Shown here one piece after another: positions 1 to 64,000 of a stretch of DNA of 64,000 nt. Below the pieces are notes generated by a model. That model had not been told where the DNA came from and did not search any database. It saw only the letters and a program-made list of their open reading frames with translations. This stretch comes from Myxococcota bacterium (lineage in GTDB: Bacteria; Myxococcota_A; Bradymonadia; UBA4248): contig JAZRVP010000042.1 of the NCBI GenBank assembly GCA_045599245.1, positions 6,351 through 70,350 of the forward strand. Direction: 5' to 3'. The translations under genes and the position numbers were made by a program. Every line of letters starts with the position of its first letter. Within the stretch, counting starts at the first letter, position 1.

Positions 1-298
1 CCAGAAGTGATCGTCCCTGAATATATTCCTGAACTAGCCAGCATTCGGTAAATTGCCCTTCTTCTGCTATATAATCATAAAATCTTGGAACACCCGGATT
101 GCTAATCGATTTGAGAACATCCGCTTCGCGCTTGAACAGCTCATAATTCTTGAGATTATTGCTGAATTTCAATGCTTTGATGGCGACAATTTCACCTGTT
201 TTCAGATTTCGTCCTTTATAGGTTTTTCCGTTTGAACCTTCGCCTATCATAGAAATATAGCTGTAACCTTTTTTTAACAGCAGATCCGGCGTACTCAT
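1..298 (-). CDS. Ser/Thr protein kinase, N-terminal part (runs off the left edge; absent from the ORF track)
   Basis: Manual translation from ATG at 298: MSTPDLLLKKGYSYISMIGEGSNGKTYKG...VAIKALK...LFKREADVLKSISNPGVPRFYDY...LVQEYIQG. This shows the Gly-rich loop, the VAIK lysine and the helix-C Glu. Confidence 0.9.
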   Translation of the reverse strand, partial: MSTPDLLLKKGYSYISMIGEGSNGKTYKGRNLKTGEIVAIKALKFSNNLKNYELFKREADVLKSISNPGVPRFYDYIAEEGQFTECWLVQEYIQGRSLL

Positions 299-396
299 AC
301 GGTTGCCTGTTTCTTCTCGTTCTTTAAGTTCGGTTGCCTTGATTGAACTGTTTTGGGATAGCATTGTGGAAATTTCTGACGTCATAATTGTATCCT

Positions 397-1968
397 TTAA
401 TCATCATTTTCATTTTCATTGGTAAACAGTTCGAGTTCATCGTCGGTCGGACATGGATAGGGAAGGCTGGAAACGAATTCGTTTCCTTTGCGATTTTGTA
501 TATTATAAAGGATGGGGATGAGGTCGCCTTCTTTGAGATTTTTAGGTATGGTGTGGGTTTTAGTCGTATGAACAAGCGGATCTGGAGAACTGTCGTCCGG
601 TGGATTAAAGCTGTAGGTCAGACGCCAGGTCGGCACAAACGATATGTTTGTACTTTTTCTGGAATCGAGTGATGGATAAATTGGAATATATTCAACTCGA
701 ATGATTGTGGCCATCGATTTTCTGGCAGCTTTCATAAATTTCCTCAAATGAAGTATGGATTTGAACGACATAATATCCACTGATTTCCCAATAAATACCA
801 TTCCAATGATAAATGGTATGATTATTATTATCATGATGAGATTGTATGTGTTTTGGGCATATCCTTCTAAATATCCAGTCAAATTCATCGCACAGACAAT
901 GCCAACTAGTATCATTGCAGTGATGATGAGGCATAAGAAAGAAAAATAGGGATTTTTAATAAGCATAATGCATATTTTTTTATGAATATAGGATGGTATT
1001 TTGCGCGGCGTATTATTGCTTAGTGTATTCCAAAGGTCGATGTTGCCGGCCTGACGGTAGGATGTGACTTTATTTAGACTGTAGGTCGTGGCATTTTTCT
1101 TTATGAGTGTATTGGATTGCGGAATTCGTTCAAAATGCTGTGTTCTCAGGGCATCAAAAAATTGGCGTATCGTTTCGTAATTTGTCATTCGCTCGTCTTC
1201 GTGCGGTGCCAGCATCTGGTTGAGAAACAACGTGATCGAGTGAGGCAGGTGTTCAAGGTGCGGATCAATGAGGACGTGAAAATCTTCAATGGCAAGGTTT
1301 TCCGGCGCGACACCACTCATGAGATAGACTGCGATAATGGCCAGTGAATAGAGGTCGCTTGCGGCTGTGGCACTGCCCATGAGCTGTTCCGGTGACATAT
1401 ATCCATAGGTTCCCACGACAGTTGAACCTCCACCCTTGACCTGGGGATTGGATACAGCTCCGAAATCGATAATATGGACTTCGGGGGTCGGACTATTGTC
1501 GGTATATTTCAGGATAATATTGGACGGTTTAATATCTCTGTGTATGACTGGCGGATTGGCATGATGAAGCTTTTCCAGAATTCTCAATAGCTGATATAAA
1601 ATTTCACCGATTTGTTCGATTCGGAAACGATGTCCCTGGGCAATGAACTTTTGGAGTGGTTCACCATCGATATAATCCTGGATAATGATGGCCATTGGCG
1701 TCTCAATATTGAGAAGTTCCCGGGCTTCATGAAGTTTGGCAACACCGGGAACATCGAGACGTTGGAGTGTCTCGGCTTCGCGATGAAACAGATCGTAGAG
1801 CTTCCAGTCTTTAATGGACTGAATCATGAGCTGTTTGATGGCGACTTTTTCATGTGTTTTCAGGTTTTCTGCCAGATAAACGGTTCCCTGTGAACCTTCG
1901 CCCAGCTTTTGAAGAATTTGGTATTGGGATGAAAGCTGCTTTTTGAGACAAGATTCTGATTCAGTCAT
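397..1968 (-). CDS. Hanks-type Ser/Thr protein kinase with two C-terminal TM helices
   Basis: LGEGSQGTVY, VAIK, HRDIKPSN, DFG and GTYGYMSPEQ motifs; two hydrophobic segments near aa 340-395. Confidence 0.93.
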   Translation of the reverse strand: MTESESCLKKQLSSQYQILQKLGEGSQGTVYLAENLKTHEKVAIKQLMIQSIKDWKLYDLFHREAETLQRLDVPGVAKLHEARELLNIETPMAIIIQDYIDGEPLQKFIAQGHRFRIEQIGEILYQLLRILEKLHHANPPVIHRDIKPSNIILKYTDNSPTPEVHIIDFGAVSNPQVKGGGSTVVGTYGYMSPEQLMGSATAASDLYSLAIIAVYLMSGVAPENLAIEDFHVLIDPHLEHLPHSITLFLNQMLAPHEDERMTNYETIRQFFDALRTQHFERIPQSNTLIKKNATTYSLNKVTSYRQAGNIDLWNTLSNNTPRKIPSYIHKKICIMLIKNPYFSFLCLIITAMILVGIVCAMNLTGYLEGYAQNTYNLIMIIIIIPFIIGMVFIGKSVDIMSFKSILHLRKFMKAARKSMATIIRVEYIPIYPSLDSRKSTNISFVPTWRLTYSFNPPDDSSPDPLVHTTKTHTIPKNLKEGDLIPILYNIQNRKGNEFVSSLPYPCPTDDELELFTNENENDD

Positions 1969-2201
1969 TTATGATTCCGGTTATTTGGTAAATATAGGGA
2001 CTGGGAAGTATCGGTTCGTGAGCCGATACCCATGCTCCCAAAAACCATGGCGTCGTGATCTGTATTGAGTAATACGCTCACAAGCATTGTGTATTGGCTG
2101 ACGGACAATAGCATTGTTATCTTTTCATATAAAATACTATTTTTGTTTGCGTGTCAAAGGCTCTCGAGCCTTCGACTGAATAGTAGTTACTTTTCTGCCA
2201 G

Positions 2202-2391
2202 GGAACCTCTGAATAAAACGCAATTTTAAGGCAGAAATTGATGAAAGCCGGGGGAGGCCTCGGCTTGGAATAATGGTTAGGCAGCTCCAAAGGCTAATAC
2301 TAACCTAAAATATTGCGGATTCTTAAGGGCTCAGCCCTTAAGCGGGGTCCGGGGCAGAGCCCCGGAAAAAAAACAATTAATCAGACCTTTC
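2202..2391. mobile_element. MITE with IS5-like terminal inverted repeats
   Basis: Ends GGAACCTCTGAATAA ... TTAATCAGACCTTTC; internal GGGCTCAGCCC and GGGGCAGAGCCCC hairpins are shared with other copies; no transposase ORF. Confidence 0.65.
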
Positions 2392-2413
2392 CTAACAAAA
2401 ATCGACATGCGAC

Positions 2414-2442
2414 CTGTAACAAATGAATCTCGATGGCATCAT
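2414..2442 (+). promoter_or_regulatory. Putative sigma70-type promoter of the ncRNA element (CTGTAA-17 nt-CATCAT with extended TG)
   Basis: CTGTAACAAATGA.T.TCGATGGCATCAT has the same spacing in all three copies and lies just 5' of the first hairpin; the match to consensus is weak. Confidence 0.35.
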
Positions 2443-2823
2443 ATATATTGCAGAGCAATCGGGCTCTGTATTGCAGGAGGTATGTTGTCGATCAGAGTAC
2501 AGGTGATTTCAGGTGACCGAATTCCAAACCGTTTGATGTGATGGATTCATTCTCTCAAATGAATTCATAAAACAACACATGAGTACGGATGTAGGAACCG
2601 CCCACATAACGTAACGAAACCAACTTGAATGTCTTGACGAAGCACATTGAGTATGGCCCGTTTACGGCACCAAGCGCATTGAGAGTACGCGTTTCCGGTC
2701 AGGTGACTTTTTCATGAATGAGAATGCCGCCGCCGGAGGAGTGTATTTTGTGTGCAAAGTGCGCCGGAAAACGGGCTGGCGGCGGTGGCGGGAATGGAGG
2801 GCCCTGATGTTTACAATAAAGTG

Positions 2824-2836
2824 TAACCATTTGATT
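2824..2836 (-). promoter_or_regulatory. IHF-binding consensus site (WATCAANNNNTTR)
   Basis: Reverse complement is AATCAAATGGTTA; equivalent sites occur at 23162-23174 and 50043-50055. Confidence 0.55.
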
Positions 2837-2906
2837 TTGTTTAATAAAATAGAGTTTGTACAGCTAGAGCAAAAAACTAAACAGGCGGTGAAGCCAGACA
2901 CTCTAA

Positions 2907-3226
2907 GGAAGGTCTGAATAAAACAAAACTAAGTTAACAAATGAGGAAAGCTGGGGGGGCGAGAAGGAAGGTGTCCGGTGGACGGCTGGCATCGCAGAGC
3001 CCAGTGAGCAAATGAAATGTTACCCTAAATTCCTCCTCGCCATAATGGAGAGGGGGAACGTCACGTAGTGACAAATGGGGGAGGCTGGCTCGGGAAACGA
3101 AGTGCATTTCATATTGCGAACTGAAGACAGGGGCAGAGCCCCAGAAAAAACTAATCTGACTTTCCGTAAGCGGGGTTCGGGGCAGAGCCCCTGCTGAGAT
3201 GTAACCTAAGTAGTAACAGACCTGCC
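2907..3226. mobile_element. IS5-like MITE with CTAA target-site duplication
   Basis: CTAA|GGAAGGTCTG ... CAGACCTGCC|CTAA: TIR matches at 9/10 and a 4-bp YTAR duplication typical of the IS5 subgroup. Confidence 0.7.
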
Positions 3227-3303
3227 CTAATACCTTTAATTATATCTCGCCTTTGTGGTATGAACTGGCCAACTGCTGTCTATGCTTATTTTAAGGAGAA
3301 CCA

Positions 3304-6048
3304 ATGAAAAAGAAATTACTGTTCGGACTTTGTTTGGCTTCTGCCATGATGGCGTTTGCCTGTGATGAGACGACCGAGCCTCAGATAAATGAAGTGTGTC
3401 AGGATGAACAATACAAATGCCTGGATAATGTTTTGAAACACTGCATGAATGGCGTATGGCTGGATGATAAAATTTGCAATTCCAATCAAATGTGTTCTGA
3501 GAACGAAAAAACATGCGTCACCGACTTGCCTCTTGGACCGATCTGCAACAATGGCGAAATATTCTGTATCGATGAGGTGGCGTACAAATTCTGCGAAAAT
3601 GGCCAGTGGATGGACAAAATATGTGATATCGGCAAAAAATGCGACAAGTCGTCGAATCTGTGTGTCGGCATTTCCGATGTAAAGAACGATGAATGTACCC
3701 AGGACAGCTATTTTTGTTCAGCCGATGGGGCTTTAATGCATTGTGAGCAGGGCGTCTGGAAGACCAGTCAGATTTGTTCGGGGGATGAAGTCTGCGATGC
3801 TGAAAAGGGCGGATGTATTGTCCCGGAATGTTTGGAAAATGCGATGATTTGTATGGGAAACACCCTCATGCAGTGTCAGTCTGGGCAGAACGTCTCGATC
3901 AAAACCTGCGGCGAAAACGAACGTTGTAATGCATCGTTTGGAAAGTGTGATATGCCGCAGGTCGCTCCAGAAACAAACTGCACCTCAGGAACTCGCCGAT
4001 GTAATGCCGATTTGACTCAGGTCGAAAAATGTGTGGATGGCGACTGGACTGTCGATACGATTTGCCAGCAGGAAACGATTTGTGACAGGGAACTGAAGAT
4101 TTGTGTTCCGGAACCAAACGAATCCGGATCGGATTGCTCTGGTGTGGAAACGCGTTGCGATATCAATGGTTCGCGCCTTTTGATGTGTGAGAACGGTTAC
4201 TGGATCGAAAAAGAGAACTGCGATGCCGCTTCCGGACTTTCTTGTTATATGCGAGAGGACAGAGTTGCGTGTGAACAGATCGTTTGTTCAAATGGCTATT
4301 CTTGTGATGGAAATACGCTCCGGAAATGTGAGAATAATGCCTATACGGTTACAAAAGACTGCGGCAGTGAGGCCAAATGCAACGCAGATGCTGAAATGTG
4401 TGTTCCGAATGAATGCACGAATGGCGTGTATGTCTGTAGCGGTTCCACGCTTCGCAAATGTCTGGACGGGCATTGGACGGACAGTGCCATTTGTACGGCC
4501 AATGAAACCTGCAGTCAGGATGAAAAAAAATGTGTCGCAAATGAATGCACGAACGGCGTGTATGCCTGCAGCGGTTCCACGCTTCGCAAATGTGTGGACG
4601 GCCATTGGACGGACAATGCCATTTGTACGGCCAATGAAACCTGCAGTCAGGATGCCAAAAAGTGTATCGCCAATGAATGCAACGTGAATGAGGTGCGCTG
4701 TCAGGACGATGTCCTTCAGATTTGTGTTTCCGGCAAGTGGACGGCGAGTGTGAGCTGCGATTCCAGGATAGAAAAATGTGATGCGGAAACGAAATCGTGC
4801 AAGGCCATATCGGAATGTGCGAGCGGTTCGCGCAAATGCTCTGCGGACGAGACGACGCTTTACACATGTGAGGACGGCAAATGGAATGCGGGCACGGCAT
4901 GTGACAAATATATGAGATGTGATGCGGATGCGCGAGCCTGTGTGGATAAATATGTTTGCAATTACAATCTTTATTATTGCGAGGGGAGCGAACTCATCAA
5001 TTGCAACAACGTTTCCGGGGACGGGAAATTCCATGTGACGGCGACGTGTAAAGCCGATCAGATTTGCAATGCAAGCCTTCGCCGGTGTGTTGATGCCGGT
5101 GCGGGCGTGGTTTGTATTGGTGAGGAATACAGCTGTGACGACAAAACGCTGAGGGTCTGCAAACGTGACGGGTCGGGGTATGATACGGTCAGAACGTGCA
5201 GTGAAACGCAGACGTGTTATTCGGGCAGGACGAGCGGCTCATGTGTCGAGGCTCTCCCGGCTCCCGAATGGGCCAATATTCAGTGGGTTGAGGACAGGCT
5301 CGATCGCGGATACGGCCGTGTCAGGCTTCCCGCAGGTGTCAGCGACAGTCAGATATCGGCCGCCATTCGGTGCGGCAGCCTCTCTGAGCCTGTTAAAAAT
5401 TGGGTTTCGCAGGCAGCGGTCAAAAATGATCGTTGTCTCGACTGCGGGGAGAATGTCGTTGAATTCGTCAGTCCGGGGATTGATGTCAATCCCGGCACGC
5501 AGTCGTGTGTATTTACGTATGCATTTGGCGTCGACAATTATATCGGAACGAAAGAGGGCAAGGTCATTGCGATGAATGATTCAACCAAAGTGACTTTGAA
5601 CGATGTCATGACGCTCAAAATCAATCATCCCGATTATGTCGAGTGGCCGTCGTGGTGCAAGCAGACCTATCTCGCTGCGAAACTGGATGGCAGTGGTGCC
5701 TATTATCTTGAGGGCTATGGCCAGGTTTATCCGGGAGAGCTCAATGGTGGTCAGATCAAAGCTAAATTGTGGTGTTACAGCGGAACGACGCCGGGTAATG
5801 CGAATCAATATTTCGTCTATGGACACGAAAATGTTTTCTGCAGCAAAGAAACGTGCGGTGAAAACGTCGAGTATGCATTTAAAAAGACGCCTCTGGGCAA
5901 TGCGAATTCAACGCGTTGTATGATGTTGATAGAGATTGGTGAGAGCACCTATTATTGTCCGATGGATGATTCGCATTCAATGTATAAAAATTCTGCATCA
6001 TATCCGTCATTTGATCCGAATTTTGTATTGAATATTCGCATGGAATAG
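3304..6048 (+). CDS. Large Cys-rich repeat surface lipoprotein
   Basis: RBS AAGGAG; signal peptide with lipobox AFAC; many ~45-aa C-x-C-x-W-x-C modules. Confidence 0.85.
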   Translation: MKKKLLFGLCLASAMMAFACDETTEPQINEVCQDEQYKCLDNVLKHCMNGVWLDDKICNSNQMCSENEKTCVTDLPLGPICNNGEIFCIDEVAYKFCENGQWMDKICDIGKKCDKSSNLCVGISDVKNDECTQDSYFCSADGALMHCEQGVWKTSQICSGDEVCDAEKGGCIVPECLENAMICMGNTLMQCQSGQNVSIKTCGENERCNASFGKCDMPQVAPETNCTSGTRRCNADLTQVEKCVDGDWTVDTICQQETICDRELKICVPEPNESGSDCSGVETRCDINGSRLLMCENGYWIEKENCDAASGLSCYMREDRVACEQIVCSNGYSCDGNTLRKCENNAYTVTKDCGSEAKCNADAEMCVPNECTNGVYVCSGSTLRKCLDGHWTDSAICTANETCSQDEKKCVANECTNGVYACSGSTLRKCVDGHWTDNAICTANETCSQDAKKCIANECNVNEVRCQDDVLQICVSGKWTASVSCDSRIEKCDAETKSCKAISECASGSRKCSADETTLYTCEDGKWNAGTACDKYMRCDADARACVDKYVCNYNLYYCEGSELINCNNVSGDGKFHVTATCKADQICNASLRRCVDAGAGVVCIGEEYSCDDKTLRVCKRDGSGYDTVRTCSETQTCYSGRTSGSCVEALPAPEWANIQWVEDRLDRGYGRVRLPAGVSDSQISAAIRCGSLSEPVKNWVSQAAVKNDRCLDCGENVVEFVSPGIDVNPGTQSCVFTYAFGVDNYIGTKEGKVIAMNDSTKVTLNDVMTLKINHPDYVEWPSWCKQTYLAAKLDGSGAYYLEGYGQVYPGELNGGQIKAKLWCYSGTTPGNANQYFVYGHENVFCSKETCGENVEYAFKKTPLGNANSTRCMMLIEIGESTYYCPMDDSHSMYKNSASYPSFDPNFVLNIRME
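4408..4671 (+). repeat. Recent in-frame tandem duplication (2 x 132 bp) inside the Cys-rich gene
   Basis: NECTNGVY(V/A)CSGSTLRKC(L/V)DGHWTD(S/N)AICTANETCSQD occurs twice; units start at 4408 and 4540, and a third starts at 4672. Confidence 0.9.
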
Positions 6049-6053
6049 GGGCT

Positions 6054-6335
6054 GCGCCTATGGGCTTTGCCCATACGGCGCGCTTGACGCCGGCTATTGT
6101 CGATGCCAATACGCCGGCGTGTTTTTTATGGGCGGACGTATCGGCGAAGCCGATAGTCCGCGCGAGCCGTATTGCGCCGTAGGTGCAATAGGCGAAGAGA
6201 GCCGTTGTTCACAACGGCTCGAAAACAAAAAATCGAAACAAAAACGCCGCGTATCCCGAAGGGATAGCGGCGTGAAACCGAGCCGTATTGCGCGCAGCGC
6301 AATAGGCGAGGAGAGCCGTTGTTCACAACGGCTCA
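6054..6335. repeat. Cluster of bulged-hairpin (CTA...TACG) REP-like repeats between convergent genes
   Basis: Examples: GCC-TATGGGC-TTT-GCCCATA-C-GGC and ACGCCGC-G-TATCCC-GAA-GGGATA-GCGGCGT; GAGCCGTTGTTCACAACGGCTC is duplicated. Confidence 0.8.
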
Positions 6336-6345
6336 TGCAAAACAA

Positions 6346-7026
6346 TTATTCAGCGTCGGGAGCGGCGGCGTCGGCAGCAGGAGCGTCAGCAGCGGGAGCG
6401 TCAGCGGCGTCGGCAGCGGGAGCAGCGGCGTCGGCAGCAGGAGCGGCGGCTTCGTTCACGCCAGCGGCCTGCATCATGACTGCGAGGAAAGCAAGGCTGA
6501 AGCCCTGAACTTCGGGAGCTTCGCTGCATTTATCCATCGCTTTTTTGAGGTCGGAGTCATCGCCCATGGCTTTTTCAACTTTTTCCATTTCGGCTTTGAC
6601 TTTTTCGGCATCGGGGGAATTCTCATCAACATTGGCGAGAACTTTCATAGCTGCCGAGAAGCTGTCTTTATTTGAATCAAGATAAGCGGTCAGGTCTTTG
6701 CCCATTTTGGCACAGTCTTCACCGGCATCTGTCGCAGCTTTGGACAGACCCAGGAAGAATTCGCCGGCATCTTTGGCGGCTTTCACGACATCACCTGCAT
6801 CAGCGGCTTTGGCATCGTCAGCAGGAGCATCAGCGGCTTTGGCATCGTCAGCTTTGGCATCGTCGGCTTTAGCTTCGGCAGCAGGAGCATCAGCGGCTTT
6901 GGCATCATCAGCTTTGGCTTCGGCAGCTGGAGCATCTGTTTTGGCAGCTTCGTCTTTCTTGCAGCCTGTGAAGGCAAAGAGAACGGCTACGCAGCAAAGA
7001 ATCGAGAAGATAATTTTTTTACTCAT
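6346..7026 (-). CDS. Ala/Asp-rich lipoprotein
   Basis: Start reassigned to ATG 7026 (MSKKIIF...FAFTGC lipobox); DAPAA/KADDA low-complexity linkers around a small helical domain. Confidence 0.8.
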   Translation of the reverse strand: MSKKIIFSILCCVAVLFAFTGCKKDEAAKTDAPAAEAKADDAKAADAPAAEAKADDAKADDAKAADAPADDAKAADAGDVVKAAKDAGEFFLGLSKAATDAGEDCAKMGKDLTAYLDSNKDSFSAAMKVLANVDENSPDAEKVKAEMEKVEKAMGDDSDLKKAMDKCSEAPEVQGFSLAFLAVMMQAAGVNEAAAPAADAAAPAADAADAPAADAPAADAAAPDAE

Positions 7027-7371
7027 GAATGACTCCAATAAATAAACGGACTCAAATCCGGAAGCACTTCTTTTGGCGGCTTTATGCCTGCCGGATAAAA
7101 TTGAAGTGCCTGCATGAGCCACCAAGCCCATGCGTATGATTTGCCGTTTATACTCCAATCTTCCGCTTTTTCACAAGAGCTATTATCATACCATAACTTG
7201 CCTTTAACGTTTGAAATCTCACGGTTATTCATTCATTTTTACTTTTTTTTGTGCAAATCTGACTATTGTATTTGCTCCATGATGTGACTACGTTCTGTCA
7301 TCTGTTTCATCCTCTTTCATCGTTCTATGTCCTTTCATTTGGTTTTCGGTTGGATTAGAGGCTTTTTTCCT

Positions 7372-8340
7372 ATGAAGTTTTATTGCGCGCCCCTGGAAGG
7401 CATTACCGGTTTCGCCTTCCGAAACCTTCATCGTCAGCTCTTTCCCGGCATCGAATCCTATTTTGCCCCTTTTATTCTCACAAAACAGACGATGACTTTT
7501 TCCGGCCGCGAAATGCGCGACATCGATCCCGTGAATAATCTTTTGGCTTTGCCTGTGCCTCAGATTATGGCTAATCGATCGGACGAATTCTCCTGGGCGG
7601 CTGGGGAATTGAAAAAACGCGGCTATCACGTCGTCAATCTCAACCTCGGCTGTCCGATGCCGACCATTTTTAATCGAAAAAAAGGCTCGGCAATGCTCGC
7701 CGATATCGATGCCCTCGATCGATTTCTCGATGAGATTTTCAAGGCAGCGGCTTCATTTGACATCGAAATCTCCATTAAAACTCGACTCGGAATCGATCAC
7801 TTTGACGACGCTCCCCGCCTCATGGAAGTCTTTAATCAGTACCCCCTTCACGAACTCATCATCCATCCCAGATGCCGCGCGGATATGTACAAGGGACGCC
7901 CAAATCTCGATGCTTTTGAGAACTGCCTTCGAATCACGCGTCATCGCGTCTGCTACAATGGAGACATCTTTTGCACCGAAGATTATCGAAATTTTCTCGA
8001 CAGATTTAAAAACTTCACGCAAATTGATGCCGTCATGCTCGCCCGGGGCATTATCGCAAATCCGGCTCTCCAGCGTGAAATTTCATCCGGTATTGCCGTG
8101 ACAAAAGACGAACTTTTGACGTATGAAAATGGGCTTTATGAGGCTTATATGGCTCAAAATATCGGCCTCGGAAATGTCCTTCACCGCATGAAAGAACTTT
8201 GGTTTTATCTCGGCTGCTTGTTTCAAAACGATGAAAAACTCGTTCATAAAATTCGGATTTCAAAAACGATTGAAGAATGCCGAAAATGGGTCAAAATTCT
8301 GTTCGATGAGGCTGAAATATGCGGCCATTTTCATGGTTGA
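7372..8340 (+). CDS. tRNA-dihydrouridine synthase family protein
   Basis: APLEGIT, PQIMAN, NLNLGCP, SIKTRLG, IHPR, YNGDI and VMLARG motifs; start taken at ATG 7372. Confidence 0.9.
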   Translation: MKFYCAPLEGITGFAFRNLHRQLFPGIESYFAPFILTKQTMTFSGREMRDIDPVNNLLALPVPQIMANRSDEFSWAAGELKKRGYHVVNLNLGCPMPTIFNRKKGSAMLADIDALDRFLDEIFKAAASFDIEISIKTRLGIDHFDDAPRLMEVFNQYPLHELIIHPRCRADMYKGRPNLDAFENCLRITRHRVCYNGDIFCTEDYRNFLDRFKNFTQIDAVMLARGIIANPALQREISSGIAVTKDELLTYENGLYEAYMAQNIGLGNVLHRMKELWFYLGCLFQNDEKLVHKIRISKTIEECRKWVKILFDEAEICGHFHG

Positions 8341-8380
8341 GACAGATGGTTTTTGGAGGTTCTGTGTTTTAGGAGGATAT

Positions 8381-9493
8381 ATGGCTTCAGACGTTTTCTT
8401 TTCCAATCTTCACGTTCGCATGGGCGACAGTTTACTTGCCAAATTTGAACGACTTATTCGACGTGCCGGCATCGAAAATATCGACTTTGCCGATAAATTT
8501 GTTGCTGTGAAGCTCCATTTGGGCGAGTGGGGAAACATGGCTTTTTTGCGCCAGCAGTATGCAAAAGTCGTTTGCGATGCGGTAAAAAAAATGGGCGGCA
8601 TGCCGTTTCTGACCGATTGCAATACGTTGTATGCCGGCTATCGCAACCATGCCCTCAATCATCTCGATGCCGCCTATATGAATGGTTATAATCCGCTTGC
8701 AACGGGCGTTCACACGATTATTGCCGACGGACTTCGCGGCACCGATGAACGCGAAATTCCGGTTCAGGGCGGCGAATATGTCAAAAATGCTAAAATCGGA
8801 GCCGCCATTGCAGAGGCCGATGTCATCATTTCTTTGACGCATTTCAAAGGCCATATCTGCGCCGGTTTCGGCGGTGCCATCAAAAATATCGGGATGGGAT
8901 GCGGTTCAAAACACGGCAAAATGGAAATGCACAGCAGCGGGACGCCGGCTATCAATTCGAAGGTCTGTATCGGCTGTGGCATGTGCGTCAAAAATTGTCA
9001 TAACGACGGTGTTCATGTCATCGATCACAAAGCGGTTATCGATGAAAACAAGTGCCTTGGCTGCGGCCACTGCTTTGCCTATTGTCCAAAAGGCGCCATC
9101 GAGTGCAAATGGGATGAGGCAAATCCCGTTCTGAACCGAAAAATTGCTGAATATACAAAGGCTGTTCTTCAGGACAAGCCCTCGTTTCATATCAGTCTCG
9201 TCGTCGATGTCTCTCCGAACTGCGACTGCGACGCCGAGAACGATGTTCCACTCATTCCCGATGTCGGAATGTTTGCTTCTTTCGATCCCGTAGCCCTCGA
9301 TCAGGCTTGTGTCGATGCCGCAAACCGCCAACCCGTCAATCCGGAAAGTCAGATTGGAAAACACCAGGATGCCGGACGCGATCACGATATCTTCCACATG
9401 GCTCATCCCGACACGAACTGGGAAGCCGGCCTCATTCATGCCGAAAAACTCGGTATCGGAACCCGGGCATATCATCTTGTCGAAGTCAACTGA
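8381..9493 (+). CDS. DUF362 family protein with 2x[4Fe-4S] ferredoxin domain
   Basis: RBS AGGAGG; VAVKLHLGE, THFKGH, GGAIKNIGMG; CIGCGMC and CLGCGHC...CP; SPNCDC, DPVALD. Confidence 0.88.
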   Translation: MASDVFFSNLHVRMGDSLLAKFERLIRRAGIENIDFADKFVAVKLHLGEWGNMAFLRQQYAKVVCDAVKKMGGMPFLTDCNTLYAGYRNHALNHLDAAYMNGYNPLATGVHTIIADGLRGTDEREIPVQGGEYVKNAKIGAAIAEADVIISLTHFKGHICAGFGGAIKNIGMGCGSKHGKMEMHSSGTPAINSKVCIGCGMCVKNCHNDGVHVIDHKAVIDENKCLGCGHCFAYCPKGAIECKWDEANPVLNRKIAEYTKAVLQDKPSFHISLVVDVSPNCDCDAENDVPLIPDVGMFASFDPVALDQACVDAANRQPVNPESQIGKHQDAGRDHDIFHMAHPDTNWEAGLIHAEKLGIGTRAYHLVEVN

Positions 9494-9547
9494 TGGTTGT
9501 CGGCTGTAAATGCCGTTTCATTTCTTTTTTTCTTATGGAGTTTGTTC

Positions 9548-10078
9548 ATGAAAATTCTCGTTCTTACCGGAAGCTGCCGCAATGGCAATTCATCCCGTCT
9601 TGCCGATGCCTTTATCGATGGTGCCAAAGAAGCCGGTCATGACGTCAAACGCGTTGACTGTGCAAAAATGAAAGTCGGCGGCTGCATGGGCTGCATGTAC
9701 TGTTTTGGTCATGACGGCGAATGCTGTCAGAAAGATGATTTTGCCGGTCTTCGCAATGATTTGATCGAGGCCGACGCCATCGTTTTCGCATCCCCGGTCT
9801 ATTATTTTGGACTTTCAGCTCAGATTAAGGCTGTGATCGATCGCTTCTTTGCAATCGATGCCAAACTTCATGTTTCCAAAAAATCAGCTCTGCTCCTTTC
9901 TCTCGGTGATACAGATGCCAAAACCGCCGAACCGTCCGTGGGCATGTACAAAGGCATTGCAGGCTATCTCGGCTGGACGGATGTCGGAACCGTCATCGCC
10001 TATGGCTGTATGAATCCCGATGACGTGGACAAGAACGATGCACTCGCCAACGCTCGCGAGCTCGGCAAAAATATCTAA
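9548..10078 (+). CDS. Flavodoxin-like NADPH-dependent FMN reductase (iron-sulfur flavoprotein family)
   Basis: MKILVLTGSCR.NGNS, CMGCMYC...C, ASPVYY, KAVIDR. Confidence 0.88.
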   Translation: MKILVLTGSCRNGNSSRLADAFIDGAKEAGHDVKRVDCAKMKVGGCMGCMYCFGHDGECCQKDDFAGLRNDLIEADAIVFASPVYYFGLSAQIKAVIDRFFAIDAKLHVSKKSALLLSLGDTDAKTAEPSVGMYKGIAGYLGWTDVGTVIAYGCMNPDDVDKNDALANARELGKNI

Positions 10079-10084
10079 ATTGAC

Positions 10085-10107
10085 AAAAGGCACCAAGCGG
10101 TGCCTTT
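10085..10107 (+). terminator. Intrinsic terminator
   Basis: AAAGGCACC-AAGC-GGTGCCTTT immediately after the stop codon. Confidence 0.6.
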
Positions 10108-10109
10108 AC

Positions 10110-10343
10110 TACTCAGACAGGGGTAGTTCACAAATCTTCTGAAATATAAGCAGAATATTTCGCAAATATAAGGCAAAAATTGCAGAGAGCCGGGGCGGGC
10201 CCCGGCGAGGAACAATTGTAAGGCAACCCCAAATACTTATACCATCTAAAAAAATTGAGGTTTCCAATGGGCTCAGCCCTTTGGGGGAGTCTGGGGCAAA
10301 GCCCCAGCGGGAGTCTGGGGCAAAGCCCCGATTGATTAGTAAC
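10110..10343. mobile_element. MITE-family repeat copy
   Basis: Shares its core (GAGAGCCGGGG..CCCCGG, TTGAGG.TTCCAA.GGGCTCAGCCCTTT, GGGGCAAAGCCCC) with copies at 2202, 23620 and 53420; its left end is the reverse complement of 45575-45612. Confidence 0.65.
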
Positions 10344-10379
10344 ACGGTGCCTTTTTTGTTGAATGAAAATGCTTGAGAT

Positions 10380-11615
10380 TTAGTTTCGGCAGCACAGGAC
10401 ACCGCCAAGATCCGGTGACATTTTGACGACTCGTAAAGCTTCTCTGCTGTCGTCACTGCCGCATTCCCATGCATCTGGATAGTTGGTGTTGTCCCGGTAA
10501 TTGTAATAGGAAACGGTGTTGCACCAGTCGCATCCGAGACCGCCGTCGCACTTGATTCGATCCCCAGCGTCGTAGCAGCTGCAGTCATAACTCGCCGATA
10601 GGGAAAGACAGCCGTCGTGACTGCTTCGCGTAAGAATGCCGCCGCAATGTCGTTCGGGACCAAGACTGCAGCCAAGATTGCCGCAGCCAAAAAGATCGTT
10701 GGTGTAGGCCGGTCTGTTGCTGTATCCGTCACCGGCACAGGTCAGGCTTCCATTTGACATCTCGCGAGAAACAAAGAATGCCGGATAGGTTACGCCCTCC
10801 AGAATGTTGTCACATCCGGTGCGGGAATTTCTTCGGATATCTTCAACACCGTGGCAGACATGCCAGCCTGAAGCACAAAGGTCCTCGACATTGCAGCCGA
10901 GACCGCTCGGATTCGAGCTGCTGTCACCGGAGACCCTGCCGCACACGGGACCCTCGTCGTGATGAACACCCGGAACTGACCAGCCGCCCGCACAAGCCGC
11001 AATATTGGGGTTCATACGGATATCGAAAAAGCCTTCGCGCGTTCCGTCAGAACAGCCGTTATCGTTGACGGCAATAGGAGTGGTGTAAACAACGGTCGTT
11101 GCGGGACGGACATAAAAAATGGTCGGTGCCGGTACATAGTGATGCACACTGGGCCCCGGATGGACGACAACATGGGGGCGCGCCGGAGGCGGCGCAACGT
11201 GATGAACAACCGGGCCGTGATGAACGACAGGGCCGTGATGAACTGGTGCCCCTGGACGAGGTGCTGGATGCACGACTTGTCCTCCGGGACGTCCGGCTGG
11301 CGCTCCGGGACGCGGACTGTTCACTGACGGGCGGCCGCTCGGCGCACCGTAGCGGTTGCCGGGATTGGCGATCGGGCGCGTGACTGGGCCTGGGGCATTG
11401 CCCCCATTGTTTTGGGGCTGACCTGCCGATGGACGCGCGTTATTCGATGGGACGTTTGCCGACGGACGCGTGCCACCCGTCGGGAGCGCTGCTCCTCCGT
11501 TTCCGCCTGCTCCTGGCGGCATTTCTGCCAACGCCTCGCTTCCATTCATGCACAAAATCCCAAAACTCGCTGCCAGCAAATACTTCATAATACCATTCAT
11601 CGAATGCTCTTTCAT
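10380..11615 (-). CDS. Secreted protein with Pro/Gly/His-rich N-terminal region and Cys-rich C-terminal domain
   Basis: Signal peptide ending ALA; HHGPVVHHGPVVHH; CSDGTREGF...C.SGWHVC...GGVLCC. Confidence 0.75.
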   Translation of the reverse strand: MKEHSMNGIMKYLLAASFGILCMNGSEALAEMPPGAGGNGGAALPTGGTRPSANVPSNNARPSAGQPQNNGGNAPGPVTRPIANPGNRYGAPSGRPSVNSPRPGAPAGRPGGQVVHPAPRPGAPVHHGPVVHHGPVVHHVAPPPARPHVVVHPGPSVHHYVPAPTIFYVRPATTVVYTTPIAVNDNGCSDGTREGFFDIRMNPNIAACAGGWSVPGVHHDEGPVCGRVSGDSSSNPSGLGCNVEDLCASGWHVCHGVEDIRRNSRTGCDNILEGVTYPAFFVSREMSNGSLTCAGDGYSNRPAYTNDLFGCGNLGCSLGPERHCGGILTRSSHDGCLSLSASYDCSCYDAGDRIKCDGGLGCDWCNTVSYYNYRDNTNYPDAWECGSDDSREALRVVKMSPDLGGVLCCRN

Positions 11616-11755
11616 CGTTTTCTCCCGTCTTGTGTTCTGGTTTGCTGCATTTTTTGCTTTTCAACAAAAATTTGGATGTAGTAGCTAATTACGTGCCATT
11701 AGTATCGAACAAATAACAACAAAAGTGCCAATTCGGCTTTTTATGATGATATCCG

Positions 11756-11826
11756 GGCGTGCCTATTGCGCCTTTGACGCAATACGGCGCGCTTGAGCCG
11801 TGCTATCGGCTGCACCGATACGCACT
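11756..11826. repeat. Two bulged-hairpin repeats
   Basis: GCC-TATTGCG..CGCAATA-C-GGC and GTGC-TATCGG..CCGATA-C-GCAC. Confidence 0.75.
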
Positions 11827-12025
11827 GCAAAACTTGGGTAAAATTTATTACGGGCGATGCTTAAAAATCTAATAAAAAATGAAATAGCGGGCGGAAATCA
11901 TTCAAAACCAAAGGGGGACGCACTGCAAAACTCTGGCTATTGTCTTTTTTTTAGTTTATTGGAAAGCGACTGGATGTTTTTACTGCCGCGTGGCGTTTTC
12001 TGTTCTGTGGAATAAGGGCTTTTGA

Positions 12026-15000
12026 GTGATGTCATCTATTCGAAAAGTAAAATGCGACAGCAGTAAAGCTCACTGTGATGATACTTTCTGTTTTCGTCAG
12101 ATTTTTGAAGCCGATTTTATCTCGCGGGCTGATTTCGTTCATCGGTTTATATTGCCGACATTTGGCGCAGAACATTTTGATGTCGTTAATTCCGGGATTT
12201 TAATCTCTCATCCGGAACTTGCAGATAAAATTATTAAAAATCATATACTGGCGATTGAGTGCGTAGGAAATATTGATATTTCCGGAAATAAACTCATGGT
12301 GTACGAAATTGTCGTTGATGAGCTGTTTAATTTTCAAAAGGGACGCGCCGCATTGTTGCGGTTGATAAAGATGTTTGCGGATGAATTTGATTCCGCAATG
12401 ATGGTGTTTCATTATCAAAATGGCGGCAAAAGACCTTGGTGGCTGAGTTTTGTTGAAAAGATTTCCGACAGAAATGGACAGACGTTGCTCAGACGCTATT
12501 CGTATCCTTTTGAGCAGGGACGTTCAGCCGTGTTCGCGGCTGAACAGTTCGCAAAACTGGCTGAAAATAAGGGAATGAAGCTCAATGACGTCATCGAGGC
12601 ATTTTCTGTTCAGGCTTTAACCAGGGCTTTTTATTCGCAACTATTGGATTGGTACACATGGGCTCAAGACAGGGTGACGTTTCCGGATGAGTGCGCGGCG
12701 TCAAATGACAATGGCATAAGTCTCAAAGAGCATCTCATTCATCTCATCACGCGACTCATATTTGTGTGGTTTCTTAAGCAGAAGAAGCTCGTGGCCTGGG
12801 AACTGTTTGATGTGCATGAAATTGGGACAATTCTCAAATCTTTCGATCCGTTGGCCGGTGAACTTGACGAAGATTGTGTCGTTCAAAGAGATGTCGTTTC
12901 CAATTATTATTATGCGGTTTTGCAGAATCTGTTTTTTGTGACATTCAACTGCGAAATAAAACAACGGGCATTTGCTTGTAAAGACGCGAGCTGCAGCCGA
13001 TTTTACCTGTACCCCGAATTGTTTCGTAAAAATGGCAAAGAAAAAATCCTTAAACTTTTTGACAAAACACCTCTGTTCAATGTCGATTTGTTCGATTGTC
13101 TCGACAAAATGGCCGGAGGTGAGAATGAAAAATGCGTCGAATATCATGACGGATTTAGTCAGAATGATGAACGGATTGGGGGAAGATACAGGTATCGTGC
13201 ATTTGTGCCCAATGTTTTATTTTTCAATGACGATGGGGTTCATCCCGGCATCATTACGATATTGAACCGATATTGTTTTTCCGTGGAAGAAAGTTCCTGC
13301 GATGATGTGAGCATTGCTCTCGATCCGGAGGTTCTGGGCAAGGTCTTTGAGAATCTTTTGGCGGATATGTCGCCGGAGACTCAGAATACTGAAAGAACAT
13401 TGACGGGATCGTTTTATACGCCACGAGAAATCGTGCGATATATGGCCGATCGTTCAATCGAGGAATACTTAAAGACAAATCTGAAGAAGATAAATACTGA
13501 ACTGATCGACCGGTTTGTCCGGGAGGATGAATGCCCGGATGAAATACAAAAACAGTCTGGAAATATCCGAAAAGCACTGTTCGAACTCAAAATATTTGAT
13601 CCAGCCTGTGGTTCCGGGGCTTTCCCCATCGGTTTGATGCAGTCGATGATTGCCTTGCTCCAAAAACTCGATCATGATGAAGAAAAAATACCTGCATACA
13701 AAAAGCACATCATTGAGCATTGTCTGTATGGGGTTGATATTCAGCCGATAGCCGTTCAAATTACGAAATTGCGGTGCATAATTTCGCTTCTTGCCTCGCT
13801 GGAACCGGATGAAATATATTCAAACTTAGGGATTTTGTCGTTTTCCGGTCTTGAAAAGAAGTTTGTTGCTGCAAATACACTCATTCCAAAAGAAAATAAT
13901 ATCGATTCATGTCGTATGAATGAGCAGGATGACGAAATACGGAGCAGCCGTTATTTTGATGCCGAATGGATGTTTGATGTGCATGATGGTTTTGATATTG
14001 TGATAGGCAATCCGCCTTATGGGGCAAAAATGTCTGAAGAAGAAAAGATAATTTATAAAAAACATTATCAATGGCTGTTTAAACGGTTTGATATCTACAT
14101 GGTCTTCTTTGAACTTGGTTTGAAATTGTGTAAAAATGTTCTTTGCTACATAACACCGGATAAGTGGCTGTCCAAATCATTTGGCGTTAAATTCAGAAAG
14201 TATGCGATGGTACCGAATATGTTTCAGGTCGTTCATTTGGGAAATCATGTGTTTGATGAAGCTCTTGTCGATGCGATTATTTCGATGTTTAAAGTTTCGG
14301 GTTCAAAAAAACTGACGTTGTTGAAAGTGAAGTCAAAGCATCAGTTTGAAATTGTCAATGAAATCGATAAAACGAAGCTTGAGGAGCCTTATTTGATTGA
14401 TCAGTATTTTCAGGAGGAACTGCCTGAAATAATCACGCAGATTGAACGTCATTCTCATCGTCTTTGTGAATATGCAAAGTGTGAATATGCCTGCGCAAGC
14501 CCAGCAGATGCTTATCGCCTTCAGAAAATTATTCAATCAAATCAGACGGCTTCAAAAAATACATTAAAACTCATCAATACCGGTTTGATTAATAAGTTTT
14601 TCCATCGCTGGAATGATAAACAAATGACTTATTTGAAGAATAAGTACAAAAATCCATTCGTAGATATTCAGGATTTAACCGACTTGTTTGGTGAACACTA
14701 TGTCGAAAAAATGACATCTCCAAAACTCATCATAAAGGGATTAAACCTGCTGGATTGTACGATCGATTTGGATGGCAGTCTGATGTCAACGGTTGCGACA
14801 CTCAATATTCGTTCGACTTCAAAGGATTTGCTTTGTGTATTGGGGGCAATTATAAATTCGAGTGTCATGACGGCGTATTGCAAAGCCAAATATTTCTCAA
14901 GCAGCTTTTGCGGCGGTTTGCTTTTTACACCGGAAATGATTAATCAGCTTCCTGTTCCCGATTTAAGTTCTGTCACGGAGTGGAAAACTGTGATTGAATT

Positions 15001-15085
15001 GGTCAAAAAGGCAATCAATGGTGAAAAAAATTTGATAAAAGAGATTGATGAACTCGTAAAAAAGAATTTTAACACAATTGATTGA
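12026..15085 (+). CDS. Type IIG restriction-modification enzyme / N6-adenine DNA methyltransferase (Eco57I-like)
   Basis: DPEVLGKVFENLL, GSFYTPREIV, motif I FDPACGSGAF, GVDIQPIAV, motif IV IVIGNPPY; C-terminal TRD-like region. Confidence 0.85.
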   Translation: MMSSIRKVKCDSSKAHCDDTFCFRQIFEADFISRADFVHRFILPTFGAEHFDVVNSGILISHPELADKIIKNHILAIECVGNIDISGNKLMVYEIVVDELFNFQKGRAALLRLIKMFADEFDSAMMVFHYQNGGKRPWWLSFVEKISDRNGQTLLRRYSYPFEQGRSAVFAAEQFAKLAENKGMKLNDVIEAFSVQALTRAFYSQLLDWYTWAQDRVTFPDECAASNDNGISLKEHLIHLITRLIFVWFLKQKKLVAWELFDVHEIGTILKSFDPLAGELDEDCVVQRDVVSNYYYAVLQNLFFVTFNCEIKQRAFACKDASCSRFYLYPELFRKNGKEKILKLFDKTPLFNVDLFDCLDKMAGGENEKCVEYHDGFSQNDERIGGRYRYRAFVPNVLFFNDDGVHPGIITILNRYCFSVEESSCDDVSIALDPEVLGKVFENLLADMSPETQNTERTLTGSFYTPREIVRYMADRSIEEYLKTNLKKINTELIDRFVREDECPDEIQKQSGNIRKALFELKIFDPACGSGAFPIGLMQSMIALLQKLDHDEEKIPAYKKHIIEHCLYGVDIQPIAVQITKLRCIISLLASLEPDEIYSNLGILSFSGLEKKFVAANTLIPKENNIDSCRMNEQDDEIRSSRYFDAEWMFDVHDGFDIVIGNPPYGAKMSEEEKIIYKKHYQWLFKRFDIYMVFFELGLKLCKNVLCYITPDKWLSKSFGVKFRKYAMVPNMFQVVHLGNHVFDEALVDAIISMFKVSGSKKLTLLKVKSKHQFEIVNEIDKTKLEEPYLIDQYFQEELPEIITQIERHSHRLCEYAKCEYACASPADAYRLQKIIQSNQTASKNTLKLINTGLINKFFHRWNDKQMTYLKNKYKNPFVDIQDLTDLFGEHYVEKMTSPKLIIKGLNLLDCTIDLDGSLMSTVATLNIRSTSKDLLCVLGAIINSSVMTAYCKAKYFSSSFCGGLLFTPEMINQLPVPDLSSVTEWKTVIELVKKAINGEKNLIKEIDELVKKNFNTID

Positions 15086-15299
15086 AGAAATATTTCAGCG
15101 AATATTTTTAATTTTTATTGAAAATAAAATTAATTATTTCTTGTATTAGTCGCAATGATATGAAAATGACTCTTGTCATGGCGGCGCAAAGCGGCTCGCA
15201 CTGAATGATTGAGTGCATTGCGGGGAGCCTTTCGAGAATAATTGAGATTTCCAGTAGCACTTGCGGCTGAATTGGCTGGGTGAAATGTGAGGGCGTATC

Positions 15300-17654
15300 A
15301 TGATTGACGAGTTTCCGCTTATTGTGGATTTGGCTTTTATTTTGATGACGGCGGGAATTACATCTCTGATTTGTCGTGCATTAAAATTACCTATTTTGGT
15401 TGGTTATCTTCTGGCAGGGCTTGTGACAGGTCCTCATTTTGCTGTCTTTCCGAATGTCACAGATATCGACAATATTCATACGTGGTCAGAAATCGGGGTC
15501 ATTTTTCTTCTGTTTGCCCTGGGGCTGGAATTCAATTTCAAAAGTCTTCTGAAAGTCGGTAAAACAGGTGCCATCACGTGTTCTCTGGTCGTTGGTGGGA
15601 CGCTATTTTTTGCCTGGCTTTTGGGGCTCTTATTTGATTGGAGTGTCACACAGAGCATTTTTATGGGCGGCATGCTCTCGGTTTCATCGACAATGATCAT
15701 CGTTAAGGCATTTGAAGAACTCAAACTGAAAGGTCAGCCGTTTACGCATATCGTTTATGGCGTTGAGATTTTCGAGGATCTTGTCGCCATTCTTCTACTC
15801 GTCATATTGCCCATGGTTGCGATGCAGCAAAGCGGATCAATGGCTAAAGAAGTGACGATATCCTTGATGCGCGTCATCTTTTTTATGGTTATCTGGTTTG
15901 TTGCAGGCATTTTTATCCTTCCGTCTCTTTTGCGAAAATTAAAAAAACTGGTCAATGATGAAGTTCTTCTCGTACTCTCCCTCGCGCTTTGTCTTGGCAT
16001 GGTTCTTTTGGCAGATTATGTGGGGCTGTCGACGGCTCTTGGGGCATTTGTGATTGGTTCAATTTTGGGCAGCACAACCGAGGCTCATCGCATTGAAGAG
16101 ATGATGACGCCAATAAAAAATCTGTTTGGGGCCATTTTCTTTGTTTCGGTCGGTATGATGGCCGAACCTTCGGTCATCATTTCTCATTGGGACATGATTT
16201 TGCTCGTACTTGCGCTTGTCGTTGTCATTAAACCTATTATGGGGACCATTGGCGTGTATCTGTCTGGGCGCGGACTTGAGAATTCGGTCAAAGCCGGGTT
16301 TAGTTTCGGACATATCGGCGAATTTTCTTTCATCATCGCCAGTCTCGGAATATCGAGCGGTGTTTTAGAAGATTATATCTACCCGGTTGTGATTGCAGTC
16401 AGTGTGATTACGACGATCACGACGCCTTACATCATTCGCCTTTCCAATCCCGTGTATAAAAAACTCGATATGTGCCTTCCCGAAAAATTGAGAAACACGT
16501 TCGAGATGCCGAAAACAACGGTCAAAAAGAGATTTGGAAGACGCGACGTTTTGATTAAACAGTTTTTTGCGGAAACCTTTGTCATTTCTGTTCTGCTCGT
16601 CGGTATTATTGCGTTAATGGGCGGTATTATTTCGCCGCAAATGATGAAGCTGGTTTCAATTCAGTTTGTGAATAATGCAGAGTTTGTTTGTGCAGCTGTT
16701 TGCGTTTCACTGACTTTAGTTTTGATGATGCCTTTTTTAAGTGCTCTGATTTTGAGAAAAAAACATTTGAGCCGTGGCGTTTTTCTGGCTTTAATCAAAG
16801 GCAAAAATGAAAAGTTGTTCTTGGCTTTACAGCTGCTTCGAGCCGTACTGGTCATTGGTTTTATTGCATTTGTAATGATTACAACGTCTCCTTTTAATCT
16901 TCCAATCGATCTTGTGATTAGCATCGGTGTGTTTCTTCTCGTGATATTTTCACGAGGTTTTTTGTCAAATTATACACGACTTGAACGCATCTTCTTGTTT
17001 AATTACAACGAAGCTGAAAATGCAGAACATCAGGAACATTCGTTTTCCGGGGTTGAGGCTCCGAATGGAATGCATGTCTCAATGAGTGAAATCGGAGAAG
17101 GCGACTGGCTTTCAGAAAGCCTGAAAGTTGCCTCCATACGCATTGATGAAAGTTCTCCTTTTTTGAATAAAACCCTGATTGACTTGAATCTTCGTGCTCA
17201 ATACGGTCTGTTTATCATTCGGATTGAACGAAAAAATGAGACACTGAACATTCCGGCAGGAAATGCAACCATCGAATTGGAGGATTTGATTTATATCGTC
17301 GGTGAAAAGGACGCATTCAAACCACTTTATGCCAAGCCGTGGCTTATATCGGAAAAGAAATTGCACTTATACTCAATGAATGAATTCACGGAAATGACGG
17401 AAGAAAAGTCTCATGACACAGGGCTTTTGAGATGCATTGCACTTCCGATTGGGCCGGACGCATATTTTGTCGGAAAATCGCTCAAAGAATCGGCTATCGC
17501 GACTCGCAATCAGTGCCTTGTCATCGGAATTGAACAGGAGTCTCGTGTGTCGATGAATCCAAATCCCGACGAAGTGCTGGCACCAGGGGCGCGTCTTTGG
17601 GTCGTCGGGGAAACGGATGCACTCACTGAACTCATTAAGGCTAATCTAGCTTAG
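15300..17654 (+). CDS. CPA2-family cation(K+):proton antiporter with two C-terminal RCK_C/TrkA-C domains
   Basis: Multiple TM helices; GVIFLLFALGLE, SSTMII, FEDL, LGAF, IGEFSF; C-terminal KTLIDLNLR and GKSLKES...NP motifs. Confidence 0.9.
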   Translation: MIDEFPLIVDLAFILMTAGITSLICRALKLPILVGYLLAGLVTGPHFAVFPNVTDIDNIHTWSEIGVIFLLFALGLEFNFKSLLKVGKTGAITCSLVVGGTLFFAWLLGLLFDWSVTQSIFMGGMLSVSSTMIIVKAFEELKLKGQPFTHIVYGVEIFEDLVAILLLVILPMVAMQQSGSMAKEVTISLMRVIFFMVIWFVAGIFILPSLLRKLKKLVNDEVLLVLSLALCLGMVLLADYVGLSTALGAFVIGSILGSTTEAHRIEEMMTPIKNLFGAIFFVSVGMMAEPSVIISHWDMILLVLALVVVIKPIMGTIGVYLSGRGLENSVKAGFSFGHIGEFSFIIASLGISSGVLEDYIYPVVIAVSVITTITTPYIIRLSNPVYKKLDMCLPEKLRNTFEMPKTTVKKRFGRRDVLIKQFFAETFVISVLLVGIIALMGGIISPQMMKLVSIQFVNNAEFVCAAVCVSLTLVLMMPFLSALILRKKHLSRGVFLALIKGKNEKLFLALQLLRAVLVIGFIAFVMITTSPFNLPIDLVISIGVFLLVIFSRGFLSNYTRLERIFLFNYNEAENAEHQEHSFSGVEAPNGMHVSMSEIGEGDWLSESLKVASIRIDESSPFLNKTLIDLNLRAQYGLFIIRIERKNETLNIPAGNATIELEDLIYIVGEKDAFKPLYAKPWLISEKKLHLYSMNEFTEMTEEKSHDTGLLRCIALPIGPDAYFVGKSLKESAIATRNQCLVIGIEQESRVSMNPNPDEVLAPGARLWVVGETDALTELIKANLA

Positions 17655-17866
17655 GGAACCTCTGATTAAAGATTATTTACTTGTTTTTTCTGGGGCTTTG
17701 CCTCAAATCCCGCCAAAGGACTGAGCCCTTTGGAAACCTCAATATTTAGGATGTATCAGCGGGGCGTATGCGCGCAGGCCTCAGGCCGAGCACATAGCCC
17801 GGCGCGGCGGCCGTATTGTCAGATAGGCCGCCGGCACACGCCGTATCGAAGATAGGCGTGGCCTCC
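17655..17866. mobile_element. MITE with TTAG target duplication, carrying bulged-hairpin repeats
   Basis: TTAG|GGAACCTCTGATTAA ... GGCCTCC|TTAG; the left TTAG overlaps the antiporter stop codon. Confidence 0.6.
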
Positions 17867-18008
17867 TTAGATAAAAAAATCGCGGATGATATCAGATGTT
17901 ATGATGCAGGCTTGACAGTCAGCGGACAGAATGAAATACGAACTCGTCTTGTTTGGGATAACACGGGGTGAGTGTTTGACGATTTTTTGAGGAAATGGAC
18001 AGCGAGTT

Positions 18009-21000
18009 ATGAACCGAAACTATTTTTACGCCCAAAGCGATGCCGATGCACTCAAGGATTATGAATATGCGTGTCATACACGGCTGACGGGGACATGGGA
18101 CTGGATTGTGCTCACGGCGGCCAATGAGCGTCAGGCTGCATCGTATCGGCTTCAGCTCGCCAAGAGGCGTCGCGAAAATCGGCTGCCGTTAGCAACGCAG
18201 TTCGAGGTCGTGGCGGATTTTGAGGACAAACGGATAGGTTCCGGCGGCGCGACACTGAATATTCTGCGCGTTTTGAGTGAAAAAATGCCGGTTTCACGGC
18301 TTTTGGAACAGAAGATACTCGTCATTCATTCGGGCGGCGACAGCAAACGCATTCCGCAGTATTCGGCTTGCGGGAAGCTGTTTGGACCGGTTCCTCGGGC
18401 CCTGCCCGGCGGCTATGTCTCGACGCTTTTTGATGAGATCCTCATCTGCGCACAGGGCATTCCGATGCGCACCGGTTACGGCATGATGATTTTTCCGAGC
18501 GACACAAAACTGCTCTTCAATGCGCTCCAGCTCGATTTGTTGTCGTGTGATGCAGCCGGGCTCTCAATGAAGGCGCCCGTTCAGGTCGGGCAGGATCACG
18601 GCGTTTTTGTCCAGGCGGAGGACTCGGAAGACCACCGAAATCATAACGTTTCACGCTTTCTTCACAAGCGATCCGAGGCTTTTTTGCGTGTTGCCGGTGC
18701 CGTCGACAATGCCAATCAGGTCAACATCGATACGGGCTGCATCTGGTTCGGAAAAAGTGTCATGGCACAGCTCCTGAAACTCATTTCGAGCAACGATATC
18801 ATTGATGAGGATAAATTCAGAACATTTGTAAATCCTCGTGTATGTCTCAATTTTTATGCGGATTTTGTGTATCCGCTTGCGCAGAATAGCACATGGGATG
18901 AATTTGCTGAGGAGGCACCTGAAAACGGCTTTTCGCCTGAACTTGAGGCCTGCCGACGGCAGATTTGGACGGCTCTTCACCCGTACCGCCTTTCGCTCGT
19001 CAAGCTTGTTCCCGCGCAGTACATTCATTTTGGCATGACGCATGAGATGTACGACTTTTTTGTTCGCGGGATGGATGACTATGCCTATCTCGGCTGGAAA
19101 AAGCGTCTCAATACAAATGCCGTGTCAGGCTGTGTTTTGAACAGTCTGACGGTCGGCACGGATGTTCCCGGGTCGGCCTATATCGAGGACTGCCGTCTGG
19201 AAGGCTGCCGATTGGGTGAAGGTGTGATGCTGTCAAATATCGATGTCTGTGATGCCACGATCCCGGCCGGGGTCGTGATGCATGGGCTGAAACTTAAGAA
19301 CGGCATGTATGTGTGCAGAGTTTACGGGCGCGAGGACAATCCGAAGAGTTCAAAAGATGCGCCTTTTTTGGGGAGCACGATATCGCGTCTGGTGCGCCAG
19401 ACGGGGATTTCAAATGAGGCGATATGGGGCAGTCAGCCGGCCTCGATATGGAACGCAAGACTGTATCCGATCTGCAGGAGCATGCAGGAAGCCGTCGAGG
19501 CGGGGATTGAACTGTGCGGCATTTTGCAGGGCAGAGCTTGCGAGGCACAGATAAAGCACTGGCTTGAGGCCGAAAAAACGAGTCTTTCGGAGAGTTTTCT
19601 TGCGGCCGATGTCGAAGCCATTCTGGCGCGTCAGGATGCCATTCGATGCGAGGTTCAGACGGCTCTTTTCGTCGATGATATTTATGCGGGAAAGAGCCAG
19701 AAGGAATGTCTTGATGCCCTGTGCCGGGCGTGTCACGACCGTGCCTGGTGCCTTGAAACGATGATCCAAAAGGCGTCTGCGGCTGAATTTCCGTATAATA
19801 TGCGGCTGTATCTGGCTGCCTCGGAACTTTGTCGTCGATATCCGGAAATTGGGGCGAGAGCCGAACAGTTCGAAGACGATGCTTATGGCTGCATCAAGGC
19901 GTGTATCATGCGGGAGACGTTTTCCCGATTTGGCATTCGATCGTTGCGCGATGTTCATATTGTTCGGGATGTGGTCGAGGTGGAACTTCCGGTACGCGTG
20001 AATTTCTGCGGGAGTCCGTCGGATGCGGCGCCGTACTGTCTGGAACATGGCGGGACGATGATCGACGGGACGCTTCTTCTCAAAGGAAAAAGGCCGATTC
20101 AAGTGAAGGTTCGTCGCATTCCGGAATATGTCATCGGCCTGGGAAGTCTGGATCAGGGTCAGACGCATCGTTTTGACAACATCGATGAGGTTCGTTCGTG
20201 TGGCAATCCGATGGATTCGTATGCGCTTCACAAGGCGTGTCTCGTAGCGTGCGGGCTGATTTCGATGGGGCCGGACGGAAGGCGTCTCGAGGACGTATGC
20301 CGTGCCATTGGCGGCGGTCTCGAGATTGTGACGAGTGTGGATGTCCCGAAGGGATCGGGGCTTGGGACGAGCAGCATTCTGGCTGCGGCTGTTCTCAAGG
20401 GAATCAATGAAATTCTGGGGATCGAACCGGACGAAGAAATGATTTATGCCCAGGCCTTTCTCGTCGAGCAGCTCATGAATACGGGCGGCGGCTGGCAGGA
20501 TCAGGTGGGCGGATTTACGCCCGGGATCAAGTATTTTACGGCAGACCCGGGGCCGTATCAGAAGATTAAGATTGAACGGCTTGCACTTCGTGAAGAGACC
20601 AGAACGGAGCTTAACCGACGTTTTGCACTCATCTTTTCGGGGCAGCGGCGACTGGCTCGCAATGTCCTTCGACAGGAAATGAATCAGTGCATCCGGAACG
20701 ACAGGGAGGCACTTGAGACGGTTCTGACGATACAGGAATACTGCGCTCTGATGCGGTTTTGTCTCCTTCGGGGGGATGTTACGTCGTTTGCGGGCTACAT
20801 CACGAAACAGTTTGAGCTCGTCAAGAAGCTCGACAAGGGCGCATCGAATACGTACATTGAATACATCTTCAAGACTTGTGAAGACCTGCTCTCGGGCTGG
20901 TCAATCTGCGGTGCGGGCGGCGGCGGCTTTTTGCAGGTTGTTCTCAAGGACGGGGTTGACAAATCGGATCTCATTAAACGCGTTGAAGAGACATTTGGCG

Positions 21001-21038
21001 ACTGCGGTGTCGAGGTCTGGGACTGCACATTCATTTAA
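18009..21038 (+). CDS. fkp: Bifunctional L-fucokinase/GDP-L-fucose pyrophosphorylase (Fkp family)
   Basis: N-terminal RIGSGGATL and IHSGGDSKRIPQYSACGKLF; C-terminal GHMP kinase motifs LPVRV, PKGSGLGTSS, EQLMNTGGGWQDQ, GAGGGGF. Confidence 0.88.
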   Translation: MNRNYFYAQSDADALKDYEYACHTRLTGTWDWIVLTAANERQAASYRLQLAKRRRENRLPLATQFEVVADFEDKRIGSGGATLNILRVLSEKMPVSRLLEQKILVIHSGGDSKRIPQYSACGKLFGPVPRALPGGYVSTLFDEILICAQGIPMRTGYGMMIFPSDTKLLFNALQLDLLSCDAAGLSMKAPVQVGQDHGVFVQAEDSEDHRNHNVSRFLHKRSEAFLRVAGAVDNANQVNIDTGCIWFGKSVMAQLLKLISSNDIIDEDKFRTFVNPRVCLNFYADFVYPLAQNSTWDEFAEEAPENGFSPELEACRRQIWTALHPYRLSLVKLVPAQYIHFGMTHEMYDFFVRGMDDYAYLGWKKRLNTNAVSGCVLNSLTVGTDVPGSAYIEDCRLEGCRLGEGVMLSNIDVCDATIPAGVVMHGLKLKNGMYVCRVYGREDNPKSSKDAPFLGSTISRLVRQTGISNEAIWGSQPASIWNARLYPICRSMQEAVEAGIELCGILQGRACEAQIKHWLEAEKTSLSESFLAADVEAILARQDAIRCEVQTALFVDDIYAGKSQKECLDALCRACHDRAWCLETMIQKASAAEFPYNMRLYLAASELCRRYPEIGARAEQFEDDAYGCIKACIMRETFSRFGIRSLRDVHIVRDVVEVELPVRVNFCGSPSDAAPYCLEHGGTMIDGTLLLKGKRPIQVKVRRIPEYVIGLGSLDQGQTHRFDNIDEVRSCGNPMDSYALHKACLVACGLISMGPDGRRLEDVCRAIGGGLEIVTSVDVPKGSGLGTSSILAAAVLKGINEILGIEPDEEMIYAQAFLVEQLMNTGGGWQDQVGGFTPGIKYFTADPGPYQKIKIERLALREETRTELNRRFALIFSGQRRLARNVLRQEMNQCIRNDREALETVLTIQEYCALMRFCLLRGDVTSFAGYITKQFELVKKLDKGASNTYIEYIFKTCEDLLSGWSICGAGGGGFLQVVLKDGVDKSDLIKRVEETFGDCGVEVWDCTFI

Positions 21039-21075
21039 TGCATTCGAGCGAAATAACGGATAAAGGCTTCAAGAT

Positions 21076-22044
21076 ATGACGAAACATTATGAGCTTGGAC
21101 GCGAGGTATTTGAGCAGGAAATTCAGACATTGGAGAGCATTTCCGGCGCACTTGACGAGACATTTGACCGAATGATTGAAGAAATCCTGGCCTGCCGTGG
21201 CAAAGTCATTTTGATTGGGATGGGCAAGAGCGGTCACATTGCGAGAAAAGTCGCGGCGACGATGGCTTCATTGGGAACGTGTGCGATATCGCTCAGTCCG
21301 GCGGAATGTATGCACGGCGATCTGGGGATGATTCAGCCTCAGGATGTCGTGATTTTGATATCGTATTCGGGAGAGAGTGACGAAATCATTAAAATTATTC
21401 CGGGGATCAATACGATAGGAGCAACGATACTGGCAATCACGGGCAATCGAGCTTCGAGTTTGGCGCGATGTGCGAAATGTGTGCAGTGTTTTGATGATGT
21501 GCATGAAGTTGGTCCGCTTGGACTGGCGCCGACGTCGAGTTCGACGGCAGTTCTGGTTTACGGCGATGCGCTGGCGATTGTTGCATCGCGCCTCAAGGGG
21601 TTTGCCCGAAAGGACTTCAGCATCTTTCATCCGGCAGGTTCGCTCGGAAAACGCCTCACGATGCGAACCGTCGATCTCATGCGGCCTCTGGCTTCCACTC
21701 ACATTCTTTCTGAAAGGGCCGGTTTGAGCGACGCACTCAAAGCCATGCTTGATGCCAATTCCGATCTTCTGCCCGTCGTCAATGAAGACGGATGTCTGGC
21801 CGGCATTATTACCAATGGCGATCTCTGTAAGCGCATTCAGGAGCCCGGCGTTGATTTGAGCCATGAAACAATGGGGCTGCTTATCCATCGTTATCCGCAC
21901 TTTATTGAAAATGATGCACTGGCCATGGAAGCACTGCGCATGATGGATGAAAATCATATTCATGCTGTTCCCGTTGTTAAAAATGATCAGCCCATCGGGA
22001 TTATACATCAGACGGATATCCTAAAATATGGAATCTTTTTATAA
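21076..22044 (+). CDS. KpsF/GutQ family arabinose-5-phosphate isomerase (SIS + 2 CBS)
   Basis: GMGKSGHIARK, HGDLG, SYSGES, LAPTSS, FHPAGSLG; C-terminal CBS pair. Confidence 0.92.
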   Translation: MTKHYELGREVFEQEIQTLESISGALDETFDRMIEEILACRGKVILIGMGKSGHIARKVAATMASLGTCAISLSPAECMHGDLGMIQPQDVVILISYSGESDEIIKIIPGINTIGATILAITGNRASSLARCAKCVQCFDDVHEVGPLGLAPTSSSTAVLVYGDALAIVASRLKGFARKDFSIFHPAGSLGKRLTMRTVDLMRPLASTHILSERAGLSDALKAMLDANSDLLPVVNEDGCLAGIITNGDLCKRIQEPGVDLSHETMGLLIHRYPHFIENDALAMEALRMMDENHIHAVPVVKNDQPIGIIHQTDILKYGIFL

Positions 22045-22152
22045 ACCATCGGCAGATTGGAGCAGATATCATATCATGGGAGCATAAAATAAGGATTTTT
22101 GTGAATAATTGCGCATCGTGATGCGAGGCGTTTTGAAGGGTGAAATATATAA

Positions 22153-22971
22153 ATGAAGTCATCAAAATATCGTTTATTGGCTTTGGATCTGGACGGAACA
22201 TTGACGGACAGCCAGAAAAAAGTTTCGTTAAAAAATCGGGAATATATACGGCTTGCCCAGGAAAGAGGTGTCGATATCATATTGGCCTCCGGTCGGCCGG
22301 TGATTGGTATTGAAAGTGTTGCCAATGCCCTGAACTTGTATGAAACGGGCGGCTATATTCTGGCATATAACGGCGGACAGATTATCGACTGCAAGGCAAA
22401 AAAGGCGTTGATAGAACATTTTGTTCCGGCAGAGTATTATCATGAAATATGCGGGATTATTCATAAATTTCACGTGTTTCCACTGACATATAATGCGACG
22501 GGAGTAATATGTGAAAATAATGAAGATAAATATGTACAGAAAGAAAGTTATAACAATTCCGTTCCATTATATAAAGTTGAAAGTCTGGAAGCGGAGCTGA
22601 AAAAACCTGTTGTAAAGTTCATGGTTGTGGGTGAACCGGAGGAACTGAGCAGGGCAGCGGCATATTTGAAAGGATGTTTTAACGGAACACTCAATGTATT
22701 CTTTTCGGAGCCGTATTTTTTGGAAATCACGCCGCTGGGAATTGAAAAGAAATCGGGTTTGGCCAATTTATTGAAGCTTTTGAATGTGCCGCGAGAAGCA
22801 CTGATGGCGTGCGGCGACGGGCTCAATGACATTCCGATGCTCGAATACGCAGGGCTTTCGATTGCGATGGCCAATGCTTACGACGAGACAAAGAAATATG
22901 CCGACTTTGTCAGCACATCGAATGAAGAAGACGGCGTTGCTGCGGCGATTGAAAAGTTTATTTTGACGTGA
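22153..22971 (+). CDS. Cof-type HAD-IIB phosphatase
   Basis: DLDGTL, ASGR, K, GDGLND and AMANA motifs. Confidence 0.92.
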   Translation: MKSSKYRLLALDLDGTLTDSQKKVSLKNREYIRLAQERGVDIILASGRPVIGIESVANALNLYETGGYILAYNGGQIIDCKAKKALIEHFVPAEYYHEICGIIHKFHVFPLTYNATGVICENNEDKYVQKESYNNSVPLYKVESLEAELKKPVVKFMVVGEPEELSRAAAYLKGCFNGTLNVFFSEPYFLEITPLGIEKKSGLANLLKLLNVPREALMACGDGLNDIPMLEYAGLSIAMANAYDETKKYADFVSTSNEEDGVAAAIEKFILT

Positions 22972-22975
22972 TGAG

Positions 22976-23047
22976 GCGTGTCTATGCGCCTTTGGACGCA
23001 TACGACACGCATTCGCCGGCCTATCGGTAATGCCGATACGTCCGGCG
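22976..23047. repeat. Two bulged-hairpin repeats
   Basis: GCGTGTC-TATGCG..CGCATA-C-GACACGC and CGCCGG.C-TATCGG..CCGATA-C-G.CCGGCG. Confidence 0.8.
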
Positions 23048-23099
23048 TGTTTCGGATTTTTTTGTCCGTTTCCAGAAAGCTCCCATTGCCGCAGAGAAA

Positions 23100-23619
23100 G
23101 TCTGGATTCACAGCCTGCCTATTCTTTGATTTGACTGCATAAAGCCTATTTTGTTAAATAAAATCAACGGGTTACATTTTGAGGTTACATTTCGTTGTGA
23201 ACATCAGGGCCCTCCATACCCGCCACCGCCGCCAGCCCGTTTTCCGGCGCGCTTTGCGCACAAAATACACTCCTCCGGTGGCGGCCTTCTCATTCATGAA
23301 AAAGTCACCTGACCGAAAACGCGTACTCTCAATGCGTCTGGTGCCGTAAACGGGCCATACTCAATGTGCTTCGTCAAGACATTCAAGTTGGTTTCGTTAC
23401 GTTATGGGGTCGGTTCCTACATCCGCATTCATTTGCTGTTTTATGGATTCATTTGAGAGAATGAAACCATCACATCAAACGGCTGAGAACTCGGTCACCT
23501 GCAATCACCTGTACTCTGATCGGCAACATCCCTCCGGCAATGCAGAGCCCGATTGCCCTGCAATATATATGATGCCATCGAGATTCATTTGTTACAGATC
23601 GCATGTCGATTTTTGTTAG
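23100..23619 (-). ncRNA. Multicopy structured non-coding element, copy 2
   Basis: Reverse complement aligns end to end with 2392-2899 (high identity by eye); substitutions mostly keep pairing. Confidence 0.7.
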
Positions 23620-24002
23620 GGACCTCTGAATAAAGATATTTACCTGTTTTTTTCTGGGGCTTTGCCCCTGTCCTCAGTTCGCAATATGAAATGCACTTCG
23701 TTTCCCGAGCCTGTCGGCTTTCCAACTTGTTCATTTCATTTGCTCACTGGGCTCTGTGGTTTTCGCCATTCACAGGATGGCGAAAATCCTCGGCCTCCCA
23801 CCAAAGGGATGAGCCCTTTGGAATCCTCAATATTTTTAGGTGGTATAAGCTTTTTGAGCTGCCTAACCATGATTCCTCGCTGGGACCCAACCCCCAGCTC
23901 CCTTCAATTTCTGCCGAATAATTGTGTATTATTCGGACCTTCTTTAAGAAACCGCAATATTTTAAATCGGTGAGCCTGATAATTGTGTTTTGTTCAGAGG
24001 GG
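23620..24002. mobile_element. IS5-like MITE copy
   Basis: TTAG|GGACCTCTGAATAA ... TGTTCAGAGG; contains modules found in both the 2202 and 2907 copies. Confidence 0.65.
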
Positions 24003-24168
24003 TGTTTGAGTGAGGTGTCGCATTATTTTGTCTTGTGACGCGAAATGGGGGAGATATCGACAGGGGGTCGATTGCAAAAAGAAAACGTCTCAGAGGCCTT
24101 TTTATGCCCCAAAAAATGGATTTGTGATATAAAACTGCGTCTTTTTTCGGCTAAAGGAGGCCCAAGCT

Positions 24169-26757
24169 ATGTCTGATGAACAGAAACCGGTCAGCGGTGA
24201 ACATATTAATGTAGAACAGGTCAATATCGACGAGGAATTGAAGACGAGTTATCTCGACTATTCGATGAGCGTTATTGTTGGACGAGCGCTTCCGGATGTT
24301 CGCGATGGTCTAAAGCCTGTGCATCGACGCATTCTGTATGCGATGACGAAGATTGGCTGTGACAAGACGACGAAGAAATCGGCTCGTATTGTCGGTGACG
24401 TCATCGGTAAATACCATCCGCATGGCGACAGTGCGGCTTACGATGCCCTGGTGCGATTGGCGCAGCCCTTCAATATGCGTTATATATTGGTTGAAGGGCA
24501 GGGCAATTTTGGTTCCATTGATGGTGACCCGGCTGCTGCACAACGTTATACAGAGGCCAAACTGGCGAAAATCAGCGAATCGGTTCTGTGCGATCTCGAC
24601 AAAGAGACGGTGGATTTTATTCCGAATTTTGACGGTGCGGAGACGGAGCCTGTTGTATTGGCGACGAAGATTCCGCTTCTTCTGGTCAATGGATCGAGTG
24701 GTATCGCGGTTGGTATGGCGACGAGTATTCCGCCGCACAATCTCGGTGAAATATGCGATGGCCTGATTTATTTGATGGAGAATCCGGACTGCACGACGCG
24801 GGACATGATGCAGATCATCAAGGGGCCGGATTTCCCGACTCGTGGTACGATTCATGGGCGTCGCGGTATTTATGAAGCGTACGAGACGGGACGCGGCAAG
24901 GTTCAGGTTCGGGCAACGGTCGTCGAAGAGAAGGTTCATGGCCATGATGCCTTGGTTGTGACGGAGATTCCGTATGCGGTGAACAAGGCGCAGATGGTTG
25001 AGAAGATCGGCCAGCTCGTAAAAGAAAAGAAGATCGATGGAATCGCGGCACTTCGTGATGAATCGGGCCGAAGCGGGATGCGGGTTGTCATTGAAATCAA
25101 GAAGGATGTGCCGCCGCAGGTCGTACTCAATCAGCTCTACAAGCAGTCGCAGCTTCAGACGACGTTTGGCATTATTATGCTGGCGGTTGTGAACAACCGT
25201 CCGGAGATTTTGAGTCTCAAGCAGGTGATGGCGTATTTCATCGAGTTCCGTCGTGACGTCGTCGTTCGCCGACTCATCTTTTTGCTTCGCAAGGCCAAAG
25301 AGAGAGCGCACATTTTGGAAGGTTTCAGGAAGGCGCTGGATCACATTGATGAAGTGATTTCGATCATTCGCGGGAGCGACGATTCGAATCAGGCGCGGGA
25401 TCGATTGATTGAGAGGTTTGAGTTTACGGAAGCACAGACCAAGGCGATCCTTGAACTTCGCCTCCAGAGGCTGACAGGCATGGAACGAAGCAAGATATTG
25501 GAGGAGTTGGCGGCCATCATTCAGAGCATTGCGGAATATGAGGCTACGCTCAATTCGAAGGCTTTGCTGGATGAAATCATCAAGAATGAGTTCAGGGAAG
25601 CAAAAGCGAGTTATGGCGACGCGAGACTGACGCAGATCGTGGATAATGAGGTGGACATCGAGGATGAGGATTTGATTGCGGAAGAGTACTGCATGGTGAC
25701 TCGCACGCAGCAGAACTACATCAAGCGGATGCCTCTGAGTGAGTATCAGGCGCAGAAGCGAGGCGGCCGAGGCAAGAACGGGATGGGAACGAAGGACGAC
25801 GATTACGTCAGAGATGTATTTGTTGCCTCGACGCATCAGATTATTCAGGTCTTTACGACGCTTGGCCGTGCATTTTCGATCAAGGTGTATGAGATACCGA
25901 GCGGGAGCCGAACTGCGAAAGGCCGTGCGATTATCAACTTGCTGCCGAAACTGGAGCCCAATGAGGATGTTGCGGCGATTTTGCCGCTCGAGAGAAGCGA
26001 GTTTACTGGATATATTTTGATGGTAACGGCGAATGGCGTGATAAAGAAGACGCCGATCGAAGCGTTCAAAAATTGCCGCAAGAATGGGCTGAAAGCGATA
26101 ACGTTCCGCGAGGGCGATCGGTTGATCAGTGCGAAGGTTGTCCATGACAGCGAAAGCATTTTGCTGGTGACGCGCAAGGGACAGGCGGTTCATTTTGATT
26201 CGAAGAACATTCGTCCGATGGGTAGAACGGCAGCCGGTGTTCGAGGCATTCGACTGAGAGCCGAAGATGAAGTCGTATCTATGGAAGTCATTCAGGATGC
26301 GGCGGACAGCATGCTTTTGACGGTTACGGAGCGTGGATTTGGCAAGCGCACGATCATGAGCGAGTATCGCATGAAAGGCAGAGGCGGCCTGGGGATGAGA
26401 GCCATTGGAATCCGGGAAAAGACAGGTGATGTCGTCGGGGCGTTGATTGTTCAGGACGAAGATCATTTGCTTCTGGCAACGGATGGCGGAACTATCATCC
26501 GCACGCGTGTGAGTGAAATTCGATCGACTGGCCGTGTTGCATCAGGCGTGAAACTGATGAATATTGCGGAAAATGAGAAAGTCGTAGCCGTCGCAGCATT
26601 TTCGGATGAGTCGGATGATGAAGTCGAACTGTCGTCTCTGCCGGTGGATGACAGTGCGGATGATGATGTAGAGCTTGAAGACGAAGTCGAAGAGCTCGAA
26701 GAAGAAGAGATTGTCGAAGACGACGAGCCGGGCGATGGTCCGGAGGATGAGCTGTAA
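24169..26757 (+). CDS. gyrA: DNA gyrase subunit A
   Basis: [22 protein letters not shown], active-site AAQRYTE, GyrA-box QKRGGRG, acidic tail; RBS AAGGAGG. Confidence 0.98.
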
Positions 26758-26768
26758 GAGTAAGAAAG

Positions 26769-28106
26769 ATGAACTGTCACGGCCGAAATATATGGATTGG
26801 GCTTGTGCTGCTGTCTGTTCCGGGAATGGGATGCGGCGACGTGGAGCTCTCGATGGAGCGTCCTTTGAAGGAGGCTTTGATGGGAGTGTCTGTGCCGGTT
26901 GGGGAAGTGGAGGAGACAGCGGGGGGAGCGGTGCCTGAAAACGTTCCGGACAAGTGTGAGGTTCGATCGGCCGGCCGGATGGAGATTGCGGATCCAACGC
27001 GGATGACGTCGTATGAGCTCTCGATGCTTGGTGTCGTTCGTATTGCGGCGACGGCGGCGGACATGATGGCGTGTATTGAACGTGCGATCGACGACGGCGC
27101 TGAGCTTCTTCGGCGTGAAGAAGGTGAAGTTTTGGTGTTTTATCCGACGCGTTTTGAACTGTATCTTGATGCAGCGCGAGAACGCATCGATATCGATGCC
27201 GTTGAGGGGCGTTGGAGCGAAGGACTGCATCGCGTGCTTCCCGGTGTGACGGGCCGCAAGCTGAATCTGAAGAGGACCGAGGAGGCGTTTCGCCGTGCGG
27301 TTCTTGAAGGAACTGCGAGGATGGCTCTGGAAATAGAGGAATATCCGGCTCTATCAAGCGACCTGAGTTCGTTTTCCGACTTTCGGCCGACGGAATTGAT
27401 CGGCGAGTATCGGACGGTGTTTTCGAATGCGAAGAATCGGACGATCAATGTCAAGCTGGCGGCCTCGAAGATGGACGGGTTGTTTTTGATGCCGGGAGCG
27501 GAGTTTTCGTACAACGCCTGGGTGGGTGAAAGAAGTCTTGAACGAGGATTTAAAGAGGCGCCGGTCATTGAGCAGGGGCAGACTGTAGAGGGGCTTGGCG
27601 GAGGGGCCTGTCAGGTTTCGTCGACGATACATGCAGCGGCGCTTCTGGCCGGACTCGGCATTGAGGAACGGTACAATCATTCGCTGCCATCGAGCTATAT
27701 ACCGGTTGGAATGGATGCCGTTGTGAGTTATCCGATGCTCGATCTGAGAGTTAAAAATACACTTTCGAGACCGGTAGTTCTTCGTGTCAAGGCGGTAGAA
27801 ACGACGCTGATTGCGCAATTTTTTTCGGATGAGCGTCCGGAGCACGAAGTGATGTTTCGCCGCGAGGTTGTGGAGGAGGTGCCGTATAAAGAAGTGATTA
27901 CGGTGAATCCGACCCTGGAGTCCGGGACGATAAAAATCCGGAAGAAGGGGAAAGTCGGTTACAGAGTGCAGCGCGGGCGGATATTTATCGAGAATGGAAA
28001 GGAGCGTTTTGAGAAGCTGCTTCAGGATACGTATCAGTCTCAGACGCAGCAGACCGAGATTGCGTGGGATGTCGTTTATCCGCCGCCGGAAGAAGAAGAG
28101 GATTAG
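26769..28106 (+). CDS. VanW family (lipo)protein with G5-like C-terminal domain
   Basis: NRTINVKLAA, FSYN..VG.R..ERGF, GLGGGACQVSST, HS..SSY.P.G.DA. Confidence 0.85.
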   Translation: MNCHGRNIWIGLVLLSVPGMGCGDVELSMERPLKEALMGVSVPVGEVEETAGGAVPENVPDKCEVRSAGRMEIADPTRMTSYELSMLGVVRIAATAADMMACIERAIDDGAELLRREEGEVLVFYPTRFELYLDAARERIDIDAVEGRWSEGLHRVLPGVTGRKLNLKRTEEAFRRAVLEGTARMALEIEEYPALSSDLSSFSDFRPTELIGEYRTVFSNAKNRTINVKLAASKMDGLFLMPGAEFSYNAWVGERSLERGFKEAPVIEQGQTVEGLGGGACQVSSTIHAAALLAGLGIEERYNHSLPSSYIPVGMDAVVSYPMLDLRVKNTLSRPVVLRVKAVETTLIAQFFSDERPEHEVMFRREVVEEVPYKEVITVNPTLESGTIKIRKKGKVGYRVQRGRIFIENGKERFEKLLQDTYQSQTQQTEIAWDVVYPPPEEEED

Positions 28107-28138
28107 TTTTTAGTGGTTAGTTTTTGGTGGTTAGTTGA
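28103..28138. repeat. Short tandem 7-mer repeat (TTAGTGG/TTAGTTT)
   Basis: About 5 degenerate units; the reverse-complement array is at 62476-62510. Confidence 0.6.
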
Positions 28139-28159
28139 GGGATTGGGGGTTGGTTTGGA

Positions 28160-28230
28160 GCGTGCTATTTGCCGATGGCAAATACGCGCGCGGTGGGGCC
28201 GTTCTATCGGCTGAGCCGATACGAACGGCC
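28160..28230. repeat. Two bulged-hairpin repeats
   Basis: GCGTGC-TATTTGCC-GAT-GGCAAATA-C-GCGCGC and GGCCGTTC-TATCGGC-TGA-GCCGATA-C-GAACGGCC. Confidence 0.85.
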
Positions 28231-28308
28231 GGATTTTTGTTGGATTAGAGGCTGTTTGGCAGAACGATAGAGCCGTTTACGGAACGGCAGAGCGAGGAGA
28301 GACTTGAG

Positions 28309-28980
28309 ATGATAGAGATGCCGTCGCATAAAGAAGTATTGATAGCGCCGAGTTTGTTGTCGGCTGATTTTACGTGTCTTGGACAAGAGGTCAGACGGCT
28401 AGAAGAAGGTGGTGCGGACTGGCTTCATTTTGACGTGATGGATGGTCGATTTGTACCAAACATTTCGGTTGGGATACCGGTTCTGAAGAGTCTGAGAAAG
28501 GTGACGGAGCTGCCGATTGATGTTCATTTAATGATCGTGGAGCCGGACAGTCTGCTGGGGGCATTTGCGAAAGCGGGGGCGGACACGTTGACGGTTCAGG
28601 CGGAAGCGTGCAGGCATCTTCACCGGACGCTTCAGACGATTCATTCATTAGGTTGCAGGGCAGGGGTTGCGTTGAACCCGCACACGTCGATTGAGTGTCT
28701 GGACTATGTGATGGAGCTGGTCGATTTTGTGTTGGTGATGACTGTGAATCCGGGATTTGGAGGGCAGTCGTATATTGATTCGTGTACGAAGAAGATATCG
28801 GCGATCAGGGAGAAGTATCCGAGAGTGAATATCGAAGTGGATGGCGGCATCAAGCAAGATACGATAAGAAAAGCGTATGATGCGGGAGCGAATATATTTG
28901 TATCGGGATCGGGCGTTTTTTCGCAGCAGGACTATGGCAAGGCGATGCGCGAGATGCGAGAAGTTTTAGAGTGCAATTAG
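28309..28980 (+). CDS. rpe: Ribulose-phosphate 3-epimerase
   Basis: IAPSLLSADF, HFDVMDGRFVPN, DVHLM, MTVNPGFGGQ, IEVDGG. Confidence 0.97.
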   Translation: MIEMPSHKEVLIAPSLLSADFTCLGQEVRRLEEGGADWLHFDVMDGRFVPNISVGIPVLKSLRKVTELPIDVHLMIVEPDSLLGAFAKAGADTLTVQAEACRHLHRTLQTIHSLGCRAGVALNPHTSIECLDYVMELVDFVLVMTVNPGFGGQSYIDSCTKKISAIREKYPRVNIEVDGGIKQDTIRKAYDAGANIFVSGSGVFSQQDYGKAMREMREVLECN

Positions 28981-29101
28981 TCTTTTCTTGACGAAAAGTT
29001 CCAGCCTATATAATAAAGAGCGCCGATTTTTTTACGCAAAAAAATGGGCATAATCATCATATAGAGACGGTGATAGGAAACTTTTCTAAAGGGCTGTTAT
29101 C

Positions 29102-31684
29102 GTGGCATTTGATAAAGACAAAACACTGGCGTCGGCACAGAAATATGCGGACAAGGGGCAGTTCGAGAAAGCGATACGCGAGTATATGAAGGTTGTGGAA
29201 GCGGATGGCGAGGATGATCGTACGCTTCTGGAACTGTCGCGTTGCTATGAGAATTCGGGCAAGACATCTGAAGCGGTAGAGACGTATCAGAAAGTTGCGC
29301 AGTTATATCGTGCACGAGGCGCGTATCAGAAGGCACTTGCAGTATTGAAGCAGGCGCAGAAGAGTGCACCGGATGATGATGAGATTGCGATTTTCATGGC
29401 AGAGCTGAGCAATGCACTTGGGCTGGGGCATGAAGCGGTCCAGTTGTTGGAGAAGTGTTTAAGCCGAAGTGAAGAGACTGGAAATCGGCGTGGATATTCG
29501 AAGATTCTTCAGATGATGGTTCGCTTTGACAGCGAGAATCTGACGGTTCGTTTGAAATATGCGAAGATGCTTCTGGATGATGGCGATCGAGACGGGGCAA
29601 TACGCCAGTACAGTCTGACGCTTGCGATGCTGCTGAGCAAAGAGCGCTATGCGGATTATATTCAGACGTCACGGGAATATTTAAAGCTGAATCCGAATGA
29701 TGATGAAGTCATTGAGGAACTGGCGAATATATATGTCAGGATGGAGCGTTTCAATGAAGCGCTGTCGGTGTTTGGGAATGTTGAGCCGTCAGAGCGTTCG
29801 TCTCGCATGAGAGAAATGAGTGTGACGTGCTATACGCGCATGAATCGACCGCGAGAGGCATTGATAGAGCTCAAGCAGCTTGCGCATTATTATGAAGAAG
29901 ATGGCCGGACAGATTTGGCGGAAGACGCATGGCGTCGAGCGCAGAAAATTGCGCCAGCCGATCGCGAGATACAGATGGCACTTTCGGGGGGCACATCCGG
30001 GTATATGAGTCTGTGTGAGGATGATCTTCCGATGGCGGAAGTGCTTGATGATGAACCGCCGTTTTTGTCGGATAGTGCGCTGAATGTCGTCAGTGTAGGG
30101 ATGGGGCAGGAGCCTGTAGAAGAGGAGCCTGAAGTATATCAGCAGGAACGGGAAATTGCTGCGCAGTTTACGCAGGCGATGGATGCATATCGCCGTGGGA
30201 TGGCAGGCGATGCGAGCATGATGTGTCTGCAGATACTTGAATTGAAAGATTCGTATATGCCGGCGCTTCAGCTTCTTTTGCAGATCTATGAGAATCAGCA
30301 GGATGAGGAGTCTCTGGCGTTAATAGAGCGAAAGATAGCGCGAGCGATATTTGAAACAGGTGAAACGAGCGAAGCGATTCGGCATGTGTTGAAAGCAGAG
30401 AAGTACACGCCGAGATCGTGGGACAATTACAATATGTTGTTGTCATTTGGCGTAGAGCCAGGACAATACGGCTTGGTTTCACCGGACAATTTGAGGACAT
30501 CGTCGACATCTAATGCGCGCATACCTGCGGCACTGATGGCGTCAGGATATTCTTCGCGAATAACGTCTGAGCGTACGCCAGTACCGTCACAGATGCCATC
30601 GAGTTGTCCGCCAGTACCGCCAGCAATGTCTTCAGCTGGGGCAACGCCATCAGCTCCGTCAGCGGCAGTTCCGCCCGCGATGCCGTCGGTTCCACCATCG
30701 ATGCCGTCAGCGGCAGTTCCGCCTGCGATGCCGTCGGTTCCGCCGTCGTCCGTTATGCCCGTTATGCCGCCGTCGGTTTTGCCTTCGGCAGTTTCAGAAA
30801 TACAGCCGGTCGTTTCATCGGCATTGCCGTCAGCGCCTCCTGTTCCGCCGAGTGTTCGACCTAAATCGTCGTCAGTGAATGAACGCGTTCCGGAAGCCGC
30901 ACCGAGTGTATCGGTTCCGTCGGCCATTGCGCCGAAAAGTATGGGGACGGCGGTGTTGTCATCGGAACAGCCGCAGGAAGATGCATCGAGTTATGCGAGC
31001 GCTGTGTCGAATGAAGATCTCGACGAAGTGTTTGGAGGTATTTTTGGTAAAGCGCCGGAGAAGCCGTCAGTGCCTGTGCCCCAGGTTCCGCCACGCAGCG
31101 TTGTGCCCGGGCGTCCGTCAGGGCTTCCAGGCCGCGTTCCTTCAGTTCCAGCCCGTCAGCCGTCCGTGACACTTCCGCCAGTTTCCTCTCAGATTCGTAT
31201 GTCAGTGCCGCCGGCAGGTGTTCCTGGCGTGAAACGCAATTCTACGATAAACGGTCCAGTGGGGGTTGGCCTTCCGCCAGCCAAACCCATTATTGCGCCG
31301 AAACCTGCGGTTATGGGTGGAAGTTTTGCTCAGAATCCTGCCGAATCGGTTCCCGTCGTCAATGAATGTAAAGTCAGCGATGATGACATGGTTGATTACA
31401 ATGTCGGCGATATGATAGATGACGATTTGGAAGCAACGCCAGTCAGTCCTGTCGAAGGGGTTGAAGAGGATGATGCAGCCGAGAATATGCCATATACCGG
31501 TGAGGTGGTACCCATTACGGATGAAAACCGAGCCAGGATTAGTGAACAGCTTCAGGAAATCGAATTTTTTGCGTCGCTGATGTTGCTCGACGATGCGCGC
31601 AGGCTGCTTCAAGGCTTGATCGATCGTCATGGTGATGTCGACATGATTCATGAGATGAAGGTGAAACTCGATAGCCTCGGTTAA
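29102..31684 (+). CDS. TPR-repeat protein with long Pro/Ser-rich region
   Basis: Helical TPR-like repeats over the N-terminal ~450 aa; VPP/SVPP low-complexity region; acidic C-terminal helix. Confidence 0.8.
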   Translation: MAFDKDKTLASAQKYADKGQFEKAIREYMKVVEADGEDDRTLLELSRCYENSGKTSEAVETYQKVAQLYRARGAYQKALAVLKQAQKSAPDDDEIAIFMAELSNALGLGHEAVQLLEKCLSRSEETGNRRGYSKILQMMVRFDSENLTVRLKYAKMLLDDGDRDGAIRQYSLTLAMLLSKERYADYIQTSREYLKLNPNDDEVIEELANIYVRMERFNEALSVFGNVEPSERSSRMREMSVTCYTRMNRPREALIELKQLAHYYEEDGRTDLAEDAWRRAQKIAPADREIQMALSGGTSGYMSLCEDDLPMAEVLDDEPPFLSDSALNVVSVGMGQEPVEEEPEVYQQEREIAAQFTQAMDAYRRGMAGDASMMCLQILELKDSYMPALQLLLQIYENQQDEESLALIERKIARAIFETGETSEAIRHVLKAEKYTPRSWDNYNMLLSFGVEPGQYGLVSPDNLRTSSTSNARIPAALMASGYSSRITSERTPVPSQMPSSCPPVPPAMSSAGATPSAPSAAVPPAMPSVPPSMPSAAVPPAMPSVPPSSVMPVMPPSVLPSAVSEIQPVVSSALPSAPPVPPSVRPKSSSVNERVPEAAPSVSVPSAIAPKSMGTAVLSSEQPQEDASSYASAVSNEDLDEVFGGIFGKAPEKPSVPVPQVPPRSVVPGRPSGLPGRVPSVPARQPSVTLPPVSSQIRMSVPPAGVPGVKRNSTINGPVGVGLPPAKPIIAPKPAVMGGSFAQNPAESVPVVNECKVSDDDMVDYNVGDMIDDDLEATPVSPVEGVEEDDAAENMPYTGEVVPITDENRARISEQLQEIEFFASLMLLDDARRLLQGLIDRHGDVDMIHEMKVKLDSLG

Positions 31685-31769
31685 GGCCTTCATCCAAGTT
31701 CACAGCGGTTGTCGAGCGCCTGTCTCGGAGCCGCTTTTTTTTGCCTGATTGAAAGCTTGAGGATAATCA

Positions 31770-33566
31770 ATGAATTTAACGGATATCGATCGTCTTAATT
31801 TTACAACACTTGGTGGTCTGATGGAATTTGCCGTCAGGGAATATTCCGACAGACCGCTGTGGGGCATAAAAAAAGACGGCGTGTATGAATGGATGAGCTA
31901 TTCGGAATTTGACGTGATTATGAGAAAATTCCGAAGTGTTCTGAAGAAAAGTGGTTTTGTCAAAGGGGATCGTCTGGCGGTGATTGCCAACAATTCGGTT
32001 GAGTTTGCGGCTGCCGTGTATGCGGCGTACGGGCTTGGGGGCATTGTTGTTCCCATGTACGAAGTCCAGAAACTCCAGGACTGGGAATATATATTTGGGG
32101 ATTCGAAGCCAAAAATTGCCGTTGTTGGAACGGATGTAATTCGAGAAAAGATAGAGGGACTCGGCTGCGAAAGTCTTGAAAAGATATATGTTATTCGACC
32201 TGAAAAGGGCAGCACAAGTGAAGCTCTGATGAAATGTATTGAAGAAGAAACAGAGCTTTGTGATGTGGATGCCAGCGTGTCCGAGACGGATATATCGGAT
32301 ATCATTTATACAAGCGGAACGACGGGAAGACCGCGAGGTGTGGAGCTGACGCATCGTGGGATTGTGAAGGACTGTAAGGGGACGGCAGCGCGGTTTTCGA
32401 TTGGTCCGTCGGATCGAACGCTTGCGTTTTTGCCGTGGGCACATGCTTTTGGCAAGACCGTTGAGCTTCATATATTCCCGAGTGTCGGAGCCTCGATAGG
32501 ACTTGTTGAATCGAACCGGACGATTTCCCAGAATCTTGTTGAAGTGAATCCGACGATTCTTGTCTCGGTCCCCAAAATCTTCAACAAGATATATGATACG
32601 GTGCATTTGATGATGGAGGAAAAGCGCAGTGTCAGGGTTCTGTTTGAACAGGCGCAGGCGCTGTCCAGGAAGGCGCAGAGCGGAAAGTTGTCGTTGTTTG
32701 GCAAGGCTCAGAAATTTGTTCTCGATAAGACGATAACGGCAAAAGTGAGAAGCAGGTTTGGAACATCGCTGAGATTTTGCATCAGTGGTGGAGCGTCTTT
32801 GAGCCAGGAAGTGATGACATTTTTCGGGAATTTCGGGATCAGGATATACGAAGGTTATGGAATGACGGAACATTCACCGATAATTTCGGTGAACAATCCT
32901 GAGCTTTGCAAGGTAGGTGCAGTAGGCCGTCCGCTTGATGGCGTGAAGATCGAGATTCTTCATGACAATGAGAATTTGGACAAGAGTGACGAGCGTTGCG
33001 GTGAGATCGTGATCACGAGCGAAAGCATCATGAAAGGGTATCACGGAGCGCCGGAGGCGACGCTTGAGATGATTGACAGTCAGGGGCGGCTTCGCACGGG
33101 TGATATGGGGTATGTTGACGAAGACGGCTGTCTGTGGATAACGGGTCGGGTGAAGGAACAGTACAAGCTTGAGAACGGCAAGTATGTCGTTCCGACGGCG
33201 CTGGAAGAGAAGATCAACGATTCGACGATGATATCGAATGCGGTGGTGTTTGGGGCAGGTCGTCCGTACAATGTAGTGCTGCTTCATCCGTCGGATGAAT
33301 TTGTTGCGAAATTCCGCAAAGAGCATCATTTGGAGGAAGCGACGCAGGAGAGTCTTGAGACGAACAGTGAACTTCGTGAGCTGCTCAATCAGGAGCTTCA
33401 GAGCCGATGCAATGATTTTCGAGGGTATGAGAGGCCGCAGAAATTTGCAGTGACGCTGGAGGAATTTACGATCGAAAACGGGTTGTTGACGCCGGCACTG
33501 AAGATAAAGCGACGCGAGGTCGAGAAGCGGTTTGGCGAAGTATTGTCGGGCCTGTATCGAACATAA
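31770..33566 (+). CDS. Long-chain fatty acid--CoA ligase (AMP-binding)
   Basis: IIYTSGTTGRPRGV, YEGYGMTE, RTGDMG, GRVKEQYKLENGKYV, LTPALKIKR. Confidence 0.93.
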   Translation: MNLTDIDRLNFTTLGGLMEFAVREYSDRPLWGIKKDGVYEWMSYSEFDVIMRKFRSVLKKSGFVKGDRLAVIANNSVEFAAAVYAAYGLGGIVVPMYEVQKLQDWEYIFGDSKPKIAVVGTDVIREKIEGLGCESLEKIYVIRPEKGSTSEALMKCIEEETELCDVDASVSETDISDIIYTSGTTGRPRGVELTHRGIVKDCKGTAARFSIGPSDRTLAFLPWAHAFGKTVELHIFPSVGASIGLVESNRTISQNLVEVNPTILVSVPKIFNKIYDTVHLMMEEKRSVRVLFEQAQALSRKAQSGKLSLFGKAQKFVLDKTITAKVRSRFGTSLRFCISGGASLSQEVMTFFGNFGIRIYEGYGMTEHSPIISVNNPELCKVGAVGRPLDGVKIEILHDNENLDKSDERCGEIVITSESIMKGYHGAPEATLEMIDSQGRLRTGDMGYVDEDGCLWITGRVKEQYKLENGKYVVPTALEEKINDSTMISNAVVFGAGRPYNVVLLHPSDEFVAKFRKEHHLEEATQESLETNSELRELLNQELQSRCNDFRGYERPQKFAVTLEEFTIENGLLTPALKIKRREVEKRFGEVLSGLYRT

Positions 33567-33575
33567 GAAAAGGAT

Positions 33576-33640
33576 TTCGGGCGTATTTGCGTAGCAAATA
33601 GCCCGGAAAGCGCGGCCGTATTGCGAAGCGATAGGCGCGC
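33576..33640. repeat. Two bulged-hairpin repeats (reverse orientation)
   Basis: CGGGC-G-TATTTGC-GTA-GCAAATA-GCCCG and GCC-G-TATTGC-GAA-GCGATA-GGC. Confidence 0.8.
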
Positions 33641-33775
33641 CCCTTTATGCTCAAAGCGTCATAAAAAAGCGCATTAAATGGCGAATTATGGGCGATGTGA
33701 GCGTTGCAGAGCTTTGTTCCATGTGTTAATAGAGAAAAGGAATTTTGGATATTTTAACAGAAACAGGGAATAACG

Positions 33776-34693
33776 ATGCTGACATTTCAACGGGTATTTG
33801 CGACACGCCAACAGGCGCTGGATGTATATCGGAGCCAACTTTCCGGGCAGAAATTATATGTGGAGTCGTTTGAGGGCTATTCGAAGGGTTCGGAAGTCGA
33901 AGTCAAACTGGAAATCCGCGAAACGAGCCAGAAAATCGTTCTCAAAGGGACGGTTGAACGAGTGATAGGCAAGAAAGAAGTTGTGGAACTGGGATATGGA
34001 CAGCGTCCGGGACTGATGCTGAATATTCCGATTACGGGCGACATCGTGCAGCCTTTGAGAGGATTTTTCCTTGCGCAGAATACGCAGAATGCGCAGAATA
34101 CGAAGAGTTCGTCATCACCTGTTCGACCGTCTGTGATGCGTCCCGGTTCGGTGAGTGCGAAACCTGCGGCATCGGACGTGATACCGTTTGCCAATATCGA
34201 TAAATGCAGTCCTGAAGAAGCGTTGTCTCAGGTGGATGCGTTTTTGGAGCTGTCCGAGAAGTGCAGTTTATTTTCGGTGTTTAATGTCCGGTCGAGTGTT
34301 GATCGCAAGGAACTTCGTCGGATATACAATATTGTGGTGAGAAAGCTTCATCCGGATTCGTATCCGGAATCGTTTGATGCGGTTTTGACGGATAAATTAA
34401 GCGATGCGTATCAGGTGTTTAATGAGGCATATAAGATATTACAGCATCCTGTATTGAGTGCGATATATATGGATATATCAAAGCAGGAGAGGCGTTTTGA
34501 GGGAATGAGTCTTCCGGCGTATAAGAAGTGGCTGGAGGATTACCGGACGCGAAATGCGGCGAATATCCGTTTGGCAGAGGACTTTGCGAACAAGGCATTG
34601 GCCTCGGAAGATGCTGTGGAATGTGAAAAGAATCTTCGACTTGCGCTTCAGTATGATCCGTTTAACGAAACGGCGCGAGAAGCGATGAAATAA
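33776..34693 (+). CDS. J-domain (DnaJ-like, HPD) protein with beta-rich N-terminal domain (PilZ-like, tentative)
   Basis: ELRRIYNIVVRKLHPDSY...FNEAYKIL; C-terminal TPR-like ALQYDP. Confidence 0.75.
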   Translation: MLTFQRVFATRQQALDVYRSQLSGQKLYVESFEGYSKGSEVEVKLEIRETSQKIVLKGTVERVIGKKEVVELGYGQRPGLMLNIPITGDIVQPLRGFFLAQNTQNAQNTKSSSSPVRPSVMRPGSVSAKPAASDVIPFANIDKCSPEEALSQVDAFLELSEKCSLFSVFNVRSSVDRKELRRIYNIVVRKLHPDSYPESFDAVLTDKLSDAYQVFNEAYKILQHPVLSAIYMDISKQERRFEGMSLPAYKKWLEDYRTRNAANIRLAEDFANKALASEDAVECEKNLRLALQYDPFNETAREAMK

Positions 34694-34709
34694 TCGAGGG
34701 AGGTTAGAC

Positions 34710-34988
34710 GTGACGAAATCAGAGATCACGCAGAAGCTGGCGCATGAATATCATCTTGCGCCGCGACATGCCCGTTTGGTGGTTGATGCGCTTTTTAACA
34801 ATATCATAGCGAGTGCGATGCAAGGTGAGTGTGTGATATTAAGAGGGTTTGGAACGTTTTCAGTGAAGGTATTGAGGGCGCGTCAGAGCCGTAATCCACG
34901 AACCGGAGAAGAGATAAGTGTTAAAGAGCGTCGGAGTCTTCATTTCAAGCCTGGGCGTGTCCTTTATTCCCGTATGAATAACGGTTAA
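34710..34988 (+). CDS. Integration host factor beta / HU family DNA-binding protein
   Basis: MTKSE, LRGFGTF, RNPRTGEEI, FKPG. Confidence 0.92.
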   Translation: MTKSEITQKLAHEYHLAPRHARLVVDALFNNIIASAMQGECVILRGFGTFSVKVLRARQSRNPRTGEEISVKERRSLHFKPGRVLYSRMNNG

Positions 34989-34991
34989 GAG

Positions 34992-36074
34992 ATGTCCAAA
35001 ATTGCATTTATAGCGGCGTTTCCGCCGCCGATAACGGGGCAGAGTCTTGCGGCAGATTTGTTGCGAAAGGGCCTGCAGGAAGCGGGAATCGAGTATTATG
35101 AACTCGATTTGGCGGAACCGATAGGCGGTGAGAACCTTCTCAAGCGGATCATGCATTTGGCCAAAGCAGAAGGACGGCTTGCTGTATTATGCATTCGTCA
35201 TCGCGACTTGATCGTTTATTTTCAGCTTGGACACGGCAGACTAGCCCTTGTTCGCGACATGTTTTTTATGGCGACAGCTGAGGCATTTGGCCGACCTTGC
35301 ATCGGTCATGTCCATGGATCGGGTTTCAGAAAGGCACTTGATGGACTTCCCAGGCCGATACGTTGGTTTGAAAAGCAGTTGATAAGGCGTCTCAAGGCTG
35401 CCGTCGTTCTGAGCGATTCTCTTCGCACGATGTTCGACGATGTTCTTTGCAAAGAGCGCGTTCATGCAGTGGACAACGGCATAGATCCGGAATTTGTCGG
35501 CATGACGCTTGGGGCTGAAGACCGGGCACAAAGAGATGAGTTTCGCATTCTGTTTTTGAGCAATTTTTTGACGGCCAAAGGGTTTTCGACCGTGCTTAGG
35601 ACGGCTGTTCAAGCACAAAAGACCGGGAAATCGTGGCGTTTTGTATTTATCGGTGAAAAGATTGCAAAACAGGATGTCGATATCGATGCCTATATCGCCG
35701 ATTATGGTTTGACAAATGTCGAAGTCAGCGATGTTGTCGTTGGATTGCAGAAACATGCGGCCTATCGCGAAGCTGATGTTTTTGTTTTACCATCGTCGTA
35801 TGAAGGACAGCCACTTTGTATTCTTGAGGCGATGTTTGAAGCACTTCCTGTGATAACGACGAAAGTGGGGGGAATACCGGAGATTTTTTCGGACGAAACA
35901 GGCGTTCGTTATGTGTCGCCTGGTGCCCCGGAACAGATATATGATGTGTTATGTGAATTTGAACATGAGCCGGAAATGTTGAAAAGGATGGGACATGCGA
36001 ACAGGGAACTGGCCATGTCGAGATTTACAGCCGGTGAACATGTCAGACGGATGATAGAGATCATCATGGGATGA
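34992..36074 (+). CDS. Glycosyltransferase family 4
   Basis: ADVFVLPSSYEGQPLCILEAM (EX7E) and TTKVGGIPE. Confidence 0.92.
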   Translation: MSKIAFIAAFPPPITGQSLAADLLRKGLQEAGIEYYELDLAEPIGGENLLKRIMHLAKAEGRLAVLCIRHRDLIVYFQLGHGRLALVRDMFFMATAEAFGRPCIGHVHGSGFRKALDGLPRPIRWFEKQLIRRLKAAVVLSDSLRTMFDDVLCKERVHAVDNGIDPEFVGMTLGAEDRAQRDEFRILFLSNFLTAKGFSTVLRTAVQAQKTGKSWRFVFIGEKIAKQDVDIDAYIADYGLTNVEVSDVVVGLQKHAAYREADVFVLPSSYEGQPLCILEAMFEALPVITTKVGGIPEIFSDETGVRYVSPGAPEQIYDVLCEFEHEPEMLKRMGHANRELAMSRFTAGEHVRRMIEIIMG

Positions 36075-36138
36075 GAAAGGAATTCGAAGTCGAACTGCTG
36101 AACATCATTCCAATCAAATAAGGCAAAGGACCCGTTCG

Positions 36139-38652
36139 ATGTTTTGGAACAGGAATCTGAATTGTCGTTTTTTTCTGATTTTTTCCTCGGCCGCAATCAT
36201 GCTTGGATGTGCATCAACCGGCCAGAATGAACAATCACAAGCTCCAAAAGAGGCCGTGAAACAGGGTTGTACGCATCACAAGGAGTGCGGCGGCGATGCC
36301 TATTGCTTTGAAGGCTTGTGTACATCGTATCCCATGACGAGTTGTGAACCGCTTGAGGCAACAGGGAATGGGGCTTGTCGCCGCGAGGGAAGCGGCAGTC
36401 GGATTGTTCTTCGCGGGGATATCGTCGGCGTGGGTGGCATAACGAAGGGTGGCAGTGTCGTCGTTGAAAATGGCCGGATAACGTATGTCGGGTGTTCACC
36501 TGACATGGCGGATTCTGTCGTCATTACATGCCCTGAATCCGTGATAAGTCCGGCATTTATCAATGGTCACGAGCATTTGACGTATTCCAATGCGGCCCCT
36601 GCGGACTGGGCAAATGAACGTTTTTCCCATCGCAATGAATGGCGAAAAGGGGCAAATGGCCATACCAAAGTCAAAGGTCCGAGGACGAAGCATAACGAAA
36701 CCGTAGAGATAAGAGCCCTGATGTCTGGAACGACGTCGATCTTTGGGTCGGGACGAGTCCCCGGGTTGGCGCGCAATATCGATGAAGAGAACATTGAAGG
36801 CGTTCGAAGCGTTTATCAAACATTCCCTCTTGGGGACAGCAGTGATGGCGTGATACGCGATAATGACTGCAATTATGATTATCACGATTCAGTTCTCGAT
36901 ATCGACAGCGGTTGTCCGTATGGTCCGCACATTGGCGAAGGCATTAGTGATGCAGCCAGAAATGAAATTCGTTGTTTGGGTACAGACGGCCCGCACACGA
37001 TATTTAGAGACAATCTGGCGATGATTCACGGCGTTGCGGCATCACCGTCACAGATCGCGGAAATGTCAAAAAAGCATGTCAAACTGATATGGTCTCCGCG
37101 ATCAAATATATCTTTATATGGCGATACCGCGATGGTGCCGGTTTATGACAGACTGGGTGTTGAGATTGGTTTTGGAACCGACTGGATATATTCCGGATCG
37201 GCAACCATGCTTCGCGAACTGGCTTGTGCCGATAGATTAAATCGCGATTATTATGACGGTTATTTCAGTGATTATGATTTGTGGCGAATGCCGACGTGGA
37301 ACAATGCCAAGGCTTTTGGCCTGAGTCACGTTCTTGGTGATTTGAAAAAAGGCTATATTGCAGATGTCGTTATCTTCCGTCGCCAGGAAGGACAATCGTC
37401 CTATCGTTCGGTGATAACTGCGGAAAATAAAGATATTCAGCTCGTCATGATGGAAGGCAATCTCGTCTATGGCGATGATATGTTGATGGAAAATGGCGAA
37501 GCGATCGACGTCTGCGGCGTGTCCAAGAAGATCGATCTGGCCGTGACCGGGTCAGAAACGACGTTTTCGGAGGCATTAAAGAACGCGGCTTACGATATGT
37601 ATTTCTGTTCGATACCGTCTGGAGAACCTAGCTGTATTCCATCTCGAACCCGTCCGGAGGATTCAGATGTTCTTTCATCTACTCGCTATGACGGTGCCGT
37701 GAATCCTTATGGGCCAGATCGGGACGGTGACGGCATCCCGGATGATGTCGATAACTGTCCGACTGTGTTCAATCCCATTCGGCCACTGGATCACGGCGTT
37801 CAGGCGGATTTTGACGGTGACGGCATGGGAGATATCTGTGACCCGAAACCACTTTGTGCCGAGAACATGATGTCATGTCCCGTGATAGCCACAAACGATT
37901 ATGACGAAGATGGCGTAGATAATTCGTTAGACAATTGCCCGTATATCGCGAATCCGGAACAGACGGACAGCGATGGTGACGGCAAGGGAGATGCGTGTGA
38001 TTCCTGTCCCAATGAAGCTAATTCCGGATCGCAGAGATGCACACTGACGACACAGAAAACGATTCGTGAAGTCAATGACTCGATACGTCAGACCTGCACT
38101 AATCTCAAGGCAGCGTGCCGGATTCAGGAGGAGGCAAAGGTGTCGGGTCGAGTGACGGCTGTGGCTTCTCACGGTTTCTTTATGCAGATGCCTGATGCAG
38201 GTGATGTCCTGGGAACGGGGATTTATGTCGTATCTCCTGAAGGCGTGGAAATCGGAGACGATGTGACGGTACAGGGATATCCAGGATTGTCATCCGGGAT
38301 GCCGATCATGGCACGGCCTGAAGTGAAAATTGTGTCGAAAAAGCAGAAGGTGATTGAACCGACAGAAGTTAAAATATCTGATGTGTCGGTGGATGGAGAA
38401 AAAGCACGTCAGTTGACGGGGGTACTCATTTCCGTGAAGAAGGCAGTTGTTCAGGCGCATGATTCCCAGGCGAGTTATGGCATGTATCCCGTAAAGGACG
38501 AGAGTGGAGCGTCGATGTATCTGGATGATTTTGTGTGGATGATTTCACCGATTCCCGAAGAAGGGAAGGCATTTGATCGTGTCACAGGGATATTGGTGTA
38601 CGATTTTGGCAATTATAAGATTGCGCCATCCGGTGAAAGCGATTTGAAATAA
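36139..38652 (+). CDS. Secreted amidohydrolase-family lipoprotein with thrombospondin type-3 repeats and OB-like C-terminus
   Basis: Lipobox LGC; PAFINGHEH, HIGEG, IHG, WSPRSN, GTDW; DRDGDGIPDDVDNCP and DSDGDGKGDACD repeats. Confidence 0.82.
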   Translation: MFWNRNLNCRFFLIFSSAAIMLGCASTGQNEQSQAPKEAVKQGCTHHKECGGDAYCFEGLCTSYPMTSCEPLEATGNGACRREGSGSRIVLRGDIVGVGGITKGGSVVVENGRITYVGCSPDMADSVVITCPESVISPAFINGHEHLTYSNAAPADWANERFSHRNEWRKGANGHTKVKGPRTKHNETVEIRALMSGTTSIFGSGRVPGLARNIDEENIEGVRSVYQTFPLGDSSDGVIRDNDCNYDYHDSVLDIDSGCPYGPHIGEGISDAARNEIRCLGTDGPHTIFRDNLAMIHGVAASPSQIAEMSKKHVKLIWSPRSNISLYGDTAMVPVYDRLGVEIGFGTDWIYSGSATMLRELACADRLNRDYYDGYFSDYDLWRMPTWNNAKAFGLSHVLGDLKKGYIADVVIFRRQEGQSSYRSVITAENKDIQLVMMEGNLVYGDDMLMENGEAIDVCGVSKKIDLAVTGSETTFSEALKNAAYDMYFCSIPSGEPSCIPSRTRPEDSDVLSSTRYDGAVNPYGPDRDGDGIPDDVDNCPTVFNPIRPLDHGVQADFDGDGMGDICDPKPLCAENMMSCPVIATNDYDEDGVDNSLDNCPYIANPEQTDSDGDGKGDACDSCPNEANSGSQRCTLTTQKTIREVNDSIRQTCTNLKAACRIQEEAKVSGRVTAVASHGFFMQMPDAGDVLGTGIYVVSPEGVEIGDDVTVQGYPGLSSGMPIMARPEVKIVSKKQKVIEPTEVKISDVSVDGEKARQLTGVLISVKKAVVQAHDSQASYGMYPVKDESGASMYLDDFVWMISPIPEEGKAFDRVTGILVYDFGNYKIAPSGESDLK

Positions 38653-38674
38653 TTATTATATATTTATATATAAT

Positions 38675-38702
38675 AAAAAAAAGCCGCGAAAGCGGCTTTT
38701 TT
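38675..38702. terminator. Bidirectional intrinsic terminator
   Basis: AAAAAAAAGCCGC-GAAA-GCGGCTTTTTT between convergent genes. Confidence 0.85.
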
Positions 38703-38724
38703 ATATGGTGAAATATATATAAAC

Positions 38725-41700
38725 TCAGTTGACGGTTGTGCAGTTTAAAGAATAGCTGGCATCGTTGTTATCGAGTCGGCATTCCGTGGGTGCGGTTTCA
38801 TCGAACGTGAGTTTGAGATAGATGATTTCCGAGGCGACAGCGTCGAGAGGAACCTTGAATTGAAGGGCCTCGTATTCGGTTGCCTTGAGAAGACGGGTTG
38901 TTTTGACGGTACCGATATCGATGTAATCACCGGTTTCTTCGGCAGAAGCCCAGACGTGAACCGTGATGCCGGGATCGGCGGCAGCCCAACCGACATTTGT
39001 GACGTTAAAGTAAATCGGAGTTTCGGGAGTGCATTTACGAGGCGAAGTGATATCTTTGATTTCGAGATCGGGTAGATAGGTTGCGCCTGGTTGGACGTTA
39101 AGACGGAAGTTGTTGAGATTTTTAACTTTCCAGTTGTTTCGCATTTTGACGGGAATCGTGCCGTCGTCGGAAACATTAGTGATGCTATAGGCGTGTTGAT
39201 TATAGATTTTGCGGGTATTGACCCAGTCTTTGTCCGGACTTGAGAAAGCGCGAAGTCCGGAAAGAGAATTTTTGAGGACGCCTTGTGCGATAAGAGGTCT
39301 TGTGCAGTCATCAATGCCGTGATTTTCGTCGAGGTCACTGCAGTCGTAAGGTGTTGCGCCGACGAGAACTTCGGCGTGATTGTCGTTATTGATGTCGGCG
39401 ATGACGGGATATTCGTAGTGAGTGCCGTTTGTGTTGTATTCACAGAAGCGGACGTCGCCTTTTTCACCGTCATAAACGCGGAAGAAACATTCATCGGCAT
39501 AGACGACTTCGGCTTTTCCGTCGCCGTCGAAATCGAAGACGGAGGAACCGGTTCGTGCAGAAGAGAAGTCATGAGTTTTCTGCTGCCACTTGATGGTTCC
39601 GTCGTGATTGAATGCGATATAGGCGTCTTTTCCGGCAAAAGTGATTTCGGGTTCAGGAGTGCTGTCGATATTGGCGATGGTCGGGGTTCCGCCGGAATAA
39701 GCGGTATGAGAAACGGGGGCCGGCCAGTAGTTTGTATAGTCTTTTCGATAAGCCATGAGTGTATTGGCACTTGGTCTGACGACGACGATTTCGGGGTCGC
39801 CATCGAGGTCGAGATCGCCGACGGCGGGGTATCCATCACCATGAGGGTTTTCAAATAATTTAGTGATGGTTTTATTTTTTACATCGACTTTATAAGCGGC
39901 ACTTCCGCCGATGAGTTCAGGGAGTCCGTCGCCGTCGATATCGGCGGCTGTTGAATAGTCACAAGCCTGGTGCCAGTACGCACTATCTCCGCATGGAATG
40001 CGGGCGATCATTTCACCGGTTTGACCGTTATAGATGTTGTAACGGCTGAAGATTTCTGGGTTTCCGTCGCCATCGAAGTCGACGATGCTTGGTCCGGACT
40101 GACCGCATTCGGTGAAGTTCCCGGCATTGCTGACCCAGATTTGTTCGGCTTTGTTGTTATAGAGAGCGATTTTAAGACCTGCGGCATTTTCAACACCGCA
40201 ATTTCCGATCGTGCAGACGCAAGTGACGATTTCGAGGCCCGGGTGAGCGTCGTCTTTGATGATATCGCCGATGGCTGTCATGCCGCCGCCGTCAGTTCGT
40301 GGATTGCCATTGCTGCTGTATTTTGTTTTACCGGTTTTACCGTCGACGATGCGGAGAATTCCGCCGCCGACGTATGCGCCGCTCCAGGAGTTGAAGACGA
40401 CTTCTGGCTGCCCGTCGAGGTCGACATCGGCGACCATGGTAGCCGACATGACCTTGATATCACTGGGGAAAGTTTCGGGGGCGAGATCTCCGACGCCCCA
40501 GTGCCATAGGACAGTTGGAACGACTTTGCCGCCGGTTGGTTTTGCTTCACAGACTTTACCCGGAGGTTCAGGGAGGCACTTTTTCTGTGTCGATTCGCAG
40601 TATTCACCGTCATCGCACTGATAGTCGTCGACGCAGGAGACTTTGGGAAGGAAGCAGCGATAGGAAGTACAGATTTCGCCTTCCTGGCAACAGACTTCGG
40701 TGCCGTCTTCGGCGGCGCAGCGTTCGATATTATCAGCGCAGGCGATGTGGCATTTTTCGTTGTCGCAGACCTGGTCTTCGGTGCAGCAGTCGTTTCCGCA
40801 GGCTACATTCTCAGTGCAGCAGTGTTTGCTTGTTCCGCAGAACTGTTCGGCAGTGCAGCATTCGGTGCCGCATCTGGGTTTTCCCGTGAGGCAGTATTCA
40901 CTCGGGACGCAGACGTCATCGATACATTCTTCATCGCCTTCGCATCTTGTGTCGCCACAAATTTCTTTTTCAAAGCACTGGGTCTGGTGACAATAATAGT
41001 CTTCGCCGCAGTCGATTCCGCCGCAGTCACCGGGATTTCGGCACATATCATTTGGGATGTCGCAGAGCATGTTGTCCGGACACGTCACGCCGCCGCAGTT
41101 TCCGGGTTTGAGGCATAAGTCGTAGGCGCAAATTTCGTCGTCTTCGCATTTAATTCCGGCGCAGTCACCGGCTTTTCGGCAAATATCCTGCGAACAGGTT
41201 TCGTCGTCTTCACACTTAACGCCGCCGCACTCACCCTCGTCACGGCATTCTCCGTTATGGCAAACCTGATTGTCATTGCATTGAATGCTGTCGCAATCGC
41301 CGGTTTTGGTGCATTTGTCCTGGACGCATTTTTCATTTTCGCCGCACACGATGCCGCCGCATGAGGGAACGCACTTGTCCTCATGACAGAGCTCATTGGC
41401 CTGGCAGACTTCATTGCCGCATAAATCGACGCATTTGTCATGGTCACAGGTCTGATTGTCGGAACAAACCTCGTCACCACATTTTTCTTCGTTATCGAGG
41501 CATTTTCCGTTTTCGCAGTGCTGATCGTCGTCGCAATCGATGGAATCGCAAGACTGTTTTTTCTTGGTGCAAATATTGTCTTTACATACTGCGTTTGCCG
41601 GGCATTCGTCGTCGGCTTTGCACTTGTCGCCGATTTTTGAAGAATTTGATGTGTTGAACGTCGAGCTGTCGTCGCCGCAGGCGAGTAGTGCGCAGGAAGA

Positions 41701-41748
41701 AGTCAGACAGGCGAGGAGAATTGGCAGAGAATGTTTAAAATAATGCAT
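38725..41748 (-). CDS. Cys-rich / FG-GAP(VCBS) beta-propeller surface lipoprotein, paralog 1
   Basis: ATG 41748 with GGAG RBS; lipobox LLAC; Cys-rich stalk; DxDGDGxxE repeats; CARDB-like C-terminus ending LNCTTVN. Confidence 0.85.
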   Translation of the reverse strand: MHYFKHSLPILLACLTSSCALLACGDDSSTFNTSNSSKIGDKCKADDECPANAVCKDNICTKKKQSCDSIDCDDDQHCENGKCLDNEEKCGDEVCSDNQTCDHDKCVDLCGNEVCQANELCHEDKCVPSCGGIVCGENEKCVQDKCTKTGDCDSIQCNDNQVCHNGECRDEGECGGVKCEDDETCSQDICRKAGDCAGIKCEDDEICAYDLCLKPGNCGGVTCPDNMLCDIPNDMCRNPGDCGGIDCGEDYYCHQTQCFEKEICGDTRCEGDEECIDDVCVPSEYCLTGKPRCGTECCTAEQFCGTSKHCCTENVACGNDCCTEDQVCDNEKCHIACADNIERCAAEDGTEVCCQEGEICTSYRCFLPKVSCVDDYQCDDGEYCESTQKKCLPEPPGKVCEAKPTGGKVVPTVLWHWGVGDLAPETFPSDIKVMSATMVADVDLDGQPEVVFNSWSGAYVGGGILRIVDGKTGKTKYSSNGNPRTDGGGMTAIGDIIKDDAHPGLEIVTCVCTIGNCGVENAAGLKIALYNNKAEQIWVSNAGNFTECGQSGPSIVDFDGDGNPEIFSRYNIYNGQTGEMIARIPCGDSAYWHQACDYSTAADIDGDGLPELIGGSAAYKVDVKNKTITKLFENPHGDGYPAVGDLDLDGDPEIVVVRPSANTLMAYRKDYTNYWPAPVSHTAYSGGTPTIANIDSTPEPEITFAGKDAYIAFNHDGTIKWQQKTHDFSSARTGSSVFDFDGDGKAEVVYADECFFRVYDGEKGDVRFCEYNTNGTHYEYPVIADINNDNHAEVLVGATPYDCSDLDENHGIDDCTRPLIAQGVLKNSLSGLRAFSSPDKDWVNTRKIYNQHAYSITNVSDDGTIPVKMRNNWKVKNLNNFRLNVQPGATYLPDLEIKDITSPRKCTPETPIYFNVTNVGWAAADPGITVHVWASAEETGDYIDIGTVKTTRLLKATEYEALQFKVPLDAVASEIIYLKLTFDETAPTECRLDNNDASYSLNCTTVN

Positions 41749-41850
41749 ATTTTGACTCCAAAAATAGAAAAAACCAAAAGCCAATAAATCAAGATATCGA
41801 CATTAAAAGACGAACGCAAATTGGAAGTGATATTTTGACAGTAATAGATG

Positions 41851-41942
41851 GGCATGGCGGTAAAAACTCGCCATGCCAAGCCGCGCTATGAGGCATACGC
41901 GCGGCTCGTCCGGCTATTGCCTGTTGGCAATACGCCGGCCGG
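41851..41942. repeat. Three-hairpin composite including two bulged hairpins
   Basis: GGCATGGC..GCCATGCC; GCCGCGC-TATG-AGG-CATA-C-GCGCGGC; CCGGC-TATTGCC..GGCAATA-C-GCCGG. The same composite occurs at 49048-49139. Confidence 0.8.
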
Positions 41943-41976
41943 ACATTTGTTTGAACGTTCAAAAGTGGAACGCAAA

Positions 41977-44900
41977 TCAGTTGACGGTTGTGCAGTTGAG
42001 CATATAGGAGGCGTCGTCGTTATCGGAGCGGCATTCCGTTGGTGCAGTGTCGTCAAAGGTGAGCTTAAGGTAGATGATTTCCGAGGCAACCGCATCGATT
42101 GGAACCATGAAATTTAAAGGTTCATATTCGGTGGGTCTGATTCGACCTGAAGTTTTTACTGTACCGAGGTCGACGTATTCGCCGTCCTGAGTGGCAGAAG
42201 CCCAGATGTGAACTGTGATACCGGGTTCAGCGGCGGCCCAGCCGACGTTAGTGACGTTAAAGTAGATTGGCGTGAGGGCCTGGCAGGTTCTCGGTGAGGT
42301 GATGTCCTGAATGGAAAGATCAGGCAGATAGGTAGCACCGGGCTGGACGTTGAGACGGAAATTGTTCAGGTTTTTGACGGACCAGTTGTTTCTCGGTTTT
42401 GTAGGAAGGGAGCCGTTGTCGGAGACATTGGTGACGTTATAGGCGTGCTGGTTGTAAATCTTACGGGTGTTGACCCAGTCTTTTGTGGGACTGGCGAAGG
42501 CACGAACGCCCTGAACGCCCTTTGTCGCATTGCCGCCTTGAGCGATAATGGCATCGACGCATTCATCTTTACCGTATTCGGACGTAAGTTGAATGTTGCA
42601 TGAACTAATACCGCAAGAAGTATTGGCAGAAATGAGAATTTCAGCATGTCCGTCGGCGTTGACGTCGGCGATAACGGGGTATTCGTAATGCGTGCAGGTT
42701 GTGTTGCACTGACAAAATCTCGTTTTGCTCGTGATGCCGTCGTAAACGCGCAGGAAATATTCATCGGCATAGACGATTTCAGCTTTTCCATCGCCATCGA
42801 AGTCGAAGACGGAAGAGCCCGTTCGACCTGAAGAGGTATCGTGAGAACCGCGAGCCCAGATTTCTTTACCGGTATAGTCGAGGACGACATTTCCTTTTAC
42901 GCCGGCGAAAGCGATTTCAGGTTCCGGGGTATCATTGACGTTGGCGATGGTTGGTGTTCCGCCGCCGCCGATGGAATAAACGACGGGATTTGGCCAGAAA
43001 TTGGAACCGGTCTGAGCATCGAAAACCATGAGAGAGGCATTTCGATTTCGGACGACGACGAGTTCGGGTTTGTTTTCGGGATCGAGATCGATGTTTGCGA
43101 CGGCCGGATAGCCGTCGATGTGATCGGTTCGTTTCCAGAGTGGGGACATGGATTTGTTATCGATATCGACCTGATAAACGACGTTTCCGCCGACGAGTTC
43201 AAGTTTTTCGTCATTATTGACGTCGAGGGCGACACTGTAATCACATGGAATATGTGTGTGTGAACCATCTTCGCATGCATCGCGGACAATGACATCGCCA
43301 GTGCGGCCGTCATGAATGGTATAACGGCCATAGACTTCAGCTTTTCCATCGCCGTTAAAGTCGGCAATTCCGGGGCCGCTTTGTCCGCATTCAAAGAATG
43401 GATGCTCCGAATGATGCCACATAACCTGGAGTTGATTCTGTGTTCCGGCGGCGGGGTCGCCGGGAATGAATTTATAGGCGACCAGACGGTAATCTGCGGC
43501 ACAGGTTACGATTTCAAGATAGGGATCGTCGTCGAGATTGCCGACGGCAACCATGCTTCCGCCATCCGTCATTGGGTTTCCATTGCTTGTGGCTAGCAAT
43601 TCACCGGTCTGGCCATTCAGGATGCGCAGATAAGCATGACCTTCCCAGTTGTTTCCTGTTTCATAGGAATTGAACGCGACCTCGGGAATCGTGTCATTGT
43701 TGATATCGGCGACCATGGGGGAACTCATGACTTGAGCGTGGTTTGGATAGGGATTGGGTGCGGTTTCACCCCAGTACCAGAGCAGTGTTGGCTGGACTGC
43801 GCCGCCGGAAGGTTTGGCTTCACAGACGGGGGTAGTTGGCTGCGGGAGACAAATTTTTTCGGTCGATTCACAGTATTCGTCGTTTTCGCACTGGTAATCG
43901 TCGACGCAGGATGTTTTGGGAAGGAAACATCGATAAGAAGTACAGATTTCTCCTGCCTGACAGCAGCTTTCGGTGCCGTCTTCAGCGGCACAGCGTTCGA
44001 TGTTTTCACCGCAGGCGATATGGCATTTTTCCTTGTCACAGACCTGTCCCTCGACACAGCAGTCGTTTCCGCAGGCATTGTCTTCATTGCAGCAGTGGCT
44101 GCTTGTTCCACAGAACTGATCTGTGGTGCAGCAGTCCGTACCGCATCTTGGTTTTCCCGTCAGGCAGTATTCACTTGGGACGCAGACGTCATCGATACAT
44201 TCTTCATCGCCTTCGCACCTCGTGTCGCCGCAAATTTCTTTTTCAAAGCACTGGGTCTGGTGACAATAGTAGTCTTCACCGCAGTCAATGCCGCCGCAGT
44301 CGCCGGGATTTCTGCAGATATCGTTTGGGATGTCGCAGAGCATATTGTCCGGACACGTCACGCCGCCGCAGTTACCGGGCTGGAGGCATAAGTTGTATGC
44401 ACAAATTTCATCTTGTTCGCATTTTAGGCCGGCGCAGTCACCGGCTTTTCGGCAAATATCCTGTGAACAGGTTTCGTCGTCATCGCACTTTGCGCCGCCG
44501 CAGTCTCCCGGTTCACGGCATTCGCCTTTGTGGCAGACCTGATTGGATGAACAAGTTTTGTTTGCGCAGGTTTCAGAAGCATGGCATTTATCACCTGTAC
44601 ATGGCTTGTCACATTCATCGCCTTCACACGAGGGGATGCAGTGGTCATTCTGACAAATTTCATCATCCGGGCAGACTTCATTGCCGCATAAATCGACACA
44701 TTTGCCATTCTGGCAGGTCTGATTATCCGCACATTTTTCATCACCGCATTTGACATCGTTATCGACGCATTTTCCGTTTTCGCAGTGCTGCCCGTCGTCG
44801 CAATCGAGGTAATCGCATGATCGATTTTTCTTGGTGCAAACATTGTCTTTACACACTGCGTTTGCCGGACATTCGTCGTCGGCTTTGCACTTGTCGCCGA

Positions 44901-45009
44901 TTTTTAAGGATTTTGATGTGTTGAACGTCGAGCTGTCATCGCTGCAGGCAAACTGTGTGCAACAAGCGGCAAGACAGAACATGAGAATAGAATGTTTGAA
45001 AAGTTTCAT
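41977..45009 (-). CDS. Cys-rich / FG-GAP surface lipoprotein, paralog 2
   Basis: ATG 45009 with GGAG RBS; lipobox QFAC; same architecture and C-terminal LNCTTVN. Confidence 0.85.
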   Translation of the reverse strand: MKLFKHSILMFCLAACCTQFACSDDSSTFNTSKSLKIGDKCKADDECPANAVCKDNVCTKKNRSCDYLDCDDGQHCENGKCVDNDVKCGDEKCADNQTCQNGKCVDLCGNEVCPDDEICQNDHCIPSCEGDECDKPCTGDKCHASETCANKTCSSNQVCHKGECREPGDCGGAKCDDDETCSQDICRKAGDCAGLKCEQDEICAYNLCLQPGNCGGVTCPDNMLCDIPNDICRNPGDCGGIDCGEDYYCHQTQCFEKEICGDTRCEGDEECIDDVCVPSEYCLTGKPRCGTDCCTTDQFCGTSSHCCNEDNACGNDCCVEGQVCDKEKCHIACGENIERCAAEDGTESCCQAGEICTSYRCFLPKTSCVDDYQCENDEYCESTEKICLPQPTTPVCEAKPSGGAVQPTLLWYWGETAPNPYPNHAQVMSSPMVADINNDTIPEVAFNSYETGNNWEGHAYLRILNGQTGELLATSNGNPMTDGGSMVAVGNLDDDPYLEIVTCAADYRLVAYKFIPGDPAAGTQNQLQVMWHHSEHPFFECGQSGPGIADFNGDGKAEVYGRYTIHDGRTGDVIVRDACEDGSHTHIPCDYSVALDVNNDEKLELVGGNVVYQVDIDNKSMSPLWKRTDHIDGYPAVANIDLDPENKPELVVVRNRNASLMVFDAQTGSNFWPNPVVYSIGGGGTPTIANVNDTPEPEIAFAGVKGNVVLDYTGKEIWARGSHDTSSGRTGSSVFDFDGDGKAEIVYADEYFLRVYDGITSKTRFCQCNTTCTHYEYPVIADVNADGHAEILISANTSCGISSCNIQLTSEYGKDECVDAIIAQGGNATKGVQGVRAFASPTKDWVNTRKIYNQHAYNVTNVSDNGSLPTKPRNNWSVKNLNNFRLNVQPGATYLPDLSIQDITSPRTCQALTPIYFNVTNVGWAAAEPGITVHIWASATQDGEYVDLGTVKTSGRIRPTEYEPLNFMVPIDAVASEIIYLKLTFDDTAPTECRSDNDDASYMLNCTTVN

Positions 45010-45349
45010 AAGCAGTCTCCGAAAATTAACCAGCATTTTGCCAATGGCCTTAAATATCGACATTTGCATTAAATCGCAAATTTGAATTGCTTATATGTAT
45101 AAAAAAGTTCAGCTCAGCTGAGCTCGCGCGCCTGCGGCGCGCGAGCAAAAAAGAGGGAGATGCAGCGTGAACCGAGCCCATCTTGCCTGCGGCTTCGACG
45201 GACCCGTTTATTCAAAACGGCAGCTCCAGCCGCATTGCAAATCCATGTTTATCGCTAAAGAATGTAAAGTTGGATTGCGCTTTGAATGTTTTTGCGTTCA
45301 TGCGCGGACAAATTGCAAATACTCTCGTCTTAATAGTAACAAAAAAAGT

Positions 45350-45612
45350 TACTATTAAGACGGGGCTCTGCCCCGAACCCCGCTGGGGCTTTGCCCTTTC
45401 CTCGGTTCGCAATATGAAATCCGCTTCACCTCTTACGCCTGGCGGCGCTCCGGTTCGTGCATTTTCATTTGCTCACTGGGCTCTGCGATGCCAGCCGTCC
45501 ACCGGACGCCTGCCTTCTCGGCACCCCCCCGGCTCTCATCATTTTCTGCCTTATCATTGCGAAATATTCTGATCATATTTCAGAAGATTTGTGAATTACT
45601 CCCTGCCTGAGT
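45350..45612. mobile_element. MITE-family repeat copy
   Basis: Contains reverse complements of parts of 2907-3226 and of 10110-10150. Confidence 0.6.
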
Positions 45613-45881
45613 TGTAACCAAAAAAAGTCTGGGCGATGCCGGCCATGCTGTTTTTGTTCGGAAATAATAAGCCATTTGTATCACGAACAGTGGAACTGAG
45701 CTGAAGTTGTCAAATAATAATTAAGCCGGTTGGTACAAGTATTCAGATTTTTGGGAGAAAAGTCCGGGAGAGATTTTTGGGGCGTTGCGGGGTGTCCCCG
45801 CAAAGGGGGTAGGCGCGTATTTGCTATGCAAATAGCGCCGCAGGGGGCTTTGCCCCCTCATAAAAAATACATTGATAAAAT

Positions 45882-48800
45882 TTAGTTGACGGTTGTGCAG
45901 TTAAGTGAATAGGCGGCATCGTTGTTGTCGATACGGCATTCTGCAGGGGCTGTGTTATCAAATGTGAGCTTGAGAAAGATGATTTCGGAGGCGACGGCAT
46001 CGATGGGAACCTGAAATTCCAAAGCCTCATATTCCGTTGGCTTGATGCTGTTCTTTGTTTTTATCGTTCCAATTTCCGAAAACTCGCCGTTTTCAGCATC
46101 CGAGGCCCAGATGTGAATCGTGATGTCTTTGGGTGCGGCGGCCCAGCCGACGTTGTAAATATTGAAATAAATCGGGGTCTTTTCGGCGCATTTTCTCGGG
46201 GAGGAAATGTCTTTGATTTCGAGATCGGGCAGATAGGTGGCGCCGGGCTGGACGTTGAGGCGGAAGTTGTTGAGGGCTTTGATGGACCAGTTATTTCGGA
46301 CTTTCATCGGAATCGTGCCGTCATCAGAGACGTTTGTGATGCTGTATGCGTGCTGATTGTAAATTTTACGCGTATTGACCCAGTCATTGTTTGGGCTGGC
46401 AAAGGCGCGAATTCCGGTGACCTGCGTGTTGATAACACCGGCTTCGATAAGGGGTCTTGTGCAGTCGTCAACGCCGTACTTTTCTTGAGGATTTGTGTCT
46501 TTGGCGAGATCTTTACAGCTGTATTGTTCGGACAAATAAGTTGCACTGAGGAGGATTTCTGCGTGATTGTCGTTATTGATGTCGGCAATGACGGGATATT
46601 CGTAATGCGTTCCATTGGTGTTGTAGGCGCAGAAACGAGTTGAACCATCCGCACCGTTGTACACTCGCAGAAAGCATTCATCGGCATAAATGACTTCGGC
46701 TTTTCCGTCGCCGTCGAAATCGAAGACAGACGAACCTGTTTTAGCCGAGGTGAAATCATGGGTATCATTCTGCCATTTGAGTTTTCCATCATGTGTTAAA
46801 GCAATATAACCATATTTTCCGGCGAAAGTAATTTCAGGTTCTTTTGAATCGTCAATATTAGCAATGGTTGGAGTTCCTCCGACCGTAGCTGTATGAACAA
46901 CTGGTTTATCCCAATAATTTGTATAATCGTGATGATAAGCCATAACAGAATTGTTGTAATTACGAACGACGACGATTTCAGGATCACCATCGAGGTCGAG
47001 ATCGCCAATGGCGGGATATCCGTCACCGTCTGAGTTTTCATATAATTTGGTGATTGTTTTATTTTTAATATCGACTTTATAAGCGGCGTTTCCGCCGATG
47101 AGTTCCGGGAGGCCGTCGCCGTCGATATCGGCGGCTGTCGAATAGTCGCATGCCTGGTGCCAGTACGCACTATCTCCGCATGGAATGCGGGCGATCATTT
47201 CACCGGTTTGACCGTTGTAGATGTTGTAACGGCTGAAAATTTCGGGATTACCGTCGCCATCGAAGTCGATGATGCTTGGGCCGGATTGTCCGCATTCATT
47301 GAAGGTTCCAAAGGCGGATGTGTTGCTTTTCCAGATGAGTTCGGCTTTGTTGTTGAAGAGTGCGATTTTTAGGCCTTTTTCTTTGGCACAGTCTTTTGCA
47401 TCGCAGATGCATGTGACGATTTCGAGTCCGGGGTTGTCTTTGATAATTTCCCCGAGGGCTGTCATGCTTCCGGTATCTGTTCTTGGTGTGCCGCTGCTGC
47501 TATATTTAAGAGTACCCGTTTTTCCATCAAGAATTCTGAGAATGCCGCCGCCGACATAAGAATAAGTAAGTCCTTCGGGACCGCCCATACCGGAATAGTT
47601 GTCACCGGCATGATAAGAATTGAAAACGACTTCAGGAGAACCATCATTATCCAGGTCAGCAACCATAGGTGCCTGAATGGCATTCGTGTATTCAGGGAAA
47701 GTGTCGGGAATGAGATCACCGACGCCCCAGTGCCAGATTTCGGTTGGTTCGACTTTTCCGCCGGTTGGTGTGGCCTGACAGGAATCGCCGGAAGGCTTGG
47801 GAAGGCATTTGTTTAAGGTCGATTCGCAATATTCATTTTCTTCACACTGATAGTCGTCGACGCAAGATGTTTTGGGGGCAAAGCATTGATAGGAAGTGCA
47901 GATTTCACCTTCATTGCAACAGATTTCGATGCCGTCTTTGTTAGCGCAACGTTCGATGTTTTCGTCGCATTTGATATGGCATTTTTCATTGCTGCAGACT
48001 TGATTTTCATTGCAGCAGTCGTTTCCGCAGGCGTCGTTCTGGTTGCAGCATTGCGAGCTGGTGCCGCAGAATTGTTCTTCAGTGCAGCATTCGGAACCGC
48101 ATCTTGGTTTTCCCGTAAGGCAGAATTCACTCGGGACGCAGACGTCTTCGACACATTCTTCGTCGCCTTCGCACCTTGTGCTGCCGCAAATTTCTTTCTC
48201 AAAGCATTGATTAGACTTGCAATAGAAGTCATCACCGCAATCGAGACCGCCGCAGTCTCCGTGATTTCGACAAGTATCGTTGGGAATGTCGCAGATCATG
48301 GTGTCGGGGCATGTTACGCCGCCGCAGTTACCGGTTTTGAGGCACAAATCGTATTTGCAGGTTTCATCGTCTTCGCACTGTAAACCGCCGCAGTTACCGG
48401 CTTTTCTGCAAACATCCAGTGAACAGGTTTCGTCGTCTTCACATTTTATTCCGCCGCAATTTCCTTTGTCACGGCACGTGCCTTTGCGGCAGATCTGGTT
48501 GTCATTGCATTGACTTCCGCCACAGTCACTTGTTTTGACGCACAAGCCTTTATTGCACGTTTCATTTTCGCTGCAAGCCGTGCTGCCGCAAGATGGAACG
48601 CATTTGTTTTCATGGCAGATTTCATCGGTTTTGCAGACTTTGTCGCCGCACAGATCGAGGCATTTGGCATTGTCACAGGTCTGGTTTGGAGAACAGGTCT
48701 CATCCCCGCATTTGTCTTCGTTATTGATGCAGTTTCCTTCAAAGCAGTGCTGATTTTCATTGCATTGATTTCCATTACATAAGTCTTTTTTTGTGCAGAT

Positions 48801-48965
48801 TTCGCTGGAACAGGTTGCGTCTTTTGGGCAGTCGCTGTCGGCTTTGCATTTATCGCCGAGTTTGGGTGTTTTGGTGGATGAACTGTCGTCACTGCAGGCA
48901 AATGATGTGCATGAAAGTGCAATAATGGCCAGTATAAAAGAAAAGGAGCGAGTGAAAGATGTCAT
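45882..48965 (-). CDS. Cys-rich / FG-GAP surface lipoprotein, paralog 3
   Basis: ATG 48965 with AGGTG RBS; lipobox SFAC; same architecture. Confidence 0.85.
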   Translation of the reverse strand: MTSFTRSFSFILAIIALSCTSFACSDDSSSTKTPKLGDKCKADSDCPKDATCSSEICTKKDLCNGNQCNENQHCFEGNCINNEDKCGDETCSPNQTCDNAKCLDLCGDKVCKTDEICHENKCVPSCGSTACSENETCNKGLCVKTSDCGGSQCNDNQICRKGTCRDKGNCGGIKCEDDETCSLDVCRKAGNCGGLQCEDDETCKYDLCLKTGNCGGVTCPDTMICDIPNDTCRNHGDCGGLDCGDDFYCKSNQCFEKEICGSTRCEGDEECVEDVCVPSEFCLTGKPRCGSECCTEEQFCGTSSQCCNQNDACGNDCCNENQVCSNEKCHIKCDENIERCANKDGIEICCNEGEICTSYQCFAPKTSCVDDYQCEENEYCESTLNKCLPKPSGDSCQATPTGGKVEPTEIWHWGVGDLIPDTFPEYTNAIQAPMVADLDNDGSPEVVFNSYHAGDNYSGMGGPEGLTYSYVGGGILRILDGKTGTLKYSSSGTPRTDTGSMTALGEIIKDNPGLEIVTCICDAKDCAKEKGLKIALFNNKAELIWKSNTSAFGTFNECGQSGPSIIDFDGDGNPEIFSRYNIYNGQTGEMIARIPCGDSAYWHQACDYSTAADIDGDGLPELIGGNAAYKVDIKNKTITKLYENSDGDGYPAIGDLDLDGDPEIVVVRNYNNSVMAYHHDYTNYWDKPVVHTATVGGTPTIANIDDSKEPEITFAGKYGYIALTHDGKLKWQNDTHDFTSAKTGSSVFDFDGDGKAEVIYADECFLRVYNGADGSTRFCAYNTNGTHYEYPVIADINNDNHAEILLSATYLSEQYSCKDLAKDTNPQEKYGVDDCTRPLIEAGVINTQVTGIRAFASPNNDWVNTRKIYNQHAYSITNVSDDGTIPMKVRNNWSIKALNNFRLNVQPGATYLPDLEIKDISSPRKCAEKTPIYFNIYNVGWAAAPKDITIHIWASDAENGEFSEIGTIKTKNSIKPTEYEALEFQVPIDAVASEIIFLKLTFDNTAPAECRIDNNDAAYSLNCTTVN

Positions 48966-49047
48966 AAGAAGGTTCACCTGTAAAAAGAGAGCTGAAAAAA
49001 GAGAAAAAATAATAATAGAGTAAAGAAAAGGTTATGTGCGGAAATGA

Positions 49048-49139
49048 GGCATGGCAGTCAAAGCCTGCCATGCCTGGCCGCGCTATGATGCATACGCGCG
49101 GCCAGGCCGGCTATTGCCTTACCGGCAATACGCCGGCCG
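49048..49139. repeat. Three-hairpin composite including two bulged hairpins
   Basis: Homologous to 41851-41942; both lie upstream of an FG-GAP paralog. Confidence 0.8.
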
Positions 49140-49603
49140 AAATTATGCGCTTCTTATCAAGGGACTGTCCAGTGAAGAGAATGTACTATTCAGTCTGGGC
49201 TTTGCCCCGATTCCTCAGTTCGCAATATGAAATGAACATCGTTTCCCGAGCCAACCCTTCCCTTTTGTCATTACCTGACGTTCTCCCTCTTTGTCTCTAT
49301 TTGGACAAAAAAGTGCGAGAGGTTGAAGAAATAGTTCAGTTATAACAATTATAAAGGCGAATTTTTGTGTCAAAGGATGGCTGTCCGATGTGTGTAAATG
49401 TGTTGGAGGGGACATCCGAATAAGTCATATCACGAAAAAGAAAAAGCTGATGGAGTCATTGATTTATGCCGGTATTGAGATGGCAGTCTTTTCATGACAC
49501 GGTGAAAAAGGAAGATAAAGGCGTGGGGGGAGGGTAAAAAATCACTGTGGAAGAATTTTAATAAAGCAGTATTTATATGTCCTGAAAAAGAGAATCTTTT
49601 TTT

Positions 49604-50067
49604 ACAAAAAAGCATGCTGACTGTAACAAATGATTTTCGATGGCATCATATATAGTGCAGGGCAATGAAGCTTTGTCAAACAGGAGGTGAATGACCGGCG
49701 AGAGTACGAAAGGTAATAGGTGACTGAAAGTCCGGTTGTTTGTTGTTATGACATCATCTTCTCAAATGCTGTCATGAAATAACAAATGAACAGGGAAGTA
49801 GGAACCGTCAACATAACGAAACGGAATCGACTTGATAATTTTGACGAAGATAATTGAGTATGACCTGTTTCGTCACCATTGCGCATTGAGAGTACGCGTC
49901 TTCGGGAGTGGGTGACTTTTTCAAGAAGGAAAAAGCCGTCACCGTGGGATTGTATTTTGTGCGCAGGACTCACAAAAAATTGGGTTGGCGAGTCGGTGGG
50001 ACTGGGGGGCCCTAAGTGTGGTGGGGGGAAAAAGCGCAGGCATAACTTATTGATTTTATTAAACAAA
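49604..50067 (+). ncRNA. Multicopy structured non-coding element, copy 3 (divergent)
   Basis: Collinear conserved blocks CTGTAACAAATGA, CGATGGCATCATATA, AGAGTAC..AGGTGAC, CTCAAATG, GTAGGAACCG, CATAACG, TTGACGAAG, GCGCATTGAGAGTACGCG, GGTGACTTTTTCA, GTATTTTGTG.GCA, GGGCCCT; compensatory stems. Confidence 0.7.
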
Positions 50068-50455
50068 TTTAAACGCCATACATTTCAATGACAAATCTAG
50101 CCTCAGAGGTACACTGGGCGGGTGACAAAACCCAACGGCCAGGCGACTGGGATTGGTGAGTAGGTGGAAAAATCTAAGAGGATGACCGCAAAAACGATAA
50201 ATCCCACATCCCATGAATGACAAGATTATGGGTTCATTCCATAAATGAAATGAGCATCCGTATCAATAAACAGGCTTAACAAAGATGGCAATTATTATAT
50301 TGACTATCGATAATGAGACATTTGAGCCTTTTTGGCGACAATGCAAATTACTGAGTACGCCATTAGACGTACCCAGAATAATGATGCATCAAAAAAGCGC
50401 CTGTTGGACAGTGATAATTGTTCCCATTTATTTCGTCCAAAACAATAAAAATAAA

Positions 50456-51439
50456 TTACAAAGATGGAATTTCAAACTCAGCAGAACGAGGGGCGATAAA
50501 AAGCAATAAAACCTGTTTGGTCACTGCTTCGAGAACATTTCTCAAATCTCCCGTTTTAATAATGGATTTGCGCTCGACAATATTATGACCAAAAATGGGG
50601 TAATCACTCCATCTGAAAGTAAAACATTTGAGTTCATAATCTAGTGATTCAAGCGTTGAGATAAAATATTCCCGGTCTTCATCTGAAATCATAGGTGCGT
50701 GATACTCCATACAAATCCACGGCTTATTCTTTTTCAGTGTTTCCAGCATACCTCGAAGTGCACAAATCTCATGTCCTTCAATATCCATGCGGATCATATC
50801 GACCGTATCAACATTCTCTCGTTCGACCAGAGTATCGAGTTTCAGAACGGGAACGTCAATTTTTCTCTCATAATCATCGCGAGCACCGATGCTGCAAATA
50901 TTGGAATGTTTTGAAATATAGAATGGAAGATTGCCATCGACATCACTTATACCGACATTAAAAAGATCGACGTGTTTGCACTCGTTCATTCGAACATTTT
51001 CACTTAATACTTCAAAACTTACGGGATTGGGTTCAATGGCAACAATGCGTTTCAATTTTCGCTGACAGGATTCCTGCATCGTATAATAACCAATATTTGC
51101 CCCCAATTCGACGACAGTCATGTCGTCCTTGAGAATGCTCAAAAGTATCTCCGTACCGAACGGTTCATGCATGTGATCGAGAGCCAGTTCTGCGGCAATT
51201 CCTTCGTCATGAGCATCGACCATGAGTTTAAATTTTTCAAAATCGAGGATGACACTATCGACGCAGGCCCCCAAAGACATCGCTTTCCATCGAACTTTTC
51301 TAAATATATCGCTCGGCTTGCGCAGTGCTATTCTGGCAACGCCACGAACGAGTTCTGCATTTCCTCCATATTCATGAAGGGATTTAAGTGCAGATTTATA
51401 ATAGTCGACTTTCTTCTGAACTTTTTCGATGCTAATCAT
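50456..51439 (-). CDS. FkbM family SAM-dependent methyltransferase
   Basis: VELGANIGYY, AIEPNP, MDIEGHE motifs. Confidence 0.9.
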   Translation of the reverse strand: MISIEKVQKKVDYYKSALKSLHEYGGNAELVRGVARIALRKPSDIFRKVRWKAMSLGACVDSVILDFEKFKLMVDAHDEGIAAELALDHMHEPFGTEILLSILKDDMTVVELGANIGYYTMQESCQRKLKRIVAIEPNPVSFEVLSENVRMNECKHVDLFNVGISDVDGNLPFYISKHSNICSIGARDDYERKIDVPVLKLDTLVERENVDTVDMIRMDIEGHEICALRGMLETLKKNKPWICMEYHAPMISDEDREYFISTLESLDYELKCFTFRWSDYPIFGHNIVERKSIIKTGDLRNVLEAVTKQVLLLFIAPRSAEFEIPSL

Positions 51440-51774
51440 TTTTTCAACCTTTTATCAGCGCCAATTTTTTTGTCACACACCGGCACCATGAACGAATAAA
51501 TTTTCATTGTCAAAAGCTTCGCACATCATAACAAAGTGTACGAATACAAGTGATATACACTATTTTTGTTTTCTCGTGCAGGGACAAATTATCATTTGCA
51601 GCCGATGACATTCATGCGCCAAAGGCGCACCGCATATATTGTGCATCACGTAACAAATATGGACAATACCGCAGCAAAGCCAACCGATGAGGAACCACAA
51701 AAAAAGAAAACGCCGCGTATCCCTTTTGGGATAGCGGCGTTGAATCTGACGTAGGGCCGAAGGCACAAGTCAGA

Positions 51775-53319
51775 TTAATAAAGCATATATCCAAATCCGA
51801 GCTGAATTTCGTGATAGAGGTCTTCGCTCGTGGCATTACGAGGCGTCAGGCAGTTGGAATCGAGGCAACCGACGCCGCCGAAATCGTCATTCATATAAGA
51901 AAGTGAATAACCGGCTCTGACATAAATCCCCTTCCAGATATCGTAGAGCATGTGAATGGACCAGTTCACGCCGACGCTCTTCTCGATGAGGCTGCCCCAT
52001 TTGGCCAATTTTGCCAAATCGCCCTGACCGGCGTTAATGATAAGAGCCAGACCGGTGTCAAGACGAAGCTGACGCAGACCGAGAGGTGTTGAAAATCGCA
52101 CGCCGAGTTTGAAACCGGAATAATCGTGACCGAGATAGTTCGGATTATTCTGAAGCGTATATTTTGCGAGGTTAAAGCCGAGGAGGAAATCGAGAGCCAT
52201 TCCATCGCCATTGAGTCGCTCACCTTTTTTCTGGAGCATGAGGCGATAGACGAGATCGAGATTGAAACGAATGTATGAAGTTTCGCAAGTGAACTGTCCG
52301 TTTCCAGTCGATTTGCATTTGTAACCGGAATCTTCGACTTCGGCATATTTGAGCAGGGTATCGAGGAAACCGAAACCAATGCCAAGCTGCAGGCCGAGTC
52401 CGGCGAGATACTGATTATCCAGCATCAGTGCGAATGGGAAGAAGTCGACATCGAAAGAGAAAACGGGGAATGCCTGGCTCGTGTATTGAATGGGACGACC
52501 GGTATCGGCTTCTGAATCGAGGCTTTTGATTGTCGGGCTGATATTGAAACCAACGAGGAAAATCGGACGTCCTGTACCGCCGGCAACCTTTCCACGACGG
52601 GTTTTGTCTTTCGCGGGTGCGGTGAGGGCTACATCGTATGATCCGTCTTTGTCGAGATAGATAAGCTGGGAAACATCTTCTCTTTCGGGATAAGAAATGA
52701 CCCATTGTTCACTCACACCGGTCCTTGGATCCATTTTGTATTCAAGGGGCGTTGTGCCAAGGACTTCCATGCCGCGTTTTACCGTGGCACCGGCCGGGGT
52801 TGAGGTAATGCGAATCACGATTTCATCCGAATATTCAATCGGAACGATATCCTGCATAACCATATTCACGCCGCGAACGATGGCTTTGGTATCATCTTTG
52901 GTCAACTTCTTTTTCTTCAGGCTGCGTTCAAGTTCCGCCAATACTTCACCCGTGTACGAATTATGAACGATGACGAGCATCGACGGCTTTTTCCCTTTCT
53001 GATACACGAATTTTACAAGGGCATCTCGGCGAAGTTTTTCGTTGGCCTTGGCAATACTCTCTGGCGAATCCCAGTAATTGGATGGCTGACCTTTTGACTC
53101 CGCATCCGCTATCATTTCGGACTCGCTGTACACGATATGCCCTGCATTGGACAACGCATCGCGAAGCGTCGTGGTCATCGTCAGACTGGAATTATCATTC
53201 TCGACATTGGGAACGTCTATCAGACGTCCAACACTTCCATCCTGTGCAAATACAATGATGGGGGATATGCACAGGAAAACAAAAAAAACGGCATACGCCA
53301 GAGATTTTACTGCATTCAT
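51775..53319 (-). CDS. PEGA-domain outer-membrane protein
   Basis: Signal peptide; ITSTPAGATV...LGTTPL (PEGA); amphipathic beta strands ending in aromatic Y. Confidence 0.75.
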   Translation of the reverse strand: MNAVKSLAYAVFFVFLCISPIIVFAQDGSVGRLIDVPNVENDNSSLTMTTTLRDALSNAGHIVYSESEMIADAESKGQPSNYWDSPESIAKANEKLRRDALVKFVYQKGKKPSMLVIVHNSYTGEVLAELERSLKKKKLTKDDTKAIVRGVNMVMQDIVPIEYSDEIVIRITSTPAGATVKRGMEVLGTTPLEYKMDPRTGVSEQWVISYPEREDVSQLIYLDKDGSYDVALTAPAKDKTRRGKVAGGTGRPIFLVGFNISPTIKSLDSEADTGRPIQYTSQAFPVFSFDVDFFPFALMLDNQYLAGLGLQLGIGFGFLDTLLKYAEVEDSGYKCKSTGNGQFTCETSYIRFNLDLVYRLMLQKKGERLNGDGMALDFLLGFNLAKYTLQNNPNYLGHDYSGFKLGVRFSTPLGLRQLRLDTGLALIINAGQGDLAKLAKWGSLIEKSVGVNWSIHMLYDIWKGIYVRAGYSLSYMNDDFGGVGCLDSNCLTPRNATSEDLYHEIQLGFGYMLY

Positions 53320-53419
53320 GGATGACTCCGGTTAGTGAAAGCACAATAACACATTTTCAATTATCCGCCTTTATCCCCTAAAGATCAACACCCCCTGTAC
53401 ATTGACAGCACGTTACTAC

Positions 53420-53650
53420 TCACCCAAGGTAATTCACATATCTACTGAATATGGCAGAGTATTTCGCAATTTTTAGGCAGAAATTGACGAGAGCCGGGGG
53501 TGGGGCCCCGGCGAGGAACAAGGGATAGGCAGCCCAAAAGGCTTATACTATCTAAAAATATTGAGGATTCCAAAGGACTCAGTCCTTTGGTGGGGTCTGG
53601 GGCAAAGCCCCAGCGGGGTTCGGGGCAGAGCCCCGGTTGAATAGTAACAT
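53420..53650. mobile_element. MITE-family repeat copy
   Basis: Closely similar to 10110-10343. Confidence 0.65.
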
Positions 53651-53751
53651 GTTTATCTTTAACATCGCATGTCAGTCTAGCCATTCTGCCAGAAATCGAG
53701 TAGTCTGCCCATTTTTCGGGGGGGTTAACTGATGACTTGAGGTATGGAATT

Positions 53752-54696
53752 ATGGCACGTACGGAAATTGAGTTTCCGAGTTTACCCAATGCACGACTGC
53801 TCTACGGCATTCGTGAAGCAAATCTGCGTTTTCTCGAATCTGAACTGAGCATCGAATGCAAGGCCGATGGAAATATCGTCTCCCTGTCCGGTGCCTCCGA
53901 TGACGTCAAAATCGCTCGCGATGCACTCGCCTCTCTCTATGAAGAAGCCAAAACAAATCGAAATATCACCGCCGCAGAATTCGCTGAACTCATCGCTGCC
54001 TGTAAAAATGGTTCCCCGTGCAGTGCCGACGGTTTCGTCTGCATGACCAGTGATCACCGACCAATCCGCGCTAAAACTGAAAACCAAAAAGCTTACGTCA
54101 ACGCCATCCGAAATGACGACATCGTATTCGGCATCGGCCCTGCCGGAACTGGAAAAACCTATCTCGCCATGGCTCTGGCCGTTGACGCGCTCATGAGAAA
54201 ACGCGTCAAACGAATCGTTCTCGTCAGACCCGCCGTCGAAGCCGGCGAAAGACTCGGTTTCCTTCCAGGCGATATGGCTGAAAAAGTCAATCCCTACCTC
54301 CGCCCTCTCTATGATGCACTCTACGATATGGTCGATGTCGACAGAGCTCAGCACTGGATCAGCCAGGGCGCTATCGAAGTCGCTCCTCTCGCTTTTATGC
54401 GCGGGCGAACACTCAATGCTTCTTTCATCATCCTCGATGAAGCTCAAAACTCCACTCAGGAACAGATGAAAATGTTCCTGACAAGACTCGGTTTCGGTTC
54501 AAAAGCCGTCGTCACAGGCGATCTCACTCAGACCGATCTCGCGCCTGATGTCCTCTCCGGTCTCAAACAGGCTGTCAATATCCTCGAAAATATCGATGGA
54601 ATTTCCATCATTCGGCTTTCCGAAATTGACATCGTCCGGCATCCGCTCGTTCAGAAAATCGTCCGCGCTTATGACCGGCTTCAATCCAGTAACTAA
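53752..54696 (+). CDS. phoH: PhoH-like ATPase
   Basis: GPAGTGKTYLA, RPAVEAGERLGFLPGD, AFMRGRT, DEAQN, GDLTQTD, VRHPLV. Confidence 0.95.
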   Translation: MARTEIEFPSLPNARLLYGIREANLRFLESELSIECKADGNIVSLSGASDDVKIARDALASLYEEAKTNRNITAAEFAELIAACKNGSPCSADGFVCMTSDHRPIRAKTENQKAYVNAIRNDDIVFGIGPAGTGKTYLAMALAVDALMRKRVKRIVLVRPAVEAGERLGFLPGDMAEKVNPYLRPLYDALYDMVDVDRAQHWISQGAIEVAPLAFMRGRTLNASFIILDEAQNSTQEQMKMFLTRLGFGSKAVVTGDLTQTDLAPDVLSGLKQAVNILENIDGISIIRLSEIDIVRHPLVQKIVRAYDRLQSSN

Positions 54697-54710
54697 CTGC
54701 AACTTGTGCC

Positions 54711-54803
54711 GGGACGACGTATGGGCTCCTGCCCATAGTCGCCCCAAAAGCTGCGTATGGCGCGCCATAGCAGCTTTCGCCGGACGTACTTCAGTAGGCC
54801 GGC
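54711..54803. repeat. Three bulged-hairpin repeats
   Basis: CGAC-G-TATGGGC..GCCCATA-GTCG; AAAGCTGC-G-TATGGC..GCCATA-GCAGCTTT; the third is degenerate. Confidence 0.8.
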
Positions 54804-54848
54804 TTCATACAAGACTTTCCTCATACTCTCTTCCTTCCCTTGAATGCT

Positions 54849-57800
54849 ATGGATGAACATCGTCAGCGAGAATCTCTCAGCTTTGAAAAAATTAAGAAGA
54901 AAAAGCCGCGTTCCAGATTGCTAACATGGAGCCTCGACAACCCTCTTCTCGTTGGACTCTGCATCTTCCTCATCATTCTCGCCATTATCGGCATTATCGG
55001 AAGCAATTTCGGTTCACATTCAAGCATCATTGAAAAAGCCGATATCGGAACCATCGCTGAACACGATTACAAGGCTCCGCGCGACTTTACTTTCGACCGC
55101 GTCGATCGTGAGGCCACTGAAAAAATTCGTGAACAGCGCGTCGCTGAAGTCCTCCCGATTTACAAATGGGATTACGCTTATCACGACAATACCCTGAGTA
55201 AAATTCGTTCCGCTTTTGAACTCATGCAGAACGGTCTCATTCACGAACGGGACGTCGTCTCTCAAAAACGAATCAAACGCGACACGCAGTCACCCCTCCT
55301 TATCGCCCACCCTAACGAAAACAATCGACAGGAATGGGCTGATGCTCTCCTGGCACAGTTCCCAAATGATCCCGTCTTTGCCGATTATATTTCCACGCGA
55401 AAAATCACGGATGAGGAAATTAATTTCAGTACAAGACAGTGGGCTATTCATCATAAAAACGACTTCGTTCAGGCTCTCGGTTTTGATATTCCCGACGACC
55501 TCTACGAATGGATCGTCAATCAGAGCTTCTCGGATTTCATCGAAGAAAGCATTCTGCAGGTCATGGATGTCATTCTCGGACGCATGATTTCCGCAACAAA
55601 AGAAGAGATCGATGAACTCTCCGCTTTCACCGTCGTCTGGGTCGAAAACGGTATTAAACGTCAACGAAATATCGACAAAAGTGAACGCTCAACCGTCGGA
55701 AATCTCTCTTCAAGCCTCTCTCTCGTCAATACCCTGCTTCGTGAAAAACTTCCCGATGCGCCGGACGCTCTCATCGAATATTTCAAACAATTCATTCGAT
55801 TCAATCTCGAATACGACGAAAATGCCACTCACAGAGAACGGCAAAACGTCAGTGATAAAACCGCCGAACTGCGCATCATCGAAGAATATAAAAAAGGTCA
55901 AACCATCGTCAGTCGCGGCAATCCCATTCGTCAGTCTCACTACGAAATCTTTGAAAAAATTTCTCAGGGACAAACCGATTTAGAAAATTCACATAATCAC
56001 TGGCCCGCACTCGGAATCGTTTCCGCCATCATGGTCTTTTTGTGCTGGCGATCCATCTCTTCGTCCTCCGGTCGCAGAAAGAAAAACAGAGACGTCATCT
56101 TTTTGGCTGTCAATCTGCTCATCTGCACTTTCTTCCTCAAATTCTGCTGGCTGCTCTGCAATGTCCTCGATTCCGTCTATCACTGGCCATATTCGCTCAT
56201 GCTGCTATTCCCGTTCGCCAGTGCTCCGATGCTCTTGAGACTCGTCGTCAATAAGTATTTCGCCTATATCATGTCCGTATGCATCGTCGTCCTCACTGGA
56301 CTCGTTCTCGATGACGGACTCCTCATGGGATATGCTTTGGTCAGTTCAATGGCAGGGACTCTGCTGCTCGACAGACCCAAACGAAGCAACATGTTCATTC
56401 GAAAAGGACTCATTATCGGGCTCATTTCGTCTCTCATGGCGCTCGCCGTCTATCTCCAGCACGGCTCAAATATGACTTCTGCCGACTATACATTCGTTAC
56501 ACTGCTCGGTTTTGCCGGCGGAATGCTCTCGACTGGCGTCGTCCTCATCGGTCTGCCACTCGCAGAAAGCATTTTCGGATATGTCACGTCCAACAGACTG
56601 CTCGAACTCTCAAACCTCGAACATCCTGCGCTTAAGACACTTTTCATCGAAGCTCCCGGCACTTACCAACACTCCATTATGGTCGGCTCTCTTAACGAAG
56701 CTGCCGCTGAAGCCATCGGCGCTAACGCAATCCTCGCCCGCGTCGGCGGCTATTACCACGACATCGGTAAAGTTAAAAACGCTCAGTATTTTGCAGAAAA
56801 TCAACGTGGCGATAATCCTCATAACAGACTCAAACCAAACATGAGTGCACTCATCCTGAAAGCACATGAACGCGATGGCCTCGATATCGCTAAAAAATAT
56901 AAACTTCCTCAGGATATTATGGATTTTATTGCCTCCCACCACGGTACAAGCCGAATTGAATACTTCTATCAACGCGCAAAAGAACAACAGGAACGCGTTC
57001 AGGAAGAGGATTATCGATATCCAGGTCCAAGACCTCAAACCCGCGAAACAGGCATTTGCATGGTTTCCGATATGGTCGAAGCCGCTGTTCGTTCTCTCCC
57101 TGATAAAAGCCCGGATAAAATCCTCGTCCTCGTTCACAAACTCATCAACCACAAATTCACCGACGGACAATTTGACGAATGCGATTTGACACTTCGCGAT
57201 CTCAATGACATTGCAAATGCCTTGCTCGGCATCCTCAATGCTTTCTATCATCACAGACCTGAATATCCCGATCAGAAAAAAGAACGAGAAAAAGCTGAAA
57301 AAGAAAAAATCGAAAAAAACACCGATAAACCATCCGACAAACCGGAAACGGATAAATCTGACAAAGACAATTCAACAAAATCCGATAAATCAAATAAATC
57401 CGATAAATCTGATAAATCCGATAAATCTGACAAGTCCGATAAATCCGATAAATCCGATAAATCTGACAAGTCCGATAAATCTGACAAGTCCGATAAATCC
57501 GATAAATCCGATAAATCTGACAAGTCCGATAAATCCGATAAATCTGATAAATCTGACAAGTCCGATAAATCCGATAAATCAAATAAATCCGATAAATCTG
57601 ATAAATCTGACAAGACCGATAAATCTGATAAATCTGACAAGTCCGATAAATCTGATAAATCTGACAAGTCCGATAAATCCGATAAGTCCGATAAGTCCGA
57701 TAAATCTGATAAATCTGATAAATCTGATAAATCTGACAAGTCCGATAAATCTGATAAATCTGATAAATCTGATAAATCTGACAAGTCCGATAAAGCAAAT

Positions 57801-58373
57801 AAATCTGTTAAATCGACCAAATCTGAAAACAACACATCAGAAAATAATACAAATGATGACCCAAAAGATGATTTAAACAAAACAAGTGAACAACCAGATG
57901 TTTCAAATGATAAAAAAGATGATGATAAATCCGACAACATCATCTCTGAACCAGAAATCAATGAAACAGATAAATTAAACAATCAAAACATTGAAAAAGA
58001 TAAAAATAAATCCGATAAAAACAACAAATCTGGGAAAAAGAATAAAGCTAAAAAATCACAGGTTATGCCTGCCATTCAACCCTCTGACGAAAACATTGAC
58101 AATCAAGACAATGAACCATCATGTGCTATCACGAGGGACGATCTCGAACTCGCAGAACTTTTGACCACAACGGATACAAATGAAAATAAACAGCCGGAAG
58201 AAAGTACGGACAAGTCCATCCATGAAATTCTTTCTGAAACACAGGAAGCAGATGAACTTCTCAAAGTTAAAAACGAAATGATACAAGAGGATCCGGCTCA
58301 AACGACGAATGCCATTCTGGAATCTTACGAACTTGCTTTTACAGAAAGCATGGATGTCTTTAAAAAGTCATAA
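54849..58373 (+). CDS. 7TM-HD (HDIG) phosphohydrolase, PgpH-like cyclic-dinucleotide phosphodiesterase, with SDK-repeat tail
   Basis: N-terminal TM, extracellular 7TMR-HDED-like region, ~7 TM, then APGTYQHS, YYHDIGK, FAENQ, HHGT, YPGPRP, DMVEAA, DGQFD; follows phoH as is usual. Confidence 0.9.
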   Translation: MDEHRQRESLSFEKIKKKKPRSRLLTWSLDNPLLVGLCIFLIILAIIGIIGSNFGSHSSIIEKADIGTIAEHDYKAPRDFTFDRVDREATEKIREQRVAEVLPIYKWDYAYHDNTLSKIRSAFELMQNGLIHERDVVSQKRIKRDTQSPLLIAHPNENNRQEWADALLAQFPNDPVFADYISTRKITDEEINFSTRQWAIHHKNDFVQALGFDIPDDLYEWIVNQSFSDFIEESILQVMDVILGRMISATKEEIDELSAFTVVWVENGIKRQRNIDKSERSTVGNLSSSLSLVNTLLREKLPDAPDALIEYFKQFIRFNLEYDENATHRERQNVSDKTAELRIIEEYKKGQTIVSRGNPIRQSHYEIFEKISQGQTDLENSHNHWPALGIVSAIMVFLCWRSISSSSGRRKKNRDVIFLAVNLLICTFFLKFCWLLCNVLDSVYHWPYSLMLLFPFASAPMLLRLVVNKYFAYIMSVCIVVLTGLVLDDGLLMGYALVSSMAGTLLLDRPKRSNMFIRKGLIIGLISSLMALAVYLQHGSNMTSADYTFVTLLGFAGGMLSTGVVLIGLPLAESIFGYVTSNRLLELSNLEHPALKTLFIEAPGTYQHSIMVGSLNEAAAEAIGANAILARVGGYYHDIGKVKNAQYFAENQRGDNPHNRLKPNMSALILKAHERDGLDIAKKYKLPQDIMDFIASHHGTSRIEYFYQRAKEQQERVQEEDYRYPGPRPQTRETGICMVSDMVEAAVRSLPDKSPDKILVLVHKLINHKFTDGQFDECDLTLRDLNDIANALLGILNAFYHHRPEYPDQKKEREKAEKEKIEKNTDKPSDKPETDKSDKDNSTKSDKSNKSDKSDKSDKSDKSDKSDKSDKSDKSDKSDKSDKSDKSDKSDKSDKSDKSDKSDKSDKSDKSNKSDKSDKSDKTDKSDKSDKSDKSDKSDKSDKSDKSDKSDKSDKSDKSDKSDKSDKSDKSDKSDKSDKSDKANKSVKSTKSENNTSENNTNDDPKDDLNKTSEQPDVSNDKKDDDKSDNIISEPEINETDKLNNQNIEKDKNKSDKNNKSGKKNKAKKSQVMPAIQPSDENIDNQDNEPSCAITRDDLELAELLTTTDTNENKQPEESTDKSIHEILSETQEADELLKVKNEMIQEDPAQTTNAILESYELAFTESMDVFKKS
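57381..57794 (+). repeat. 9-bp in-frame tandem repeat x46 encoding (SDK)n
   Basis: TC(C/T)GA(T/C)AA(A/G) units; 414 bp / 9 = 46. Confidence 0.95.
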
Positions 58374-58400
58374 AAAAAGGCTGTTTTCACAGCCTTTTTT
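58372..58400. terminator. Bidirectional intrinsic terminator
   Basis: AAAAAAAGGCTG-TTTTCA-CAGCCTTTTTT between convergent stop codons. Confidence 0.8.
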
Positions 58401-59016
58401 ATGCCGCTCTCATGCGAGCTTTATAAGCTTCGTGTTCAGCTTCAGCACTCAAATGCATCGCTTCTGTCCGAATCTGAAACTCAACCCGATTGTCATCAAC
58501 CTGAGCAACCACATGGACACTCTGATAACCCGATGCTTTAGGTGACACGATGTAATTTTTCATCGTCCCCGGAATGATCTCGTATGTACTGCAAATTTGA
58601 TTTAGGCACAGATAGACATCGAGTTCATTGCTCACGACAACTCTCATGCCATACAAATCGTTGAGTTCCATCATATCGACACCACGGCGAGATGCTTTTT
58701 CTAAAGCACTCTCTTCTGATTTGACACGGCTGTAAACCGTCACTTGATGGATGCCGCCGGCGCGAAGCTGACGTGTCAACTCCGTAGCCTTTTCCGTCAA
58801 CCACTCAGACTGTACCTCGCGCCAGTTGCGAACCGCTGTCTGATTCTGTTCTTCTCGCGCACCAAGTGCACGCATATTGCGAATTTCGTTCTGTTCTGCT
58901 CCACTGATGGCAAACACTAACAACATCAACAAAAATGCTAACGTTGAAAATCCATGCTCATATAGACGACGCGAAAAGCTTTTGACTCTATTCATCTGCT
59001 GATCGATTCGGTTCAT
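58399..59016 (-). CDS. Small alarmone synthetase (RelA/SpoT SYNTH domain) with N-terminal hydrophobic helix
   Basis: SRVKS..S..EK, DLYGMR, KNY..SPK.SGYQSVH, EFQIRT, MH..AE..H..YK; hydrophobic FSTLAFLLMLLVFAISGA at aa ~23-40. Confidence 0.85.
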   Translation of the reverse strand: MNRIDQQMNRVKSFSRRLYEHGFSTLAFLLMLLVFAISGAEQNEIRNMRALGAREEQNQTAVRNWREVQSEWLTEKATELTRQLRAGGIHQVTVYSRVKSEESALEKASRRGVDMMELNDLYGMRVVVSNELDVYLCLNQICSTYEIIPGTMKNYIVSPKASGYQSVHVVAQVDDNRVEFQIRTEAMHLSAEAEHEAYKARMRAA

Positions 59017-59220
59017 ATCTGCTCCAACTTAACGACTTATTTCAACGACCGTCTATTTCAATGAAACCCAGTTTTTTTTTATTCCAAAAAACCAACGAAC
59101 CATCACATTCAGCACCGATTCTCTTTTGACAAGTTCAATTCTGCATTTGATCATTCATTTCAATTCAGGAATAATCTACTCACATTGGCCATCTCGGCCT
59201 TTATTTCATTCGAGGTTTCT

Positions 59221-60243
59221 ATGAAAACAAACGGCGACGATCTCATTAGTCTTTGGCTTAACCATTTTCAAGACGATGTCGATAATGCGCCGACCATTCC
59301 CCCCTCCCAATCTTCTGCATCTGAAAACGTTTCACATCCCGTTCAAAATACGCCTGAAACGCCAATCGCCTCTCGCGCGACCCCAATTCTCATCGGAAAA
59401 CTAGCCACCTATCTATCTAAAAAGCCCCCAAGAAAACTCCCTAATAAACTCGAAAAATGGTCTTCAAAAGACAAGCCCTGGACCATTGACAATGTTCAGA
59501 CAAAAGCCATTGTCGCCATGGCTCTCATTCTGGCTTCAGACCTCACGCGTTTTGCCTCCACAACTTTTTCAGAACCTCACCTCATCAAGGCAAGAAACGA
59601 AATCCTTGCCGACTTTTCGGCCAGAGAAGCTGTCAAAATTGAAGTCGAAGCATACGAACTTCTGCGATGGTTTGCAGCTTCCATGAATGAAAACTGGAAC
59701 GTTCAGGATACCCCGTCCGATACGTCTTCTACCCCGGAAACTTCGGAAGCGGCCATCATCAACATCATTACTAGGGCCATTCATAATCACTTCGATTTGA
59801 ACATGCGGTATTATACCAGCTCAAGCGGTAAATTTTCTGAACGAAGGATTACCCCTATCGAAGTCACAGCCGAAAAATTTCTCATTGCCTTTTGTCATCT
59901 TAGAAATGAAGAACGCGTCTTCAGACTTTCTAGAATCGTTCAGCTTTCCCCTGCTGATGGTTCAAATGATCCCTCTCTCATCTACCCAAATCCGGATGAC
60001 ACTAAACTTCCGCCTCTCGAAGCTCCCACTCCCAAAAAGAAAACACCCTCTAAAAAATCATCGAAACCCAAAACACCCCGTCCCAAATCCCCTCAAAAAA
60101 GCGAAAAAACGGCCTCTCCAAAATCAGAAAAGCCTTCAGCTCCAACACTTTTTGATTATTTAGATGCCCAAAAAGCCAAATCAAAAAAGAAAAAAGCCGA
60201 CTCCCAAAAGAAGCCGGCTGAACGATCGCTTTTTGACGATTAA
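59221..60243 (+). CDS. WYL-domain protein with Lys/Pro-rich tail
   Basis: AIHNHFDLNMRYY...ERRITP...FLIAFCHLRNEERVFRLSRI; possible promoter TTGACA-17-GATCAT at 59126-59154. Confidence 0.8.
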   Translation: MKTNGDDLISLWLNHFQDDVDNAPTIPPSQSSASENVSHPVQNTPETPIASRATPILIGKLATYLSKKPPRKLPNKLEKWSSKDKPWTIDNVQTKAIVAMALILASDLTRFASTTFSEPHLIKARNEILADFSAREAVKIEVEAYELLRWFAASMNENWNVQDTPSDTSSTPETSEAAIINIITRAIHNHFDLNMRYYTSSSGKFSERRITPIEVTAEKFLIAFCHLRNEERVFRLSRIVQLSPADGSNDPSLIYPNPDDTKLPPLEAPTPKKKTPSKKSSKPKTPRPKSPQKSEKTASPKSEKPSAPTLFDYLDAQKAKSKKKKADSQKKPAERSLFDD

Positions 60244-60249
60244 TATTCT

Positions 60250-60984
60250 CTATTCCTCTACAATCGTCATGCTCTCAATGTAATCGAGGTTCGGGAATTT
60301 GGATCGCAGATACATATTCCCTTCTTTCTGAATTTTGCCCTGATCAGGACGTTCACCGTATTCAAAGTTCAGGCTGTCGATAACTTCCATACCTGAAACA
60401 ACTTTTCCAATCGGCGGAAATCCCATCTGATCGAGACGAGGATTATCGGCAATATTGATGAAAAGCTGTGTCGTTCGCGAGTTTTTGCCGCCTTTGGCGA
60501 AGGTCAGTGTACCGCGAACATTAGATTCTGTGCCCATTTCATCCGTGATCGTGTTCTCACGCCACACATCATTGACGAGTGGTGAACCATGGATACCGAA
60601 TTGAATGACAAATCCGGGAACCATTCTAAAAAGCCCGATATCCGTATAAAAACCGGCCTTTACGAGATTATAGAATCGATCGACACCGAGACGAGCCCAT
60701 GTTCGCTGCACCTCGATGCGGAAGGTTCCCTTCGTCGTTTTAACATCGACAAAGAACTTGTCCGGGGCTCGATCAACCATCGTTTCCGGCTGAAGAAGAC
60801 GAGCCAACACATCGGCGGATGCTGCAGATGCCTCTGGGACACCGGCGGCCGCTTCAGGCGCTGCTGGCGCTGCCGCTACCGGCTCTGGCGCATTCACCTG
60901 TCCTTCGACCGTATTGTTTTTATTGGCCGAAGAACACGAACTTAACAAAAATAATGACATTAAAATGACTGCGAGTTTTTTCAT
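60250..60984 (-). CDS. Cyclophilin-type peptidyl-prolyl isomerase lipoprotein
   Basis: Lipobox LSSC; RFYNLV..GFY, FRMVPGFVIQFG, NSRTTQLFIN. Confidence 0.9.
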   Translation of the reverse strand: MKKLAVILMSLFLLSSCSSANKNNTVEGQVNAPEPVAAAPAAPEAAAGVPEASAASADVLARLLQPETMVDRAPDKFFVDVKTTKGTFRIEVQRTWARLGVDRFYNLVKAGFYTDIGLFRMVPGFVIQFGIHGSPLVNDVWRENTITDEMGTESNVRGTLTFAKGGKNSRTTQLFINIADNPRLDQMGFPPIGKVVSGMEVIDSLNFEYGERPDQGKIQKEGNMYLRSKFPNLDYIESMTIVEE

Positions 60985-61059
60985 CGTCTCACCTGCTATC
61001 CATTGCAGAAAAAGAAAAGGCCGTCTCACGACGGCCTGAACATTCATAACACTGTTCTG

Positions 61060-62316
61060 TTATTTCGTCGTCATGTTCACTATCGAATCGCCTGCCTGTT
61101 TGGCATGGTCAATTGACTGACGGCTATCCTCGACTTCTTTAACCAGATCATCAAGCTTGTTGTCGCTGCCCGTTGCACGTTTTCCCTGAACAATCGGGGC
61201 TGTCTGGCCTATGCCATCCTTGGTTCCGGCTTCCGGCTGTCCCCAGACAACCAGGACATCCGTGCTTTCATCCAAACCTTTGCGCTTGTCGCGCGAAAGA
61301 ACCTGAACGGATGCCTTTTTAAGCCTCAAGGTTTCCTTGATGCGATACGCAACATCATCAAACCCCTCTCGATACCATATCTGCGGCGTCTTTTCTTCTG
61401 TTCGACTCTCCCCAACAACGGCTATTGGCAAATTCGCTTTTTCAAGCTTCGTCTTCATATCCTTGACTCTTTGAACGCCAAGAACACCGGCCGCATTCAC
61501 CAAAGCTATGCTCACATACCCCGTTATCAGCTTGAAGTTCGGATTGTCACGAATATTGTCAAACTTCGGATCCGTACGCGCCGCTTCTATCCTCGACTGA
61601 GCCTCTTCATCATTCCATGTATTCAACTCTTCCAAATGACGAAGTGCCGGGCTCTCATCTCCCATTTCTGCATACGCCGTCGCCAAATCATATTTCGCGG
61701 CGACATCATATTCATTCACTTCCAGGGCATCTTTGTAGAGTGATATCGATTTCGAAACACTCTTCTTGCGCATCTCACTCGCTTTTTTCGCTATCGTGCG
61801 CGCTTCTTTTACCTTGTTCGCCGGAACATCCGGAACCTCATGCTTCCGATTCATCGCCGCAAATCGATTCTTCGACGATACCCCCTGGCCGGATATCGAT
61901 ATGTCCGTCACATGATTGTTGCATTCCAGTGTCTCCGGGATTTCCTCCCTCACTCGACCACTCGAATCTAATGGATGACGAGGAATACATATACGCGCCA
62001 ACGCCGCATCCGCTATCCCTCGATCATACGGATCCGTCGCTTTATGACTCACCGTACTGAACGCTATCGCAAACATCGACCGATCCTTGAGAGGAATGTC
62101 ATCGACATATCGGTACGTTTCCCACATCTTTGTGCAGTATGATATCTGAGACAAACTGTACGCATGCGGTGATGCCAACACTTCATCACAGTTGCCCTTC
62201 TTCTTGTCCCAATAATTCATCGTCGTATCTTTCGGACCATCATTCGTCGCACATGACGAAAAACATATTCCAAATGCCACAAGAAGGCTGGTTGCTATTA
62301 TCCTGCACTTTTTCAT
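61060..62316 (-). CDS. TPR-containing lipoprotein with LytR_C-like C-terminal domain
   Basis: Lipobox FSSC; YKDALEVN...AKYDLATAYA; LVNAAG...QIWYREG...DVLVVWG. Confidence 0.7.
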   Translation of the reverse strand: MKKCRIIATSLLVAFGICFSSCATNDGPKDTTMNYWDKKKGNCDEVLASPHAYSLSQISYCTKMWETYRYVDDIPLKDRSMFAIAFSTVSHKATDPYDRGIADAALARICIPRHPLDSSGRVREEIPETLECNNHVTDISISGQGVSSKNRFAAMNRKHEVPDVPANKVKEARTIAKKASEMRKKSVSKSISLYKDALEVNEYDVAAKYDLATAYAEMGDESPALRHLEELNTWNDEEAQSRIEAARTDPKFDNIRDNPNFKLITGYVSIALVNAAGVLGVQRVKDMKTKLEKANLPIAVVGESRTEEKTPQIWYREGFDDVAYRIKETLRLKKASVQVLSRDKRKGLDESTDVLVVWGQPEAGTKDGIGQTAPIVQGKRATGSDNKLDDLVKEVEDSRQSIDHAKQAGDSIVNMTTK

Positions 62317-62475
62317 CGGTAACCTCCTCTTCTGGTTGCATAATCACGCCTTTCTTCAAATGAAAGACTATCCAAACCTACTTATGCTACCCAAATAATG
62401 CCTCTCTCGCAACTTCATTCACCATTTTTAACCTCTACACGTCACAGCTCTGCCAAAGTCGCTTCTCATATCCAA

Positions 62476-62510
62476 CCACTAACCACTAATCACTAATCAC
62501 TAATCACTAA
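62476..62510. repeat. Short tandem 7-mer repeat (CACTAA[C/T]) x5
   Basis: CCACTAACCACTAATCACTAATCACTAATCACTAA. Confidence 0.75.
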
Positions 62511-62813
62511 CGCAGAGCCCCAGTGAGTAGTAACTCTATGCTTGCATTAAACCTCTGTTCCGCATTACGTTCTTGCACGCTTTTTTACGGGTCGGGGGGA
62601 AGTCTCCCCCCGCGCGGCTATCTGCGATACGCCGCTCCCCCCTCTTATTTCCTCTCACCCGATTACGTGTTTTCTCATGATCCCGAATGCTTTCGAATGC
62701 CTCATCCTCTTCATCTGCTTCATTCTCATTGCTACACTCATGAAAATGTTCCCTATCTGCAGATGGCTCGCTTGCAAAAAACTCGGCGTCAAAGACAATA
62801 ATGAGGGAAATGC

Positions 62814-64000
62814 ATGACCACTTCTCAAGTCATTGCTCAGGCTCTTCTTCCTTTCAAACCTCTCTTTGACGCATTCAACGACGCCGGCTTTCAACTCTAT
62901 GCCGTCGGCGGATGCGTCCGTGACTGGATCATCGGTACTCACCCCAAAGACGTCGATTTTACGACCGATGCGCTCCCCGATCAGACTCGCGATATCCTCA
63001 CTTCTCACGGTTGGAAAGTCATTCCCGTCGGCGAAGTCTTCGGAACTATCGCGACCCTCATTCATAAAAAACAATACGAAATTACCACCTTCCGCGTCCG
63101 TGAATCCTACACGCGCGGTTCCAGACACCCCATCGTCTGTTACGGAAAATCTCTCGCCGCAGATCTCGAAAGACGAGACCTCACCATCAACGCCATGGCC
63201 GCTTCTTTTGACGGGCAAATCATCGACCCGTTCGACGGGCTCGGTGATCTCGAACGCCATATCCTGCGCGTTCCAAGAAGTTCTTACGAACAATCCATGA
63301 GCATCTTCGGCGATGATCCTCTCCGTATGCTCAGACTCGCCAGATTCATGGCCCGACTCAGTTTCAATGCCGATCCGGACGCTACGCGCGCCGCAACCGA
63401 TATGGCTGGTTCCATTCTCTCCGTCAGCCATGAACGATGGTTCGCCGAAATCGACGGCCTTCTGCGTGCAAACAACCCCGTCCTCGGCATTCAATGGCTC
63501 TTAAATACCGGCATCTTCCAACTCATCTTTCCTGAATTCTCGGCACTTCACCTCATCCACCGTCAAAATACTTCTCTCTCTGACGGCACTCTCATCGACA
63601 CCGATGTATCCATTCTCAATCAAATCCTCTCTGCACTCTCAAATACAACAGCTGACGGCGATTTCAGATGGTACATCCTCCTCTATATGATCGGATATGC
63701 CGCTTCTACTCATGCCGATTGGGCCGCTTCAACCACTCAAATGATCGCAGCCGAAATTCTCGACAGACTCAAATTCTCTGCCGCCAGAAAATCTTCTCTT
63801 CTGCGAACCATATCCCTTCTTCCAGCCGGTCTTCCTTCATATCGAAACGCCCGGGAACTCGCCATTTTCCTCGCCGATGACATGGACAACTGGAACCGTT
63901 TTCAGGACATTCGACTCCTCGCCATCCCGGAACCTTACAGGACCTCAGAACGAGAACGCCTCACCGAATGGAGAACGGCCCTACAGCCTTACTTTGACAA
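62814..64000 (+). CDS. CCA tRNA nucleotidyltransferase / poly(A) polymerase family (runs off the right edge; absent from the ORF track)
   Basis: Manual translation from ATG 62814: LYAVGGCVRD, KDVDFTTDA, FGTI, EITTFR, DLERRDLTINAMA, DPFDGLGDL, DDPLRMLRLARF; RBS GAGGGA. Confidence 0.92.
   Translation, partial: MTTSQVIAQALLPFKPLFDAFNDAGFQLYAVGGCVRDWIIGTHPKDVDFTTDALPDQTRDILTSHGWKVIPVGEVFGTIATLIHKKQYEITTFRVRESYTRGSRHPIVCYGKSLAADLERRDLTINAMAASFDGQIIDPFDGLGDLERHILRVPRSSYEQSMSIFGDDPLRMLRLARFMARLSFNADPDATRAATDMAGSILSVSHERWFAEIDGLLRANNPVLGIQWLLNTGIFQLIFPEFSALHLIHRQNTSLSDGTLIDTDVSILNQILSALSNTTADGDFRWYILLYMIGYAASTHADWAASTTQMIAAEILDRLKFSAARKSSLLRTISLLPAGLPSYRNARELAIFLADDMDNWNRFQDIRLLAIPEPYRTSERERLTEWRTALQPYFD

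Follow-up and report, generated by a model that had tools for sequence, protein, structure and literature searches.

The 64,000-nucleotide stretch of DNA analysed here (the window) carries three members of a multicopy family of RNA genes, one of which, copy A, appears to encode on its + strand an undescribed multi-domain structured RNA of around 350-400 nt that has its own promoter. Such an RNA had been proposed in a preliminary description of the window, and the proposal stands in its main lines, in that covariation is found and neither an Rfam match nor a signature of an insertion sequence or intron is; it has to be amended in that a micro-ORF is present and that one of the four helices put forward is wrong. 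Transcript start, transcript end and expression are deduced from sequence data alone, and on these it seems reasonably likely that the family members are independently transcribed structured RNAs, co-regulated with competence genes and carrying a functional micro-ORF.

Anatomy of the three copies

The three copies lie where they had been placed (2392-2899 on the + strand, 23619-23100 on the - strand and 49604-50067 on the + strand), and by blastn A and B are 88% identical and either of them is 74% identical to C. Their features are collected in Table 1. The 5' hairpin of copy A has an analogue at the same place in the RNAs of sister species, and the micro-ORF of copy A is a lengthened and degenerate version of the 5-10 codon micro-ORF of the family. 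Alignments divide the G-rich 3' domain into two sequence subfamilies within the genome.

The borders of the element are set by an alignment of 20 copies with their flanks, in which similarity fades at the A-tract on one side and past the tail on the other. An end at 2899 had been proposed, and the extra similarity out to there is real among the closest copies only, whereas family-wide conservation stops at GGGCCC (2804) and is followed by a short U-rich tail. A U-rich motif of the TTGATTTT type lies 26-48 nt past GGGCCC in 12 of 18 copies, the hairpins preceding it being weak (-0.4 to -5.8 kcal/mol), and a consensus scan of 2300-3000 found no canonical intrinsic terminator. At 2714-2917, within the 3' domain, a longer conserved ORF was considered and rejected, its ATG and frame being lost in other copies.

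Table 1. Features of the three copies of the element in the window
Copy	Feature	Position	Strand	Details
A	Promoter block	2395..2442	+	A-tract; TCGAC 2402-2406; -35-like GTAACA 2416-2421; 15-nt spacer; -10-like CATCAT 2437-2442
A	5' hairpin, UGCAGAGC / GCUCUGUA	2449..2470	+	Presumed to follow directly after the transcription start; RNAalifold, A2 pairs 7-13 with 20-26, GC to AU changes
A	Shine-Dalgarno and micro-ORF	2475..2541	+	AGGAGG 2475-2480; ATG 2482 to TGA 2541, MLSIRVQVISGDRIPNRLM then stop
A	Hairpin AUGGAUUCAU / AUGAAUUCAU	2541..2568	+	Invariant loop UCUCAA 2552-2557
A	Central domain	2602..2755	+	Covariance models R1 and R2, 170.5 bits; pair counts
A	Central hairpin 1	2610-2666	+	Cap CUU-GACG-AAG, loop 2636-2639; then junction CGGCACCA
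A	Central hairpin 2	2675-2755	+	About 33 base pairs
A	G-rich 3' domain	2756..2804	+	…CGCC-GGAAAACGGGCU-GGCG…GGUGGCGGG…GGGCCC; alignments
A	3' tail	2805..2845	+	Weak AU-rich hairpin, then UUUGAUUUUGUUU; probable 3' end of the RNA
B	Whole copy	23207..23614	-	Central domain match 165.6 bits; GGGCCC ending 23207
B	Promoter	23614 to 23569	-	GTAACA 23595-23590; CATCAT 23574-23569
B	Micro-ORF	23529 to 23470	-	
B	Central domain	23409 to 23256	-	
C	Whole copy	49602..50012	+	Diverged subfamily, GACUC/GAGUC tail; central domain match 147.9 bits; GGGCCC ending 50012
C	Promoter		+	GTAACA 49623-49628; CATCAT 49644-49649
C	Shine-Dalgarno and micro-ORF		+	Shine-Dalgarno 49682-49687; micro-ORF 49691-49723
C	Central domain	49809-49964	+	

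RNA fold and covariation

RNAalifold and pair counts recovered three of the four proposed helices, each with compensatory changes, namely the hairpin at 2541-2568 (compared with 49748-49775 in copy C), the GACG-capped hairpin and the 5' hairpin. In the first of these, where positions 123-130 pair with 139-146 in alignment A2, three to five sequences per pair have changed on both sides. The fourth helix, in which AAGCGC or AGACGC was to pair with GCGTTT, did not survive: its GCGC has its partner instead in a GUGCGC some 75 nt further downstream, and the pairs of this long-range set covary between species (one of them being CG 22 / GC 11).

The central 157-nt domain is well supported as two long hairpins. 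Across the 20 copies of alignment A3, 93.4% of the cells pair and 15 of 52 pairs show compensatory changes, with none of 500 shuffles matching what is observed. Alignment A5, whose 34 sequences from two species were aligned to the structure of the covariance model and which consequently favours that structure, has 89.3% of its cells paired as against 37-52% with slid partners. Changes on both sides occur there in 39 of the 52 pairs (222 cells), and again 0 of 500 shuffles match, a control that overstates the significance because all the sequences are paralogues, drawn from just two species. A distant set of 19 type II sequences from three species yields 43 pairs, 17 of them compensatory.

The orientation had been read from G-U wobbles and this strand assignment stands, since G-U dominates several pair positions and the many pairs that are mostly G-U would read A-C on the other strand. 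With covariation this strong and with G-U pairs that are strand specific, the family has the marks of a structured, functional RNA.

The fold of the 3' domain and its long-range pairings are candidates, and so are two pseudoknots. The invariant loop UCUCAA of Table 1 is complementary to an invariant UUGAGA at 2679-2684, and UGGCCCG to CGGGCUG, each a candidate pseudoknot. Pairing of the micro-ORF with the GGUGACCGA motif, considered as a possible switch, was rejected when the individual pairs were inspected.

Copies in the genome and their surroundings

The element had been described as present in three copies, which is right for the window, where all three members are real; the genome total is 20 full-length copies by nhmmer (22 by covariance model). 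Pairwise identities among them are 70-90%, near-identical pairs do not occur, and many copies are located at contig ends. A non-autonomous, MITE-like mobile DNA with an outward promoter, whose hairpins would serve transposition and not an RNA function, could explain an intergenic multicopy element so often met at contig ends, and one for which BLAST against 40 relatives found the window's own genome only. In favour of the same explanation, several copies adjoin a second, very abundant MITE-like repeat family (100-200 copies), and copy A lies between the two arms of an 18-nt inverted repeat; these arms, however, are part of the neighbouring repeat family and are missing at B and C. Terminal inverted repeats common to the three window copies were not found, nor were target duplications among the copies, nor any transposase nearby, and the copies do not read as the end of a known insertion sequence or intron. 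The lack of near-identical copies also argues against mobility of this kind, as do the strand-asymmetric G-U pairs and compensatory changes, which point to selection at the level of RNA. Diverged homologues in sister species, carrying a promoter variant of their own, indicate an old family that has been passed on vertically. Overall the MITE-like explanation seems quite unlikely, and selection for a structured RNA the better account of the copies.

The gene contexts of the three copies are unrelated, as had been stated, the neighbours differing in kind at each locus: a kinase and a 914-aa ORF at copy A (the ORF having no usable match in a protein atlas lookup), a HAD hydrolase and gyrA at copy B, and an FG-GAP protein and an FkbM methyltransferase at copy C. 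No ORF of at least 100 aa is common to the flanks across the 20 copies. By our own reading of naive ORF lists the gene upstream points away from the element in 15 of 18 copies and the gene downstream points towards it in 11 of 14, a co-directional downstream gene being present in only 3 of 14, and those genes are unrelated.

Such an arrangement bears on whether the element acts in cis, either as a leader with a leader peptide or as a convergent antisense that silences the downstream gene on competence induction. A leader-peptide-like micro-ORF ahead of alternative structures is the classic layout of an attenuator, convergent neighbours are frequent, and with no strong terminator present antisense read-through is possible. 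But co-directional genes are too few and too unrelated for a leader, the neighbours have no common function, and antisense read-through needs no conserved domain of 300 nt, and so action in cis is very unlikely in our view and a stand-alone RNA gene is preferred.

Promoter and a competence-type regulon

The promoter-like block with fixed spacing noted in the preliminary description is real and is conserved in all 20 copies, with the consensus GTMACA-N15-CATCAT. A search of the genome with this pattern gives 32 matches, and with a reversed control 0. It also lies upstream of dprA, comM and comEC in the same genome, and further genes behind it are those for DUF3006, PDDEXK_2 (three PD-(D/E)XK nucleases), Transposase_31 and ADP_ribosyl_GH (an ADP-ribosylglycohydrolase). 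Comparison of the orthologous upstream regions in genomes G001-G010 shows the promoter conserved, as species-specific variants, before dprA and comM in nine sister genomes, and the RNA genes of each species carry the variant of their own species. In five genomes from other genera of the family the pattern has few and heterogeneous matches.

By their promoter sequence the RNAs are members of a competence-type regulon in common with dprA, comM and comEC, and from its gene content we infer that the regulon controls transformation. The promoter is probably read by an alternative sigma factor. A consensus scan found no sigma-70 promoter, and on inspection of the sequence TGGCAT…TTGCA was dismissed as a sigma-54 site because of its spacing.

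Genes for PDDEXK_2 and Transposase_31 stand behind the promoter in G004, G006, G007 and G009 as they do in the window's genome. This common promoter is what favours an RNA that guides a nuclease or serves it as a scaffold, of the OMEGA/HEARO sort, working perhaps with the co-regulated PD-(D/E)XK (Rpn-like) protein on incoming or resident DNA, together with the RNAs being multicopy, as HEARO RNAs are too, and having variable 5' regions on constant scaffolds. Yet a linkage of the copies to a transposase or nuclease gene, which had been raised as a possibility, did not emerge, as no RNA copy adjoins a nuclease gene. Also BLAST with the variable regions of the RNAs matched nothing elsewhere in the genome, G003 and G006 have nuclease genes behind the promoter while the RNA was not found in them, and the HEARO model is unmatched. 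A nuclease guide is hence highly improbable, and membership of the RNAs in the regulon as genes in their own right remains the preferred reading.

The micro-ORF

Although the element had been called free of ORFs, and a conventional shared ORF is indeed lacking, the promoter is followed, some 40 nt on, by a Shine-Dalgarno sequence and an ATG-led micro-ORF. This combination, with a micro-ORF of 3-12 codons, is present in 48 of 58 family RNAs, compared with a mean of 4.3 (maximum 11) in shuffled sequences and 0 of 58 in the reverse complement, and the Shine-Dalgarno sequence is strong and at canonical spacing. In type II RNAs the micro-ORF reads M[YF]x[ST]GF[VILT] and then stop in 21 of 21 cases, with all four Gly and both Phe codons in use, and in type I RNAs 12 sequences read M..R[AS][SP]P, with AGA, CGT, CGA and CGC as Arg codons. 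MYxSGF(V/I/T) is kept with synonymous variation across three species and M..R[AS][SP]P across two. Judged from these sequence features, translation of the micro-ORF is rather likely.

Peptide pheromones control competence in other bacteria, and so the product proper could be the micro-peptide, with a signalling or regulatory role in competence, and the structured part a stabilising 3' UTR. Conservation at the codon level with synonymous variation, behind a strong and well-spaced Shine-Dalgarno sequence, is what one would expect of this. In contrast the main-clade peptide is unconserved where the 300-nt domain is conserved, and the peptide differs wholly between RNA types that keep the same architecture. 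The structured domain is moreover the most conserved part, with 39 covarying pairs, which is beyond what a stabiliser needs, and overall a peptide as the sole product appears unlikely compared with an RNA that carries a micro-ORF.

Pro-Pro-stop is the kind of motif that stalls ribosomes. Endings that resemble arrest motifs are seen in G009 (RAPP once, RSPP twice and RASP three times among the six shown) and in six diverged copies of the window's genome (RAPP once, RASP four times, RSSP once). All three window copies, and most of the genome's main clade with them, have a degenerate peptide (MLSIRV…, MTGESTKGNR) with no arrest motif, so that the idea of arrest depends on the other copies and on G009. 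Peptides with such an ending have only 7-9 residues, and no gene follows them. In PMC12992588, RAPP, RGPP, RAGP and RSPP are described as arrest-competent or arrest-permissive and as strongly avoided in proteomes, and an arrest motif as insufficient alone. Stalling of ribosomes on the micro-ORF is, from its sequence, a distinctly more tentative proposal than its translation.

Relatives in the genus and beyond

Among 19 genomes of the order the R2 covariance model has 22 matches in the window's genome, 16 in G009 and 1 in G008. At least 7 of the 11 genomes of the genus contain related multicopy RNAs behind this promoter, with a copy number of 12-25 per genome across the genus; the same searches did not find them in G001, G002, G003 and G006. 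By a GyrA search the nearest named relatives of the window's genome are entries titled 'MAG: Proteobacteria bacterium', at 66-73% identity, and a Myxococcota MAG at 57%. No RNA run was listed among the sequencing runs that contain the sequence, and three runs of DNA or unknown type had small shares (0.04-0.07). Shared architecture and promoter are the grounds on which type II and type III RNAs would be homologous to the family, their R2 scores reaching E values of 0.07-0.95 only.

As far as searched, the family is confined to one genus. The signature ACATAACG-N23-TGACGA-N22-25-CGGCWCC has two matches in species-representative genomes, one in a MAG of Herminiimonas and one in a MAG of Actinomycetes, the collections scanned being ones that may lack records of the window's genome or very near ones. 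Both are taken as chance matches, about two being expected, with the covariance model giving E 0.0098 for one and no match for the other. Metagenome contigs hold 0 matches to the signature.

Proposed action and its meaning

In the scheme we favour, each copy would be a gene on its own that encodes a structured RNA of about 400 nt, transcribed from its GTMACA-N15-CATCAT promoter, so that the RNAs are induced along with the DNA-uptake machinery. The transcript would present in order a small 5' hairpin, the Shine-Dalgarno sequence with a micro-ORF of 5-10 codons, and a pseudoknot-capable domain of around 300 nt made up of the GACG-capped hairpin, the hairpin of about 33 bp and the G-rich tail. 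A ribosome loaded on the micro-ORF, which in part of the family ends in a RAPP/RSPP/RASP-type motif or in Pro-Pro-stop, and possibly paused there, may govern the folding or the stability of the downstream domain. This domain would then act in trans, perhaps as a scaffold that binds a protein or the ribosome.

A bolder form of the scheme supposes a hitherto undescribed sort of translation-coupled RNA machine within the natural-transformation programme. Every one of the roughly 20 paralogous RNAs in a cell would hold a ribosome on a micro-ORF of arrest type, and its large pseudoknotted domain would act on the translation apparatus, as a ribosome trap or growth arrest in competence, or else be a programmable partner of the co-regulated PD-(D/E)XK nucleases on incoming DNA; we think this rather unlikely.

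If expressed as supposed, the family would add to the large structured RNAs of bacteria a new class, one that combines three features not previously seen together: it has dozens of paralogues on the chromosome, it is co-regulated with genes for DNA uptake and recombination in an uncultivated lineage, and it carries a conserved micro-ORF that is arrest-like in some members. It would come with a defined competence-type promoter and regulon, which includes PD-(D/E)XK 'Rpn-like' nucleases and an ADP-ribosylglycohydrolase, for a genus where transformation is otherwise undescribed. Questions that follow are whether RAPP or PP-stop stalls ribosomes in a peptide of 7-9 residues, what binds the GACG-capped and G-rich domains, and why there are 12-25 copies.

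Comparison with known systems

The element had not been recognised as RNase P, tmRNA, 6S, SRP or a riboswitch, and the Rfam search agrees, since across the entire window no family reaches its gathering threshold. An E-value scan of 2300-3000 with Rfam 15, whose models include HEARO, GOLLD, ROOL, OLE, raiA, tmRNA, RNase P, 6S, group I/II introns and hammerhead, returned sub-threshold noise (best 19.5 bits against a threshold of 72), and the diverged relatives and the sister-species RNAs had no family match either. In the limited part of the literature searched neither an RNA nor a promoter of this kind is described.

The likeness to HEARO, ROOL, GOLLD and OLE that had been suggested holds for scale, but none of their models match. 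OLE, GOLLD, ROOL and raiA resemble the family in being multi-helix RNAs of several hundred nt with covariation and invariant loops and with no known biochemical role; the family differs from them in its 12-25 chromosomal copies, each with a regulon-specific promoter, and in the Shine-Dalgarno-led micro-ORF. HEARO, that is the IscB omega-RNA, and the TnpB reRNA are likewise large structured RNAs with many copies per genome, but the copies here have beside them no IscB, TnpB or other shared ORF and no insertion sequence ends, and have instead an upstream promoter of their own that is common with host competence genes. MITEs and REP repeats share with the family the dispersed intergenic copies that fragment an assembly, in contrast to which the family lacks terminal inverted repeats and target duplications and has old diverged copies with strand-specific G-U pairs.

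Arrest peptides of the RAPP type (ApdA, ApdP and ApcA, with SecM ending in RAGP) are approached by those members that end in R-A-P-P, R-S-P-P or R-A-S-P. The known arrest peptides are tens of residues long, need N-terminal context and precede a regulated protein gene (PMC12992588, PMC10951233, PMC7897499, PMC10951299, PMC10987492). The family's micro-ORFs, unlike these, have 7-9 codons and no gene after them, and the motif is missing in the three window copies.

A small ORF and a structured regulatory RNA are joined in one transcript, within a regulon for population state or stress, in RNAIII with hld of Staphylococcus and in SgrS with SgrT. Those RNAs are single-copy, have ORFs of 26-43 codons and have known base-pairing targets, whereas the family has about 20 paralogues with ORFs of 5-10 codons. 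The streptococcal csRNAs and the Vibrio Qrr RNAs are closer in being paralogous RNAs under the promoter of one regulator with a link to competence or quorum sensing. They number 4-5 copies of about 100 nt and act by seed pairing, in contrast to the 12-25 copies, the length of about 400 nt and the complex fold of the family described here.

Copies of the RNA gene in the source genome

The three stretches of the window that the preliminary description had put together as copies of one intergenic element (here A, B and C) are real and homologous, with A and B 88% identical by blastn and C around 74% identical to either. The source genome comprises 4.58 Mb in 296 contigs (the window is C42:6351-70350), and an nhmmer profile built from the three copies has 34 matches in it at E <= 1e-3, of which 20 span more than 350 profile positions and 14 are partial, mostly the first 50-100 nt alone. 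A covariance model finds 22 members, among them two diverged ones (contigs C33 and C191) beyond the nhmmer set. Pairwise identity among the copies is 70-90% and none are near-identical. At one locus on C57 the promoter is tandemly duplicated along with the 60 nt that begin the RNA, and C177 carries, just downstream of a copy, a repeat of 49 nt from the 3' domain. On C210 about the first 130 nt after the promoter are RNA-like before the sequence diverges, so that the locus is either a truncated member or a different one.

Positions of the RNA copies, their parts and nearby features (window numbering unless a contig is named)
Feature	Position	Strand	Remark
Copy A	2392-2899	+	homologous with B, C
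Copy B	23619-23100	-	homologous with A, C
Copy C	49604-50067	+	homologous with A, B
Central domain (copy A)	2602-2755	+	157 nt; hairpins 1 and 2
Hairpin 1 (copy A)	2610-2666	+	cap CUU-GACG-AAG
Hairpin 2 (copy A)	2675-2755	+	~33 bp
Loop UCUCAA	2552-2557		candidate pairing
Invariant UUGAGA	2679-2684		candidate pairing
Short-repeat family	2200-2380; 2940-3200; 23640-23800		flanks copies A, B
914-aa ORF	3304-6048	+	downstream of copy A
Tandem duplication	C57:34397-34577		promoter and RNA start
Repeated 3' piece	C177:13146-13194		49 nt
RNA-like start	C210:6889-7018	-	then divergent

Structure and covariation

From 17 copies RNAalifold derives a predicted fold of 69 pairs, with compensatory changes at 15, and it recovers three hairpins of the preliminary description: the one at the 5' end, AUGGAUUCAU/AUGAAUUCAU, and the one capped by GACG. 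In the central domain of 20 copies standard pairs fill 93.4% of cells and 15 of the 52 pairs change on both sides, values reached by none of 500 shuffles, and slid partners pair in 37-51%. In an alignment of 34 sequences (the 20 copies, 12 from the sister genome G009 and the two diverged copies on C33 and C191) both-side changes occur in 39 of 52 pairs (222 cells), and the paired share of cells is 89.3%, compared with 37-52% for slid partners; these figures overstate independence, because the alignment is fitted to the model and its members are related. Several pairs are mostly G-U (118-198 is GU in 23 of 34; 108-207 is UG in 21 of 22 cells with letters) and so the RNA strand is fixed as the strand downstream of the promoter, as had been read from the wobbles. 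A fourth helix, AAGCGC or AGACGC with GCGTTT, found no support and was rejected; GCGC has its partner at the far end of hairpin 2, in GUGCGC, and this set of pairs covaries between species. The loop UCUCAA may pair with UUGAGA, a candidate whose seventh pair is C:G in 5, U:G in 5, U:A in 3, A:U in 1 and A:G in 6; other candidate tertiary or long-range pairings are UGGCCCG with CGGGCUG, and the junction 3' of hairpin 1 with the G-rich tail.

The promoter and its regulon

Every copy opens with an A-tract followed by TCGAC, GTAACA and, after a spacer of 15 nt, CATCAT, so that the promoter-like block of fixed spacing noted earlier stands, and the family pattern GTMACA-N15-CATCAT has 32 matches in the source genome versus 0 for a reversed control. 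Where no RNA follows, protein genes come next, by Pfam DprA, ComM (Mg_chelatase), ComEC (Competence, Lactamase_B and DUF4131), DUF3006, PDDEXK_2 (three), Transposase_31 (one) and an ADP-ribosylglycohydrolase; another ORF so placed, of 144 aa, matches nothing in Pfam. The promoter is kept upstream of orthologous dprA and/or comM in nine sister genomes, its species-specific variants including …GAGGTAATCAT (G009), …GGCACCAT (G003, G006) and …GTCATCAT (G010), and PDDEXK_2, Transposase_31 and ADP_ribosyl_GH genes lie behind it in sister species also. PD-(D/E)XK nucleases and an ADP-ribosylglycohydrolase together with dprA, comM and comEC are a conserved and unusual regulon composition across several species of the genus. 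From this gene content and the fixed 15-nt spacing we infer that the promoter belongs to a regulon of the natural-transformation type and that an alternative sigma factor probably reads it. In the genomes examined from other genera of the family no comparable promoter cluster was seen. The 'PDDEXK_2'/Transposase_31 (Rpn-like) nuclease and ADP-ribosylglycohydrolase loci are on C65, C201, C251, C77 (83.8k) and C183 in the source genome and, with the same promoter, at L152, L160, L185 and L128 in relatives.

Related RNAs in the genus

By BLAST the element is in its own genome alone among 41 searched, and R1, a covariance model of the central domain, has 2 weak matches in G009. A second model, R2, built from 34 sequences, matches 22 times in the source genome, 16 in G009 and once in G008, and not at all in the 16 remaining genomes of the order, 150 of some 500-1,800 first-look candidates being scored per genome. 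The promoter variant of each species then served as an anchor for finding further loci. There are 23 promoter matches in G009, where ATAACG, GACG and TGTATTTT family motifs occur in 11 of 21 downstream stretches inspected, four of the 21 being cut by contig ends. A non-coding type II RNA of ~290 nt follows 12 of 13 loci fetched in G004 (14 promoter matches), at least 5 are present in G008, and in G010 (44 matches) it follows the commonest variant at every one of 6 loci sampled. A third type stands behind the promoter at 4 of 5 sampled loci in G005, 1 of 3 in G007 and 0 of 4 in G001. Of the 11 genomes of the genus, all incomplete MAGs, 7 thus yielded multicopy RNAs of this kind; the searches made did not find them in G001, G002, G003 and G006. 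In four G009 RNA genes (L125, L120, L126, L078) heptamer microsatellites (TGCAATG)n of up to ~8 units lie directly 3' of the promoter, in place of the usual 5' hairpin.

For type II, 19 sequences from three species give 43 pairs, 17 compensatory, and the parts come in the order of the window family, namely 5' hairpin, Shine-Dalgarno and micro-ORF, GACG-capped hairpin, long hairpin and a G-rich tail, which ends GGG…CCC. Types II and III score only E 0.07-0.95 with R2, and therefore their homology to the window family is argued from architecture and promoter, not score.

A conserved micro-ORF

The element had been called ORF-free, which does not hold. Around 40 nt 3' of CATCAT almost every RNA has GGAG or GAGG and, after a short gap, an ATG followed by 3-12 codons, an arrangement present in 48 of 58 RNAs versus a shuffle mean of 4.3 (maximum 11), and in 0 of 58 reverse complements. 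All 21 type II peptides read M-[YF]-x-[ST]-G-F-[VILT]-stop, using GGA (13), GGT (2), GGC (5) and GGG (1) for Gly, TTT (13) and TTC (8) for Phe, and TGA (13) and TAA (8) as stops. A frame M(M)-x-x-R-[AS]-[SP]-P is found in G009 and six diverged copies of the source genome, its Arg being AGA, CGT, CGA or CGC. Codon variation of this kind is the pattern of a translated peptide. One study documents RAPP, RGPP, RAGP (SecM) and RSPP as arrest-competent or arrest-permissive motifs avoided by proteomes, and an arrest motif alone as insufficient without N-terminal context (PMC12992588). In the window copies the peptide is degenerate: copy A has MLSIRVQVISGDRIPNRLM then a stop, with CAG where closer relatives stop after the sixth codon, and copy C has MTGESTKGNR then a stop. 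There the ribosome-binding site and short frame are conserved and the peptide is not. Transcription, translation, ribosome pausing and a trans-acting role of the RNAs are what we infer.

Genomic context and ends

Neighbour orientation was taken from naive ORF lists (nearest ORF of >=200 aa, 20 loci of the source genome). Upstream, 15 of 18 copies have a divergent neighbour; downstream, 11 of 14 have a convergent one. The unit therefore stands alone and does not lead into a downstream gene. The RNA genes are antisense to both neighbours far above chance. No terminal inverted repeat is common to the copies, an 18-nt inverted pair bracketing copy A being part of a separate flanking repeat family, and no transposase, reverse transcriptase or IscB/TnpB genes adjoin the copies, linkages for which the preliminary description had suggested looking. 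No canonical terminator was found; a U-rich TTGATTTT motif lies 26-48 nt 3' of GGGCCC in 12 of 18 copies. The separate short-repeat family (100-200 copies per genome) carries the motif CAGAGCCCAGTGAGCAAATGAAATG along with hairpins of the GGGGCAGAGCCCC type, and in G009 a unit of it, ~150 nt long, interrupts the G-rich tail in two of the RNA genes (L113, L125), insertions that look MITE-like. Neither a Pfam domain nor a usable protein-atlas match was found for the 914-aa ORF that lies 3' of copy A.

Comparison with known RNAs

Rfam 15 at gathering thresholds gives zero matches over the whole 64-kb window, and E-value scans give sub-threshold noise alone, whether for the element, for its diverged relatives or for the RNAs of sister species, in keeping with the first impression that this was not a known RNA. 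Searches of one literature collection found no prior description of the family. Set beside the known RNAs, this is a real, undescribed, multicopy and structured RNA gene family, tied to a competence-type regulon and carrying a conserved micro-ORF.
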